From the NCBI GenBank assembly GCA_026026165.1, contig JAPEUD010000008.1, positions 124,001-188,000 on the forward strand: a stretch of DNA of 64,000 bases, in the 5' to 3' direction. The stretch is from Sarea resinae (Eukaryota). The position numbers were made by a program, and so were the translations under genes. Of the stretch, positions 1 through 64,000 are shown in pieces. Numbering within the stretch: the first letter of the stretch is position 1; each line of letters begins with the position of its first letter. The notes beneath the pieces are model-generated. The model ran no database searches. It saw nothing but the letters and a program-made list of their open reading frames with translations, and was not told the origin of the DNA.

Positions 1-756
1 GACGATCTTCGAGGCGGCTAACGACTCCGGCAGGGTAGGATTTTCCGAAGCATGACCCCTTCAAGGCACGTCAAAACTGTCCAAGCTCGCAATGGAAGGA
101 AGAAACTCACCATCCTGCCCAAACGGCATGGACACCCATACGCTCCGCGATATCGACGATCAGCTCGACGTTTGCGTAATTGTTGTTGTTTGTGCCACCG
201 GGGACCTAACGTGGATTGGGTTATTATGCGTCTGCCACAAGCTTGACTCGACTCGACTCAAAGTCCCCGCCCAATGGGCGCATTCTTGATGGGAGTCCAA
301 GGGGAACTTACCTCGACGTACTGGTCCGCCATTCGAATATAGTCGGCATTTGCGTGCAAATCCTCTGGCGTGGCCATGACGGTGAATGAAATCGCCCGCT
401 CGTCGCCAAATGTTTCGTACGCCCATTTTCGTACCGATCTGATCTCTTTGACGGCAGCGATACCATTGTTGGCAATGAGAACCTATGAGTCCACGGGTTA
501 GCTCAATGTCGGAGGGAATTTTCTGGAAGGCTGGATATCGGATAAAACTCACCGAGGTGATAACGGTGTGGCCATCGTGACTTGCCACGAAATCCTTCAC
601 CGGACCGGCAGGCGCCGCAGACAATTCATTCCCGCCAATGAAGTGGGAGGGTATGTCATGCTTCGAAGAATATGAATTGGATGTGCCTTTTGTTCCATTG
701 GTGATAGGGACCGTCACGCCATTCGTGGTGAGCGGCTCCTGACCTTGTCCGCTCAT
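1..756 (-). CDS. ACC1: Acetyl-CoA carboxylase, 5' part (biotin carboxylase N-terminus); gene continues off the left edge
   Basis: Exons 756-553, 482-312, 205-111 and 58-1 with GT-AG introns splice to ...[32 protein letters not shown]...[42 protein letters not shown], the signature of eukaryotic ACC. Confidence 0.97.
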
Positions 757-3631
757 GCTGACGTCGGAGATAATTGTGAGATCTCGTTCAGGAGGAAGCC
801 GAGTGGCCGAGGCAGGAAAGTGATGATGCCGAACCAGATGCTCGTCACGATGACTGCTTCCAATATTGATGGCGGACGGGAAGTCTCCAATGATCGTGCG
901 TGAGGGCTGGCGAGGGACCTAAAGCAGCAACTGGGAGAAGAGCTGCTCATCAAGGTGCACCATCTGGATGATGTTGAAGACGAAGGGTAGGGTGTGATGT
1001 ATTAGGATGATGACAGAGAATTGGATGGAGGAGGGGGATGGAGATGATCAGGATCTGTCGAGATCTATATCGGGTCTCTCACTCTGACTTCCGTGTGTAA
1101 CGGCAAGAAAGTGTACTCGGAGTAAGAGGAGAAGAAGGTGTGGCAGTTGGTGGAGGTGGATGGTCAATTGAGGTTCGAGAATCTGAGAGTCGAGTTTCGG
1201 TTTAGGTTGGTTCAGCTACTCTACACACCGTAGGTACCTTAGGTAGTACTCGAGCAAAGCTAGGTCGGGTAGGTACTGAAGTAAGGTAGGTAGGTCAGGT
1301 AGGGTAGGGTACCTCAGGGCTGTGGATGAACGTGCCTGGGACCAGACGGGCTTAGCTTGGGCAAGCTGTTGAGCATTTGGCATCCACGGATCTCTCGTCA
1401 GCCAGTAGTGAGAGCGTCGAGGGGATCTCATTTGCTCCAGCGCTGCTCTGTGCTGCTCTTCGTTGAATGATGACTTCGCCTATATTGCCCCAGGGGGTAT
1501 GGTGTCCCGGAGCCACAGCCTGTACCGAGTGGCCATCTGCCTGCGGTACTATGTACCATCCGTGTCCGCCCTCCACCCTTTTCCTGCGGTCAGGGCCTGC
1601 CTCGGGTACCTCCCGTACAGGTACCCAGTACCTCGGTCGCGAAAGCGCTGCCACATTCCCCATGCACCGATCAGGCTAACCCGCCAGACCAGCCAGACCA
1701 GGCCCAACGAAGTGGAAATCAATATCTTTTGGAAGTACGGGAGACCACCACTTTCCTCCTTCGTCCATGCTCCACCCTCAGATTGGATTATTGCCATGCT
1801 CCATGACACCTGCGTCGCTGCGTGTTGAGGGTCTAACGATGTACACCCACGACGGGAGTTACTTCTCGTGGTGGTCACTCTCTCACTTCACTTGCCCGTG
1901 AAATATGCCGCTTGTCTACTCCTCCTGCACACGAGAAAGGGATATACAACGATAAGGTCCGTAGAGAAGAGGAAGAAAAAAGAAGCTGGAAAGAAGCACC
2001 CCACCCCTGGGGACCGGGTCCAACATGGAAGGGTTACACTAGTGCATTATCGAGATCGTGCTTTGTACTCCCGTGCATATGGATGGCATTAAGCTATGTC
2101 GCAACCTGAAGGCACCTAGGTACCTTGGGTGCCTGAGGGACTCGCAGGAAAAAGTTGTTGGGTCCGGTGTCTTGTCGCAGAAATCATTGCGGAGGAACAG
2201 AGAGAAAGAGAGGCCGCCAAGAGTACTCCGGAGTAGAGTACCAGACCCTTTGCACCTCGCGAACCCTCTGAGGACAGACTGTGGACATGTACCGACCATA
2301 CATGAGGGAAAGCCCTGGTCCCTCGATCCCCTTTCCGTAACTGCTGAAGATCAAACACAAAGCCCGAAAGTAAAGATACCGTCCTCCTCCTACTTCGTAC
2401 ACGGCTGTCAGATTTCCATGATTCTTGTCGGATCCAATGCTGCTGGGGCGTCATCATGGATATCGATCCGAACGCCATGCCTTGCCCTATGTTCCACATA
2501 GGTACCTACCTACTTCACCTACCTCTCTGCCTACCTACCTAAGGTACCTTACTAGGTAAGGTACCTATTGAAGCATCGCGTGCCTATCTTCCTACTATGT
2601 ATTCCGAGTATACATGAGATATCTCGACTGGACTTGGCCCTCCTGACCCGATGTACGAAGTACTCTCGATACAAGAGGTACGAAACGTATTGGACACATC
2701 CATCCGATATGGGTAGCTCAGATCCATGCAGAGTTCACGTAACTTCCAGGTTCGTACATACATACAGCGCTGGTCACTTCAGCCCCAACGGCAGATCGCC
2801 GACAGCGGGTCCCCTCCACAGCCGGCTTTCTTCCCTTCCGTGGACGTGGGGCCCTGTCTGGATAGATAAGGTGTTCACTACCTACCTACCCACCTAGGAA
2901 GGCAACGACCCAGAGCCAAGACGGCGAGAGAAACAAAAGTCATGGTTCCAGTAACAGTTGTCTGGACACTACCACTACTAGATCGAGCTCTACGTAGTTC
3001 CTGTCCGTTCAGTAAGGCAAGCAGGTACTTACTACCTAGGTAAGGTCCGTTCGGCTAGGTAAGATAGGAGGTAACCTACCTACTAGGTAGGTAAGGTAGT
3101 GGTAGCAGCTCTGTATAGTTATTGTTGTTATATTGAACAAGGTAGATTGGTCTAAAATCTGCCGTGTGCGGCATTATCTACCATCCTACACTTGCCGTCT
3201 TCGTCGTCGTCATGCCGGGAGTAGGTTCCAATTTAGCCTTTCCGGTACAGAAGAGAAGCAGGAAGAATCTGATCCTCTATTATCACGGCGCATTGGAGAC
3301 TGGCTGAGCGTAAATCCCCGTGATGCGCTGCCGAAGCGCACAGAGCACGTGTTTCAGAGTTTCATGTCCTTCCTGAACCCGCATTTCAACAAGCCGATCA
3401 TCATCGGCAATAGAGTACTAATATGTGTGCATGTCATGTCGTGATTTGGTCGTCAAGATACAGAAGTGACCCGTGGTATCAACATGCAAAGTCCACTTGC
3501 CTGCCTCCCTGAGACTCCAAATGCCCATATCAACCAGAAAAGAAAGGAACGTATGTAAAGACCGTCATCATGGCTATCCCTCCAGTCTTCATCAGGAGAT
3601 GAGATCCAGGCTCGGTGCCGTGGTATCGTCT

Positions 3632-5504
3632 CTAGTAGGTTTCGCCAATTCCACTCATTTTCCTCCTGCTTTCTCGTGGTGTCGTATCTCGCTCTCCATC
3701 GTCTCCTGTCCCTATACTTGCCAGACGCGACCCCACGGGCTTGGCCAAGCCGCTTACCAAAGGCCCACTCCGTCTTCGAGGGAGTCCCGAAGGGGTTGGA
3801 ATACCCGACCCTTGAGCAAGATCGTTTTTCGTAAGAGTCGATCGTCTGGGGGTAGGTGTTGAGAAATCCTCTTTCTCGGTCGTCTCGGAGACGCTCGCAG
3901 ACTGTCCATGTCCATGAAGAGACGAGTAGTGGCCACCTACAGAGGACCGTGGCCGACGACTCTCAGCTACGCTGCTGGTAGAGTAATGACCAAGCGGTGT
4001 TCGTGTCCCAGTAAGGCTTGCTCGACTGCTTGGACGTGCATACTGACTAGTCGAACTTCTGCTGGAAACGCTCGCCCGACTGTTGGGCCTGCTATCGGCA
4101 CTCTTGTCACTCGGATGAAATCCGCCAAAGGAAACCCGGTTGACATGATTCGTCGAAAGGGGGATCGATTCGCCGGCGTCTCTCATTGAAGATGCTGCAC
4201 TGGCAGTGCTACCGCTAGCACGTTTCCGATTACTCCGCACAGTGACTGTTGAGGGAATGAAGTTATTACCTAAGGCTGAACCACTCCTTGGCGATGCTCC
4301 CGGTGGAGTGTTGACAGGTGCTGGTAATTTGGAACGAGCAGAGTGAACACGCTGTTCCAATTTTTGCATTTTGCCGATCAATCCACGTATCTGGTGAAGT
4401 GAACCTGAATGAGGTAGGCCGGGTGCGTCATTCATCTGGGCTCTGGCGGTCGAGCCAATACGAGAAACAGAAGATGGCGGCCATCCGTTACTTGATGGCG
4501 CCGAGGGAAGCTTGGACTGTATTTGGGTTCTCGAGGCGAAATGCGAAAGACGAGGAGTAACATTCGGATCTACCGCAGGAAGGCGCCTTTTGGGGAGGCT
4601 TGGCGCAGTCTTGGATGTTGCCGTAACGGAAGACTCTGATATTGGAGGTGATGGAGGAGTGGGCATCTCAGACACTGTAGATGATCCAGATTCCGGTGGA
4701 GGTGGGGTAGACATAGTCGGAGAGGATGTCGTCGTTGCGGGTGAGCTCTCTAATATGGGCGAATGTGGAGCATGGCCATTGGAGGATGCCAGGTGTGTAT
4801 TTCCAATATTTTGACGCTCAGCCGCCGCTTCCACATGCTTAAGCTTTTCTTGCGTAATCTCCGCTTCGATCTTGAGGTCGGAAAGCTCGTCACGCAAACG
4901 CTGCGTCTCTATCCGTAAAGCCTCGCGTTCTTTCTCACCGACCATAATCTCCTCCTCCAGTAAGACATTTCTCTCGAATGCTACATTATACTTTGACTCC
5001 AGATCCTCCAGAGACGATGAAGTATTTCGTGCCTGCCTCTCGAAATCATCGTTGGCGACCTCGATGTCTCGCAGCTTTAGCTGAAGTGTCCGAGTGGTGT
5101 CGCGTAAGGTCGTGATTTCTTTTTGGAGTGCATTTTGTGCCGCATTGCTCTCGGTCTTGGACTGCTTGTATTTTGTCTGCAGATTGAGATCAAATTAGCG
5201 TTCACTCAACCCCACCACGCCTAACAAGAGACGGTCCAGAAGGCGATTGGGCCCAAGTCTGGATACTGACCTTCCACTCATCGACCTCGAACCCTAATCC
5301 CTCCAGCTTCTCTTGTAGTTTCCTTTCCCTCTTCTCCGAAGCCTCTACGTCCCTTTCGAGCTCAGCTTCAAGCTCTCGGCTGGATGCTTGAAACTCTGCG
5401 AGCTCAACCTCCATCTGCTCGTATTGAGACTTGTAGTAAGCCAGCTCCTCTTCGGGAGTTGAATTTGTGCCCGGAGGCGACGTTGGCTCGTCCAAGGAAG
5501 GCAT
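3632..5504 (-). CDS. nudE: Nuclear distribution protein NudE/RO11 (NDE1/NDEL1 family)
   Basis: Exon 5504-5271 ([33 protein letters not shown] coiled coil), GT-AG intron 5270-5177, exon 5176-3632 with [29 protein letters not shown] and a Ser/Pro-rich tail; ~592 aa. Confidence 0.93.
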
Positions 5505-6892
5505 GGCTGGGTCTGGCGGTGAGGTGGACTAGTGACGGAGAGGGCTGGAAGAGGAGTTCGTTTGCTCAGGTTCGTCGAAGAGCATTCAAGGTGTGGACCC
5601 GTTTGCGTGCTGTATCTGCGATCCAGTCTGCGGTTTGGATGCCTTCAAAGGGGTCGGCAGATATCCCTAGTCCGGGTCATTTCACAGTGACTGTCGAAAT
5701 GACAAGTGCCCCAGCGAACAGGACAGTCCTGGGTCGATACCCGCTGGAGGTGGTCGACTTTTGTTGACCCCGGCGGCCCTGGCAGGTTATTTGGCGTCTG
5801 GCGCTCGACTTACCTTCCGACCAGAAGCTGGTTGTTGATTGTCGAAGGTCTGTTGTCGTCGTGGGTCGCAGGTGTCGGAAAGTCGGTGGACGACTCAATC
5901 AGTCACTTTATGACGATCAGGGGGGGTGTTGTATCTGTTTTGGTGTGTGTGTGTACGGGGTGTGTACAGTACAATGCGTACCGCGTTGCTAAGGCTGCAA
6001 TCGGTACCTCCAGGGCCTCGAATACCTTGCCCATGATGCACCGGGGCTGTTAAGATTGAGGTGGCTTGTCTTAGTCATTCGCTGGAGCTCGGAACATTGG
6101 AGTCACGATGAAGTTGACCACAACACCAGTGCCAAGTCTCGTGCCAGCAATGGTCATGATGGCAATGACAAGATTCAGGACAGTGGAGATAATCGCAAGC
6201 AGCATCTCCCCATGGATAGGTAGTAAGGCGTAGTGGCAGAGTAACCTGAGCTACCTAGCTACCTGCCGTGATCTTTAAAGAACGAGAATCAGAAGATCAA
6301 TACCTGGAATCCCATTCCAGTTACTCATGAAAGTAGATCACGGGTGGGCGCAGTTTAAGCATCATCTCAGATCCATTCAAACATGGCCTTTATTCTCTAT
6401 TGACCGACTCGACTTAGGACACGGTTCGGTGGATCACGATTCTATTATTGATGGCTGTGCCTGAGGTGTGTATTGATCCAGTGGGTGCGCACCGACGGCG
6501 GCCAGGATTTCATAATTGCCCTGTAAGCTGTACTTCTTACAGCCCAGCTACAGATAAGATGACCAATGATCGACATTAGTATCCACGATAAGTCAACCGC
6601 GCCGATAAGGCTTCCACCAAGTGTTTCGAGAACACAATTGCTCATCGCTTTGCCCGTACTACTACTGTCCATCGACTGGGAACATCATGCCGGCACGCTG
6701 TTGTGTAAACATGGATCAGCCAAGGGTCGTTGCCGTGTACGTGGAGAGATGCTCCCACAGCACTTGCAGATAGATAGACCTTTAAAGCCGGCGGAGGCCC
6801 CACCTTCGTCTGCTATTCGGCCATTGTGCTATTTTGGACTTTGGAGACCGCATCTGCTCTTCCCGTCAGCAAGTGACCTGCTGTTGAATACC

Positions 6893-8696
6893 ATGGGGGC
6901 TGATCGCAAAGTCTTTGATGATCAGATGCAAGATGATGTCGTTCTTGAGAATCTGGGATACCAGCAAGGTACTGTACTCCCCGCAATGTGCTCTCCGGTT
7001 TAGATATACTAATTCAATTTACAGAGCTGAAGCGGTCATTTGGACTCCTGGGGATGATTGGTTTCAGCTTCAGTATAGTGACAAGGTCTGTATATGTGTG
7101 AGCTTGCTTTGGAGTTGGACGCCTGCTCAATTGGCAATCTAGTTGGACTGCTCTCGGAGGTGTCTTGATTGTGGGAGTGGAATCTGGCGGCCCTCCAGTG
7201 ATGATATGGAGCTGGATCGGAATCAGTGTCTTGACTCTCGCGGTGGCATATTCAATGGCAGAAATGTGCTCGGCATACCCTGTTGCGGGAGGTCAATACT
7301 CGTGGGTCGCTATCCTTTCACCTCCCTATCTGGCAAGAGGACTGTCGTGGGTCACAGGATGGTTCATGATCACAGGTATGGAGCCTCTAAACGAAACCCC
7401 ATCGTCCCGCTTGCTCACAATATTTAGGAGTCCTCGCCATGGGCGCCACGAACAATTTCGTGGCCTCGAATTTTATACTCGGTCAAGCTAATCTGTCCTA
7501 CCCCGAATATACAATCGAAAGATGGCACACTGTTCTACTAGCTTATCTCATCAGCCTGACCACCGCTCTCGTAAATATTCGGGGCCCACATCTCCTGGAC
7601 CGAATTTCTCGGGGCGTCTTGATCTTGAATATCGCGTCTTTTGTCATCGTCGTCGCGGTCATCCTTGCCTGCAATGATCATAAACAATCGGGATCCTTTG
7701 TTTTCAAAGACTTTCAGAACTTTACCGGCTGGGGTTCGGCTTTTACCGCTATCTTGGGTGTTCTCCAAAGCGCCTTTGGTATGTGCTGTTACGACGCGCC
7801 TTCCCACATGACCGAGGAGATGAAAAATGCTTCAAAAGAAGCACCGAAAGCCATTATCATGTCTGTCTATATAGGTGCCTTCACTGGACTCATATTCCTC
7901 ATCGCGGTGTGCTTTTGCATCGGCGATATTGACACTGTAGCCTCAACTACGACCGGAGTACCTCTAATTCAGATATTTTATGACTCCACCCGGTCCAAGG
8001 TGGGCGCCTGTTTTCTGGCCTCATTGATCTCCGTCATTGCTCTTGTTTGCGCAAATGCTTTGCTTGCGGAGGGCTCCCGGTCATTATACGCATTTGCAAG
8101 AGACAATGGCCTTCCGTTCTCCCACGTCTTCAGCAAGGTGGAGCCGAAAAAGCAAGTGCCGATAAATGCGATTTTGCTTGCTACTGTCTGTCAAATGGCC
8201 TTGAACTCAATATACTTTGGTACGGCTACTGGCTTCCAAACGGTCATCTCTATTGCCACAGAAGGTTTCTGTAAGTCTTTGTTTCGAATCGCTCCTCCCT
8301 TCTCAGCTCTCGCTGACTGGTCTCTCCGTAGATTTGTCTTACGCAATGCCTCTATTCGTCCGGATCCTGGCTCGTCTCACTGGTCACCACAAAGTTCTGC
8401 AAGGTCCATACAAGCTTGGGGAATATGGCCTATACTTGAATCTCATCGGCTTCATCTTCCTGCTTTTCGCGGCCATCACGTTCAATTTCCCGACTGCCCG
8501 TCCGGTCACGAAGGATAACATGAACTACACGTCCGCTGCTATTGGGGTCATTGGAGTCCTTAGTCTTGTTACTTGGATCTTCACTGGCCGGAAAAATTTC
8601 GCTGGTCCTGAGATGCATCTAGTGGGCGAGCCTGTTGAGCAGGAGGCCGATATTCCTGTTGTTGAGGTCGGGATGAAAGAGAAGTCAGCGACCTGA
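6893..8696 (+). CDS. APC-superfamily amino acid permease (GABA/choline permease-like)
   Basis: ATG 6893; multi-exon; motifs LENLGYQQ/ELKRSFGLLGMIGFSFSI, AEMCSAYPVAGGQYSW, YDAPSHMTEE, SRSLYAFARDNGLPFS, NMNYTSA; many transmembrane segments. Confidence 0.92.
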
Positions 8697-9482
8697 ATGC
8701 AAAAGGTATAGAAAGTATGTAATCTATCGTCACGTGAATTACATTTCCATAGAAGAACTCCCAGGAGGGAGCCTTTTATCTAGCTTAGCAGCCTCAGCCG
8801 ATGGGTGCTCTGCTCCTGCGTGCAATCATGTAAATGGACTATAAGTTTTGCACGTTGAAGCGCAAGTTCCGGATGAGTAGCTGCTGTAATCATCTACAAA
8901 GGCTTCAATTGATTTGGCCGAAGGACAGGTAGCTTTCTAGACAGTATTTAAACATTAATTGGCAATGCTGCCCAAGTCAGTCAAATATTAGGGTGCTTGA
9001 AATTGAAAGTCTGTGCCTTTGCTTCGCATCTTGAAAGCGAAGGTAGCCAGAGCTTCCCTACAGCCATCTATGTAATTATCTTTGTCTCCAGTATTTCACT
9101 CACTACGCAAACATCTCATGCGATTGGTACACAACCGTAAAGGACAACAAACGAGTCTGAGCCTCATAGATGATGTGTGAAGAATGACGTTGATGACTGC
9201 GGTGGCCTCTGACTGATGGTTCTGATGTTTCCCGCTCTCTCGCAAGTCTCATTGTGGCCTCGTCAGCAGGTGTAGCAGCACATACCAGCATTTAGGCAAC
9301 AGCCGAATAACCTCGACAACAACGACATCCCTTGCCACAATGCTTTTGATATGGCCCAGACTGTTCGCAACTATCTGCTTCCATCGCCGGTAATGCTCTG
9401 GAATCCACTGGTTCTTGAATGCTAATCTCGATTGCGTCCTCTATCTATTTCTTTTCATCCTGCGTTCCATACATTCGTAGCC

Positions 9483-12400
9483 ATGAGAGGCTTCCGACAA
9501 CGCCTTCTCTCGCAGCCTCTTTCGCAGAGTCTGACGAATCTGTACTTGGACGCAAAGACTTCTTACGAGACGGTGACTCGCCCGAGGGAATTAGAGGATG
9601 ATCCGGAATTCGTCGCTCTACATCGAAGATTGCGAATTCAAAAGGACCGACTTGCTACATGGGGCTTGGACTGGAGTGATTCCGCTGCCCTGCAAGGCGG
9701 TAATATCGATGAATCTATTCAGGAAGCTGGCTTGGCAGACGTCGTGGCAAGCGTCATGTCATCAATCCAAGAGATACTGAATGATGTCGAGAGCAAGCAG
9801 ACTTCTGAAGTGTCTCCGAAAGGCTTCGAGGATTCTGGGAAGAACCAGCCAGGGCACCGAAGGACAGAGACAGACAAATTGCGTCTAGAAGACTCAATCA
9901 AGGATCTCACGACTTCTATCGACACTTTGTACGACCTGTCTAGATCTCGTCATGGATACCATCACGTGGGTGGGCAGCAAACTCGACCAAATGAGAAGTG
10001 GCCAGCTCTCGCGGGCAAGAGCTCTCAGGCATCATCGTTAAGGACCGACCATCAAGACCCTGCTGATCTGGCAGATAACGAAGTCACTCTCTCTCACGAC
10101 TTGCCATCTTCTGGATTGCCCCAGTTGAAAGCGGAACTGCTTACGACGTTTCAGTCAGGTGATACGATCTCATCTCTGTCACGCCCTCCGCCATATGAAC
10201 CGGTAGCAACACCCTCTACTGTCAGGACCATCGGTCTTTACCACGGTCATGATTGTCCGAAGTCTTCTTCTGAAGCAGGAGAGAAAGAGTGCCCAGCTCG
10301 AGTTGTTCTGATCGAATACCTATGCCCATCCACTCTGGATCCAGCTGCGAGTCTCTCCGCAGTCTCATCTAAACTACAGAGTCCGGATCGGCCCTCCCAT
10401 CAGATCAAAAAGCATTACAATGAAACGTACACGGGCACGCTGAATCTGATAGGATACTTCAAAGATGCCCAGGGATCTCGTCTCGGGTTAGTATATGACT
10501 TACCACATGACAAGCCTCGCTTTACGAACAACCCTCAAAAGTTCTTACAGCGTTCGACGCCTTTCACTCTTCTCTCACTTCTACCGTCTAGCGGAAGTCC
10601 AACGAATACATCAGTGCCAGCGCTCGAGGATCGGCTACGCCTTGCTTTCAATCTCACTTCGACACTATTCCGGCTCCATGCAAAGGGAATTGTACACCGC
10701 AACGTCAACAGTAATAACGTTGTGTTCTTCCCACCTACCCCGCCTGAACCCGCCACTACTAAATCTACTTCTTCCCGTCCGCACAGGGGGCGGAACTGCA
10801 ACATAAGGACTCCGTACCTTTGCTCCATAGGGATGCTTCCTGACCCTGAGTCTGAGCATCCTACCAATTTGCGGCCCTCGAGTATCTATCGGCATCCATT
10901 TGAGGAAGATAACGCCAAGGCAATGCCATCATTCGACATCTACAGCTTAGGCCTGATTCTTCTGGAAATAGGCCTCTGGATGCCCTTAGGAGAATTTTGG
11001 AAGATGAAATATACCCTCGCAATGTTCAAGTCGAGATTACAGAACATCTATGTCAAAAAATTAGCGGCGAAATGTGGAACATCCTATATGCAAGCTGTCG
11101 AGGACTGCATCGCCATAGACGGGACTACGAACTTTCTTGTTGCACAAGACACCTACACGAGAATCCTAGGACGGCTTGAGCGCTGTTGTTTGATCGATGG
11201 CTATGATAGCATTTCTATTGAGACAACGACTAAGGGTAAAACTAACCCGGAGCATGATGGACTGCCAATTCAGGCGGCACTTAGTTCCGAAGGAAGAGAT
11301 ACAACCTCCCAACCATGGCTGTACGAGAGCGAGAAGCGAGACAGGATTAATAATTTTCCCGAGAAATGCCCTGTCCCCACTTGTCCCTTCCACGAGAAGG
11401 GGTTCGCACGAAAGTCTGACAAGAACAGGCACACGCTTACCCACTATAAAGGAACTATGTTTTGCGGTTTCTGCCATGGGACAGGCTTCTCCAAAGCAGA
11501 GAGCTTCACCCAGGTAGATGTCTTTAAGCGACATCTCACTTCAATCCATGGCGTGGAGCAATCTACTCTGAACAGTCCGAAGGGGAGCCTGGGTTCTGAA
11601 CAGAAAGGATCATTCTCTGTACACCCTCTGGATGCGATAGGCAAATGTTCCATTTGCTTGGCAAACTTTGACAATGCTCAAGACCTCTACGAGCATTTGG
11701 ATGACTGTATCTTTCAATCCATGCAGCAAGAAAATCTCACTCCGGCCACGAATAAAAGGGACGTAATGTCTATCGCAGAGGCTGAATTTGAACAGCTGGT
11801 ATCCCCACAACCAGCAGCACAGCCCCACCCAGGGCTTATCAATCCCACAGATCAGGTGATATCTGATGCCGGAAATTCTTCATCGTCTGCGTCAGTGAAG
11901 CTTCAATCCTCTGGAAACCCCACAGCATGTGTTTTAGATCCCAGTCGGCGGACTGTTCGAAAGCTGCGCGTCTACCCCGTGAAGACTGCTCCTCATCAGT
12001 TGGACGAGTGGCACGGAGTCCTACTTCCTCGTCTCGAACGCTTGCTTGAGAAGGCCGTGCGAGATCCCTACGAGACAGTTAGCATGGACTTTGTTAGTCT
12101 CGGTGAAACACAACAGAAGGCCAGACCGACGATCCTAGTCACTTGTACCAGCGTGAGGGATGTAAACAATATCCTCAGCCGCTATTTCACGTATGATAAC
12201 AGCCTCTACGATCTCAAAGTCCGTAGAGGGAAGATTCATCGATCTAAAGTCTCACGACCGAAGCAAAGGTCACCTCGTCGCTCAGCTGGACATTGGAAGA
12301 ACGAGAACGAAGACACTTCTGCAAAAAATCCCTTTCATCAGCAGCGACCCCTTTGCGGGGCGTCTATAGGTGTTTATAAAGACTCAGAGCATCTACCTCC

Positions 12401-13881
12401 TGTCTCGTATGGTGGTGTTATTCTATTAGATGGAGAGCCTTTTGGAATGACGGTCCATCACCTTCTTGAGACTCCTAGCGACGATGATAATAGCGAGGAT
12501 GAAGAAGACTTTTCTATTCGGTCGAGCGCTCGTTGGCCAGCTGGGTTAGATACGGATATTCAGGACCTCGGATCTCAACTTCAAGAGGACGATCTCCTAG
12601 ATTATCCGATTGTTGAATTTTCCGAAGACGAGAGCTGCTACTCTTCTACCGAAGATATCTATGAGATCGACCAAGACCTTTCCGATGATCCCAACTCTAG
12701 CGAAGATGAGAGTGGCCAGGAGGAGCGCGCTCGTTCCTGCGGAGACACCCCTAGCATTGCCAAAGGCAGTGGCGGGGAATACGTAATCACGCAGCCGGCC
12801 CTCGACGACGTCGACGACGATTTCTTTCCTTGCCCGGAAGATCGCGATGATGACCACCTCGACTCTCACACCCTCGGTCACATTTACGCTTCCTCAGGCC
12901 TTCGTCGCTGGAGCCGAAAAGGAATAGTCCACGAGATTGACTGGGCGATCCTCAAAGTCGACAGCGAGCGCCTCCAGCCTTACAATCTCATACAGGGCGG
13001 GAAGCGTTTTTGCCGCAAAGACTTTGGTGCTGGCGCTGATGGCGTGGCAATGTGTCCCAGACTCGTGGAGCCCGTTTGTCGGCGAGGGTTTGATGCAGCC
13101 GAGGATCTGTATCCCTTTCAGGTAGTACCGGAAGAGGAATTGGGTATGTTACGCGTGCATTGTTTGGGACGAACGAGCGGGCTACGGGGGGGAACGATCT
13201 CGCCGGCGATGAGCTCCGTCAGGGTCTATGGAAGGAAGACGTTTTCACGCAGTTGGGCCGTCGTCGGCAATTTTGGAGGTATGCTTATTTCCCATTTCCT
13301 TTGTCCCAGTGGATGAATTAGGAGTCGCACGTACTAACACATGTTGTACAGCTGGCGGTGACTCTGGCGCATGGGTCATCGACAATGAACAGGCTCGCGT
13401 CTGCGGTCACGTCATGGCATGGTGCGCGCGCAACGCCGTCGCCTATATATGCCCCATGCAAGTGCTATTCGAGGATATAGCACGTACGCTGCGTGTTGAT
13501 CGAATCGGGCTTCCGGGTGGTACTGCTACGGTAGCGAGGCAGGAGGATAGTGTGAAGGTGGATATCAGATCGGAGACCACGATGGCGCAAGAAGCGGAGA
13601 GAGAATCCGAAAGAGATGGCAGCTTTTTCCCAAGTCTCGACACCGCCACTGCCATGCCCACAGCTTCCACTAGTACTGGCGATCTACCCATACCCATCAC
13701 CATCAAGACCACCACCACTACAAGCTCCTCTTCTTCTTCTCCCTCTTCTCCTCTATGCCTCCCCCATCGTGCGCCCACAACTACCTACCGCCACCGCCGC
13801 CCAACCTCATTATCTCTGGACCGTAACGTCAACATCAACATCAGTAACGCGGCGTCGAGCCAGCAGCTCGTCAGAAGTTGA
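9483..13881 (+). CDS. Multidomain protein: N-terminal HeLo-like domain, kinase-like (pseudokinase) domain, C2H2 zinc-finger block, C-terminal trypsin-like (Ssy5/S64-like) serine protease
   Basis: Exon 9483-13278, intron 13279-13351, exon 13352-13881. N-terminal LHRRLRIQKDRLATWGLDWSD; kinase-like LEDRLRLA..IVHRNVNSNNV..IYRHP..FDIYSLGLILLEIGLW; CPVPTC..RHTLTH, CGFC..KRHLTSIH, CSIC..HLDDC; protease triad MTVHH / DWAILKV / GGDSGAWV. Confidence 0.8.
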
Positions 13882-14859
13882 CCTCGCGTCGCTTTTAGCC
13901 GCCTGACCTGATGTGGGTGATTGGATGGGCAGATGACGTTTGAGCATGTCTTGAAACATGATGGGTTCAAGGCATCGGGATTGTCACAGGAGCATGCATG
14001 CAGTAAATTAAGCTTGTAATGTGGAGGAGAGGCGTTTGATGGGTGAATTTTACTTTGTTCCTTCTCTCCCCCTTTACTATGGAGAGTGGGCTTAGGCGGC
14101 TCTCTTCTTTCTTTGATGTGGCATGATGGAACGAGCACAGATATGGCGTTGTAGCTCGTGGAAATCTTGCGAGGGAAAGAAGAAAGGGGGGTGATGGTCT
14201 ATCATGCAATTGATTTGATTCAGCTGTATACACAAATATCTATCGTACATGTCCTTCACATTCGAGACATCTTGTTCATCATTGCCATCGTATCCAAGTA
14301 CCTGCACACCCCCCAGCCCAGCCATAGGCGTCCAAGGAGAGTCATAGTACAGTCTATGATGAAGAAAAATCTCTACCGTCATACACGAAAAGAAAAGGGA
14401 TGGATGAGCAAGGCAAGGACGTCCAATCGATGGGAATAAGGCTTTTGGGATGCCAGGAAGGTTTTTTTTGGGGCGTGGGGGTGTAGTATGAGCTATTGGA
14501 CAACGGTGGTAATACTGTTATTGTCGTCAGGATCGCACTTGTGTCTTTCCTTCTTTTGAGATCTTGTTCGGGTCTGAGATTATAGAGGGGCTTGTGTTCT
14601 GTTCCTTTTAGAAGAGATTCCTCCTTCTTACGTCTAAAGCCCGAGAAAAGGGGGAAAAGATAAATAGAATAGAATATCAACGAGAAGAAAAAAAAAGGAA
14701 AGCTCCTTTTAGAAAGAAAGAAAAAGAACCAAGGTCAGTCGAATAGACCACGGCCTGAAATTTGCAAGTACAAGTCGCCACCCACTCGCCCGTCTAACCT
14801 GTCGCCCTTGCAGAAGAACGGAGAAAAAGAGAAAAAAAATAAAAATTGTATAAATTTGG

Positions 14860-16362
14860 CTAGGCGCCCGCAGTGGACGGGTCCAAGACGGCGCACAAAA
14901 GGCGTTCGTAATCGCCGCTCGTATCGCCCCTGACCCGGGCGACTAGGTCCTTGCCGCGAAAAGAGGCCTGATACGCACGCTTGACGTTCTCGAGATGGGC
15001 GCGATCCCAATGGGCACGGACGACGCGGTTCAGAAGCAAGACATCCTTGGTGCCGGGCCCCTTCATGGTTTCCTCGAGCAGGGCGGCGTCACGGGCGGCG
15101 CGGTCGGTGGCGCCGTCGAGGATGTACAGGAAGGCGTCGCGCATGTGGCCCGAGAAGTGCTTGTGCAGGACCTTGCGCAGAGGCGCGGCGTACGTGCGCT
15201 CGTACGTCTGGGCGAGCGCCGCGAGCTGTGGGTCTGAGAGCGTGGTGAGGAGGCGGCAGACTTCGAGGGTGTCGGTACCGGCGGCGAAGGGGCGGCCTTC
15301 GGTCGCGCGATGCATGTCGCTGGCGTGCTGGGAGAGTTGCTGTGGGATGGTGGGCGCCGAGGGTTCCGCGCGGGAGGCGGTCAGGACCATGGCGAAGAGC
15401 CGGGCCGTCTTCAGTGAGAGATCATCCGCCACGGCTTTCTCGAGCGCGACGTGGTATGTGGCGTGGTAAAGGGCTTTGATGGCCAGGAGGTCGGCATTGG
15501 AGCGCGAGAGCAGGACGTCGTTGAGGAGGGCCTCGTTGGTGCCTGCGCCCGCGATGGATTGGTGGAGGAGGTGGACATCTTGGGCTAAGGGCCCCCGGGC
15601 GAGCGCGAGGAGTGTTTCTTCAAAGTAGCCCGACGTTTCTTTCGCCAGGTCGGTTTCGAGACTGCGCGAGAAGAGGCGCGTGTATGTCGTCCGGATCGTG
15701 GCCATGCTGAGCGCGTCTGGCCGGCAGAGTACGCGGATGAGCGTTTTCTCATCCGTGCCGAACCCTTTCATTGCTCTTCGGAGGGAGGATGTTTCTGCTG
15801 TTGCGTCGTAGGGGGCTGAGGCGTTGGGGATGTAGCCTGGGGATGGAGGAGCAGCTTGGGCGTATTGGTTGGGAGGGGGAGGGCCGTAGGGGTTCTAAAG
15901 GAACATGGTTAGATCTGTGTTTGACCTTTTGGGGACTGGGGATGTGTACTGGAGGAGCTCCATATCCGGCCTGTTGAGGCGGCTGGCCGTATGGCTGTTG
16001 TGGTGGATATTGTGGGCCCGGGGGGTATCCCCCGTAGCCTTGCTGTTGCTGTTGCTGAGGATAGTAAGGCTGCGGTGGGCCTTGTCCATAGCCACCAGCT
16101 TGTGAAGGGTGTGGAGGATATGGGGGTGCGGCTTGACTGTAGCCTGCATTTGGAGGATATTGCTGATACTGGTTCGGTGGTGGACCCTGATTTGGATACG
16201 GATGGTTTGGGACAGGTGGAGGAGCACCGTAGCCCGGCTGAGGGGACGCTGAGGCAGGTGTCAGTATCAATCTCCTGCAAGATATCCGGTGATTGGAATG
16301 GGGAACGCACGAGAGCCATATGGTGGGTATCCGGGAGGTCCTTGAGGAGGCGGGTAGTTCAT
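14860..16362 (-). CDS. Annexin with Pro/Gly/Tyr/Gln-rich N-terminus (annexin A7/A11-like)
   Basis: Exons 16362-16311, 16248-15950 and 15894-14860 splice in frame (~461 aa); four annexin repeats (MKGFGTDE, IAGAGTNE, AAGTDT, MKGPGTKD; ETSGYFE, DTSGDYE). Confidence 0.93.
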
Positions 16363-17060
16363 GATGTTGACTAGGTATGTAGGTATGCAGTCTAGAGGGG
16401 AGACTCTATTGTCAACGCAAGCAATGAAGGTCTCTAAGACGATTGAGATGAAGAGGCAGTGACGATGACAGTTATATCAGAAAAAAACAATACAGTGCAA
16501 TGCCTCCAGACACATGAGGTGATTGAGTCGCAAGAGTGAGCCGCGTAAGGCAGTATCGATAAGTGCGGTCATGGTGGGGCGGGCTGTGCGGTGCTCAGCC
16601 ACCCACTGCGTGCCAGCCACTGCATGTACCCCGGATTTTTCGCTTTCGCCTCAATGACGAAAACACCACCGAATAATACCCCTGGATGTCAGGCAACGCT
16701 GGGCATTTGCTCTCAACTTTTATTTCATCAAACCATCAGAAAGAACGGATGCACTGGCAGGTTCCGACGATTATCATACTCAGCCAGCCCTTTCAAAGCA
16801 GGGCTAAACCCTTAGCTGGTTCGAGATCTATCAACCTTGTCGACCGCCTGAAAACGCCCAGCTTCATACTAGACGGCTGAAGAGGAAATGAGGATTTCTG
16901 GGTTTCACTTTATATGTGCATGTTTTCATGATTCAAACTTTTATGGGAATGATCTAATGGCAGTATGTCGAGTTACATAAAAGAACATGAACCGTGACCA
17001 GACACCTATCGCCATTTCCGATTCAACTTTTCCTGTCCATCATCCTTACTGACCCGGAAA

Positions 17061-19858
17061 TCACTGGAACTTCGGCACGTCGTAGACGTCGTCTGCATCT
17101 ATAAAGAGAGGACGCGTTAGAGTATTGATATATTAGCATTTACATATATATAGACATACCTTTCCCAACCGTCATGATGTACTCATGCGACTTATTTCTC
17201 AGGTGTCCTAACTCGGCCAAGATCTTCGGCATTTCAAGCTTGACTGTCTCGTTGGTCTTCGAGGCGCCCCTGATCGCCGCCTCAGCAACATGGTATCTGC
17301 TGACTCTGTTCTGGAGCATCATATCGAAGGGCGTCGTGGTAGTGCCTTCCTCTCGGTAGCTCTCGATCGAGACGCGGTTGAGGTTTGGCCGGCCAAAGAG
17401 CAAACCCTGGAGCTCCCCTGCGTAGCCATGGTAGTTGAAATGGATGGGCTTATCCGAGGTGAAAAGAGAGTCGAAGTCGTCATGGCTTAAGGAATGAGGA
17501 TGAGCGCCCTCGAGGCTGAGAATCATGAGATCTGTGACATTGACGACACGGAGACGGAGGTGAGGGGCAATTTTCCGGAGAAGTTCCGCTGCTTTGATTA
17601 CCTCGAAGGTGAGTTCGCAGCCGATGCCGACTATCACGACGTCTGGGTTCACGCCGCGGTCTGTGCTGGCGAATTTCCATACGGAGCCGCCGGCTTTGCA
17701 GTGACTGTCGGCTTCTTCAGGGGACAGGTATACTGGGGTGGGTTGCTTAGACCCAACCATCAGATTGACGTAGTTCTTCGAGCGAAGGCAGTGGGCAAAT
17801 GTTGAGAGGAAACAATTCGCGTCTGGGGGAAGATAGACGCGAGCAGCACCTGGCTTGAGATTCAATACAGCACCGATAAATGAAGGATTCTGGTGAGAAA
17901 AGCCGTTGTGCTCTTGCCTGGTCCAGGTGCTAGTTTCGATATAGTTAATACTACCAATATCTCCTCTCCATGACATTTCGCGAGCCTGAACCGGTCAGTA
18001 TATTAAACAGGTAGTGACTGATTGAGATTTACCATCTTATTGAACTTGCTGTACTGGACCATCATAGTGTGAACGATGCCCAGGAAGCTCTCATATGAGG
18101 GGAATAACCCCACTCGGCCAGTCAAGGTATAGCCTTGCATAAATCCTTGACATGTGTGCTCTGAGAGAATCTCGATAACTCTTCCGCCTTGTGCCTTCGA
18201 GTATTGGTCCCACTGGAAGTCTCGTCCAGTGTGACGGAAGACAGCGTCAAGCTTGTTGCTGACGAGCTCATCCGGCGAAAACACTCTCATCGTGTGCGGG
18301 TTGTCGACCAATGTCTTATCAAGCAATTCTCCGACGGCTTTCATGCAACTTACTTCCGAGAACTTTTCAACGCCGAATTGTTGCCATTCCGGGACGTTTA
18401 CACCCACAAAGCAATCATATGACTCCTTCCTCTGACCGAGCTTTTTGTCATCTCTTTTCGGGATGATGCTGAGGACTGGATCCTGAACGTCACCGTCTGG
18501 TGTGAAAAGCTCTTTGGGATGGTAAGACTCTAGCCATCCTTGGAGGTCTTTGAGCTCCTCTGGATCAGTCTTTGCAGCTGGAAGGGGTACTTGATGAGCA
18601 TGAAAAGAGCCTTCAATGAATTCTCCGTGTACTTTCTTGGGTCCTCCCCAGCCCTGTACCAATTAGCATTCACCAACGAGTATACTCACCATTCTGCGAC
18701 ATACCTTTGGCGTTCTCATGATCAGAACTGGCCATCTTGGTTTGGGGATTGGCTTTCCCGAACGAGCGGCCTCTTGGATCTTATGAATCTCGCCCACGGC
18801 CCACTCCATAGAAGCACCCATGTCCCCGTCAATATCTCCTAGATCCTCGACAAAGCGGACTTGGTAGCCATAGCCAGAGAACAGACAAACGATTTCTTTA
18901 TCGTCCATGCAGCCATATATGGTTCTCTCGCTGATTTTGAAGCCATTGACATGTACGATTGGTATGACTGCACCCGACTCTTTGGGATCAATGTATTTGT
19001 AGCCATGCCAAGCACTGCGTATCAGGTAATTAGCTCTCTTTCCTAAAGGATCTTTCTCTACTTACGTAGCAGTTGGGCCACTCTCGGCCTCACCATCGCC
19101 GACTACACAAGCGACGATGAGGTCGGGCTTGTCCATCACAGCACCAAAGGCAACAGACAAGGCGTATCCTAGCTCGCCACCTTCATGAATGGCTCCGGGA
19201 GTTTCCGCATTGATGTGACTATCGTCCCCGTCGTCAGAATATCGAGACATCGAGCGAAGTGGGAAAGTCTACTGACCTTGGAAATCCACCAGGTGTGCTA
19301 AATCTTGTAATCAGATTGTGCAAGCCCTGCTTATCCCGAGTGTAATGGGGATAGAATCGTCCCAATGAACCTTCGAGCCACAATGAGGCAAGAATAGCTG
19401 GAGCGCCATGGCCCGGTCCGACAACATAGAGGATATCCAGATCGTGCTTCTTGACCAGTAAATTCAGGTGGGAATATACGAGGATGAGACCCGGGCATGT
19501 CCCCCAGTGACCTATATCCACCTTAGCGATGATCTCGACTGCGCACGGTAGGCTCTAGCATACCCAGCAATCGATGCTTTATATCATCAAATGTTAGATC
19601 ACGGTCAATTAGCACATTGCCTTTCAGGAAGATCATAGCTAAGGCGGCGGTGATCAGCAAACGTTCGCGACGTCATATCTCAAGGCGTCTCGTACCCCCA
19701 GCAATATAGTTGGCCGCGCGGCGGAACTCCTGGAGGGCCAACCTGGTGCCATCATCGAGCTTCGCATTTTCGAGCTTCACCGAGAGAGACAGGACCTCGT
19801 CGGGGATGTGCGATGGCAGTGGAGGAGGGTTCGCTTGCTCAATCACTTCTCCGGGCAT
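17061..19858 (-). CDS. xfp: Xylulose-5-phosphate/fructose-6-phosphate phosphoketolase
   Basis: Multi-exon; motifs [45 protein letters not shown] (TPP-binding), [31 protein letters not shown]; last exon ..[10 protein letters not shown] ends at 17061. Confidence 0.97.
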
Positions 19859-20217
19859 ATTGACGAGATTGAATTCAATTGAGCTAAAATTGAGAGACGA
19901 TCGAATGATGGAAGGTCAAGAGTCAAGATCGATGGTGGGGGAGGGAGGGAAGAAATGAAATGCTTTACTTCTGTACTAACGTGAATGGATAAAGTAGTGA
20001 TGAGAGACCGATGACATTGATTTCGCAACAAGCTTGGAAGGTTAGTAGGTAAGGAAGGATCATGACAGATCACAGAGGGCCATCATACGATTCCCTCTCC
20101 AGCGCCGTCCACTTCCAGTTGGCCCACGCAGTTGGTCTCCCCAATTGGCCTCTTGACATCATTTCTGTTGTGCCATCGTAGATTCCAAGTCGCGGCATGA
20201 ACGGCATGAGCGACCTG

Positions 20218-20225
20218 TGACGTCA
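20218..20225. promoter_or_regulatory. Perfect CRE palindrome TGACGTCA (ATF/CREB-type bZIP site) in the xfp/ackA divergent promoter
   Basis: Exact TGACGTCA near the middle of the ~750-bp intergenic region between the two divergent start codons. Confidence 0.4.
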
Positions 20226-20605
20226 CGCTTGACGACAAGGTCAAGTTGGGTGCAAGCCAGGGAACGGTTCTTCTGTCATCTTTCATCTTTCTTCTTTCTT
20301 CAAGAGCATTCAAAACACCATCTATCTACGTCAACTATCCCAAGACTCTCATCGGAGAGGTACGGCATATAATTGCCCTCATCCACTGCAGACCTGCGTT
20401 TGCGGTGGCCTGCTTGGCGGAATTTGAAACGTCGTCACCATCATCATCATCTGGATCATCATCATCGTATCGATAAGCATATCGGGATACAGGGGTACTT
20501 CTCAACGCCGGCTCTATTGCCGATCCTCTTCGTCACGGCATCCCGAAGCCCTAAACAGGCATTGTGTTTACTGCCGCCAATCTCATCTCATCCTACCCAC
20601 CCGAA

Positions 20606-22085
20606 ATGGCACGAGTCATTCTTGCGATTAATGTTGGCTCCTCGTCCGTCAAAGTCTCCGTATACAAAGCTGCGCAGAAAGGCGCACCGCCCAAACACTT
20701 ACTCGAGGCCCAGGTCGCCGGCCTAACCGCGCCCCCAGCGACACTGACATACCAACGAGGAGAGACCAATATAAAATCCCAGAAAATCGAGCATGACATC
20801 AAGAGTCAGGAAGATGCGTTCACATACCTACTGGATTATATGACCAATGACAAGGACTTGCCCGACGTCTCCCACAGAGACGATATCAACTATGCCTGTC
20901 ATCGAGTGGTACACGGAGGTGATTTTCCGGATGCTCAAATCATCAGCAAACCGACATATCACTACATAGAACAGCTGTCCGACTTGGCTCCTCTGTAAGC
21001 TGCAGCTCCTCGTAATTCTCATTACTCTCCATTGCTAATCTTATTGCCCAGACACAACGGCGGCGCTCTCACCGTTATCCATACATGTATCAAGGAGCTC
21101 CCCAAGACCGAAAATGTAGCCTATTTCGACTCGTCGTTTCACACTACCCTCCCCAAAGAGATCCGCACCTACCCCATCGATCCCGAAATATCCTCGAGAA
21201 ACAAATTGCGAAAGTACGGATTTCATGGTATCAGCTATTCCTTCATCACCCGATCTGTCGCCGAATTCTTGCAGAAACCGATAGAGAAGACGAACATTAT
21301 TGCGCTGCATCTTGGGAGTGGGGCTTCAATATGTGCGGTCAAGGACGGAAAATCCTTTGATACTTCGTGAGTGGCCTTTTTCCCCCTCAGAGCTTCGCAA
21401 CTGATGGTCATTCAGCATGGGCTTAACACCTCTAGCAGGCCTTCCCGGGGCCACTAGAAGCGGCAGTATTGATCCCAGGTAAGAGCAATGCAGCAGGTCA
21501 AGTAACACCACTAAACTCTTTGCAGTCTTGTCTTCCACTATACCCACAAAGCAGGCCGTCTTAGCCCCAGCAGCACAAAGCAAATGCATATCAGCACAGT
21601 AAGCCATCCTCCTCTGGCCACCCTTTTGATCATGTGAAGAAGCCCCTAACACATCCTTCCGACCCCAGGCAGAGGAAATTCTCAACAAAGAGTCAGGGTG
21701 GAAATCCTTGACTGGCACCACTGACTTTGGCCACATCTCTTCTCACGCTGAAGACTCAGCCTGTGCTCTTGCTTTTGACATTTTCGTCGACCGCATTCTC
21801 GGCTACATTGGCAGCTACTATATCAAGCTCTCCGGTGACGTTGACGCGTTAGTGTTCGCAGGCGGGATTGGAGAAAAGGGATCGAGATTACGCCAAAGCA
21901 TAATTGACCAGTGCAAATGTCTGGGATTTGAGATTGATCAAAAGACAAATGAGAAGCCCGGGGACGGGGTGGTGACGGAGTTGACGGGGGAGAAATCGAG
22001 ATATCGGACGCTGATATGTAAGACGGATGAGCAATTTGAGATGGCGAGGGGATGCGCGAGAGATGATAGGATATGGGTTGATTGA
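20606..22085 (+). CDS. ackA: Acetate kinase
   Basis: ATG 20606; ILAINVGSSSVK, CHRVVHGG, LAPL/HN, FDSSFH, RKYGFHGISY, HLGSGAS, MGLTPLAGLPGATRSGSIDP, LVFAGGIGE, TDEQFEMAR; four short introns. Confidence 0.97.
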
Positions 22086-22731
22086 TGGAGACGAGCTGCG
22101 GACTTCCTCTGATACCATTCGAATTCTCACTAGATATGCAGTGCGTGAAAAGGTGAGGAGCGTAGACAGCAATGATGGTGGCTGTGAGGCAGGATCAGAT
22201 CAATGTCGCGTAAGGTAGACCTAGATGTCATCGGTAGTATTGATGTCGCGTCCAGAGTTCAGACCGAGTCTCAAGTATCGTCAGGATCCTTCACGCCCTG
22301 TCCTGAGACCTCGATTGAAACGGATCCGTGCCTCTGTATATTCGATTCCAGTGGTGAAGTCACCACCGTTGATCACACATGCGCAATACTTCCTTTCACG
22401 TTCACGGCCATCCGTGCGATTCTAATTCGGTGTCGCACGTCCTCCTCTCGTGCAAATGGACCTGAAGCATTCAAGAGAGTCTCATCCGTCATCTTCGATA
22501 AGCTCTCAGAATGGCATCACGGGCAAAGGACGAAGATGGCCATCACGGCCAGTCTAGCGGGGTCGCTGCCTATCTGCCAATCAACGGGCGGGGATCGATC
22601 GAGAGCTGACCGGGGTGTCGATACTTCGTATTACCTGCCATGAAACGCCAAAGACAAAGGCATGTCCGGCTTGGATCTCACCGCTTGCAGTATTGCGCGC
22701 GAGGCCTCGTCGAGACTCACCAAGAGAAGGC

Positions 22732-25700
22732 ATGGCAGCGGCTCAGCAGACCGGTCTGCTCGATCTGGAGAAAGAGTTGACGTGCTCTGTAAGCTTCCCT
22801 CTCAAAGCGCGCCTTCGTTTGCCGGCATCTGAGCTGTATGCAAACGAGAGGAGCTGCAGACTCCAGCTTCCTAAGACATGCAGAGAAATGCCTGTTGAAA
22901 AAACCAAGATGCTAATGTTCCGCAGATCTGCACCGAAGTACTCTACCAACCCCTCACCCTCCTCGACTGCCTCCATACGTTCTGCGGCTCTTGCTTGAAA
23001 GAGTGGTTCAGCTGGCAGGGCGAACACTCCTCCAGCAGACATCCGTACACTTGCCCATCATGTCGCGCATCCGTGCGAGAGACCAGGCCGGATGCCAAAG
23101 TGACGACGCTTCTGGACATGTTCCTACAGGCGAACCCAGGAAGAGGGAAGAGTGAAGAGGAGAAGGAGGAGATCAAAGTCAAGTACACACCTGGAGAAAA
23201 TGTGGTGCCGAGGATCGAACATCGAAGAAGATCATCCTCGCGATCAGACAGGGAGGATAGGAGGCTTATAGAGGAGGTTAGGGAATTGAGCTTGAGGGAT
23301 GTGGAGGCAAATTCCGCGGGTCCTCGCGACAATACACTACGAGTCGCTGGGATTCGTGAATCGAGGGAATCAGAGAACCAACGGCGGCGAAGGAATCATG
23401 AGTCTCGTCATCGGCATAGGAACAGCAGTCATCTTTCTTCAACAAGTCGAGGCGACGAGGCCAGCAGAAGCCCTTCACGGCAAAGGTCGCGGAGCCGTCA
23501 AGTAGGGCATCAATCCAGTCTCCGGTCTCTTCTGAGCACCGATCTGGATTCGGAAGAGACTGTTGAGGAGATTATGCGCCAGATTTCCGAGGAGGGCCTT
23601 TTGGATGGCATTGACTTTAGCAATCTCGATGGTGCACAAGAGGACGAGCTCAGCGAGAAAATCGCGGAGGCGTATCGACGACGGCATCCTCGGCCGTCTA
23701 CACGGACAGGTGAAAGCCAGAGCGACTCAGGCGAATCCCGTCCGAGGTCTCGAAGACGGGAAGAGGAGCAGCCAAGGCAAAGACATCATGCAAGATCACA
23801 CAGCGCTGCTATCCAGCCGAGTCAGCCTCGTCAACCATCTGCGTCTCGCACGCATTTGCTTCCCGAAGAACCGGGGACTCGTGCCCGTCGACAGAGAGCC
23901 TCGAGCGACGTTCGCCGTCAGCACTCTCCGCCACCCAGTGCGCTCGGAACCACGTCCAATACTGGTAGAGCCGCAGCGCGCTCTGCGACAGACCTCTCTG
24001 ACAGGCCTCAGTCGTCTCATGCGCAACATTCCAGAAGCCAGAGGCCAACAGACCGTAATCGCAGCACCACCGACCCCGAGAACAGAAGTGTGCGTGGATT
24101 GTGGCAAGGAGGCCCTCTATTTCCGAGAGCGACGGGAAATTCATCCCCTAGATCTAGTACCCCATCTACGAATGATCGTCCTCCGGCCAGGTCATCACCT
24201 ACCATGGCGTCTCCGCAAGTCACTGAAAACCAAGAAACAGTTCCAACTTCTACTCACACGCCACCTCCTGGTCTAGCCTCCGGGGCTGGCTCGCTCGTTC
24301 CTCCGACATCGTCAAACGACACACAGACATCAAATTCGAGACCTTCATCTTCATCGTCCGCCGCTCGCCCTCGTGCAGTCCTATACCCCGAACCGTCGAT
24401 CTCGTGCAGCCGCTGCAACAAAGCCCACATCGAATACGAACTGCACGAAAACTGCGACAAATGCAACGACGGCAATTACAATCTCTGTCTACGATGCTAC
24501 CGTCTCGGCAAAGGCTGTCTGCACTGGTACGGCTTTGGCTACGCGGCATGGGCACGTTATGAACGGCAGGCGCCCGCGGGAGGGTATCCGGCCGATCATG
24601 CGGTCCCCCACACCCTGACGGGGCAGCGCTATCTCCGACCGAAACAGGGTGCTCTGCAGCCTGCACCTGGCGACGATGGGCGATCACTGACCAGTGAAGA
24701 TGCGTCGAAAAGACTCCAGAGGGGCGTCTTCTGCGCCATCTGTCTCGCGTTTGCAAATCCCTGTTTCTGGAAATGCGACCTCTGCAACGAGGGCGAATGG
24801 GGCTTTTGCAACTCCTGCGTCGCTCAGGGGCGGTGTTGTACGCATCCTCTACTGCCCCTGACGCACAGGTCTAGTCCAAGGCCGCCTCGTCTCGAAACAC
24901 AACAGCAGCAGCAACAACAACAGCAACAACAAATACAACAGCCACCATCATCCTTCTCTCCCAATTTTCCACAAGACAGCCCGACCAAAGCGTCGCCCAC
25001 CGCAGCTCTACTGCCTCCCGGCACCGACATCGGACTCCCAAGCAGCAGAAGCCTCCCAGGCACCTTCATCCCACTAACCTTCCGCACCAAATGCGACATC
25101 TGCAAATACCCGATCCAGCCATCGACGACGCGCTTCCACTGCCCGCAATGCACCGGCGGCGACTACGACATCTGTACGCCGTGCTACCACAAGCTGGTGC
25201 TGTCGGGCCGGATCAGCGGCGAGAACGGGCACCGCGGCTGGCGGCGCTGTCTGGCGGGCCATCGCATGGTGGTGGTCGGGTTCGAGGACCGCGGCGCCGG
25301 CCAGAGGCGAGTCGTCGTGCGCGACCTGGTGGGCGGAACCACGCTCAAGGACGAAGGCGAGGCCTCCGCCGCCACCGCCACCGCCGCCGCGCCTGGTGGT
25401 GGTGGTAGTGGTAGTGGCGACGACAGGGACGCCGGCAACACCGCCAAGGCTTTCTCGTCCACCTGGACGTGGCAGGATGGGCCGGGCGGCGAGAAGAAAT
25501 CCAGGAGTATTGGCGGTGGTGGTGGTGGTGGTGGTGGTGCCGTTTCGCAGTCTCCCACCACGACCACCACCACCAGCAACACACGAAAACCCTTCTTCCC
25601 GCCCGACGGCGGCGTCGGCATGCGCGTCGTCGCGCTGTGGAGCTACTACCCGGCGCCCGGCGTGGCCGACGAACTGATGTTCCCCAAGGGCGCCGAGGTG

Positions 25701-25796
25701 CGCGAGGTCGAGGACATCAACGGCGATTGGTTCTGGGGCGCGTACGCGGGCGCCAAGGGCTTGTTTCCCGGGGGGTATGTGCGGGTGATTGGATAA
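22732..25796 (+). CDS. RING-finger (CHFR-like) putative E3 ligase with ZZ-type zinc fingers and C-terminal SH3 domain
   Basis: Exon 22732-22788, intron, exon 22926-25796: DLEKELTCS/ICTEVLYQPLTLLDCLHTFCGSC..CPSCR (RING); CSRC..CDKC..YNLCLRC and CDIC..FHCPQC..YDICTPC (ZZ-like); ALWSYYP..DELMFPKGAEV..WFWG..GLFPGGYV (SH3). Confidence 0.9.
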
Positions 25797-25929
25797 GGCG
25801 GGTCTTGGGGAGGGGGGCTAGCGCGGGCGCGGGGGGGTTTCTTGTTCTCGTGTCGTTTGTATTTTCACTTCACTTGCGTTTGTTTGGTTATTTTGTTTGG
25901 TCATTTTGTTTGTATCGGTGGAATGGAAG

Positions 25930-25983
25930 AAGGAAAGAAGGAAGGAAGGAAGGAAGGAAGGAAGGAAGGAAGGAAGGAAGGAA
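25930..25983 (+). repeat. (GGAA)n microsatellite
   Basis: Run of ggaa units between the convergent 3' ends of two genes. Confidence 0.9.
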
Positions 25984-26159
25984 GAGCGAAATGAAGAGGA
26001 CCAGCCTGTTACAGCGTGTCAGGAATTGAATGTTTTGTTAGCTACAGAAACAAAAAAAGAAATACCGCTCAATACTGATTGAGACAGTCTCTATTCCAAA
26101 ATATCCCAAAGAGATTGTTGTTCGTGACCAATACAGATAGATGCCCAATGCTTGGCGGT

Positions 26160-29100
26160 TCAGCACGCCCAATGACAATCCATCTGCCGATTCTGTATTG
26201 ATCGAAAATTAGCATCTCAGTCTCTCTATCCGAAGTTTGACAACGGTGGCAGTGGAAGAAGTTGTGGGTTTCAAGGGGGAGAAGAGAAGAAAATAAAAAT
26301 AAACTTGACTTACAGCTGAATGCTGGTCGGCGCCCAGCGACGTCGCGCTATCGAGCCAATCCCAGAAATTGCCATTGTCCCATCCGCCGACGGAGCAGTA
26401 CGGCAGGCGGGACGAATCCGTATCCGTGTCATCCCACTCGGTCGAGCCGGCCGTCAGGGTGAGGACCCAATCTTCCCAGTTGATCTGGGGCGGCGGGGGC
26501 GCGACCATTCTGCCACGGAAGCGGCGGCTGCTGCTGCTTGTGGGAATGGTGGTGCGGTTGAGGAAGTCGACGGAGAGGTCGTAGGGGAGGTGGGAGTCAG
26601 AGGCGGCGACCGAGGCGCTGTCGCCCCAGTGGAGCTGGTAGTTTTGGCTGGCGAGCAGCGCGTTGGCGCCGTCGGTGATGTTGAGCTGCACGTACAGCGG
26701 CTCGTTGTAGCTGAGCGAGGCCTCGAAGATGTGCAGATCGCACGTGCCGGTGGCGTAGGCGGGCGGGGGCGACGAGGTGCTGACGGCGATGCGCGTCGTG
26801 GTGCCGACTTCGCACGTGTACGTGGTGGCCTTGTCCGGGCCCACGGTCGTGCCCACGCCGGCCTGCCACCCGTCATTGCATGCACATGCGATGGTGGCGG
26901 GGACGTTGATGTCGCCGGTGCTGAGAGCCGCCTGGCTGGTTAGAGCACAGGAGGTTATTGGTGGCACTGTAGTGCTGACGGCTATACGTGTGGTTGTGCC
27001 GACCTCGCAGGTGTACGTGGTTGCCTTGTCAGGGCCAACCGTCGTCCCCACGCCGGCCTGCCAACCGTCATTGCATGCACATGCGATGGTGGCTGGAATG
27101 TTGATATCGCCGGTGCTGAGAGCCGCTTGGCTAGTCAAAGTACAAGAGCTAATCGGCGGAGATGAAGTTATGCTGTAGGTGGAGGACGCCGTGGAAGTTA
27201 CGCTATGGCCGGAGGACGAGGCAGCACTGGGGGATATAGATGATAGCGGCGAAGACGAGCCTGTGGCCTTTGTTGTTTTTATGAGCATAGTACTCGTCGA
27301 GGATGGCCCGGAGCCCGAGCTTGTCGAAGCCTTTGTTGCTGAATTGGTGGTACTCGAGATCTGGGTGCTATTTGCGCTGGGCGATGATGACGAGCTTCCA
27401 GTGGATGCCCCATTCGAGCTCGAAGAAGTCTTGGAGGCGCCGGATGAAGTGGCGGAACTGCTAGAGCTAGAACCGGTGGAATTACTGGTGTAGCCGCTGC
27501 ATGGGTTTGCGTAGCCAACGTCTCGCTGCTGAATAGTGCCCGTGGGTGGTGTAGTGTGCGGAAGCCAGAAGTCTTGGTACGTGATCAGTTGATCCTCTAC
27601 CCACAACCGCCATCGACCGATTTGAAGGCCGGGAGAGGTCGGATCCACACCAGACGCAGTCGTTGTGAGCCAGCTCTGGAACGGGTCAACTTCCAAGATG
27701 GCTCTACCGGCAGTGCCAGGGTTCTGGGTTGACGCTTGTGCGCTGGTACGCGTGTAGCCCAAGGTAAAGCCGGTACCACCTGAACCAGGCAGGATTCCGG
27801 CTATCTTGTTCGCGAGATCCTGAGCGCGCGCTTGATACCTCAGCGTAGTGGTGATTTGGAAGTTATTTCGATCAAAGTCGGTTGTGCGCGGAGTGAGGAC
27901 AAAGACTTTGGGGCTGTAGATAGCGTTCAAGACTCCAGGCTGGGCGTCGGTTCCTATGAGGGAGGTAATACTTAGAGCATTTGCTGTGCCATCGCGGAGA
28001 GAATTGAACGCTTTAGTCGTAAAAGAAGCGTCGTCGGTTGAAGCCCAAGTACTGTCAATGAAGACAGGGTTCTCCCAGATGTGAGAGAGATACACACCCT
28101 TCTCGGATGAGATGATCACGGCCGTGCACCCGTAAATGCCATTGACACCTACAGCTGCGTGACCAAAGATTGGATAGTCGTACCAGTGTCCAGACGCATC
28201 TCCTTGTTGACTGACCCAGGTAGCCCCTTGACTCAAACCTCTGACGTAGTTGGTGTAAGGAGGAGTGACGTCCGGAAGAGCGCGTTCAAACAAGGGGTTA
28301 GAAATATCCCCCAGAGTTTCATTGGAATCCGTTGGATCACTGGAAAATCCTCTCTTGGAAGGGGCATTGGTGGAGTCAGTCGGGCTTGCAACCGCAATGG
28401 TCCCAGCGACTCCGTAGCTAGCGGTTGGCAGAGCAGAGGTCGTACTCGTTGAGATCAGCGAACAGTCTTCAGTAGTAGCTATGATCCCCATGCTGGCGCC
28501 ACTGAGAGGACCTCCACCCAGGGGACATGCGCCCCCACAAGTATCAGAAGCACATGGTGTCTGAGTTGCGCTTGACGACGCCGAACTAGAGACAGTCGTT
28601 GTCGTTCCGGTGACAGAGCAGCCGCTGGTCGTGACCGTGGTTGTGGGCGAGCAAGTCGTGGTTGAAACCGTGGAACCGCCGGTCGTATATGTGGTAGGTA
28701 TACATAGAACAGTGACTCTCAATGCTGTTTGCGTGGATGTGCACGAGGAGGATGAGCTCGTTCCAGAACTGCTTCCGGTGCTCTTTGACGTGCCCGTTGA
28801 TGTTTTAGAGTTCGTGTTGCTACTCGAATTGTTGTCGTCGCCGTCGTCAGTGAGATCATCGTTCTCTGATGTTAAGTCGTCCAAAGTGCTTTCAACGCCC
28901 TCGGTATCATCGGCATTGACACTGTCCGTGATGTTGTCCAAATCCTCGTCGATGCAAGACAATGAACTTACGACGTCGCTGATAGGGCCCAGCAGACCCC
29001 TCTTCTTCTTCTTCGAACCACATGGTTTAGACGACGAATCACTGCCCAGATCGGAGATGAGATCTTCCACGTCGCTTTTGATACTTTTGACTTTGTTTAG

Positions 29101-29973
29101 AGTGTCTGTCTTGAGCGGTGTCGGGCTTGCCTTCCAAGAATTGATGACAGGTATCAGGCCTACAATCTGGGAGGACACTGAAGATACAGCAGACGTTGCT
29201 TGAGAGCTGGCAATAGTCGTTGTAGCTGCTGGAAGAGTAATTGGTGACGAGAGTCCTCCGCCAGTAATGATGGGCTCTCTGACGGTTGTGCCAGATTCCA
29301 CAATGATGGAAGTGATGATGCCTAATGTGACGCTGGGAATAGCTGAAGTGCTGTTGCTGCTACCAATAGCCGTCGAGGATGACCCTGAAGAGGAAGAGGG
29401 CCTTGGCGAGCTTCCCGTTCCAGCCGATGAGCTAGCCAATATTGGAGAGGAAGATAATCTTGATGAGCTCCCTGTCCCAGTTGATGACGAGGTGGACGAA
29501 TTTGAAAATCTTGCGGTGGATGGGAGGCTGATGCTCGATGAGGAGACTGCCGTGCTGTTGGTGCCTTGAATGCTATTGCTAGTGCTGGGAGGTAGGTTTG
29601 TACTTGACGAAGAGGGTGTGCTGGATGTGATAGGCGCAGAGTTGGAACAAGCCTTGCCGGGGACAATAACGACAGAGCCTCCCTGCTTGACAGCAGACAT
29701 GACACAGCCATCTGAAAGAGTGTAAGTAGCCGCTGTGGTGTTTCCTCCCAGGCTAATCGTTTTGCTTGAGTCGACTACAATACCGGCGCCGTTTGGAAGG
29801 ATAGACAAGGGCTCTGCATCATACGTAGTCGCGGTAGAGACGGGCAAGGTAAAATTGGAGTAGTATACACTACTACTGCTCGATATGGCAGCTGCAGATG
29901 CATATCGGGCAATCGAAGACAGGACGAAAAGCGCTCTTCCGGTTGATGCGGGCCAGCCGCCATGGTACCGCAT
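26160..29973 (-). CDS. Large secreted Ser/Thr-rich multidomain protein with putative CNF1/CheD-like Cys-His domain, two Cys-rich repeats and a C-terminal Cys/Trp domain
   Basis: Exon 29973-26314, GT-AG intron 26313-26193, last exon 26192-26160 (NRQMDCHWAC*); ~1230 aa. Signal-peptide-like N-terminus (ALFVLSSIARYASA|AAI); dibasic sites KKKKR, SKR; motif VGVNGIYGCTAVIISSEKGVYLSHIWE. The gene model is well supported, the function is not. Confidence 0.8.
26772..27160 (-). repeat. Two tandem 195-nt (65-aa) coding repeats
   Basis: PPI(S/T)SC(T/A)LTSQAALSTGDIN(I/V)PATIACACNDGWQAGVGTTVGPDKATTYTCEVGTTTRIAVST occurs twice; identical nucleotide anchors are 195 nt apart (26878 and 27073). Confidence 0.95.
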
Positions 29974-31020
29974 GATGAGGGTTGATGTAAAGACAGACGC
30001 AGGTGAAAGAGACGTGAAGACAGATGCAAAAACGAGAGACGTAAAGACAGCTGCAAAAGAATGAGATGCAAGAGATAGGAATCAACAAGATTGCTCGCAT
30101 GGGAATCGAGGCACATCTATAAACGCTTATACCCGACGACTCTGGACAACAGCTGGAGATCATGAGATTGACATTATCGTATATAGCCCTATTAGAACAA
30201 AGATTCCGATCCTAGATCTGTTGGAGAAAGCAACTAATGCATGTTGGACATGACTGAAACGATCGTGCCCAAGGATACTGCTGCGCCGCGGACTGCGGGC
30301 GTAAACCTCACAGTCGATCTGCGGACAGGCACATTGGACGTGGAGCAGCAGAGAGAGAGAGAGAGATCAGCCTATACACAATACGAAGATATGAAACATA
30401 CAACCTGGAAGACCGATGAAGCACCGAAAAGGGAAAAGGTTGGACGTGCTGTGACCAACACCAACCAACACTCCAACACCCTTTGGTGAGCAGGAGTAAT
30501 AGTAAGCACTAGATCAGCCTCGCAGCCGTCTCCCGCTCTTGACGGATCATCGGTTGACGGTTCATGGTTGATATTCATCCACCGATGCCCATCTCATCGG
30601 TGGCCGTTTCAGCCCACGCACGGCCACGGGGGCGCTCTGATCCTGTACTACCATGTATGAGTACTACGTAATACTATGGATGAGTACTACGTGCTACTTG
30701 ATACCCTCATGGAGCCGTGTGCACGGATGGCCAATTTCCTTTTCCTCGATGCGAGTGAGGGATTCATTTCCAACGTGTTGTTACGCAGGAGCATTATGTA
30801 AAGGGTGATCATCGCTAAACTGAGGTACCACCTTACCCCAACACTAAGATTTACGTACGGAGTATCGAGTGCTCTCGACATCGGTGACAGGTATGGCAGG
30901 GACCTTGAACGGGGTTCCATGAGCATCGCCCTGGTGCCATATACAATGGGATGGCAACAGCAGATTCAGTCTGCGTACTGACCGGATACAGGATATCACA
31001 TAGTAGTCAATCCAGAAAAG

Positions 31021-31118
31021 ATGGCCGACTCTAGCACGCTGTCGCGCCAACAGCAGCTTCAACAGCAGATGATGATGACCGCGCGCCAGCAGCAGATGCA
31101 GATGATGGCTGCCCGCCA

Positions 31119-31149
<31 letters not shown>

Positions 31150-32175
31150 CAACAACAAAACGCAGCAGCCAGCGGCAACAGCCATGGCATTACTCCGTCT
31201 CAGCCTCTATCGAGCACCATGGGCTCAGCGTATGACGACCTCCCCATCATGGACCCCACCGACCTGGGCTTTATCGGCCAAAAGCCGGCCTCGTTGGAAT
31301 CCTTCGAATCCGCCTGCCGGACAGGCCCCGTTTCCACCGTCCAGTCCATCATCTCGTCCGAGACCCGCACCCCCTCCTATCTCCACCATGGCCTCACCCT
31401 CGCCCTCAGCGCCGGCAATGTCGAGGTCGCCCGCTACCTCCTCTCGGCTGGCGCGCCTATCGTGCGCCTAACCCCAACCAGCATCCTCTCGGCGCCGTCG
31501 GACCAGCAACTCGCCCTCTTCGAGCTCCTCACCCACCACCGCTGGACCCCCAATACCCCGGGCTACTACGGAGCCGTCCTGCTCCCCAGCGTCGTCACGA
31601 ATTCCCATCTCCTTGGCTGGTTCCTCGCCCACGGCGCCAACCCCAACCTCGGCGCGCAGCGCGATCATCGTGACCGTATGGGCGGGCCCGACACGGACTC
31701 GTGCGCTGCTCTCGAGTTGGCCGCAGGCGGCGCAGACGTCGAGGCCGTGCGCATGCTCCTCGACGCCGGCGCCGAGATCCGGAACGGGTCACCGTTGCAC
31801 TTTGCCGCGGGCGCGTGTCCGCCCGGCATGAATCCACACGCCGGTCGTGTGACGCCGAGTAGGGAGTTTGACGAGGGCAGGATTCCCGTCATGGCACTGC
31901 TGGTGGAGCGCGGCGCCGATGTGAATCAGGCAGAGGTGTCACGGCATATGGTGGCGCGGTATGCCATTGTGCATGCGGTGATGGCAGGGGCGGTAGAGAG
32001 GGTGAGGTGGTTGTTAGAGCGGGGGGCGAATCCAGAGGCGAGAGGGGCATGGGGCAGTGCCGTCGAGTACGCAAGGACAATGGGAAGTGAGGAGATGAGA
32101 AGGATATTAGAAGAGGGGGTGACGACGAGGAGGTGGATCAATGATAATGTCACCGAGACAGAACGAACGCAATAA
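31021..32175 (+). CDS. Ankyrin-repeat protein with N-terminal poly-Gln
   Basis: Intronless 384-aa ORF; LALSAGNVEVARYLLSAGA, WFLAHGANPN, ALELAAGGADVEAVRMLLDAGA, SPLHFAAG, LLVERGADVN, AVMAGAVERVRWLLERGANP; CAG/CAA run at ~31117-31158. Confidence 0.9.
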
Positions 32176-32298
32176 GCCGGAGCAGACTTCATGGAATTTG
32201 CTTCTATTTAAAGCTAACTATCCCTGACTCGACCAGTATCAACTCTCTTTATTATCCATCTTGCCCTCCATCTCCTCCCTCTCCTTCCCCTTATTCCC

Positions 32299-33411
32299 CT
32301 ACTTCTGTTTCTTCGCTTTCGTGCTCGTTCCACTGCTACTCTCATCACTAGTCCTACCAGTATACCGTGTGGAAGGAAAGGCCCGAGTGATGTTGGCATG
32401 GGCTTCGTAGAGGATCCAAAGCGGTATCCATACCCAGAGCGTGTTGAAGAAAAAGAGATAGACCCACCTTTTGGTTTTTAGGGGTTAGTGAGTCGTAGGG
32501 TTTTGAGAGGAAGAGAGGGAGAGAACAGTCGGGGGAAGGAGCGAAGATGGGAGAGAGAAGAGAGAAGAAAGAGAGGAGAGAAGAGAAGAGGAGAGGAGGA
32601 GAGGAGGGAGGGAAAAGGAGATGAGAGAGAGGGTGGAAGGGTAGAGGGAGTAGGCAGAGAGGTTCGAGGAAGGGAAAGGGGAAAAGGGGATGACGTACTT
32701 GTACATAAAGTTACTGGTATCGAGATTGGGGCTGCCCACGAGCCATTCCGGGACGAAAGTCATAAAGCCTAGATACGTAGGGCGAGATCGCATTAGCATT
32801 AACATCAAATTCCAACGGGCCTCGGTATCGCCCTCGCTTTTCACTGATCGTTTCTCGGCTCCATAATCGCAGATATCAACCTCCCCCATGCACGCACACA
32901 GACGAGAGCACATACCACCATACAATTCACCCGTCGCCAGCACCACCATCCAGAACCACGTGGCCTGCTCGCCCTTCCTCAGACCCCTCGCACACCACGC
33001 CGCCAACGGAGCGCCGATGCCGACCGTCAGGAGCTCAATGGCGACTACATTCGCATCCGCAACCTCCCATCTGCGATCGGCTTGTGCGTAGACCTGCCAC
33101 AGTCGGGCCGAGGGCGCGGTGCTGTACCTAGCGCCGTAAAGCCTGTGCGGATCGCCGAGGAAGTTGGTCGACGAGATGGACGAGGTGGTGGTTGGGATCG
33201 ACGAGAACAGGGAATGATATAGGAAGGATCCTTCGAGGAAGATATGGATGAGCGCGTCGAAGACGTGCCAGATATATAGGAAGCGTGTTTTGGTTGTGCT
33301 GGTGCGGGGCAGGAGGGAGTGGGAGAGCGTGTAGGCGGCGAGGAGCAGGAGGAGCGTCGTCGCGAGTGAGAGGAGCGTGGTTGTGTCTGTTAGAGAGGGA
33401 GAAGGGGCCAT
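32299..33411 (-). CDS. Emopamil-binding protein / EXPERA-domain protein (sterol delta8-delta7 isomerase-like)
   Basis: Exons 33411-32916, 32768-32699 and 32467-32299: WHVFDALIHIFLEGSF, LWQVYAQADRRW, VVAIELLT, LATGELYG/GFMTFVPEW, WVYLFFFNTLWVWIPLWIL; C-terminal KKQK ER-retrieval signal. Confidence 0.92.
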
Positions 33412-33890
33412 ATTTGCGCTTTGTTTTCGTGTCGCAGGAAAGAAAAGGGCAAAGAGCTGTTCGGAGCTGGCGGCGACGGTCGAGAGCAAGCGGATAGACT
33501 GGGCACCTTGGGCTTACTGCTGCTGGCTTATGGTCGTCCCGGAATGGATTGTTTTGATTTCGTCGAACACAAATCTTATCAGATGGATGACTCAGGATAA
33601 TCTTATCATATCTTATCTAATCAAGTATCTCTCTTGGGCAGATATCACCCCGACCCCACACCCCACATCCTATGCCCTCCAGCTGAAGTCGGAACGGGCC
33701 ATCCAGGCGTGCACCCATCGTCAATTGAGCCCGTCTGAGATATGGCCGCGACGGATATAATCGCGGTCACAGATCATCACTACCGCTGCTTGTCTCCTTC
33801 TGAACATTGAGCTTGAGACCGAGTACGGTGCTCTTCGCCACACCTCACTTCGCCTCATCTCGTCACGGCCAAGACAGATAAAAGTCCAAA

Positions 33891-34479
33891 ATGTGTTTCG
33901 GCCGCACGCCCAACCCACGAATCGTAGCCGGCACCGACGCGCCCTATAGCCCCACCGCCGCAGACGACGAGGACGAGATACTGTCCGATGCTCCGCGGCC
34001 GGTGCGAGACTCGCATTCTCCGCATCTCGTTCCGCATCCCGTTTCCTCCCTGCCACGGAAGCAGGAAGCTGAGGATGGGGTTGAGGGAAAAAGGAATGGC
34101 GATGTAGAGGATGCGAATGAGAGGGTGAACAGCGGTAGGGATGGCAATTCGGATGGGTCTGGAGATGGGCTTGGAGACCGAGATGGAGACTTGGGAGATG
34201 ATGGGATGGAAGGAGGCAAAATAACGAAGGAGAAGAAGAGGAGGAAGTGGCTGAGTTTTCCGAAGGGAATTGACCGGAGTGGGTACGCTCACATCTCTCT
34301 TTTCCAGTGCCTTCTCTTACTTGCGTCGGGCTTTCCTCTACTGTCCCTCTATCCTTACGGCCTGATCATCTATGTCTTTCCCGTAATACTAGTGAATCCC
34401 TCGCAATACTAACCAGAAATATCGCTCTAGAGATAACGGCCCAGATGTATCCTTCGGCGCAACGGGCGGCGCTATATGA
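33891..34479 (+). CDS. Small hypothetical hydrophilic protein (MCFG... N-terminus)
   Basis: ORF from ATG 33891; plausible intron (GTACGC ~34283 to TAG ~34430, CTAAC branch) gives ...GIDRSG/DNGPDVSFGATGGAI*. No recognisable domain. Confidence 0.45.
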
Positions 34480-36456
34480 TTTCTTCAGCTTGTCTATTAC
34501 TTTCCGTCCACAATAGCCATTGGAAATAACATCGAGCTATCGTGTCCAAATCCATCATTTCCATCATCTCTGATGTGGGGGCTTTCTCTTTCTCTTTTTC
34601 TTTTTTTGGTGCCGGCGTTTTGGAATCGAGGGCTGAGATCCGAGCCACTCAGCTATATATCAATTCGATTACCCTAATCACTAACAGCGGATTCTCCTCT
34701 CTTCTGGGGCCTGAACTGTGTTGTATTTTCAGTCCTCGATTCTCTTCAACATTCTGATGTTCCGAACAAATGTGCGGCAGCAGATCAAAGTTTATAGAGC
34801 TTTTTTGTTCTAGCCCACTTTACCTATAGTTTTTATGTCTGCTGCCTCAGAAAGCTAATCATCTAGGGGCGAAATACGCTCTATATTATAAGGACGAACC
34901 AAAATAGCGGCTACGCATGTACGATCATCCCCGCACCTCCAACAGAGCCCTGAATATTTCTTCCCTTCCAAGGCAACAACCCACAAGACCGAAAGTCGAA
35001 TCTCGATACCTACGCACTTGCTGGCATAAATCTTTTTCTTTCTCCTTACTCATGACAATAATCAGCCACTAATAACTTTCACACGCACTCTTTCTCTCTC
35101 AAGCCTACCTCACTTCGATTATATTTCATCAGTATTCCATCGGTGTCAGTATTAATGTTTCTCCTCAAATTCATAGGAACGCCGAGATCTTGATATACTG
35201 GTCCTGAGCAAATCTCCTACATAGTAGCGTGCGCAATTCCTTATTGTCCTACTTAAAATTTTTATCTCCGATCATACGAACAGAGACGCGGAGAGACTAG
35301 AGGGGGTTCAGGGACTGCAGTTTAGCTGTCTGTGTTTTGATTTGTGCTCCCCCTTCCCCCCAATCCCCTTCTTCCCTTCTGTTTCTTTCTTCTTCTTCCT
35401 TCCCCTCAGATTAAATTTAGCAAAAACAGCCTGGGCCTCACAGGCTACACACGTTCCAATCAGGGCCTTGTGGGATATTACTACAATACCGAGATCTTCA
35501 GCAGAGGAGATATGGGAGAACTTGGATATTTGGTTATTCAGCGAGCTAGCCTTGAGACTTAAGTCTTTCCTGCTCATTTGCTCGCTCCTCCCGGTCCACC
35601 TTATGATCTTGCTCGTGATTAGCTTAATTCGGGGTACAACGATATGGCTGAAAAGATGATAAAAAAAAAGGGCATCCCTGGCTCTCACGGACTCTCGTAA
35701 ACATGGCTGTCTGGCTACTACTGCTAGGGATCTTCTGAGCTAGGAAAAGAATGTGTCGAATGGGTACACTTCGTTGGCCCAGATCTGTAGACAGTCCTAG
35801 CAGCGGTTATGCGATCCTTTCCGTCCTTAAGGTTTGCAATAGGGGAGGGGCAAATGTTCACATATGGCTGACGCCTTTGACATGATCACGACCAAGACAG
35901 TCCCTCAACTCTGTTTGTAGGATTTTCATGAAGCTAAGCAAAGAGCTATCCATAAAGCTACCTGATTGACCTCGTGAGGAAAACTCGCTATTATCGCCGC
36001 AACGACCATATCTTAGTCTCCTCGTGAATCCCTCGACGAGTTGCCATCCGAAACAGAACAGTGTTTATCCCTCACTCTCCGTCTGGCTCCACCGGTAGGA
36101 AGACATCCTTCTGGCAATCAACCCTTCCACCTTCCACTCTGCTCAAGCATCGTGAGTCTGTCCATCAAAAGCACACGCAGAACAGTCGTCCAAGCACAGT
36201 TCCAGACGTTTCTTCTCGTTCACGATACCTTCATCCTAGTGCCATCTTTCACATCAGTGAACGAATAGTCCTAGGCTAATCGACCACTCACGCGCTGAGA
36301 AATTCCTTCAAAGCCCACACACCTCTCTCCTCAGGAACTCAATCTTCTCACATCTCTTCAAACCCTTACTTCTTTCTCCATCAATCTCATACCCATCACC
36401 AACTTCGTTCCTAATCATTCAAACCATCAAGATAGTTCATCAAGTATCCATCAAGT

Positions 36457-39400
36457 ATGCCTCCCAAGGCTCCCTCATCCCCAGAGCCACGCTCGAAGGC
36501 CTCAGAATCCAGCCTTCCGCCTTTCATTTTCGATTTCAACCCCACCCCGTTGCAGCGGAAGGAGGCTCCTGCTTCCGAAGTCAAGAAACGAGCCGCGACA
36601 CCCCCGCTCGACTCTCGAGGCGGCAAGATGGCCAAGGGCGATGTATCAGCATCCACCTCCCAAGCCTCAAATTTGAACACGTCTCCGATCGGCAATGACA
36701 ACGCGAACGGCATTTCTGAAGGCCCCGCGGTCCAACCAACCTCGCAGCAGAATACCGGCATTCTTGGCCCTCAACCGGAAAACCCTCCTCGTCGCCGACT
36801 TGGCGGTCTGTTTCTTGAAATAGAAGGAGTCACTATGGATATGTTCCCGCTGGCAAAGCTTGGGACCTCGGTGTCGAAAGATAATGCCTCCCAGAATCGT
36901 AATGTTGTTTCGCAAGGCGGTGCTATGTCTCAGATGCCGTCTTTCCAGAGAACTGAGACCCCAAATCGGAATCACCAGAGCAACGATATCGTTGCTGATC
37001 GCTCCGCCAATCCTAGTCAAGCACGGCCGGGCCTTGTGCAAAATAAGACTGTCGAAGCTCAGAAGGAGCCGTACAACCTGAGCGCAATCATGAGGGAGAA
37101 GGCGCTTGCGAGGAATAAGGCGAGAGCGGAAGTACAAGCCGCCGAAGAGAAAAAGGTACTCGCAAAGCGAGCAGCGAACAAGAAAGTTTTCGATGAACAG
37201 AGAAGATTTGCGCTCGAGAGAAAGGCTGTCATGGAGAGGAGAATTGCGAAGCAGCAACAGAGGGCCCAGGCGCAAGCGGCTGGAGGGGCGAGACCGAATG
37301 CTGGGAAGGAAACCGGAGAGAAGAGACAGGTCAAAGCGGCCACAGAGCTTTCTGGCACTGACTTGGAGAGGCAACGTCTCGAGCAGCAGCAGCGACCGAT
37401 TCAAATGAAAATTGCTGGGCAGGTTGAAGAGCGTCGTGCGGCCGGTTTGGTCGAAAAGAAGAGCCAGCGACTCGAGAATGGAGGAGACGACTTGTTGCCA
37501 GAGCTAGAAAACCAACAACAGGCCGACCCTACCAATGTAGAGGCAACAGACCCCGACTTTCTCAACGACCTCGGCAACGAAGATGATGAGAGATATGTGG
37601 ATTCGGCGGTCCTTCCGGAGGCAGAGGACAAGAGTGAGGACCTCCCGGAGCTCAATTCACCGAGAAAATATGAGAGCCTCTATAGAGCCTCTAACGCCGC
37701 ATGGACCGTTCAAGAGCAAATGGATGCGATGCTAGCAGCGAATCGCGAGAATGGACGGATCAGTGTTGGGGAAAGCCTTCAAGAGACCATGGATCAGATT
37801 CAAAGCCGTACGCAAGCACGTTTGAACGAGTATCCGCCAATCGGTGATGGGAGCGAAGAACCGGACTATTTTCAGACACCAGATGTACCTCAAGTGGCAA
37901 GTCTAGAAAACAGCGATCCAATGATGGTGGAAGATGAAGTCCAGGTTGTGAAGATAGATGACGATGATGAGGTATTGGAGACAGGTCAAGAAGCAGCTCC
38001 ACTAGCGGGTGACGAAATGATGACGGTTGATGGAGATGGTGATGGTCTGGATGCGACTGAAGAAGCAGATCCAGAAACAGCCAAGGGAGTCCCGCCGACG
38101 GCTCAGGACAAGTCAGTAGCAGATGGTACCCGTGAGGCAAAGACCTCGGTATCAAAGAAGGCGTTGGTGCAGCAATGGGAAGCCGAATTGGCAGCAATGG
38201 AAAACTTGCCGGATCTTCCGTACGATGAGTCCTACCCGCCGATTCCGAGGAGGAGAGTCCACTTTGATGGTATTAGAGCGCCTGGGCCCAGTCGGAGCTC
38301 GGCAGAGTCTGCCAGGCAGCTTCCATTCGGCGAAGAGACAAAGAGAAATCACAAGGCAGTTGAATTCCTCAACAGAGAGCAGGCGAAGAAAATCGGAGCC
38401 GGAGTGGATCCAGAAGAGGAAGATCTTGTGCGTGCTATCAGGTTGAGTCTGATCAAAAGCCAGCCTCTCAAGTTGGCTCAGAACAAGCAGCGTCACGATA
38501 AGAAGGATGATGAGCGTGGAGTGAGCGAAGCGGTAACGCTCAGGCAGCGACAAGAGAATGAGGAGGATGAGGAGCTTAAGCGTGCCATTGCTCTGAGTTT
38601 GATGGACGACCAAGCTCTTGAGCTGGCCGAAATCAAAGAGCGTCACGATGAGAAGGAGGATGAGCGTCGCGAGAGCCGAGACGGTGAGATGGCCGCCAAG
38701 ACCAAGCACCCGCGGGTGAATGGGCGTCGACAGAGGAAGAATCGATGGAGGTTGGAGATGTATCAGCGAAGGAAGGCTGCAAACCAGCAGGAAGTGGAGA
38801 GGCAGAGGAGGGAGAGGGAATTGAATCTTGAGATTGGCCATCAACAGTTGGGATCGATCGACGGCTCTCCAGTGAATACTGAGGCCAACAAGGAGCAACA
38901 CCCTATTCAGCTGCACACCGCGGTCACCTCCATCCTTCCACTTCGTTCTCATCAACATCAAAACGATACAAGCGACACCCCTTCTTCAACCGCTGCAATG
39001 CTTCAACGCGCGGAGACTGACAACACAACGATGACGGATCCAGAGAACAGACGTTCATTCGGGGGCAAGAGCCTTCCAGGCTGGACTTCAGGTAAGCTTT
39101 GCCAACGTCCAGGTCATTTCGAAGCTAAAGACCTTGAAGCTCCCGTCGAGGGTGACGAAGGTGACGAAGGTGACGAAGGGGATGAGCCTGCGTGTGAGAC
39201 TCGACGGACGACTGCAGGCAAAGGGCTTTCAAAGGCGCAATGGCAGAAGTACATCTCGTCCCAAACCCAACTCATTGAAACCTCCGACACGGACGAGGAT
39301 ACGGCGGTTGAAGCCCCGAGTCGTCGTCGTCGTGACTACGCTCAAGATGCAATGTACTACGAGTATCAGGTCCTACGAAGTGGCTGTCACGAAGAGGATG

Positions 39401-40020
39401 GTGAGATGGTCGACGAAGACGAGGGTATCTGCGGCACCTATTCGACCATGGAGGAAGCGAATGCAGCGGGAGGTGTAGAAGTGCTTGCTGAGCGTGGTCA
39501 ATACGACGTCCTACCTCCAGATCGCTTCGAGATGAGGACGACTCAGGAGGGATTGAAGAGCTGGGTAGCAACCTCGGCTTACGGCGAGATCCGCGTCACC
39601 ATCCGGCGCGTGATCCGCTATTCCGATCACGGACAGCGTCGCCCCAGCTCGCAGGGTCCCTGGAACGAGCCCAAGGTGTTCGTGGTGATGAAGGAAACGT
39701 TCACGGAATGTGAAGTCGAGGATGAGGACGAGGATGAGGACGATGTGGCAGTCAGCACGCAAGTCGTCAAAGTCTGCACCGTTCTCGAAGTGGCGAACAC
39801 AGAAGCCAGCGAGCATCAGCTCGCCATCATCAACTCAATTCCGTACACCAACATTCGTGAAGAGATTGATCAAGTGGAGAAGCGGGCTGAGGTTAGGAAG
39901 CACCTGGAAGAGGTGCAGAGAAAACGGCTTCCCTACAACGGCGAGATTCAATCGACGAATGAAAGTGAGTCGGTCAGGGTCTGGGTTGAGGAGCACCCGT
40001 TGAAAGGGCCACGCAATTGA
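36457..40020 (+). CDS. Hypothetical 1187-aa protein, largely disordered/coiled-coil, with two UIM-like motifs and a globular C-terminal domain
   Basis: Long intronless ORF; EEEDLVRAIRLSL and EEDEELKRAIALSL fit the ubiquitin-interacting motif consensus; C-terminus YYEYQV..GTYSTMEEAN..VRVWVEEHPLKGPRN*. Confidence 0.8.
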   Translation: MPPKAPSSPEPRSKASESSLPPFIFDFNPTPLQRKEAPASEVKKRAATPPLDSRGGKMAKGDVSASTSQASNLNTSPIGNDNANGISEGPAVQPTSQQNTGILGPQPENPPRRRLGGLFLEIEGVTMDMFPLAKLGTSVSKDNASQNRNVVSQGGAMSQMPSFQRTETPNRNHQSNDIVADRSANPSQARPGLVQNKTVEAQKEPYNLSAIMREKALARNKARAEVQAAEEKKVLAKRAANKKVFDEQRRFALERKAVMERRIAKQQQRAQAQAAGGARPNAGKETGEKRQVKAATELSGTDLERQRLEQQQRPIQMKIAGQVEERRAAGLVEKKSQRLENGGDDLLPELENQQQADPTNVEATDPDFLNDLGNEDDERYVDSAVLPEAEDKSEDLPELNSPRKYESLYRASNAAWTVQEQMDAMLAANRENGRISVGESLQETMDQIQSRTQARLNEYPPIGDGSEEPDYFQTPDVPQVASLENSDPMMVEDEVQVVKIDDDDEVLETGQEAAPLAGDEMMTVDGDGDGLDATEEADPETAKGVPPTAQDKSVADGTREAKTSVSKKALVQQWEAELAAMENLPDLPYDESYPPIPRRRVHFDGIRAPGPSRSSAESARQLPFGEETKRNHKAVEFLNREQAKKIGAGVDPEEEDLVRAIRLSLIKSQPLKLAQNKQRHDKKDDERGVSEAVTLRQRQENEEDEELKRAIALSLMDDQALELAEIKERHDEKEDERRESRDGEMAAKTKHPRVNGRRQRKNRWRLEMYQRRKAANQQEVERQRRERELNLEIGHQQLGSIDGSPVNTEANKEQHPIQLHTAVTSILPLRSHQHQNDTSDTPSSTAAMLQRAETDNTTMTDPENRRSFGGKSLPGWTSGKLCQRPGHFEAKDLEAPVEGDEGDEGDEGDEPACETRRTTAGKGLSKAQWQKYISSQTQLIETSDTDEDTAVEAPSRRRRDYAQDAMYYEYQVLRSGCHEEDGEMVDEDEGICGTYSTMEEANAAGGVEVLAERGQYDVLPPDRFEMRTTQEGLKSWVATSAYGEIRVTIRRVIRYSDHGQRRPSSQGPWNEPKVFVVMKETFTECEVEDEDEDEDDVAVSTQVVKVCTVLEVANTEASEHQLAIINSIPYTNIREEIDQVEKRAEVRKHLEEVQRKRLPYNGEIQSTNESESVRVWVEEHPLKGPRN

Positions 40021-43000
40021 GGAGGGGAACGACTCGTTCTGGAGGCCTTGGATTTGACGCATCCGACGCTTTCAACTTTGCTTCCTCGCGGTCACAACAT
40101 TGGTGCATCAACTTGGGAACGTGAGGTGGTTCTTCTGAAGTCCCCAACAGGCTCATGGAGTTGGTGCATAAGAGCCGTCTTCTTTTCTTTCTTTTAGTTC
40201 TTCTGTCCAGTTTTCATCTCGAATTGGCCTGTCGACTGTCTTCGTCAAATCGAGGCTACTATCCACTGCCCAGAGTTGGCATGTCAAGTTGGTCTTCCTC
40301 AATCCGAAATTTTTCTTTTTCTTTCATTTTCAAATTGGCACAAAAAAACACACATGTTCCTCAATAATCCATAGCACTCAACGAAACATGAAATGAGACT
40401 TTCTTTCTCGAAGGCCGATGCAGGTGTGATGAAGAGGAGCTCGAGAAGAAAAGTTATATGATGTGAGGTTGAAGTCAGTCATCCATGATGAGACTCGCTT
40501 GTGCTGCTGACCTATCATCATGCGTGTACAGGGACATCACTGCATCGACCATCATCCTCTGCGGTACAGGATTTCTTCATATTCCATTTGATGCTTCATG
40601 CTTTCCGCTGGAATTGTTCTGTCGACCTCCAGCTGTTAGCTCATGTCCGATACTGGGAGATCTACATCTGCCAAACTCTGGTGGTAATAGCTGCTGCAAG
40701 GATCGCTTCAAGTGCATTCAGCATCTCCTCCCTTGGCAGATGCCATTCCTACCTTACCTACCTATTATCATATTTTATCGCGGTAGTCTGGATCAACCAG
40801 CCCACTCATCTACAGATATCGCAAAAATACTATACACGATCAGTCTCTAATTTTCATCATTGTCAGAGGATTCTGCTATCTTCGAATCCTATTTCCCCTA
40901 GCCTTCATGCTTAGTTGTGCATTTCAATGGGGAGATTACTGTCACTTTGGATCTTCGGCGTACTAAGCCTCTTCTGTGCATATTCATCTGCAAAGCTGTA
41001 CTGGACACATTTGCGGCAGTACTATTTCCCATACACAAGCCCTCAATGGAACTCGACATCTCGAAATTACTCCCAATGAGGGCAAGGCTATTTACAATTT
41101 TTCCGAGGTGTGGCTCATTATCAATATAAGAATACATGTGCCTTCCCTTTCTAGTATCCACATTCATTCATCTTTTCTGTACCATGTTTATGAGGTTATC
41201 GTCATTAGCAGTTTCCCGGCCAGGAAGTCTCGACCCGTCCAGACTCAGAATGGCGAACAACGCAATAGGAACACACTTTATCTTCTTTAATTCCCTGACA
41301 GAGCATTGGTATCAAATAGATTTCATCACAATCACTACTATGATCCCTCATCCACTGGCTTCCATTATTCGCATCCATTGCTTCATGGATGATTACTGGC
41401 ACACAATCCTTGATAACCGGCCCTGCTTATTATACGACGATGCCCACGCACTTCTCATATTGGCTGAGGTTCCCTACAGCTCTGCGATATTCCATTGGAC
41501 ATCGGTCGATCCGCTCTCGGATCGAGACGATGGGTATTACGATGATTGAAAAAGGTCTCACACCATAGGTTGAAGCCCTGAGATGCGCGGGAAAAGTCAC
41601 GGCGGCTATTCAGTTCAAATTCGAGGATTCTACCGCTCTACCTGGCAGACTCAGGTATAAGGCTCTTCTCGATAGATCACAGCTTGAAGTCTACTGTGGT
41701 GTCCCAGCTTGTGCGAGTCCCTTCGAGAACCAATAAAGATTCTGCCTTGCGACTTGGACATCAAGTTTGGCAACGCCTTAGTCCGCGTTACACGGCCTAC
41801 GAAGCAATACTGCCAACCGACGCTCCGAAAAGAGCACTGAGGACTACGGCGCTCTCGATACAGATTCAAAAAAATACCGATGACAAGGAAGAAAAACACA
41901 ATAACAGACTGATTAATGATGGGCTCGGATACGGAAAACTCAACATTACTAAGACCAACGATCTTCTTCCATTTCGTGTACTTATGCGACCTCACATATC
42001 CGAGAGTACTAGTCCTGCCCGCCTGTCCCTTATCCCCGTTGTCGTGTCCCCCTGCGAGCTAAAGCGCTGTACTGCGCGAGCACGCTCTGCTCCGAGCTCG
42101 TCCGTTGCGTGGCTTCCGGGACGGCAAGACGACAACGAAGTGGGTCAGGGTAATTGGCAAGACGACGAGAACAGGGTTCTACGAGTGGCATAATAGATAT
42201 CCTTTAGCTCAGACGACAGATGTCCCAGAGATCTCATAATTGTGCAGATTCACTCATATAAGGATCAAATGAAAAGCGGTGGCAGCAGAACAAGGTTCGG
42301 TCGTCCAGAGATAACCAAGACATTTATATTTTACTGATTCTATTTTTACGACTAGATCTAGCCTGCTAGGTAGTCTACAGAAACGATCTCTATAGAATAC
42401 AGAGATCACTCAGAAGCGATGTCTGAGCTAGTCAACGCGGAGGTCAGAGCCACGGCTTTATAAAGGATCGGATCAAGGGCTATAATAAGTCGTGGAGTGA
42501 AGTTTCAAATTTGGTTCAAGCTTGGTGTGGCTCGTGGCCTGTAGGAAACAGGTGTTATGACGGCTGTGAATGTCTCAAGGAATGACACTCATTCACGCTG
42601 AATTTCAATACATTGCTCACCAGTTGATCTTGCTTGCTAGAGTAAGGAAATGGAGACGCCTAGTGAAGAGTTTGCCTGGAATATGAGATACACTTATGAG
42701 TTTGATGATATAGCTCAGGCACTTCGCCCATTTCATTAATATATTTATATTATATCAGCACAAAGGGCAGATTAATCTTCTACCACATGAACTACCATAT
42801 GAAGTCTTCTATCATTCCAAGGACGAGGACGGAAACATGTGTTCGAGGATCGGCCTTGACGAGTGGAAGGATGAATTCGAAGAACAAGGCAACGGTATAG
42901 CTATCAGGCAGGAGCATTGTTGCATCGGGTCAGCACGGCAGTGGTCGATCAGTCATATTTCTAAGCGAGGATACATAAAACGCAGTTCGCCGGCTGAATC

Positions 43001-44880
43001 TGTACTTTACTGATATTACTGTGTTAGGAAGATCAAAACAAGAACCCTGGATGTGTTGAATAGAGAACAGAGCCTGGCGGATCCCAAATGTTTTTACTCG
43101 AGAGAAACAGGATAAGCACAACGACTGTGCTATAGCTATATAGCTGAAGGCATTAAAGACATACGATCTATTGACACTGGGCAGCAATAATCTCACTTGT
43201 CTCTAACCACAATACAGACGAAACAAGGTGCAATCGATACATACAGGTCTTCTTGTTATCCACAATCTAGCCTGAATTCTTCTCCTCCTGTGGCTGCGGC
43301 ATATGATGGAAGATCAGGAACTGGCAGAAATTTCGGACGCGCCATCTTGCAAATTGCATTCATCCCCGAAGGAACCGCTTTCTCTTTGGCGATTTGTCAT
43401 TTGTGATGCTCGCTGGTGCTTTTCGCAGCATGACTGAAGTATCAACAAGGCGATCTGTCTATACAAAGAGTAGTCAGCCCCGGGACTTCGTTTGGGCTGG
43501 CTTCTGGAACACGGCACTGGATCACGCAGTAGACACCTAGAAGGTCTCAAGGATTCAGCCTGCTATATCATGACTGCTGGACGCGTTGGCTCAGGCACAA
43601 ATTTCACCAATTCCGAACTGCAGGAGTTCAGGACTGTGACAATGCAGCCGTTAAACGAGAATTATGCTCGAGATTATAGGAGCCGGATATCACCATCACT
43701 AGCCAGAATTCAAAGCAGCACACCAGGCTCCAAAAGGCAAGGCAATATAAGATCTCGGGCACCTTTCTGGAGAAGAGGAGACAGTATCCACAGGCGACTG
43801 TGACAACAACCTCGCCAATTGGCCACGGGTGACTAGAATGATGCAAGAATTCAGAGAATGAAGAATTCCATCGAATACTGCAGCAAAGTCTCGAAGAAGT
43901 GGAAGCCGAATTGGCTCAATACCAGGGAAAAGAACTTCAAACGTTACTTCACTCGACCTACAGGCCGAAACGTCATTCTGTGATAACCATTCCATGGGAA
44001 AGCCGTTTCCACAGTGTTCCTTAAGCACACTCGCGCCCCATTTCCCCCCTCATAAATCAGCACTTTCCTGGCTTGAATTGCACTTACGAACGTTGATCGA
44101 CCCGTGAGGGTCTTCACTCCAATTACAGCTCGTGCATCAACTCAGCACAGAATCTTCGTTGCTTCCCACTGAATCTTCGTTGCTGGAGTCTTGAGAAGAA
44201 TTACGCGTCTTTGAACGACAATGAAAAGCTCGGGTTCCAACGTTCTGGTAGATGAGTACGATCTCGAGAACAAGAGAGTCTGTGGAACTATTATATACAT
44301 GGTGTCCTTGGTACATATGACGCAATTCACGCAGACAGCTTGGAGGGATATCTTCCCTCTCTTCTCGGCATACATGACCCAAATGTGGGCCGAGATAACG
44401 AAGTCTAAAAAGCCTATATAATAGCCGTCACGCATAATCAGATTCACTCCTTAGCCCGTAAGGATCTCGTGTGCATGTTCACGGCACCAAAACTTGACTG
44501 AACGCAGTTACTCGCATGCAAAGATACCGCCAATAGTACGTTAGATGATCAATCAGATTTGTACACAATCTTTGCAATAGACATCTACAGCACAATCGTG
44601 CAACGGACAAAGTTTTACGATTCTGACGCTACAGGGCTTGTCAAGCATGGAAGTAGGAACAAAGAAGTGGATAAGAAGCTGTCAGATGCGAAGGCAAAGA
44701 CGGCACTAGCAATAGAGGAAGATGAATAGGCCACCTTGCCTGTTCTGTGCCTGTTTCAAGAGGTGGATATTGTTGGCACTTTGGATCATCTATCCGTTCC
44801 GATAGCCAGGTACTATCTATACTGATATAGAAACCTCTTGGCCAGAGTCTGATGTGCGACTTGGTTAGGAAATAGGGTCA

Positions 44881-45340
44881 GTGACGCTTGAGGAAGAGTC
44901 ATTGACAATGGATTGGACGCTCGTGCGCGCCACCCGCACAGGCATCAATGTCGTCCAGGACTTCGCGATTGAGCACGCCGGTCCACTTGTACAGGGAGCG
45001 ACGATTTGCAAAGTGGGACAATCGACCGGCCTAACGACGGGAATTGACCTTCGATACCGCGTCTTTGCCTGCATGAAGGGCAATTATGTGTTCGATAGCA
45101 ATGGTGAGCGGGTATAGTTGGATTGTATCCCTTGGAGCATGTAAATGTCAAAACTTCATCGCCCTTTGCCCTCGGGGAACCAACCAGCTCAAAAATACTG
45201 CCGGCAGGGCACTTATCGCATTTCGTTCTTGCATCCGGGATACGATGACGATGGAGCCAGCAACCTGCTATTGGCTTTAAGAGCCTTTGATCACGAATCG
45301 AATCCCGCACTACATCATAATATTGCTAATGCTGTATGAT
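44881..45340 (+). pseudogene. Decayed trypsin-like (Ssy5-like) serine protease fragment
   Basis: MDWTLVR...TICKVGQSTGLTTG resembles the DWxL...KxGxTTGLTxG segment of these proteases; followed by a stop and frame breaks, with no intact GDSG. Confidence 0.5.
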
Positions 45341-45344
45341 GAGT

Positions 45345-46400
45345 ACGTAGTCTTAAAATCTAATTACCCTCCAAATTAGTTAAATCCTCTACAAGTTCCT
45401 CTTAAGACAAAGCAGCTATAGAGAGTACTCTTATTATAAAGAAGACGTGAGTTTTGAACTTCTAAGTGAGATAAAAGTGAGGTGATACTAACTTCTTCCT
45501 AGAAACTATAGCCTAGCAGCTCAGACTTAAGAGTAACACATTAGCTAATAATAGTACTACAGAAGGCTTACATTAGTGTAGGAAACGACAAAAGCTTATA
45601 GAAGCTAAATCTAGCACAACTAAGCTAAATTAAGAGATAGAAGATAAGCTAGACAATAGCTAACTACCTAAGAATAACACTATACTTATAAACACTTCTC
45701 TATAAGGTAGCGACAATTAGAAAGCAAGTAATATTAAGAAGACAGCTAGTAATACTAGTTAACACATTTAGGTAACATCTTATTATCTCTAGATATATGC
45801 TAATAGTGCTACTCTAGTAGAAGCAAGCACTCTTTAGAGAAAGACACACTAAACTTATCCTTAAACACTAGAACTAGTAATAGCAGTAGTAATAAGGTTA
45901 AAGTAGTGTCTATAGCTAAGAAGATAAAGGCAAAATCTCTAGTTAAAGACAGAAAAGTAAAGTTCTTAGACAAAGTTAGAAAAGCATATAAGAAGTAGAA
46001 GTAGTAACACATCTTAGTAACAAATCTAAATATAAAGCTAATAACGTAACAGGACTATATCCTAGAGATAGAAGCAAAAGGAGACTGACTATAATAATAA
46101 GTTAGAGAGCTTAGACTCTTCTACTCCTAGAAAGAGATGTCTAAGGTAACACATTTAGGTAACATTACTAGCTAGTGACTAATATTAGTGCAACTTGTAG
46201 TGCAACCTCTACAACGCTCTCTTATTCCTTCTGATCTCTGCTAAGCTTTTGCTATAGTCTAGATGCTAAATAATTAGAAAAGCGCCTTAAAAGCAGTCTC
46301 TCTAGGATACAAATTAGGTCTAGGCAAGTAAGGTGAACGAGAGGACATTTGCACTATCCTAGCCTCTATCATAGCAACTAGGAAGCTACAAGAGCAATGT
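45345..46400. mobile_element. AT-rich, RIP-like degenerate repeat or transposon remnant
   Basis: Sharp drop in GC; very frequent TA/TAG/CTA and scarce TG dinucleotides by eye; no credible ORF; internal 19-nt direct repeat. Element family cannot be determined. Confidence 0.6.
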
Positions 46401-46924
46401 CCGAGAGGCTAGAATTACCTAGGACCACCACCTGTGCCTCTTCCTGTGAAGTTATCAGATGCCAGGGACCTCCAAGTAATAGGCGACCAAAGACTAATAT
46501 CGGGGTCGATCTCACTGAGAAAAAAGGGAGTATCAGGGGCTATAAGTCAAGGTGTCAGTTGGTAAGACAGCGATTATGCTAGGGGCGGATGGGATATTTC
46601 TAGCTGCCAACGTCCAGGGTGAAATAGAACTAGATAGATAGAATTGTACTCTGAGTATAACTGTATCATGCACAAAGCTCACTTACCACCACAGGTAATT
46701 GACAATGACCTCTTCCTTCACAGACACGCACATATACCTATACAGGTACACACCAACCCCATCCCATCCATTGACTCTCCAGCTCACCCTTCACTCCTCA
46801 TTCAGACGACATGACAATGTTTCCTGGGACCCTGCAGCAGGCCCAGAGGAAAGGGGGGAGAGGAACGGAGCAACAACCTACCTTCTCCATGTCTTCAACA
46901 GGGCGAGCGAGATATGACCATCAT

Positions 46925-47403
46925 CTTCCCTTCCCTTCCCTTCCCCTCCCTTCGCTTCCCTTTCCCTCCCTCCCTTCCATACATCCATCAATCCATCAAC
47001 GCAGGGGAAAAATCCCGTACTCAGTACCCTGCCCTGCCCTGCCATGCTCTGCCTACCGCGCACCCACCTTATTTCGTACATACATACATACACACATATT
47101 CGGCACCGACAAAGAACGTGGGACGGAGACGGACCCGGACGGGACCAGACCGGACGGAGCGGATTCGAAGTCGGCAGGTCCGGGCGTTCCCATCAGCTCG
47201 GCTCGGCTCGGCTCGGCTCCAACCAAACCATGCTATGCCATAGGTGCCATAGGTGCCATAGGTGCCACCTACCTGCGAGTCAATCTGTGATCGGACGAGC
47301 CATGATTCCCGATCCGAGTCGGTCGGTCGTGATAGCGTCATCATGGTAGGTAAGGAAAGTACTGAGTAGGTAGGTAGGTAGGTAGGCAGGTAGGTAGGTA
47401 GGT
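46925..47403. repeat. Cluster of simple repeats (TTCCC, CATA, GCTCG, ATAGGTGCC x3, TAGG)
   Basis: Short tandem runs visible directly in the sequence. Confidence 0.85.
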
Positions 47404-48461
47404 AAACACGGTTTAGTTCCACATTGCGCGTCGGCTATCTTGGGGGGGGAATGATTAGCAAGTGCTAGCAAGCACGAGGCGAGTGAAGCCAGTGGAGTAG
47501 TATCGTAGAACGTGTGCTTTTCATTTCGTTTTAATTATGTGCGTTCGTCACTTTCGCTCATCTATGGGCCACGGCTCGCGGTAGTCTATCGACAAACACA
47601 ACCCAAACCAACCCGCAAGCTGAAAGCTGAAAGCTCGCCTTCGAGTCATCGCTACTGCGCTTGGTACGAGAGAAGACGAATGTCTCACTCTCGGAGTCCG
47701 TTTCCACAATGGAAACAAGAACCGAGGGCGCGCGATCAAACCAGGAAAAAAAGGAACAAAAGAGAACAAGAAGACCTAGAAGACCCCAATCACCATAGAA
47801 CTTTTCTCCCAAAATGACAGATGAAAAAAACAAGCGGGCATAAGAAGGCTTGGCCACGCATGAGACCTTTCGCGAGTCAATAACGGAGCATGTAGAGGAG
47901 CACGCACTGAGCTGGAGGGCAACCTCATGCATTTCGCTATATATCGCAAATAACGGATTCCGAGTGGAGTGTTGGGAACCCAACCACGGATCAAAACGGT
48001 CTATAAACAAGAGTCGCCATCAAAGCAGACTCAATGACCATCCCCCAGCTAAACAAAAGCCAACACAGAAATATGTGTACTCAGAGAAGAAGTGCAATGC
48101 TACCCATTCGCTCCATGAACGCCACGCAGACCAGCAGGCAATGCTCTGAGAAGAAATGAAAAAAAAAAAAAAAACAAAGATAGTTCGCACAAAGCGAGAC
48201 TGGTTGTATGCCCGCCCATGAGCAGAGCAAAGTCTCCCACCAAGCTTCCAATACGATCATCATAATCGCACTGCCTCCTATAATAGTCCGATCGACTCGA
48301 GAAGAATATCGAGAAGAGTAGGTGAATAGAAACATCGACATTCATAATCGAAACTTCGTAATCGACGAAAATCGTAATGCGTTACCGTGATGAAGGAATT
48401 CGTGATTTAACGCTCCCAATCATGGAGACTTCGATCCAATTGTTTCGCTTTTTCCTGCTCA

Positions 48462-50832
48462 CTAACCGCGGATCGCGGTCGGCGCATGCGTCTCTGTGAA
48501 GAACCCCCCATGCATGCTCTGGCGATATGGATATCCAAATGACACTGGTGAAGATGTTCGAGAGTTTAATCCTGACCCAGTCATGGGTGCCGGCGAAGGG
48601 GAGCGCCCAAACCGGGGGCTCTCACTCCGTGGCACTTTATGTTCCTCAAAAGATTCCTTCGCTGACGGACCAGAATTTGACTGCTTTCCAGCTCTTGCAT
48701 TGAGTCCTGAGAATCCGCCGTCAGAAGCACCGTCCGTCTGTGCCGGCAGCGCACTCTCGATCTGTGGTGAGGACTTTCCAGATCCAAACTGCGGCGACAT
48801 ATTAGCAAAAGACCAGGGGTTAGAATTCCTTGGCGCTTCGAGAACGTACGAAGCAATACTTGTCCAGCAATTCGTGGTAGGAGGAAGACTGCAGCGATGG
48901 CTTTTGTGATGTCAGCGCATCCATTTTCGGCGAACCAGTTCCGTTCGGCGCGTTTGTTTTGGCCTGATTTGCCTGATCGCGAACGCCATTTCCTTGGGAA
49001 GACATCCTCATGCGATGAGATTGGGCAGTGGATGGTTTTTCAACAATCTCGTTTCCTTTGGAGAAGTACTTCGGATCGGGATTCGACGGGCTTTTCGCCT
49101 TCAGGCCACTTCGCTCGCCAAGAGCGCTGTTGGCGGCATTGATGGCCGCCGACAGAGATGCGCTAAAGTCGTATCTGTTGCCAAAAGCCTGTCCGGGAGG
49201 TGACGTTCGAGGTAAATTGGCATCCTCTGGAATGACACTCCTTGCAGGTTTGGGATTCTTGAAGCGAATCGTGGATGACGGTGATTCGTCAATGACTTTA
49301 GCGGGAGGGTGTTGAAGACCAAAATCATATTTGTTGTCGAAGGAGCCCGCAAAATCATCGAAGGATATGGGCATCGAGCGTGGCCTTCCAGTTTCAAGAG
49401 CTGGTGGAGAGGGCCTGCTACGCGGGAGAGATTTTAATGGGCGAGCAGCTGCTCCTTGCATCCCTTGCTTGCCATTCTGCGGCTTCGCTTTCTTCGAGAA
49501 ATCAACTTGGAAATTTATGGAGCCATTACTGTCCCAGAACTCTTGACCGTTGACATTGTATCGAACGCAGAAGAACATCGTCTTATTCTCCAGATTGGCT
49601 TGGTCCGCAAGTTTGATGCTGAAGTTGAAGCGATCATAACCGTCGTTGATCTGCTTCTTGCGAACGTCATTATTATACTCTGCAACCACCTCCGACGTCG
49701 TCTTCCAGTAGTCGAGAGTAAATCTAGCGGCAACGAATTTGTGAAAGGCAATGTTTGCGACAGCGACGGATCCTATAAGGTTTCTATTATCAGCCGAAAG
49801 GAAGACACGCTCGACTCGAACAGGCAATTCCCTCCGCTGAGGAGTATCGGCAGGAAAGTTCGATAGCCGGATCTCCCATTCGAAAGGTGGAGGCCTAAGG
49901 CGATACGAGTCTTCGTGGCTCCACGGAAAATCCGCTTCGCCGTCGTGGGTTTCAACTGGTGAGGAGCCGGCACTGACTGCCACAGGACGATCGACTTTCA
50001 GGAAATGTCGGACGTGCTCGAGATGGGAGTCGAAATGGACTGCTTTGCCATACGTTGGAGTTCCGGGCATGCTCGAGGGACGTCTCTGCGAGGAAGGCCT
50101 AAGAGCTGGTTTGACCAATTCGCCAGACTTTTTGCGGACCATGGGCGGTTTTATCCGCAACTCATCATCTTCAACATCGCTATCATCGGAACTTCGCGAT
50201 GGAGTTTCTGGCTGCTTCTCACCAAGCTCGTATAAGATGTTGTCTTCGGTCGAAGACCTCGAATGCGATATTTTTCTGGCCTCTTTCGACAGAGATGGCA
50301 GCTCCAGTGCCGTCGGTGGAGAGGAGTCGCCATCTTTGTTTGGTATCTGGAGCTCAATCTCTGGCTTATGCTCTCGATGCTGCTCGATTATCCGGACTGC
50401 AGCCTTGAGCTCGGCGAGATTTTCGAGTTGCCGACCCTCTTGTGCTGCATCGCCTTCATCTTCACTGGAGCTTGGAGACGAATTTGGAGGGGAGATCACA
50501 GCGCCTGATGGGATCAACAGGTTATTCACAGGAGACGGTGCTTGATGGAGGCTACCATTTGTATCGGTCGCGCTCTGCTTTCCCAACCCCGAAGTTTGCT
50601 GTTCTTCGGACCGAGTAGTCTCGGCCGGTGGCGAAGAAGCCACAGCGAAGGATGGTGTCCGTCGGTGCCTGGACAGGTATGAAGTGGACCGAGGCAATGC
50701 AGACCCAGACGGCGAAGTCGACGGCGAGTCGACTTCGCCGTAGCTTTTGTTGGACTGCGAGCGTCTCGGCTTGGGGCTTTCGGGTAGCGAGGCGGCAGGC
50801 GATTGTTGTGAAGAGGGCGGAGTGTACGGCAT
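48462..50832 (-). CDS. Protein phosphatase 1 glycogen-targeting regulatory subunit (Gac1-like, CBM21 domain)
   Basis: Exon 50832-48850, intron 48849-48789, exon 48788-48462; PPMVRKKSGELVKPALR, PP1-docking KAVHF, CBM21 GSVAVANIAFHKFVAARFTLDYWKT..FCVRYNVNGQEFWDSN; ends PTAIRG*. Confidence 0.93.
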
Positions 50833-53800
50833 TCGTACGGCTTTGGGGGGGGGTGGCCGGCGAAGATGACTCGAATGACTCAGTTCAGGGTAGGAGGCAC
50901 CAGTCGTAAGGTATTAACGTGCAAAGTTCATTAAGAGATGCGAAGAGAAAGATGTGCACTTTGGATGCAAGACAGGTCAGCCAGGCAAATCAGGTTGAGC
51001 GGGTCCGTGACATATAGGAAGGGCGAGATCGAGAAGCAGGAATGAAGATTGCCAGTGGTCACTCACAGAATGAATAAATCCTAGATCGAGGCTGTCTAGG
51101 CAGTACAGGACGATGATGCTCGAGGATGCCAAGTTTGGGACCGGACTTCGACGCGGCTTTGATGTATTGGCAGAATGCAAGAGCAAATGATGGGATCGTG
51201 AGATCAACCTTCAAGTACGCTCGATTGCAGAAATGCAGGACAAAGTCGACGACGACCTGTCTGTTGTGAATGCCGGGCTCAGAGTGAACGAGAAACCGGA
51301 TCGAGAAACTCGCTAAGCAAAGACGTCAAAGGCGTCTCGTCGAGTTGGATCTTCCAACGTTCACGCGTGTTGCATGGCGACGAACGAGGAGAGGGTTGAA
51401 AGGAAGGCTGGGAGTGGCCGTCGTAAGGAAGGAGAATGTGCAAATGGAGAGAGGAAGAAGTGATGTTGAGAGAGGAACGTGAGGGTTGTAGGAGAAGGAG
51501 GAGTAGGAGTAGGAGTGCAGAGATTGTGTAGGTAAGTAGTACTGGTGGTAGCAGCAGGCAAAGAGGTCAGATAGATAGGAAGTAGCCAAGTAGTGTTGAG
51601 CGGATGGGGGCGGTAGGCGTTACGAGTTAGAGTCTGATCGAATGGCCGTAGGTTGCGGGTACGGAGGCGGTACGTCAAGATACTGCCATCGCTATTCCAC
51701 TTCTCTGTCTCTCGGTCTCTGTCTCTGTCCGTCCTCTCCTCCCAGGATCTGCGATGGGGGGGAGGGGGGTTCGTTAGTGGTGGGAGCAGCAGGAGCAGCA
51801 GGAGCAGCAGGAGCAGCATACGAAGCACTCCGTGGTAAGGTAAGACGCCGCACACTGCGAGCTACTGCAACTCGTCCCTTAGCACCTGCGCATCCATGCA
51901 AATGTCGTTGACTGGCGCACGAGCGACCTCACGCCGACCACACGCCGACCCAGCTGGGAAGCCAAGGCCCAGGCGAGAATGGAATCCTGGCGCGGACATG
52001 ACCGGCACCACAATTGCCCATCCTCCTTCCTCCCTCCTCACGGTACATCTCCCATCCGGGGTGCCCATCCATGGCGCAGGCCATCATCCATGGGCATCCG
52101 TATTTACCTCTTACTGACCGCATGTACTCCGTAATCTTGACACCACCCTCAACCGACCAGGGCGCAAAGACACACTGCACGGCCGACTAGCGGCGGCATC
52201 GCTCATCTTCTATCTCTTTGGGCGTGCCTAGGGGGTTGCATCGAGTAGATCCCACAGGGTACGCCTGGGTGCACTTCGTACTCTACATCCAGTGCGCCGG
52301 CTTTCCTCTCGTCGCTACATTACCTACTTGGAGACGACAAGTGCTCTAGCCGAAGATGCTGAAGCAGAAGAGGCGCCGAGAGAGATTACACGGTCGAGCT
52401 CATCTCAAAGACGGCGTTCTATGATCCAATAAGAGAGCACAGTCTTATGAGGGTGACAGAGAGGCGGCAAGTATGTATGTATGCAGGCGTCTCTTTGAAG
52501 CCAAGTGATGGCTCCTGTGGTTCGGAGTAAGATAATTGAGGTACCGCCGGATTTCACTTGGTTGAGAAATCCGCGGGATCCTCGTGGGATCGCGACAGGC
52601 GGCGGGGGGGTTTGTACCTCGATGGCCGCCTATTCCGAAAGCAAGGAATCGAAAGGACCGGGCTCTGACACTCAACACAGCGGCTGTCGCAACAGACTGC
52701 ACCATGTTCATCCATCCCATCCGACCACAATATTAAGGTGATGTGGAGCGTATGGAGTCTCCACGCGGAGTCTCCAGATGGAGATGAAGCGATGAATGCA
52801 TTAGACACTATGTAAGCCAATTGACTACTCCGTACAGTACTTGGTCCGGATCTCGAAGGGTTAGAGTTGATGAAGGTTTGTTGTTACCTAAGTAGGCAAA
52901 CTTGGAAGCAGCGGTGGAGCGATGGCCCAATCGAGTTTCGGCCTCCGCGCGCGCGCAAGATCATGTACTCCGCCACGGACAGCATGAATACAAGTAGTGA
53001 TTCGAATTTACGTACCTGAGGACTTCCAAGTTCACACAAAGTCTGTGTTCTTATTTCCTTAGCTATATCCCGTACCTTGTTCAGTAGCAAGGATCATGAC
53101 CCCCGTGCACGGCCAGTCTCTGGCGACGCCAACTACAAGCGACTTAGGAGGCCGCACTACTCGGACTAAGCGAGAAACCTGCAACGCTTTCGACGGAGAT
53201 AGGAAAGGTGAAATGGACGAAGCGAGCAGAGTCAGATGTTCTTCCTCGCCATCTTCGTTTCCTAGCAACCCGCGATCTCGATCTGTCCTGAGAAGCCCAT
53301 GTTTGACTTTTTCTTCCTGAAGCCAGCCGTTATACGTTACGGGAGGCTCAAGTCGACCTGAGAGGTCAGTGCGAGGCCTGCCAAAAAACAAACCTCCTCG
53401 ACAGTATTTGTTTGTTGACGCTTTTCGAAAGGAGGACTTCACTCCCCAAACATCTCTGACCACCTCGACTTGATCATTGCTGTCCCGACAGCAGGTCATC
53501 GATGTGCTTATGACATGCCTATCGACGTAAACCCTCCAATGGTAACGAAGTCAATGACGCTGCGGAGCAACTAAGTGTTTCTACCTAAGGTAGGTAGGTT
53601 CCAAGCTTTGCGTGATCCCCACATATGTACCTACTACAGCGGCTGTCTAGGTACTAAGGTAATGTTCTGCTTTGCGCGAGCCAAAATAGCCTCACGACCC
53701 ACAGGTGCTGCAGAGCATAACTGCCTCGACGTCATGGTCAATGCTGCCGTCTTGGTGTAGGGCCTCATCGCAAGATCTATCTGGCCTGGACGGAGAATGA

Positions 53801-56800
53801 GCGCCTCGTAAGCACCACTCAAAGTCGAGAGCAGAGAAGGTAAGGTAGCTTCGCTGACAGCGGCGGAGAGCGGCTCCGTCTCTTCGGATATCGGGAGACT
53901 GATGAGCCTTTGACGATGCTCAAAACAGAGGGCTACGCGACTTTGCACATTATCGCTCGCACAAGGAAATCGGCAAGATCTCGATCGTTTCCTCGTTGAT
54001 ATCCTCATTGAGGTAAGATTAGTGCGTCAAGCGCAAGTAGATACTCCGCACTCTCGAGTAGAGCACCAGTGGTACGGAGTAGAGTATTCTAAGGAAGTCT
54101 CGGAGCAGTACTGGTTAGTCATCCTAAGGTTTTCGGAAGTACAAGCAATGTAATCAGTCCCCAAAGTCTTGATCTTCGATGAAAAGCACAGTCATCAGTG
54201 CGATTGTTATTCGTAGTGCGGGATGGCGACTGCCCGCCGTAACCCGAGCGGATTGGGACGGGATTGTCAGACCATGCTGATAAAGTTGGTACAGAATCAT
54301 CCACTTTGTCCTATTTGCTCCGGGAGCGAGAGGCTAGGTACCTTACCTAGCTGAAGACCGAAAGTGATAGCATGCGTTTGGTGAAACGCCGTTCTACTGT
54401 GAGGCACTACGGACCGGATCTAGTGTCTAGGCAGTGATTTCAAGATAAGAGCAAATCTGAAGAGAATGGAACAACCCGTCGAATGCGTTCTTCCTCCAAT
54501 CACCTTTGCACGAGATTGCGGCTGCGTTCGGAAGACCCTTGTTCGTGTCTAAAGAAACGGCAGAAAAGTCTACGAGGCAGGGAGGCTCATCTTGGCGTGC
54601 ACTCACCGCCAAGGCTAGATTGATCAGACAAAATGTGATTTCTGATATTTTGCATCCCGCTGTTGGCTGTTGTTACCGTTCATTCCCGCAATAGATGCTC
54701 CAGAGTCCCACGATACCCGAAAATCGGATCACCGACAGACTGGCCCTTTGTCAGGAGATGAGGGGCTGCAGCAATGGCCTTCATCGTCGACTTGGCCAGA
54801 TTGATGACTTCAGGTCCATTTCTGAACTTTTTCGCCATTTTCGTCGGATCGTGCTGATAATCATAGCCGAGACCTGTCGATCAGCCATCCATACTACCTG
54901 TAGGTATCCATAGTACTCCGGAGTACCTAAGGAACGTACAGATTCGTCTTAGTACGTACCGGAAACGAGGACACAATGCTTTGTAAGTACGAAGTGCGCT
55001 CCGATTCCATCTGTTCGAGCGTCCTCGGTGGCTTCTAGCCACCGTAACGGGCACGAGCGAGCACGAAGAGCGACGCAACACCGTTGCGTATTCAGAAAGG
55101 ATCCGCGGACCTCGAGAATGATACCAGATCCAACAGCCTATCGCTGCAAGTAACGAGCGCACTGCCTTCCCTTGCGCCATATCTATTCCAGCCCTTTGAG
55201 AACACTAACACCTACCATACATACATGAATATGCGACCATGCGTTCGGAAGATAAGGTCAGGGCGATAAACCCAATCGATTTGTGGTTAGCAGACCCAAA
55301 GTCTTAGTGCAGAAGCCAAGGACCCTCCGGCCTCGGACGAGTTACGTCCGCGTCAACCGCCACCGTCGCAGGAGGCCGTCGCAGGAGTACGAGGACGAGT
55401 AGAAGCTGCATATTCCCAGCGCGAACTCGAAACCACACCACATACGTTTCGAAATCAATATTAGATATTTTTCTTTACACCTTATTTGGCGCCTTGTCTG
55501 AATTTATGTCTTCGAAGGGTGTCATTGTATACAATAGACCAGATATTCAAGTCAATGCGCTCCTTCGAGTCCGAGCGCAGCAACAGGCTCTTTTCTGTTG
55601 AGGCGGGGTACAGAAGGAAGGCTGGCGCTCTCATACTGCGGGGTTGCCAACCATCCTCTGCTCGGGCTGCGCTGTCGAAGCACTCTCAATGGCCTTGAAA
55701 TCGTGCCTACCGTGCGTGTTACCACACTCTGGACCGTTTGCTATGACCAGCGCAGAATCTGGAAGTTTAATATCAGAGAGATGGGTCTCTCGTCCAAGGA
55801 CATCGAAATCCCGAGAAAGAAGGAAGCGAAGCTTGCTCACTTCGATTGAGAGCTAGAGTGTAATCGAGAGCAGACGGTAGTCCTCCTGATAATGCAATCG
55901 CCGTGATCATGCGATGAATGAGGAAGAAGATGAATCTGACTCTCACATCCAGCAATAACAGAGTGATAAGGCGATCTTGTCTAACAGTACAAAGGTGCCT
56001 TACTGACTTCACTTTGGTCACCAATTCAACATGCTTGACGAAATCATATCGTAAAGCTGGAATAATCGTTGTGGGATGGCTTATTGTGGGACGCCGATCA
56101 GCAAGGGTTGCTCTTGAGGCGTACGCAAGTACTGGTGACAACTGGGAAACTTGAACTTCAACCGAGCGCCCAGATCAACAAAAACTTCTCATTCGACATG
56201 CGCATCCTTCCGAGCCCAGTCGCATGAGACGATCCTCGTTGCGGGATCTCCAAGGGGTATCAGTCTATGGTGGCGTCGCCGGGCTTGTCGCGGCTTGTCC
56301 ACGGCTTCGAGTAGCACCAAGCAGTATCATGTAAGGGAGGGCAAGTCATCGGGTATTGGGCTTACCAAATCCCATCTATTGTTCCGCCGACGAGATTATG
56401 TGATTGAGGGAGCGGGTGAGCTGTGGGGTGAGCTTAATCTAAGCGCGCTCGATAGGGAATTGTTTACCGTAGATACCTTCCCATTTCGGCTACCTGCAGC
56501 GAGCCCTCTGAGACTTCACCAGACAGAGTCCATGATAGGATATCAGGTTGCGTGGAAGCACTTCACATGTCCAGAGGGCAATGCGTCCAGCAGGATACGA
56601 ACGTCAGTGATCGACTGATATCTCGCCTCCCGTCCCTTTGCTGCTTGAGCCTTGCCATTGGCCTCATATTATTGGCATGAGAGGTAGCACCTTCCTCGGT
56701 ACGATACCTCCTCAATTGCGAAGAAGCAAGTCTGGCGGGCTGATTACATACTTTGATACGCTGTTCACCGCCAGGGCTGACCTCACCCGTCTTCCACATT

Positions 56801-58255
56801 GTGACTCTACCTTGCTCACCCAGGGGTCAGATTAAGACCTGGTGGGTGAGGCTTCCATCTCGATCCAGTGGACAGGCTTCGAGAAAGTTCTGTGACGTGT
56901 TAGACGGGGAGAGTGACGCACCACTCTCGATCATTGCTTTTTGTCTCGGGGTCGTTTGTGTTGTACATGGCCTTCTACTGGGCTGGGCTTCCGTTCCGTG
57001 ATGCTACATGAACATGCGGCTATTCGAATTTATGAGTATCTCGTGCTATTCTCTCCTCTACGCCTCCATTCCTTCATCGCCGGGCCCACACATTCTCATC
57101 TTTTTCAATCCTGCATCTAGGGCATTTCGAAAGAGCGGGCCTACTCCTGTCCGGCTGCGTATCAGTTTCATTTATTGAATGCGAACTCCTGCAGTCAAGT
57201 TCAGTACCTATCATTGGATAACGCAATTCCCGCCACATGGCCTAAATTACTCATGTGTCGAATGCAGCTGTTTCAAACCCTGCGGACGATTAGGTGACTG
57301 CTATGATCTCACTTCATTAAAGAGGGGCCGATCAATGAGGGGTTTGGCGCCTAAGTGGGAAGGACTCTGCCATATTTTTCATTCTGGGTTTCTGCTCTTT
57401 CCGCGGCCTTTGTTCATGCTGCATAGGCTCTTCTAAGTCTCGCATCAGTCTTGAAAGAGTTGAAATGCTGAAATACAGGCGATGATGCAGAACAGAAGCG
57501 TGCTTCAGATTAAAGTAAATTGTATGGGCCTTCGATGCTCTTTCTACGAGGCTCGTTGCCAGACATACCTATGCCAACTTCACGCTGCAGGTTCATTTGC
57601 AGACGCTCCACAGCTGGCCAGGGACTTAATCAATATCCATATCTACGACATTGATTTAATAACTAGGGTATCCAAAATCCGTTGACAGGTCTCGAGCCTC
57701 GATATGTACGTCTGAGGAGAATTAGCAAAGGACGGGTCACTTTATGCAAACCATGGCGGAATTATCCTCTCGAACTGGCGTATATAGATTGGTATTGATT
57801 CAGACTATTAAACCTTTACATATCTCATTATCACCACCAACTACGAGGTTGACTTGGGCGCACGCGTCCAAGTCGTGTTGATTGAGGGCACCGAATACCT
57901 TCAAGGGGTCCGAAGCGGCCGAATGTGGTTTAGCGCCGAAAGCGACGAGCGAGGGTAACCATATTCGTAACTTGACACTTTTGTGCGGTAGCAGTGCGCG
58001 TGAACCCAACAGCCAAACAGCCCGCAGAACGCTCAAATTCCAGCTTTTCGGGCTCGCAGCTTTGAATTGCATCGTTTGAGTCGCCGCCCAAGCGTTGTCA
58101 AGACTGATATGTCTCTACCAATCTCTCGATAATCCTCTAGACCACGGTCCACTTCCTATTCTCCGTCGACGAATCCCCGCGAGGACACATTGTCATCTGC
58201 GAGCGAGGCCACATCACTCTCTTGAGCATTGCAAAGGCACGAGCGATTGCGACTC

Positions 58256-61200
58256 ATGTCTGACTTTCAGATGTTCCATGCGCTGGGGCAAGGGGAGCAG
58301 GAGAACGACCGGAACAGCCCTAAATTACCTCAACCAGCCGCTCCCCAATTTCGGCCTCCAGTCGCTCCAGGCCCGGGGGGCTATCAGCAATCGGGCTCAT
58401 CATACGGTGCCTCGGCTCCCAATTACCCTCAGACCCAATACGCAGCAAATCCACCAGCTGCGTATCAAGATTATGGCCTTCCCACTCCAGAGCAGGGGTA
58501 TTTCCCCTCCGGTCAGCCATCGCCAGCTTTACCTTCCGAGGGCACCGTTGGAGGAATATCATCGCAGATGGGTGGTTTGGGGCTAGGGGATGGCCATAGC
58601 ACTGTGCGAAGCCATAAAAAGAAGGACCGACATGCATACCATACTCTAGATACTCCAGGCTCATCACAAGCCTTCAATGGCCTCCCACCCGGTATGGCTA
58701 GTACACCAACGCAATTCCTGGATTCAAATTCGCCTCAACCTCAAAATGCCTTCGCCTCTACTCCGTACATGGGCCAACAGCCTTCACCGGCCATGTCTCA
58801 ATTCCCCGTGCCAGCGAATGCTCCTTTTAGCCCGGCTAATCCTCCCTCGTCTGGTATGGAATATGGAGCTCGACCATACTTCGGCGGATCGAACCCACCC
58901 ATTACTCCCACGAGCAGTGGGCGACCAGGTTCGCAGCAAGGGCGAGTCGACCCTGAGCAAATCCCCAGCATCCCGCGGTCAAGAGACGGACCTGCCCAAT
59001 TTTACCTGGACCACCTGTTTCCTACAATGGAACGCCATCTGCCGCCCCCTGCAGCTATACCCTTCATTGCTCATGACCAAGGGAATTCCTCTCCAAAATT
59101 TGCTCGGTTGACCCTGAATAGTATTCCGTCGACTTCTGATGCTCTGACCAGTACGGGGCTTCCTCTAGGATTGGTCCTTCAACCCTTGGCTGCTCTGCAA
59201 GCTGGCGAGCAGTCCATACCTGTACTTGATTTTGGAGAGTCTGGCCCTCCCCGGTGCAGAAGATGCAGAACATACATCAACCCATTCATGACGTTCCGTT
59301 CTGGCGGAAACAAGTTTGTCTGCAACATGTGCACCTTTCCCAATGACGTTGCCCCAGACTATTTCTCCCCAACAGACCCGTCTGGCATTCGTGTCGATAG
59401 ATCGCAAAGACCCGAGTTGACCTTGGGAACAGTTGAATTTATGGTTCCCAAGGAGTACTGGGCAAAGGGACCTAGTCCACTTCGATGGCTCTTCTTAATA
59501 GACGTGAGCCAAGAAGCTTTAAACAAGGGCTTTTTGGAAGGCTTTTGTGAAGGAATCATGGGAGCACTCTATGGCGAAGACGAGGGTGCAAATGATGGCG
59601 AAGAAAACGGCGAAGAAAAGCCGAAGAAGTTACCTGCAGGGTCTAAAGTTGGTATTATCACATATGATAAGGATGTCCACTTCTACAACCTCAGCGTAGG
59701 CGTCCCATGAAGTAGCTCAAATTTCATGTTACTGATTGCTTTATAGGCTGGATTGGATCAAGCGCAGATGATGGTTATGCCAGACATTGAAGATCCTTTC
59801 GTTCCGTTGAGCGAGGGTCTCTTCGTGGACCCTGAGGAATCTCGGTATGAAGTAGTTAATCGCGTGAAAAAGTCTGGCATCGCTCACATTTTCAGGTCTG
59901 TCATCACGTCACTCTTGACTCATTTGCCTACACTATTCTCTCAAGTAAAGAATCCGGAACCTGCTCTTCTCCCTACCTTGAATGCTGCACTCTCAGCACT
60001 GTCAGCTACTGGCGGTAAGATTGTATGCTCGCTGTCCGCCCTTCCAACCTGGGGTCCAGGGAGACTTTTCATGCGGGACGATGGCAAGATACACAATACA
60101 GAGAGCGAGAGAAAACTCTTCACAACCGAACATCCTGGGTGGAAGAAGACTGGAGCTAAAATGATTGAGAGCGGAGTCGGGGTGGATTTCTTCCTTGCTG
60201 TTAGCGGAGGCGGGTACCTGGATGTAGCGACCGTTGGTATGATACCTTTTTCAGAAAGGCTGCAGCAATTGAAATGACTGACAGACCATAGGACATGTTT
60301 CCGCTATTACAGGGGGGGAGACATTCTACTATCCGAATTTCCATGCACCCCGGGATACCCTGAAATTATCGCAAGAAATAAAGCATACGGTCACTCGCGA
60401 GACTGGCTATCAAGCTCTGATGAAAGTACGATGTTCGAACGGCTTACAGGTACTGTCTTATCATGGCAACTTCCTCCAGCACACTTTTGGGGCCGACCTG
60501 GAATTTGGCGTTATTGATGCAGACAAAGCCATTGGTGTGATGTTCAGTTACGATGGCAAGCTAGATCCGAAACTAGATGCCCACTTTCAGAGTGCTCTTC
60601 TCTACACGACTGCAAGTGGCGAACGGCGGGTCAGATGCATCAACGTTGTTGCAAGTGTGAGCGAGGGAGGTATGGAAGGAATGAAGCATGTGGACCAAGA
60701 TGCGGTTGTAAACATGATATCCAAAGAAGGTGAGTACCTGGAATTTGGACATGTACGTTTCCCAAATGCTAACATATGGTTGCAGCTGCGACAAGGATGT
60801 CAGAGCGAACACTTAAAGATATTCGAGGCGCCCTCACGGAGAAGACGGTGGATATTCTGGCAGGCTACAGAAAGAATTTTTCCGGGTCACATCCGCCTGG
60901 ACAGCTAGTGTTGCCGGAGAATCTCAAAGAGTTCAGCTTGTACATACTGGGACTGCTAAAGTCAAGAGCATTCAAGGGTAAGATACAGTATCACCTTTCT
61001 ATTTGCAACTTCCGGGAAAGGAGAGAGTAACCAATGTCTAGGTGGCCCTGAACCCACGGACCGAAGAACATATGAGATGCGCATGATCAAATCCATGGGT
61101 GCACTGGAGCTATCGCTATACCTTTATCCCCGAATAATAGCCATCCACAACCTCAACGAACTGGTACGTCGTTGACACAACAAAGTCCACCTTCCAGAAT

Positions 61201-61905
61201 CTCTTCTCCGAGCAGAAAGAAACAGCCATCGCCAATTACCCAAAGACTCTTTTGACTAATTCATTCAATTGACAGGACGGTTTCCCCAATGAAAACGGCC
61301 ACCTCCGCGTACCCCCCACTATCCGCGCCTCGTTTGGCCGCATCGAAGAAGGTGGCGCCTATTTAGTCGATAACGGCCAAGTCTGCCTTCTCTGGATGCA
61401 CTCGCAAGTATCGCCCAATCTCATCGCGGATCTCTTCGGCGACTCCCACGCGACACTCCAATCGCTCGATCCGTTCACTTCGGCCCTGCCTGTTCTCGAC
61501 ACGCACCTCAACGCCCAGGTCCGCAATATACTGCAGTATCTCAGCACGGTGCGTGGGTCCAAGGCATTGACGATCCAGCTGGCACGGCAAGGCATCGATG
61601 GCGCCGAGTACGAGTTTGCGCGCATGTTGGTCGAGGACCGGAACAATGAGGCCCAGAGCTATGTTGATTGGCTTGTGCATATCCATCGGCAGATTCAACT
61701 GGAGGTAGGTTTATACTTCAAGACTTGACGCCTAATTCTATTCTATTTTCTTTGCCTCGGGTTGAGAAGAAACCCGAGTTTGTGTCTAAGGTGGCTGATG
61801 TTTGTTGTGCTTGTCTAGCTCGCCGGCCATCGCAAGAAAGAAGAATCCCTCGATGCAGCGACGTCGCTGTCTACGTTCGCCGGCATGAAACCGCCGTACT
61901 GGTAA
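58256..61905 (+). CDS. SFB3: COPII coat Sec24-family subunit (Sfb3/Lst1, Sec24C/D-like)
   Basis: Pro/Gln-rich N-terminus; DQGNSSPKFARLT, zinc finger PPRCRRCRTYINPF..CNMC, RPELTLGTVEF, FLIDVS, MKVRCSNGL, HFQSALLYT, LPENLK, SYVDWLVHIHRQI; multi-exon; last exon ..GMKPPYW* ends at 61905. Confidence 0.93.
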
Positions 61906-62099
61906 ACCGGAATCCTATTCTTGGCCAATGTTTCTTCATGAGAGAAGGAATACCGAGGGAGGGCGGAGGGAGGGAGGGAGGGAATAGGGTCGTCGGGGCG
62001 GGTTAAATACAGTATAGGTGCTTGATCAAATAGTGCAGCCAGCTAGGACTTGGCTGGTGGGCTCCGAATATATATCGCTCACTCACAATTTCGTGCCCC

Positions 62100-63745
62100 A
62101 AGTATTGATTGATTGATTGATTGACTGGTTGATGGACTGATTGATTAATTGATAACACACCCATTTTCGTTCTCTCACGCACAATCTTTTTTTCCGCCTT
62201 CTATCTCTCTCTCTCTCTCTCTCTCTATCTATGCAGAAATATTCTTAGGGTCTATGTATATCATACATCAAGGAATCTCCCTTTTCGTTTTATCTTTTCA
62301 TCTTTTTTCCCTATCACACACCTACTTCCGTGTCGGCTTACTACTTATTTATGTATCTGTTGGCTTGATTCGAGTTGAGCGAGCGAGCGATGAATGAATG
62401 GATGGATGAAGGGACGGACGGACAGGCAATTTGTCTGCGATGGAGGCGATGAGATAGGTGGGGGAATGACAATGAGGATGAGATTGAGATTGAGATTACC
62501 TACCTGTGCATATCTATTTGCCTACCTAACCATCTACCCGTCTGCCTGCCTATTTGCCTACCTAACTGTCTACCCGTCTGCCTGCCTACTTGTCTGCCTG
62601 TCTTCCTGCCTGCCTGTCTACCTGTCTACCTGTCTACCTACCTACCTGTCTGCCTACCTACCTAATTACCTAACCTATACTACCTACCTACCTACATCCC
62701 TACCTACATCCCTACCCGCCTATCAAGCCAGCTACTTGCCTCTTTGTCTACTTGACCTACCAGCACGTCCCATACACGTCCAAGATCTTGATAATATATG
62801 TATATATATATATATATCCATGTCTACGCCGAACCATTCGAGATGTCAAACTCGAAGTCAAGATCACGGTCAATGTCGATATCAATGTCGATATCAATGT
62901 CAAACTCAAGTCAAGATATCAATGTCACTGTCAAGTACAGAGAAGAGAACAGAACAGGAGACTCATCAGATGCTCACGGGATCGTAATGGTTTGTGGTTT
63001 GGGGTTTGGGGTTTAGGCTCGGAGTTGGCTTTGTATCTGTATCTGATCGTGTCATGTTCCCGTTGCAATCCCGGTCTTTGGTTTTGGGTTTTGGGTTTTG
63101 GCTTTCGGTTCTGGGTTTTATCGGGAGGGCGAAATGACGGGTTGTCGGTCATGTCATGTCATGTCAATTGGTCAGTCGGTCAGTCAGTCATGTCAGTTGA
63201 GTGGAGGTGACCTCTCCCCCCCTTTCTCCCCCTCTTTCCCCCCCCCCCCTCCCCCTTCTCCACCTCCGGGGGTAGGAGAATATTAATGACAGTGAAAACG
63301 AAAATGAAAACGGAGATGGAAATGAAGATGAAAACGGCAAGAAAAAAAAAAGGCTACAATAAAGACGCACGAGAAGGTTGTCTGGTAATCTGGTAATCTG
63401 GTATCTGGTATCTTATGTCCTATATCCTGTATGCTCTATCGATGTTGAAGCGATGCGATATCCCCATCTGCACGAAAACCAAGAAAAAGCCGCCCTAGAA
63501 TTCCCGAGACAGAGAGTCGTCGTGGAAAGGGTCACCGTGCATCATCACTGTCACTGTCACCGTCACCGCCATTGCCATCGTCATCGTCATCGTCGTCATC
63601 ATCATCGACATCTTCTCTCATTCCCGCCGCCCACTATCGTACCACATGGTATGTAACATATCCCACGCAAAAAGACGAAATTTACAAGAGAACGAAAAAG
63701 ACAAGGAAAGAAAAGAAAAGAAAAGAAAAGAAAAGAAAAGAAAAG
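62100..63745. repeat. Low-complexity intergenic region: (GATT)n, (CT)n, (CCTA/CCTG)n, (TA)n, (CATCGT)n, (AAAAG)n
   Basis: Many microsatellite runs between two convergent gene ends; (AAAAG)n at ~63709-63745. Confidence 0.9.
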
Positions 63746-63765
63746 AAGAGAGTCGGGTTTTTTCG

Positions 63766-63889
63766 TTAGACGTCCAGGTGGCCGCGGCCGCGTCCAGCGT
63801 TGATCTCATCTTCGTCGTCGTCGTCGTCGTTGATGTCGCTGGTCGGCACGACGTGCAGGAGGTCTTTGGTGCGTGGGCCGGTGTATTTC
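63766..63889 (-). CDS. Terminal exon of a gene entering from the right edge, probably an amino acid permease
   Basis: CTAAC branch and AG acceptor at 63891-63890; exon reads KYTGPRTKDLLHVVPTSDINDDDDDEDEINAGRGRGHLDV*. KYTGP resembles the C-terminal end of APC permeases (compare KNFAGP in the 6893 gene). Confidence 0.55.
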
Positions 63890-64000
63890 CTTTTTTGTTG
63901 AAGAAGGGGATCGGTTAGTGTGAGATTTCGGGGGGTTGGAAGGTGAGACGGTGTTTGAAAGAGAAGAGGAGGGTGGAGAACTTTTGAGAGGAGGTCTGCG

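Follow-up and report, generated by a model that had tools for sequence, protein, structure and literature searches.

The closest described counterpart of the gene reported here is SltB of Aspergillus nidulans, which self-cleaves constitutively and cuts SltA for cation and alkali tolerance (PMC4557415, PMC4985261). Its self-cleavage site lies near Met692, and deletion of sltB causes cation and alkali sensitivity identical to that of an sltA deletion. The protein is cytoplasmic and kept out of nuclei, no membrane association was seen, and the role of its N-terminal half has been termed 'enigmatic' in the literature. Rice NAL1 (PMC12012508) and yeast Ssy5 (family S64) are, like it, chymotrypsin-fold proteases that work inside the cell and cleave transcription factors; a hexameric cage and ATP binding are features of NAL1. 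Known cell-death systems are further points of comparison. The HET-S and HELLP executors carry a hydrophobic N-terminal membrane helix (PMC7889193), MLKL and the fungal HeLo/HELL-pseudokinase proteins have a dead kinase domain after a helical bundle (PMC12881547), and fungal gasdermin-activating proteases are of the S8 subtilase or CHAT type, usually encoded beside the gasdermin gene (PMC12881547).

We analysed a window of 64,000 nucleotides of the Sarea resinae genome, in which an earlier note had read one gene as a single-chain, possibly self-cleaving cell-death executor. The anatomy described there, a HeLo-like bundle and a pseudokinase in the MLKL layout joined to an intact serine protease, was upheld. 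The guess of self-cleavage likewise gains support from the orthology with SltB and the A. nidulans data, but a role as death executor is unlikely. The gene itself is real, as one open frame of 1441 amino acids results once two exons are spliced. Its features, in window coordinates, are as follows.

9014, reverse strand: second AGGCA
9294..9298, forward strand: AGGCA, a possible SltA site, at -189
9483..13278, forward strand: exon 1, covering codons 1-1265 and the first base of the next (open frame and splice model)
9531..9953, forward strand: HeLo-like helical bundle, residues 17-157, without a hydrophobic N-terminal helix (Pfam, model helices, hydropathy)
10140..11201, forward strand: pseudokinase domain, residues about 220-573, with HRNVNSNN at 405-412 and SIG replacing DFG
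10185..10196, forward strand: PPxY motif (PPPY, residues 235-238), candidate WW-domain (Rsp5/HulA-type ligase) site
11358..11798, forward strand: captured 441-bp block, residues 626-772, with three zinc fingers (C2H2, C2H2, C2HC)
11958..12227, forward strand: alpha/beta domain, residues 826-915, counterpart of the NAL1 'ATP-binding' domain
12345..12476, forward strand: first part of the chymotrypsin-fold protease, residues 955-998, where the fold alignment begins; holds His992 (12456-12458)
12477..12767, forward strand: acidic, weakly conserved insert of about 97 amino acids, dividing the protease between His and Asp
12768..13521, forward strand: remaining protease, residues 1096-1322, spanning the intron, with Asp1153 (12939) and Ser1270 (13363, in GDSGAW)
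13279..13351, forward strand: single phase-1 intron of 73 nt, GTATGC...ACTAAC...CAG
13352..13881, forward strand: exon 2, with GGDSG, the final protease strands and helix, then a Ser/Thr-rich tail without conservation

The intron lies four codons before the catalytic Ser and precedes GGDSG, so this motif can be read only after splicing; the intron was absent from the earlier note. The triad named there is exact (His992 at 12456, Asp1153 at 12939, Ser1270 at 13363), and all motifs quoted there were found, RRLRIQKDRLATWGLDW at residue 48 and HRNVNSNN at 405. The public model P0001 diverges beyond residue 1288, losing conserved sequence. We compared the protein with its relatives, taken as the best 120 of 602 homologs; these are 1102-1601 amino acids long, and all those bearing a species name belong to Pezizomycotina. 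The H/D/S triad is found in 108 of the 119 relatives listed. In the remaining 11, called from open reading frames only, the sequence ends at this intron with His and Asp retained, and the triad is present in all 108 listed rows that contain exon 2.

Judged by its sequence, the gene is a single-copy ortholog of A. nidulans SltB (AN6132), and thus comes from a studied family. One genome copy was found for the N-half and one for the C-half. Compared by eye, without an alignment run, the protein matches the SltB sequence of supplement Fig. S2 in motifs from end to end: QxDRLxxWGLDWSD, PPPYE, YRHP, DxYSLGL, KCG, RPLCGAS, GMTVHH, TQPAxDDV, HEIDWA, GRTSGL, NFG|xGDSGAW and EDIARTL are common to both. 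The A. nidulans sltB donor at nt 3413 splits codon 1138 ahead of Ser1142, with the same phase and the same four-codon spacing as here. Of nine residues with mutations described in the SltB papers, eight are identical (Y478, Y568, E743, T972, H1033, F1126, S1142 and G1156), and the ninth, N544, is T here. The two proteins are alike in domain order, motifs, intron position and phase, catalytic Ser, single copy and an sltA-like partner, but this copy is longer (1441 versus 1272 amino acids), with a longer tail, and its linker carries three zinc fingers derived from ZfpA. Orthology with LopB was considered and dropped: the Leptosphaeria maculans relative bears another accession (CBX96056) than LopB (AAP40632), and LopB is described with a signal peptide.

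The trypsin fold proposed earlier is borne out on the model of an ortholog, P0123, in which residues 157-664 align with NAL1 residues 90-456 (Z 20.7, 292 aligned, rmsd 4.6). Of the fold matches that take in both the alpha/beta domain and the protease, NAL1 ranks first. There are also differences from NAL1 and Ssy5: identity is 15-16%, an acidic insert, of low pLDDT in the ortholog model, separates His and Asp here, and Pfam S64 gave no match at E up to 0.5. The NAL1-type alpha/beta domain (826-915) and the three zinc fingers (629-742) had been missed in the earlier description, which was incomplete in this respect. The His992 position is invariant in all 119 relatives listed and equals A. nidulans His873, around which a comparison by eye with A. 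nidulans 836-880 gives 33 identities in 45 residues. The SltB papers proposed His939, His925, His1008 and His1033 as catalytic (PMC4557415, PMC4985261), but conservation and fold point to His873 as the better candidate.

We consider it highly probable that the gene is best explained, as a whole, as an SltB zymogen that drives SltA, with the N-half as scaffold and a capture of fingers in the linker. Synthesised as a zymogen, S. resinae SltB would act as a signalling protease in the cytoplasm. Its C-half would cleave the polypeptide in cis where the linker ends, close to residues 810-825 and ahead of the alpha/beta domain. The N-half (bundle, PPxY and pseudokinase) would be a required pro or scaffold part rather than a pore former, and would enable the protease to activate the zinc-finger factor SltA by cutting it. 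Active SltA would then drive the genes for cation and alkaline-pH tolerance and sltB itself. By analogy, self-cleavage, SltA cleavage and the tolerance phenotype would carry over from A. nidulans to S. resinae. In this lineage, the variable linker has received a copied 441-bp segment of the ZfpA-like gene (fingers 2-4 of 4). Selection keeps its fingers folded, and once the chain is cleaved they would go with the N-half. Because a key Arg for base reading has been lost, the fingers are most likely a tolerated structural or binding appendage.

The donor of the block is the genome's own ZfpA-like gene at G000:C89:175624-176019(-), where the label ZfpA is an Atlas feature match of 0.93, with PF28332 on 86% of members. 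Without gaps, 329 of 441 nucleotides and 94 of 147 amino acids are identical, and in a tree the block groups as sister of the donor (99/98 support), on a long branch (1.0 versus 0.08 for the donor). A capture from SltA was rejected, as only 24 of 90 residues are identical to the sltA-like fingers. The block resembles ZfpA-type factors (PF28332) in fingers 2-4 and in all 12 zinc ligands, but is without finger 1, which lies upstream in the donor, and without the rest of the factor, carries an R-to-Q change, and sits inside a presumed protease zymogen. As the four-finger array is incomplete, the block is a ZfpA-derived module, not ZfpA. Conserved columns are retained in 44 of 50 cases, versus 49 of 97 others (p=5e-6), and neutral runs kept the 12 ligands in 0 of 4000 cases at 0.46 changes per site and in 3 of 4000 at 0.3. 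Pairwise dN/dS is 0.09 for fingers 1-2 and 0.14 for finger 3, with 0.69 and 0.54 in the spacers. These patterns indicate that the block is under purifying selection, and make it a clear example of a domain captured in frame within one genome and then retained. The finger block was found in none of the 119 SltB relatives listed, one of which (P0019) has a single C2HC-like pattern. Conversely, SltB HeLo, kinase, alpha/beta and first-protease segments occurred in none of 149 finger representatives (best 150 of 600), which are clusters at 50% identity that hide close kin. A scan of JGI metagenomes gave no relative.

The fingers could instead provide a new output, in which the released N-half acts as a DNA-binding or tethered regulator, or as a ZfpA-partner recruiter, besides SltA cutting. 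We regard this as unlikely, although selection does act on the fingers and not on the spacers, the first captured finger has a nearly intact recognition helix, and the block, lying N-terminal to the predicted cut site, should be on the released N-half. ZfpA-type fingers have also been fused independently to a related protease in P0294. On the other hand, the second captured finger now has Gln at helix position -1, where 148 of 149 ZfpA-like proteins listed have Arg, the capture left out the first ZfpA finger, and the genome retains both its sltA-like gene and the intact ZfpA-like donor. Furthermore, A. nidulans SltB is excluded from nuclei, and ZfpA itself did not bind the single promoter assayed by EMSA in published work. 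The linker holds unrelated modules elsewhere (Drf_GBD in P0003; IQ-like motifs), and the same finger block recurs in kinase, ankyrin and DUF7896 proteins, all of which fits a promiscuous passenger.

With regard to the N-half, the earlier HeLo assignment (PF14479) holds for the family, being listed for 99 of the 119 relatives listed (counted by eye) and exceeding the cut-off on rescanning in 10 of 12 close relatives, but in this protein it reaches only E=0.008, under the Pfam cut-off. PPxY or LPxY is found in 116 of the 119 relatives listed and in A. nidulans SltB. The model (Z about 20), Foldseek and a profile alignment to CLK1 all confirm the kinase fold. By this alignment and by column counts, N407 occupies the position of the HRD Asp and SIG that of DFG; Glu278 probably occupies the position of the beta-3 Lys, as read from model strands only. 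The absence of the HRD Asp reported earlier is thus correct here but not family-wide, as Asp is present in 113 of the 119 relatives listed; A. nidulans SltB likewise has Asn. Against family profiles built without this protein, its kinase scores lowest and its HeLo second lowest of 120, and 12 of 80 conserved kinase columns are altered, so that the role of the N-half may have drifted in this lineage. A lineage-specific acceleration of the N-half was rejected, the N/C branch ratio of 2.08 being second of 23 and not exceptional. PDB sequence searches gave no HET-S match among the rows listed and no protease match, and a complex prediction run without alignments, with N-half parts and the protease half of ortholog P0002, scored 0.01.

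A bolder reading, which we find quite unlikely, is that an MLKL-type module has turned non-lethal, with HeLo and PPxY sensing membrane, endosomal or ubiquitin state and gating the NAL1-type protease, while in this lineage the released N-half would be a chimeric regulator with ZfpA-derived DNA-binding fingers, so that the zymogen would set free a transcription-factor module of its own. Such sensing would explain the suppression of vps mutants and why N-terminal tagging abolishes function. HeLo, HET-s and MLKL have zero mentions in the main texts of the SltB papers (PMC4557415, PMC4985261), in which a conserved PPxY, an NAL1-like protease half and His873 as catalytic were likewise not found. A literature search linking SltB with HeLo, with most subscription papers outside its scope, gave nothing relevant. 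The HeLo-like bundle, PPxY, NAL1-like C-half and His873 could be useful leads for work on the Slt pathway.

That self-cleavage frees an MLKL-like HeLo-pseudokinase which permeabilises the membrane and kills, as proposed in the earlier note, is very improbable, since the gene is conserved, present once in the genome and orthologous to one whose role is known (PMC4557415, PMC4985261). Full-length MLKL (4btf) is the sole match covering both helices and kinase among 50 fold matches listed (aligned to model 40-567, Z 17.4), although with an rmsd of 21.9 the domain orientation differs, and basic residues are conserved in helices 1-2 of the bundle. However, in A. nidulans the N-half is constitutively released in healthy cells under all growth conditions tested, without death, the N-fragment alone gives a plain null phenotype, deletion causes cation and alkali sensitivity, and localisation is cytoplasmic. 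The published N-fragment test did use a promoter needing active SltA, so levels were probably low, and the sole N-tagged SltB construct was non-functional. The best 19-residue N-terminal hydropathy is 0.0 here, versus 1.59 in a separate, true HET-S-like protein of this genome that has the hydrophobic helix; over the 119 listed rows the median is -0.36 and the maximum 1.14. MLKL itself is not known to have a HET-S-type hydrophobic helix, so this test leaves room for an MLKL-type mechanism. The likeness to HET-S/HELLP is a weak HeLo profile match, without the hydrophobic N-terminal helix or an adjacent NLR. The gene's neighbours encode an amino-acid permease and an annexin, and no NLR, HET or gasdermin family was found among the 45 of 173 window ORFs scanned. 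Unlike MLKL and the HELL-pseudokinases, the protein is protease-fused, a conserved single copy and without a hydrophobic first helix, and its protease fold is chymotrypsin-type, unlike the gasdermin-activating proteases.

Finally, it is extremely improbable that the finger block arose by chimeric assembly or that it is a neutral insertion in decay: although it occurs in one genome only, on a long branch, and the junction-spanning contig may derive from the source run itself (runs X2-X4 yielded short pieces only), the block is 25% divergent from the donor in nucleotides and keeps the reading frame at either end, both junctions are crossed with 0 differences by a 1931-nt contig assembled separately, depth is single-copy (339 versus 337-349 in the flanks), the donor is on another contig, and the conservation pattern rejects neutrality.

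The SltB reading also involves a partner. Upstream of the gene, AGGCA sites number 2 versus 1.4 expected in 786 nt, which is not above chance. A three-finger gene at G000:C85, which we take to be sltA-like, was sought by motifs and then checked against published spacings, as the Atlas gave no such name; it was not among the 50 loci from 77 PF00096 matches. The first sltA pattern matched nothing because an intron splits finger 1. Two patterns then located the gene, which ruled out that sltA was lost and compensated by the fusion. Its finger 1 has Lys at helix position 6, and the KR...Met spacing agrees with the SltB papers.

The gene has 0 internal stops and encodes 1441 amino acids in two exons, separated by a 73-nt intron whose donor, branch and acceptor signals are all standard. 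The following features of the window are relevant here.

Window 9483-13278 and 13352-13881 (+): exons of the gene under study
Window 11358-11798, 441 bp: zinc-finger block within it (residues 626-772)
Window 17140-22085: phosphoketolase gene (-) adjoining an acetate kinase gene (+), divergently oriented
Window 26209-30081 (-): open frame of 1290 aa without a Pfam match

The motifs and three catalytic coordinates described in the earlier note are exact in this spliced model. A public protein labelled Sarea resinae by its source (P0001) is the same over residues 1-1288 but stops early. Because P0001 thereby loses conserved C-terminal sequence, our splice model is the better one. An amino-acid permease and an annexin are encoded by the neighbouring genes.

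The gene belongs to the known family SltB, in a lineage-specific new form. Its anatomy is that of Aspergillus nidulans SltB as presented in the published accounts (PMC4557415, PMC4985261, PMC11011638). In a comparison by eye with the published protein, every conserved block matches, 33 of 45 residues around the catalytic His are identical without gaps, and eight of the nine residues mutated in A. nidulans are shared. Both genes also have a single phase 1 intron, four codons before the Ser. The same genome (G000) contains a three-finger gene resembling sltA, which was located by its motifs and then checked against spacings described in PMC4985261 and PMC4557415; an Atlas search gave it no name. 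Two further pseudokinase-like genes are possible PskA-type paralogs.

G000:C85:about 61500-64200 (+), loci L056/L060: sltA/ace1-like gene, apparently intact, in which an intron interrupts zinc finger 1
G000:C54:201599-202690 and C70:220446-221453: two more DUF7580 pseudokinase-like genes

Each half of the protein has one match in its own genome, so the gene is single-copy. A homolog search gave 602 proteins, of which the best 120 are 1102-1601 aa long, and all species-named members among these are Pezizomycotina. In the alignment of 119 relatives from these 120, every row has His992 and Asp1153, and 108 rows also have Ser1270; those that lack it are 11 ORF-only calls that end at the same intron.

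In the predicted fold of residues 1-574 (pLDDT 72), a disordered link joins a helical bundle (17-157) to a kinase fold, the latter with Z about 20 in structure comparison. Among the 50 fold matches listed, full-length MLKL is the sole match that also spans the helices (alignment 40-567, Z 17.4, rmsd 21.9). In the catalytic loop Asn replaces the HRD Asp, and SIG replaces DFG; the HRD Asp is kept in 113 of the 119 relatives, with SFD at the DFG position. For the protease half, the fold comes from a model of an ortholog fragment (P0123). Its top structural match is rice NAL1, over both the alpha/beta domain and the protease (Z 20.7), followed by alpha-lytic-type proteases (Z 18.4, rmsd 2.5). The HeLo domain proposed for the N-terminus (PF14479) is listed for 99 of 119 relatives, although the protein itself falls under the cut-off. 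The original observation is confirmed, and its interpretation is partly supported.

By analogy, the gene product very probably acts as A. nidulans SltB does. According to PMC4985261, that protein first cleaves its own chain in cis near Met692 and afterwards processes SltA, of 78 kDa, to a 32-kDa form; Ser1142Ala abolishes both cleavages, and the protease half by itself is inactive, so that the N-half is required. The protein studied here would likewise cleave itself in cis first and then cut SltA, with its N-half needed. The same source describes cleavage under every condition tested and exclusively cytoplasmic forms. The earlier note instead proposed a cell-death executor, a reading that we consider weak. 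The killing part of HET-S is a hydrophobic N-terminal helix (PMC7889193), and there is no such helix at the N-terminus here: the best 19-residue hydropathy window scores 0.0 (family median -0.36), none of 119 relatives reaches 1.6, and the HET-S-like gene of the same genome scores 1.59.

G000:C93:162022-162588 (+), L059: canonical HET-S-like gene (HeLo E=1e-41) with a hydrophobic N-terminal helix, the only HeLo match scored in the genome search; we take its C-terminal region to resemble the HET-s prion domain

The A. nidulans fragment 1-477 alone was simply null, although its expression was probably low, and an N-terminal GFP fusion was self-cleaved yet non-functional (both PMC4985261). With these limits, and with basic residues in helices 1-2 conserved across the family, the executor reading keeps a small probability. 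HeLo-kinase proteins as such are already described in PMC12881547, PMC3689799 and PMC9815663.

For the SltB-type protease, the catalytic His deserves comment. His939, 925, 1008 or 1033 has been proposed in A. nidulans, and His1033Ala is reported to cause partial loss only (PMC4557415, PMC4985261). From sequence and modelling we propose instead His873, within TVHH, which corresponds to His992, the residue picked in the earlier note. His873 was omitted from the published model because that model spanned residues 900-1192 only (PMC4985261). His992 lies 37 residues past the start of the protease fold alignment, and about 64 residues before the Asp once a 97-residue acidic insert is removed, close to the spacing of 57 in NAL1 (H234/D291; PMC12012508). 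The adjacent His993 is equally invariant.

The lineage-specific element is the block of three zinc fingers in the linker between the two halves. It is a gap-free homolog of G000:C89:175624-176019 (75% DNA identity), with similarity falling to background at both block ends, and corresponds to fingers 2-4 of a four-finger donor gene; among named Atlas families, ZfpA (described in PMC10434176) matches this donor best.

G000:C89:about 175400-177800 (-), loci L002/L005: ZfpA-like four-finger donor gene, intact-looking

In a finger tree of 58 rows (insert, donor, P0294 and the top 55 among 145 long matches; four short rows left out), insert and donor are sisters with support 99/98 in a bootstrap not fully settled, on branches of 1.0 and 0.08, respectively. 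A separately assembled contig crosses both junctions at single-copy depth, though its run may be the assembly's source. The block is found in none of the 119 relatives (best 120 of 602 homologs), and the SltB N-half in none of 149 finger-bearing representatives (best 150 of 600 matches, 50% identity clusters).

All 12 zinc ligands are retained, as are 44 of 50 conserved columns versus 49 of 97 others (p=5e-6); under neutral simulation, between zero and three runs out of 4000 preserved every ligand. One base-reading Arg, present in 148 of 149 representatives, is Gln here. Because the block precedes the expected cut, the N-half would carry it after cleavage. A new DNA-binding output seems improbable to us, and a passenger kept folded is likelier. 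The finger block is a promiscuous module: its 26 long carriers include five kinases, five proteins with DUF7896, one with ankyrins and one with a related protease, P0294, in which Cys replaces the nucleophilic Ser (GDCG). Some carriers may be gene-model fusions.

P0239, P0258, P0268, P0275, P0287, P0151, P0278 and others: kinases, an ankyrin protein and DUF7896 proteins with the block, one of the kinases also having a HET domain
P0294 (Lasiosphaeria hispida): four ZfpA-type fingers fused independently to an SltB/NAL1-like protease

PPxY motifs bind WW domains, and a PPxY/LPxY motif occurs in 116 of 119 relatives. In A. nidulans SltB, the reported ubiquitination site K257 lies about 25 residues before the PPxY motif (PMC4985261). 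Mutations in slt suppress vps deletions there (PMC4557415), and MLKL is described as binding a WW ligase and as having a non-lethal endosomal role (PMC8816944). In the linker, 98 of 119 relatives (P0006-P0120) have IQ-like motifs, either one or two (two in 78; shuffles 0.4%), whereas the protein itself has none; through these motifs calmodulin may act on a calcium-linked pathway. At the same linker, a homolog from another species carries a different domain, which suggests that the SltB linker is a hotspot of domain capture.

P0003, residues 601-677: Drf_GBD domain (E=7e-10)

Follow-up and report, generated by a model that had tools for sequence, protein, structure and literature searches.

The 64-kb window analysed here, a stretch of 64,000 nucleotides from one contig of Sarea resinae, carries on its forward strand a two-exon gene that is assigned below as an orthologue of sltB of Aspergillus nidulans. 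Each module of the encoded protein has one match in this genome (G000), and the features of the gene are as follows.

9483 to 13881, forward strand: sltB orthologue, exons 9483-13278 and 13352-13881, 1441 amino acids after splicing
9531 to 9950, forward strand: HeLo-like helical bundle, residues 17-156 (Pfam HeLo at E 0.008; helical in the model of the orthologue P0299)
10179 to 11192, forward strand: pseudokinase domain, residues 233-570 (DUF7580 at E 8e-6; kinase fold with Z 19.7 in the orthologue model)
11193 to 11957, forward strand: variable inter-domain linker, or slot, residues 571-825 (55 residues, an insert of 150 residues, and 50 residues)
11904 to 12011, forward strand: putative self-cleavage zone, residues 808-843, corresponding through P0464 to M692 to W722 of A. 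nidulans (PMC4985261)
11958 to 12257, forward strand: conserved alpha/beta domain preceding the protease, residues 826-925, which together with the protease aligns to rice NAL1
12315 to 13365, forward strand: trypsin-fold serine protease with H993 (the presumed catalytic His), D1153 and S1270 (codon 13363-13365)
13279 to 13351, forward strand: single intron of 73 nt, phase 1, four codons before the catalytic Ser

The neighbouring genes (3632-5194, 7391-8696, 14860-15894, 17140-17994 and 22899-25796) are ordinary; the products among them are NudE, an amino-acid permease, an annexin, a phosphoketolase and a RING/ZZ protein. At E 0.001 Pfam gave no match for a frame of 1290 codons on the reverse strand (26209-30081). 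The region upstream of the host gene (8697-9482) contains two AGGCA sites of the SltA type, at 9014 and 9294, but because 1.4 such sites are expected by chance they are uninformative.

In A. nidulans, SltB (AN6132) is a protein of 1272 amino acids that consists of a pseudokinase and an Ssy5-like serine protease (PMC4557415). It is a cytoplasmic signalling protease for salt and alkali in the Slt cation/alkaline-pH pathway (PMC4557415, PMC4985261). The protein cleaves itself intramolecularly near Met-692 and cuts the transcription factor SltA, which yields the active form (PMC4985261), a model that is restated in PMC11011638. Cleavage of SltB took place under all conditions tested and none was found to stop it; two lysines next to the cut, 690 and 693, are ubiquitinated, and slt mutants are relieved by calcium (PMC4985261). 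Both halves of the protein are cytoplasmic and excluded from nuclei, and the known phenotype is sensitivity to cations and alkali (PMC4985261). Strains expressing N-terminal fragments are described, in the accessible text of that paper, only as non-functional or null, and an N-terminal GFP tag renders SltB non-functional (PMC4985261).

The correspondence with SltB was drawn through P0464, a protein of 1272 amino acids named Aspergillus recurvatus, from a cluster of 15, which served as a stand-in for AN6132. P0464 matches 20 of the 24 published SltB residue numbers, as against at most seven for the other 270 long proteins; of its four misses, three are alternative Asp candidates and one is His-939, all from the 2015 SltB paper (PMC4557415). 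The identity between P0464 and the S. resinae protein (P0003) is 42% over 703-1164 and 33% over 12-576. Residues S1142, F1126, G1156 and H1033/D1036 of A. nidulans correspond to S1270, F1254, G1284 and H1150/D1153 here, so that the Phe at Ser-16 and the Gly at Ser+14 agree with SltB, and the phase and offset of the intron are identical to those of A. nidulans sltB (PMC4557415). A three-finger gene of the SltA/Ace1 type is also present in the genome (G000:C85), and the Lys at position +6 of the helix of its finger I is consistent with that identity. This gene was found, and is presumed to be SltA/Ace1, on the basis of known motifs; a first match to the SltA pattern proved to be an unrelated C2H2 gene and was rejected. 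The host gene is single-copy in G000, no empty paralogue was matched there, and the gene is intact by its conserved columns in all four domains. In the orthologue rows the protease residues are nearly invariant (His in 120/120, Asp in 120/120 and Ser in 106/108 ungapped). Taken together, these comparisons show that the host is the single-copy orthologue of A. nidulans SltB. The sequence-only reading had placed the gene among putative immune or death proteins, and that idea was dropped with the identification of SltB; we advise against listing the host as a new immune receptor of fungi.

Several features of the host domains deserve comment in their own right. In whole-protein scans the HeLo match is below the cut-off here (E 0.008) and above it in many orthologues (down to 2e-9); the word HeLo has no occurrence in the accessible text of PMC4557415, where a bundle of this kind at the N-terminus of SltB goes unmentioned. 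The pseudokinase is without canonical VAIK, HRD and DFG motifs, and at two positions an acidic residue retained by most close orthologues is replaced, D407N and D450G (10701-10703 and 10827-10838; residues 407 and 449-452). A degenerate pseudokinase was considered as a sign of a change of partner and rejected; the two substitutions are unusual in the first 120 rows, yet 56 of 57 columns conserved in the wider family are kept. In the protease, a TVHH motif at 12450-12461 (residues 990-993; 871-874 of A. nidulans via P0464) occurs in 327 of 336 family proteins. Its second His presumably stands where the order of motifs in the trypsin fold would place the catalytic His. For this role H939, H1008 or H1033 had been put forward in the work on SltB, and H1033A caused only a partial loss (PMC4557415, PMC4985261). 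H874 of A. nidulans would be the likelier catalytic His.

The linker between the pseudokinase and the protease is where the S. resinae protein departs from its relatives. The C2H2 block noted in the sequence-only reading lies here (11367-11708); it has three fingers and is in frame within a stop-free frame (9426-13316, forward strand, 1296 codons). The captured stretch is longer than first noted and comprises the following features, with helix positions given in standard C2H2 numbering.

11358 to 11808, forward strand: captured segment, residues 626-775, whose source is a C2H2 gene at G000:C89
11367 to 11444, forward strand: finger A (donor finger 2), C2H2, residues 629-654, with Y645S at helix position +2
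11463 to 11549, forward strand: finger B (donor finger 3), C2H2, residues 661-689, with N676T, R677Q (position -1) and A678V
11646 to 11708, forward strand: finger C (donor finger 4), C2HC, residues 722-742, with pLDDT 85-92 over the finger

A search of the genome for a parent gene, proposed at the outset, returned one other copy (G000:C89:175660-176016, reverse strand; 70% amino acid identity, E 4e-55). Over 11358-11808 the two align without gaps, with 335 of 451 nucleotides (74%) and 94 of 150 amino acids (63%) identical, and on both sides of this segment the identity falls to background level. The suspected resemblance to a conserved stand-alone C2H2 protein of the Pezizomycotina, in diverged form, is thus borne out: the donor belongs to such a family (precomputed PF28332; 119 of the best 120 of 207 matches). 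A characterised member was looked for in this precomputed family and none was identified, and none of its 119 listed members matches any of five profiles of the host protein. The donor is not SltA, a candidate that was rejected because SltA is the different gene at C85. Among the matches listed, the insert is closest to the donor of its own genome, the next best relative sharing 82 residues, and members from other species share 54-61% of amino acids (local BLAST). Seven substitutions are common to the insert and the own-genome donor, none of them occurring in more than 4% of the 119 listed relatives, and the two group together with an SH-aLRT of 97 in a quick tree in which the insert is a long branch. 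These observations show that the insert was copied from the conserved C2H2 gene that stands alone elsewhere in this genome. It shares with the donor family fingers 2-4 and the helix that follows them; the family's conserved C-terminal domain, its finger 1 and its long N-terminal region are missing from the insert. The copied stretch of the donor is intron-free, and no target-site duplication or microhomology is evident at the junctions, so DNA-mediated and RNA-mediated capture cannot be told apart.

The capture is specific to this lineage, as had been supposed. The donor-family profile matches one of 378 host-family proteins, the S. resinae protein itself, and in an earlier and smaller set none of 119 orthologues matched the zinc-finger block. 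In a FastTree of conserved blocks with 109 rows (31 chosen among the first 120 matches, the other 78 being representatives that contain the required blocks), the host gene is sister to its orthologue in Xylona with a support of 90, and Sarea-type fungi have been grouped with Xylona (PMC9157775). The linker of the Xylona orthologue is empty and 107 amino acids long, and that of S. resinae is 105 amino acids long when the insert is subtracted, which indicates a plain insertion after the split from the Xylona line.

An artefact, whether an assembly chimera or a stretch that is spliced out of the transcript, might be invoked, since no second genome with this insert was found among the best 120 of 207 donor-family matches or among the 378 family proteins, and since the inserts of other lineages described below are known as predicted proteins only, many of them from metagenome assemblies. 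The 26% nucleotide divergence from the donor, however, is codon-structured, the frame is open throughout, and two inserts of other lineages recur in separate records (an RRM-like stretch in three and a bZIP in two). One contig of run X1 (10768-12698) crosses both junctions with no differences and at even depth; as this run may be the source of the same DNA and is not independent, the contig argues only against a mis-join. An artefact is therefore scarcely credible.

The divergence between insert and donor also carries a record of selection. The Nei-Gojobori comparison gave a dS of 0.92 and a dN of 0.21, with a ratio of 0.22 (bootstrap 0.12-0.38) that falls to 0.06 over the fingers and rises to 0.67 between them; these values, which follow up the comparison with the parent suggested earlier, are pairwise and include the donor branch. 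All 12 zinc ligands of the three captured fingers are kept, an outcome with a probability under simulated neutral change of matching depth from 0.0013 (K 0.25) to 0.017 (K 0.15). Purifying selection on the insert is supported by these figures. At the same time, constraint has relaxed: of 99 columns conserved in the family, 69 are retained in the insert and the other 30 differ, whereas the donor retains 91. The structure model of the insert is of low confidence (mean pLDDT 58), and a search of the PDB with it gave no match at E 0.001.

The three ligand-intact fingers come from a gene of the transcription-factor type, and the sequence-only reading had offered, as one possibility, that they link the host to DNA; SltB or its N-terminal half would then be a chimeric transcription regulator. 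Several observations weigh against this. Finger 1 of the donor lies outside the captured stretch, conserved recognition-helix residues are changed (Y645S, N676T, R677Q and A678V), two of these changes, Y645S and R677Q, fall at base-contact positions in columns invariant in the 119 listed members of the donor family, and the basic patch after finger B has been replaced (R699P). In addition, both SltB halves are found outside the nuclei in A. nidulans (PMC4985261). A tether to DNA is accordingly very improbable, and we infer that the insert has kept its fold and probably lost its ability to read DNA.

The same linker has received other pieces in other lineages. Pfam scans of whole proteins covered 20 of the first 120 matches and 118 of 139 new representatives, and the following were found in the linker of predicted proteins.

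P0005: formin GBD, Pfam 7e-10, partial (3-54 of 188)
P0010: TPR, Pfam 3.5e-10
P0066 and P0269: WD40, twice, in distant clades
P0277: WW, Pfam 2e-10
P0287: half of a TOR FRB, Pfam 1.7e-6, partial (57-98 of 99)
P0121: bZIP, weak Pfam match (0.005)
P0046: IQ, weak Pfam match (0.007)
Three Candelariales-type records: RRM-like stretch, by eye
Trizodia: C2HC-like stretch, by eye

The FRB and GBD pieces match genes of G000 that we take, by recognition of their translations, to be TOR-like and formin-like. Apart from the two WD40s the inserts are mutually unrelated. With the S. resinae insert included and the IQ motifs set aside, the events number ten and are scattered on the tree, and they would appear to represent about ten independent captures. 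The RRM-like insert has no support from Pfam on whole proteins, from a sequence search of the PDB or from the own-genome search; in one pair of records it is more conserved than its flanks (64/79 vs 62/113), and in the other two pairs insert and flanks are alike. In one of the bZIP copies (P0112) part of the basic region is gone. IQ-like motifs, which characterise the Dothideomycete clade, were counted in 123 of 217 linkers, a figure that is inflated by many Pleosporales rows. Slot lengths range from 42 to 285 amino acids in 97 representatives and reach 461 in all 217. All 119 Eurotiomycete matches have linkers of 87-110 amino acids and no insert. A search by eye of the 71 metagenome loci with both anchors, out of 77, gave no new globular insert, and an Atlas search gave only leads below 0.9, to the family already in hand.

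The distribution of these events is uneven. The linker between HeLo and pseudokinase holds one capture, a PX domain (P0251, residues 226-312), which is the only one seen outside the main slot. The ratio is thus 10 to 1 in favour of the main linker (P 0.012); for strong Pfam captures only it is 6 to 1 (P 0.125, or 0.004 when weighted by linker lengths). Seven events fall in one clade of 24 rows, as against three in the other 85 rows, with a P of 0.0009 that is soft because this clade was sampled without 50% clustering. As controls, the 119 listed rows of the donor's own family, the sole control family, hold no foreign Pfam family in the precomputed column, and the 12 long frames of the window have ordinary domains or none; neither is a proper genome-wide null.

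Other rearrangements were observed around the same modules. Stops and frame changes in the linker suggest an intron in several other lineages (L043, L044, L074, L075, L081 and L082), and there is none in the S. resinae linker. The SltB protease module stands at the C-terminus of unrelated N-termini in P0354, P0357, P0358 and P0361 (GTPase-like and C2H2-type regions, by eye), with Ala or Thr in place of the catalytic Ser in P0354 and P0358. In P0364 a Rhodanese-like and an Aip3p/Bud6 domain replace HeLo and pseudokinase, and the SltB-type protease half is intact. Protease-only genes were not found in the 2015 study of SltB (PMC4557415).

The insert ends about 33 residues before the mapped cleavage zone. 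Since the cut maps downstream of it, the half that carries HeLo and pseudokinase would retain the fingers. In the model of the short-linker orthologue P0299 (mean pLDDT 71.5), the linker is disordered, with pLDDT below 50.

Based on the current evidence, the explanation we prefer, which we hold to be evenly poised between right and wrong, is that a permissive, cleaved linker tolerates captured fragments, some of which are then kept folded by selection. Once this lineage had separated from that of Xylona, a 451-bp copy of the fungus's own C2H2 gene entered, in frame, the disordered linker that connects pseudokinase and protease, a little ahead of the putative site of the SltB self-cut. Because the linker has length to spare, is cut through in the mature protein and connects halves that fold on their own, it would tolerate foreign pieces, and different lineages would have fixed different pieces, by tolerance rather than for a new function. 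When the HeLo-pseudokinase half is released, the fingers would form a zinc-bound appendage at its C-terminus, held in frame and folded by selection while their DNA-reading role decays, and the Slt pathway, in which SltB cuts SltA, would be unaffected. The partial domains (FRB and GBD), the decay in one bZIP copy, the many insert-free lineages and the drifted insert of S. resinae speak for tolerance. Pure tolerance does not, however, predict the strength of selection on the fingers and their ligands. The conservation of the RRM-like insert, the IQ motifs, the preference for one slot and the fact that several donors are signalling hubs (TOR and formin) are further points against it.

These same points lead to a second explanation, namely that the inserts of each lineage were co-opted as regulatory plug-ins, which bind a partner or determine how stable the pseudokinase pro-fragment is, and thereby tune the activation of SltA. 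The fingers of S. resinae would in that case be a protein-binding or substrate-mimic module. This proposal has a reasonable though clearly less than even claim. In its favour, no condition is known to stop the cleavage of SltB in A. nidulans, K690 and K693 are ubiquitinated there, and slt mutants are relieved by calcium (PMC4985261). The IQ motifs are of the calmodulin type. Among 33 loci the best match of the insert other than the donor is finger 2 of SltA (E 0.0012), the sole finger there with the same spacing; this likeness of finger A to SltA is weak, however, and with the donor-family profile a different locus comes out on top. Many inserts are fragments, the bZIP copy P0112 is partly without its basic region, and most lineages carry a linker free of inserts. 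The WD40 and TPR inserts, which resemble abundant NLR-type repeats, likewise count against co-option. Tolerance and regulatory co-option shade into each other.

A bolder form of co-option would make the SltB linker an evolutionary socket, in which the fungus's own signalling fragments (TOR FRB, formin GBD, WW, IQ, bZIP and zinc fingers) serve as working sensors or baits that rewire how the protease activates its transcription factor, most actively in the Xylona/Candelariales/Lichinales group. We consider this possible and distinctly doubtful. If it were true, it would be an integrated-domain system outside the NLRs.

The sequence-only reading had instead proposed an integrated decoy, and in its full form the fragments would bait effectors, and an attack on the linker would unleash the HeLo bundle of an immune or death switch. 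One part of that proposal stands, in that the insert is a lineage-restricted copy of a single-copy gene of the host. The HeLo-like bundle followed by a pseudokinase resembles MLKL (PMC12881547), the gathering at one site of varied host fragments, each particular to a lineage, is what NLR integrated domains show, which have been proposed in fungi too (PMC12258605), and the 24-row clade with seven of the ten events consists of symbiotic or plant-associated fungi, under uneven sampling. On the other hand, no NB-ARC or NACHT was found by Pfam at E up to 1, the rest of the protein being assigned to other domains, the host is single-copy and its gene tree roughly vertical, and in A. nidulans constitutive cleavage sets the N-terminal half free, the phenotype concerns cations and alkali, and the strains with N-terminal fragments are called only non-functional or null in the accessible text (PMC4985261). 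The decoy is thus a minority reading and improbable.

SltB itself was already known, and integrated domains have been proposed for fungal NLRs (PMC12258605). No published account of domain capture by the SltB linker was found in a search of the main texts of mostly open-access papers, and the S. resinae insert is apparently one case of a recurrent and seemingly undescribed pattern of capture. It is a clean and datable domain capture, with the parent gene known, in a single-copy signalling gene that is not an NLR. In A. nidulans no condition was found that stops the cleavage of SltB (PMC4985261), and the linker beside its cut has taken up about ten unrelated domains, while the Dothideomycetes have kept IQ-like motifs. 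The inserts are a ready-made panel of natural variants for swapping into A. nidulans. Even if they are passengers, they illustrate how a cleaved linker can become a hot spot of domain accretion.

Among known systems, the domain order invites comparison with MLKL and the fungal HeLo/HELL-kinase proteins, in which a helical bundle is likewise followed by a pseudokinase (PMC12881547). SltB differs from them in its C-terminal protease, its constitutive self-cleavage and a characterised role other than cell death. In the P0299 model, the post-linker domain and protease share the fold of rice NAL1 (7y77; Z 19.9 over 289 residues, rmsd 4.9) and of the alpha-lytic-type L5 protease of Lysobacter (5mrt; Z 18.6), but these chains possess neither the HeLo-like bundle nor the pseudokinase, the identity is 17%, and a shared fold does not show function. 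The integrated domains of NLRs, in plants and as proposed in the Sordariales (PMC12258605), are similar in that a lineage-specific copy of a host domain with a traceable single-copy parent sits in a conserved scaffold. Unlike in NLR decoys, the scaffold here is a single-copy stress-signalling protease with no known effector or death output, and the inserts lie in a self-cleaved linker. The papers on SltB remark, in their accessible text, on the non-conserved linker and not on foreign domains (PMC4557415, PMC4985261). SltB of A. nidulans and the S. resinae protein are alike in the pseudokinase and Ssy5-like protease, the phase and offset of the intron, the context of the catalytic Ser, the SltA partner and the single copy, whereas the S. 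resinae linker is 255 amino acids long, including the 150-residue zinc-finger block, as against 87-110 in the Eurotiomycete orthologues.

Follow-up and report, generated by a model that had tools for sequence, protein, structure and literature searches.

The window analysed here is a 64,000-nucleotide stretch of contig JAPEUD010000008.1 of Sarea resinae (positions 124,001 to 188,000, forward strand), and all positions below are counted from its first letter. Its minus strand carries, between 26160 and 29973, a gene for a Ser/Thr-rich, modular protein of 1230 amino acids; the joined translation of exons 1 and 2 is identical to the database protein P0185 (1230 aa). The features of the gene and of its product are the following, with the basis of each assignment in brackets.

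26160..29973, minus strand: whole gene, encoding a 1230-aa, probably secreted Ser/Thr-rich modular protein (ORF list, exon translations)
29973-26314, minus strand: exon 1, 1220 aa (translation)
29893..29973, minus strand: probable signal peptide, approximately residues 1-27, ending Y-A-S-A (sequence and ortholog pattern)
28999..29013, minus strand: polybasic site K321-R325, KKKKR followed by G, in the conserved helical N-terminal region (sequence)
28351..28356, minus strand: K540-R541 followed by G, the sole canonical dibasic site near the Cys-His domain, 21 residues upstream of it (sequence)
27520..28290, minus strand: Cys-His domain, predicted to form a CNF1/YfiH-like alpha/beta/beta sandwich, residues 562-818 (translation, model, fold searches)
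28282..28284, minus strand: Arg564 at the N-terminal edge of that domain, E563-R564 followed by A-L-P-D (KR or RR in many homologs)
28126..28128, minus strand: Cys616 (C55 in domain numbering), proposed nucleophile (conservation among copies)
28081..28083, minus strand: His631 (H70), proposed general base (conservation among copies)
28072..28074, minus strand: Glu634 (E73), candidate third or structural residue (conservation among copies)
27523..27525, minus strand: Arg817 at the C-terminal edge of the domain, Q816-R817 followed by D (KR or RR in many homologs)
27160..27498, minus strand: Ser/Thr-rich linker, residues 826-938, after Cys825 (S+T fraction)
26770..27159, minus strand: tandem pair of 65-residue modules, each with four Cys, residues 939-1068 (sequence)
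26314..26760, minus strand: beta-rich C-terminal domain, residues 1072-1220; exon 2 encodes the final 10 residues of the protein
26313-26193, minus strand: intron of 121 nt, GT..AG (3' end sequence)
26192-26160, minus strand: exon 2, 10 aa and stop (translation)

The protein is probably secreted, to judge from its N-terminal sequence, where a hydrophobic core is followed by Y-A-S-A in a pattern common to the orthologs P0048 and P0056. The KKKKR/G site is also found in these two proteins and in P0186 and P0187, and the four-Cys module recurs in P0187-P0190. Neither a GPI-type hydrophobic C-terminus nor a translocation module was identified in the 1230-aa protein. Among five sequencing runs, one DNA run, possibly from the source, covers the stretch, and two others, RNA or guessed to be RNA, cover small parts of it: each of these two contributes one short contig (27083-27228 and 26919-27106), both falling in the Cys-rich repeat modules, outside the Cys-His domain and the intron, and uninformative on expression or splicing. 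These RNA or RNA-guessed runs give no expression evidence for the Cys-His domain, a point that was counted against reading it as an amide hydrolase.

The interval 27520-28290 translates on the minus strand to 257 residues without a stop. The earlier note, made from the sequence alone, had placed in it a Cys-His motif with the Cys codon at 28128-28126, the His codon at 28083-28081 and a spacing of 15 residues; translation reproduces all of this, the pair being residues 616 and 631. It had further described a globular segment of about 250 residues between Ser/Thr linkers and proposed for it a CNF1/CheD-like fold, and on both counts the structural work agrees. An AlphaFold2 model of the domain, built on a 68-sequence alignment, has a pLDDT of 93.8 and a pTM of 0.90, with 225 of the 257 residues at pLDDT >= 90, whereas the S+T fraction in the flanks is 0.4-0.6 per 50-residue block. 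According to DSSP, the Cys lies directly before the strand formed by domain residues 56-61, strand 65-71 has the His close to its end, and the two strands make one hairpin.

Foldseek against the PDB ranks CNFy/CNF1 entries in the top five places (E-values of 4e-5 to 3.8e-4; CNFy 6yhm at 4.1e-5 with probability 1.00, CNF1 1hzg/1hq0 at 2e-4), followed by NTAN1, BLF1, YfiH and CheD, albeit with low TM-scores (0.29-0.34) and rmsd values of 9-11, which were counted against the fold assignment. VIA-align, an aligner independent of Foldseek, was run over 48,161 chains and returns the same group: ranks 1-8 are CheD (Z 8.3, 147 residues aligned, rmsd 4.2), NTAN1 (7.2), CNF1 (7.1), BLF1 (7.0), two CNFy entries (6.9 and 6.6), YlmD (6.2) and YfiH (5.7), a Z of 7-8 being a middling value by the tool's own note. 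A second look with VIA-align found that the top 26 entries (Z 8.0-5.2) all belong to the CNF1/YfiH-like superfamily, the next entry standing at Z 3.8. By both searches the model is an alpha/beta/beta sandwich of this superfamily, in which the Cys stands at a strand start and the His 12-17 residues further on, in the adjacent strand; here the spacing is 15, and in the predicted model Cys and His take the same sequence order and the same hairpin position as the catalytic pair of the superfamily. Based on this model, we place the Cys-His domain in the known CNF1/YfiH-like cysteine-hydrolase superfamily, as a new family of secreted fungal proteins. Autocleavage at the Gly-Cys bond in the manner of Ntn hydrolases was also considered and rejected, the sole such entry in the Foldseek results being GlmS at rank 46 (E 0.85).

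At the level of sequence, the domain stands apart from curated families. Pfam searches with the ORF and with the domain return no family, and across 68 family members they give only unrelated single-member matches, none of them shared; phmmer and profile searches of the PDB with the domain find no match at E <= 10, and the family profile, compared by hhalign with 23 CheD sequences in global and local modes, yields probabilities of at most 0.2%. The absence of a sequence-level link to curated families was counted against the amide-hydrolase reading. A two-peptide-pattern scan for prokaryotic relatives picked out 24 contig stretches, of which tblastn confirmed none, which is weak evidence of absence. 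Protein atlas matches are only to unnamed Ascomycota clusters (scores 0.93 and 0.92).

Within the fungi, the domain family comprises 246 representative clusters. The members with a named source are all from Pezizomycotina, spread broadly across its classes; they include proteins of Penicillium, Aspergillus and Fusarium, and are 'hypothetical' or unnamed wherever the source name was seen. A Cys and a His 15 residues apart are trivial by chance alone, so the signal lies in the fold match and in the conservation of the pair, which the earlier note had asked to see among fungal homologs: 182 of 188 domain copies retain the Cys, and 182 of 193 the His. Glu634 is kept in 185 of 191 copies, and the Gly preceding the Cys (G54) in 184 of 188 (98%); G54-C55-T56, H70 and E73 are jointly conserved at 91-98%. 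Only one His column in the family reaches at least 85% conservation. Of 143 near-full copies, 77 contain no Cys in the domain other than C55. A further Cys occurs within about 24 residues past the domain in 75 of 101 cases, against a background of 27%. Fourteen of approximately 190 copies lack the Cys or the His, a loss that was counted against the amide-hydrolase reading, and all 14 retain E73. Position 49, six residues before the Cys, is Val in 135 of 186 copies and Ile in 23.

The catalytic Cys of CNF1 lies in the context 'LSGCT'. The pair C866/H881 of CNF1/CNFY, with the spacing of 15 that the earlier note had stated, is given as catalytic in an excerpt of PMC7883292, and the fungal domain shares this spacing. 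CNF1/CNFY entries are its best Foldseek matches, and their VIA alignments cover model residues 1-240 with Z 6.6-7.1. The two are also alike in having no Ser/Thr as third residue: in CNF1 the third catalytic element is a backbone carbonyl (PMC7022378), and the fungal family has Val at the position in question. NTAN1, CheD and BLF1 have a Ser/Thr at the sixth position ahead of the Cys, and its absence here was counted against the amide-hydrolase reading; however, as CNF1 also lacks it, this residue does not define the superfamily. The fungal domain differs from CNF1/CNFY in having no detectable sequence similarity to them, and its host protein carries a probable signal peptide and no recognised CNF receptor-binding or translocation domain, whereas CNF1/CNFY are bacterial AB toxins.

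CheD (PF03975, chemoreceptor glutamine deamidase) gives the highest VIA Z-scores (8.3 and 8.0 in the two runs, 141-147 residues aligned), and its Cys likewise opens a strand with the His on the next; but the His is at Cys+17, Thr precedes the Cys, profile-profile comparison shows no similarity, and CheD is a cytoplasmic protein of bacteria or archaea. NTAN1 (protein N-terminal asparagine amidohydrolase; Z 7.1-7.4) is the eukaryotic member of the fold, whose C75 and H92 fall within 2-4 residues of C55 and H70, as estimated from aligned-range offsets only. Unlike the fungal protein, it is intracellular, with a Cys/His/Ser triad, a Cys-His spacing of 17 and an additional C-terminal region responsible for selecting N-terminal Asn (PMC7022378), and the two are not similar in sequence. 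BLF1 (Burkholderia lethal factor 1; Z 7.0-7.7) is a Cys-His deamidase whose oxyanion hole is formed by main-chain amides before the Cys, which fits the 98% Gly found here; it differs in its spacing of 12, in being a bacterial toxin of eIF4A and in having no sequence similarity.

The earlier note also placed basic sites at SKR and FER/ALPD upstream and at QQR/D downstream of the domain, and they are located as described, with only K540-R541 being canonical dibasic. The [KR]R sites of the whole 1230-aa protein number three and begin at residues 324, 540 and 1150; both domain edges are monobasic (ER/A and QR/D), and no dibasic site separates the domain from the C-terminal linker, a result that was counted against the amide-hydrolase reading. 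Across the family, 53 of 128 domain copies have [KR]R at the N-terminal edge, and 56 of 123 have it at the C-terminal edge (41-46%), against a background of 9-11%. The proposed Kex2-like release is upheld in part, by the enriched dibasic edges of the family as a whole; in the 1230-aa protein itself both edges are monobasic. As described in excerpts, Kex2-processed KEPs and killer preprotoxins are likewise secreted precursors with units flanked by KR or RR, resembling the tandem copies in some family members, but their units are short peptides rather than a 250-residue enzyme-like domain; the 1230-aa protein also differs in its single canonical site near the domain.

The C-terminal domain has no Pfam match at E <= 1. 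Its model has a pLDDT of only 67.5; Foldseek finds no clear fold match (best E 0.09), and the best VIA-align entry is FAIM-NTD (Z 5.8), the fungal beta-barrels Alt a 1, Tsp1 and PevD1 scoring Z 3.4-3.6. A MU117 domain (PF15474) at this position was rejected on the basis of that missing Pfam match and of a best BLASTP E-value of 2.0 to P0048. MU117 does, however, end 7 of the 40 long homologs scanned, and, according to an excerpt of PMC12382754, a PF15474 protein belongs with the KP4-like killer-protein folds. Elsewhere in the family, two or three tandem copies of the Cys-His domain occur in Aspergillus and Zasmidium proteins. The C-terminal cassette is also found in proteins with a different, enzyme-like N-terminal part; in one of these, P0188, the match to Aspzincin_M35 scores 25.1 bits, under the 30-bit cut-off. 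P0040, with a Peptidase_S8 match alongside the domain, was dropped as a protease fusion: it covers profile positions 105-210 only, without the Cys-His part. It comes from a 6.5-kb contig.

Taken with the intact pair, the fold points to a previously undescribed family of extracellular fungal amide-hydrolysing enzymes, on the evidence of the model. The explanation that we consider the most probable, with somewhat better than even confidence, is that residues 562-818 belong, as one copy, to an uncurated Pezizomycotina domain family that acts as a Cys-His, amide-attacking enzyme; it draws on the fold match, the conserved pair, the free-Cys pattern and the family-wide enrichment of dibasic flanks. 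In such a scheme, the precursor would enter the secretory pathway via its signal peptide, and its Ser/Thr linkers would presumably be glycosylated; a kexin-type cut after K540-R541, and possibly others after the conserved single Arg at either domain edge, would then expose or free the domain. The unpaired thiol of Cys616, activated by His631 on the neighbouring hairpin strand, would attack a carboxamide or amide carbonyl, most likely that of a Gln or Asn side-chain in a protein or peptide, and by analogy with the superfamily the thioester could be resolved either by water, giving deamidation, or by an amine, giving transglutamination. A thiol enzyme in an oxidizing extracellular setting is uncommon, and this was counted against the proposal, as was the lack of an identified translocation module. 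The domain may function as a deamidase toxin, as the earlier note had suggested; such an antagonistic role, the weaker part of this reading, is proposed less firmly than the amide-hydrolysing activity.

The same fold and chemistry might instead serve a housekeeping purpose, in an extracellular or wall-associated enzyme on a glycosylated Ser/Thr stalk that deamidates or cross-links (as a transglutaminase would) the wall or matrix proteins of the fungus itself and does not attack other organisms. The long Ser/Thr-rich stretches are typical of wall or mucin-like proteins, the missing dibasic site after the domain means that it is not cleanly excisable in the 1230-aa protein, the pairing of the C-terminal cassette with other enzyme-like N-terminal parts (for example in P0188) fits an enzyme joined to a module for anchoring or binding, the family extends widely over Pezizomycotina classes, and CNF-family enzymes can transglutaminate, as an excerpt of PMC11253639 has it. 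Against this, the protein has no GPI-type C-terminus, no wall-binding fold was recognised in its C-terminal domain, and C-terminal domains that vary, like the tandem arrays, are more reminiscent of a conflict system; we regard it as unlikely, but a serious contender. Cysteine protease domains release modules in large bacterial toxins, and the fungal domain could similarly cut its own precursor at the edge Arg, freeing the neighbouring modules. An Arg is indeed conserved at both edges even when not dibasic (ER/ALP and Q-x-R/D), the C-terminal modules differ among orthologs, the BLF1 paper emphasises that the Cys-His pair resembles cysteine proteases in mechanism, and YfiH hydrolyses the amide link in UDP-MurNAc-amino acids. 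Such self-processing is nevertheless a distinctly doubtful proposition: the superfamily members among the fold-search matches include no protein-backbone peptidase, the dibasic enrichment points to an ordinary Golgi kexin, and some short proteins carry the domain although they contain nothing that could be released.

The 14 copies that persist without Cys or His while keeping E73, together with the frequent downstream Cys, which makes a partner available, would suit a non-catalytic binding or structural domain that keeps an old fold, its conserved Cys serving as a disulfide or redox anchor. The joint conservation of G54-C55-T56, H70 and E73 is, however, the pattern of an active site, and in sequence order and hairpin position Cys and His take the place of the catalytic pair of the superfamily; this is a highly improbable account. 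Finally, YfiH, YlmD and PgeF (DUF152) share the superfamily and match at Z 6.2-5.2, as might be expected of an extracellular small-molecule enzyme acting on nucleosides or bacterial peptidoglycan fragments; but these scores lie below those of the deamidase branch, with shorter coverage (model residues 7-204 only). YfiH has a zinc site with an additional His (PMC7022378), and as the fungal family has only one conserved His column, such a site is unlikely and the reading itself extremely so.

The CNF1-like deamidase fold is known from CNF1/CNFY, BLF1, bacterial CheD/YfiH and the intracellular NTAN1 of multicellular eukaryotes (PMC7022378; BLF1 paper). In full-text literature searches no account of such a fungal family turned up, and the main text of PMC9816061 contains none of the terms deamidase, CNF, CheD, amidohydrolase or necrotizing factor. 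With its intact Cys-His pair, a conserved family of this fold that is secreted and spans the Pezizomycotina would add an extracellular eukaryotic branch, and 246 clusters of unnamed proteins would gain a hypothesis, namely, Cys-dependent deamidation or transglutamination. The kexin-type flanks, the tandem copies and the exchangeable C-terminal domains, one of them KP4-like, tie the family to questions of fungal antagonism and of precursor processing. A bolder view, to which we give rather little credence, is that these proteins are a counterpart, in filamentous ascomycetes, of bacterial polymorphic toxins: secreted precursors, large and glycosylated, in which toxin modules are combined, swapped and repeated between kexin sites, with a CNF1-type deamidase or transglutaminase as a recurrent module, often accompanied by a KP4-like killer domain. 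If true, this would be the first secreted eukaryotic branch of CNF1-like deamidase toxins, for use in conflict between fungi, or between a fungus and bacteria or its host.

The Cys-His domain is translated without a stop from 27520-28290 on the reverse strand (257 residues; P0001, the domain translation), with its Cys at domain position 55 and its His at position 70. These are residues 616 and 631 of the 1230-aa protein that the earlier note took to be secreted, and the motif is present there, at the codons which that reader gave. The surrounding unspliced ORF covers 26209-29973 (1254 codons); a 121-nt GT..AG intron (26313-26193) lies near its 3' end, leaving a second exon of 10 codons, and the joined translations of the two exons are identical to the database copy of the protein (P0185; 'MAG: hypothetical protein M1819_006678 [Sarea resinae]'). 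The layout is as follows:

First part of protein: N-terminus, signal-peptide-like as the sequence reads, in common with orthologs
Second part of protein: Ser+Thr blocks (40-60%)
Third part of protein: conserved helical segment with KKKKR/G (K321-R325)
Fourth part of protein: Thr/Cys-rich stretch, before K540-R541
28462-28464, reverse strand: Cys504, upstream flanking Cys
Fifth part of protein: K540-R541/G, directly before the domain in the order of parts
27520-28290, reverse strand: Cys-His domain, residues 562-818
27499-27501, reverse strand: Cys825, downstream flanking Cys
After the Cys-His domain: Ser/Thr linker
26770-27159, reverse strand: after the linker, two tandem, near-identical modules of 65 residues with four Cys each
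26314-26760, reverse strand, plus exon 2 at 26160-26192: C-terminal beta-rich domain, residues 1072-1230
23118-25796, forward strand: neighbouring ORF, 892-aa low-complexity protein with a ZZ zinc finger
31021-32175, forward strand: neighbouring ORF, 384-aa ankyrin-repeat protein with a poly-Gln N-terminus

Neither neighbouring gene gives a functional hint or has an evident link to the domain. A CTTC/CCTT microsatellite run lies at about 25935-26000, just past the stop codon, and two runs, RNA or RNA-guessed, gave short contigs that fall only in the 65-residue module region.

A word-indexed search with the domain returned 39 relatives of 141-450 aa, and an exhaustive search of representatives gave 246 clusters at E ≤ 1e-3, of which 114 reach ≤ 1e-10 and 55 reach ≤ 1e-30. 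All source-named matches are from Pezizomycotina fungi (the genera named are Penicillium, Aspergillus, Fusarium, Zasmidium, Viridothelium, Trypethelium, Sclerophora, Dendryphion and Sarea) and are labelled hypothetical or unnamed. A profile made from the matches allowed 208 domain rows to be re-extracted from 183 proteins. In counts that leave out rows gapped at the position concerned, the near-invariance of the pair, on which the proposal of a deamidase depended, is borne out: C55 is present in 182/188 rows and H70 in 182/193. Similarly conserved are G54 (184/188), T56 (172/188), S62 (176/192), G65 (183/193), E73 (185/191), P75 (171/187) and F77 (179/191). Fourteen rows have lost the Cys (three to Ser, three to Tyr) or, in the remainder, the His, and E73 is kept in all 14; where the His is lost, its replacement is Asn, Tyr, Arg, Ile or Trp. 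Such copies, of which P0121, P0136, P0162, P0113 and P0120 are examples, may have become pseudoenzymes or may use Ser as the nucleophile. A single Cys is present in 77 of 143 near-full domains, two Cys in 45 and none in one; thus, the conserved Cys usually has no partner within the domain.

The AlphaFold2 model of the domain, built from the 68-sequence family alignment, has a mean pLDDT of 93.8 and a pTM of 0.90. In it, strand 56-61 begins right after C55 and H70 is close to the end of strand 65-71, so that both residues are predicted to lie on the arms of one hairpin. The earlier note had proposed a fold comparison with CNF1, BLF1, CheD and YfiH, and all four are among the top structural matches, together with NTAN1 and CNFy. 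With Foldseek against the PDB, the top five are the catalytic domains of CNFy and CNF1 (E 4.1e-5 to 3.8e-4, probability 0.97-1.00), followed by NTAN1, BLF1, YfiH and CheD, with low TM-scores (0.29-0.34) and high rmsd. VIA-align, run without Foldseek over 48,161 representative chains, ranked CheD first (Z 8.3; 147 aligned, rmsd 4.2), then NTAN1 (7.2), CNF1 (7.1), BLF1 (7.0), CNFy (6.9 and 6.6; ranks 5-6), YlmD (6.2) and YfiH (5.7; rank 8), with unrelated folds (B30.2, OmpA-like) from Z 5.3 down. Re-examination of the 1000 chains that Foldseek placed highest gave 26 leading entries (Z 8.0-5.2), all from the CNF1/YfiH-like superfamily, with the next at Z 3.8; the deamidase branch (Z 6.6-8.0) spans model residues about 1-240 and the YfiH branch (Z 5.2-6.2) residues 7-204. 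A Z of 7-8 is by itself middling, as the tool warns; the weight of the assignment comes from the agreement of two independent methods on one small superfamily and from the clear gap beneath it. The first entry below that gap without a superfamily label, PDB 8p52 (Mcf toxin, residues 932-1122; Z 3.8), might hide a related domain.

According to the parts of PMC7022378 that treat the superfamily, these cysteine hydrolases share an alpha-beta-beta sandwich and a strictly conserved Cys and His, whereas the third residue varies: Ser69 in NTAN1 (C75/H92/S69), Thr in CheD (C27/H44/T21) and BLF1, and a backbone carbonyl in CNF1. The pair is C866/H881 in CNFY and CNF1 (PMC7883292, in part) and C94/H106 in BLF1, where the oxyanion hole is formed by main-chain amides of the Cys itself and immediately upstream of it (PMC8960835). 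The fungal family has the +15 spacing of CNF1, whereas CheD sequences extracted from genomes have G-S-C with His at +17 (23/23); Gly precedes the fungal Cys in 98%. In the NTAN1 alignment (model 11-233, chain 35-193), C75/H92 fall within 2-4 residues of C55/H70, as judged by range offset only. Unlike NTAN1, CheD and BLF1, the family lacks a Ser/Thr at Cys-6 (Val in 135/186 copies), and E73, at His +3, is a candidate for the third catalytic residue. A YfiH-type zinc site is disfavoured because there is no second conserved His.

At the sequence level, the domain has no match in Pfam (nor is any family common to the 68 members), none at E ≤ 10 in PDB sequence and profile searches, and a probability of 0.2% or less in profile-profile comparison with CheD; a scan of prokaryotic genomes with two peptide patterns found no relative. 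In the same parts of PMC7022378, NTAN1 likewise lacks sequence similarity to other members, so the missing link is usual for this superfamily.

Two or three copies of the domain occur in proteins of 1420-2638 aa from Aspergillus and Zasmidium (tandem-copy proteins are P0066, P0070, P0123, P0128, P0046 and P0105, some with KR sites between copies). A Pfam scan of 40 long homologs found MU117 (PF15474) at the C-terminus of seven and no family in 31; the other two gave a sub-threshold DUF2457 (P0105) and a Peptidase_S8 match (P0040), the latter dropped, its domain being partial and on a short contig. The MU117-ending orthologs (P0043, P0048, P0053, P0056, P0058, P0063 and P0068) have the N-terminal architecture of the window protein, and a 2025 study groups a cluster that carries PF15474 with killer proteins of KP4-like fold (PMC12382754, in part). 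The window protein's own C-terminal domain has no Pfam match and no similarity to P0048; its model is mediocre (pLDDT 67.5) and gave no clear match in fold searches (best Z 5.8). It recurs in 23 small proteins and five further long ones, of which only P0187 also has the Cys-His domain; three are Lachnellula proteins with a different N-terminal part, one scoring 25.1 bits for Aspzincin_M35 (cut-off 30). The 65-residue module also precedes it in P0187-P0190. The varying combinations indicate that domains shuffle among large secreted Ser/Thr-rich proteins.

Kex2-like release, as the earlier note proposed, fits the family better than the window protein. [KR]R occurs in the 18-residue N-terminal edge window of 53/128 testable copies and the 22-residue C-terminal one of 56/123 (18/80 at both, among copies testable at each edge), against 9% and 11% in random windows of the same proteins; the window protein has only three such sites, and its domain edges are ER/A and QR/D, a single Arg (ER, DR, GR or QR) occupying the same aligned position in many of the remaining copies. 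Kexin-type cleavage may expose or release the domain. A Cys lies 20-90 residues upstream in 82/88 copies (background 55%) and within about 24 residues downstream in 75/101 (27%). The two flanks could conceivably be linked by a disulfide, which, speculatively, would hold the rest of the precursor together after excision of the domain.

By analogy, we consider it somewhat probable that the domain is a secreted CNF1-like Cys-His amidohydrolase that forms a thioester at Cys616 and so deamidates or transglutaminates its substrate. Less likely readings are a self-processing peptidase, a non-catalytic relic and a YfiH-like small-molecule enzyme. The fold and its chemistry are already known; of a secreted, modular fungal family with this predicted fold, absent from Pfam, full-text literature searches found no description and the main text of PMC9816061 has no mention. 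As to the role of such an enzyme, a wall/matrix or housekeeping extracellular function is favoured by mucin-like stalks, by the absence in the window protein of a clean cleavage site on the C-terminal side of the domain, and by a distribution that is broad and looks vertical, whereas module shuffling, tandem arrays and KP4-like partners lean toward antagonism, with the domain as a weapon.
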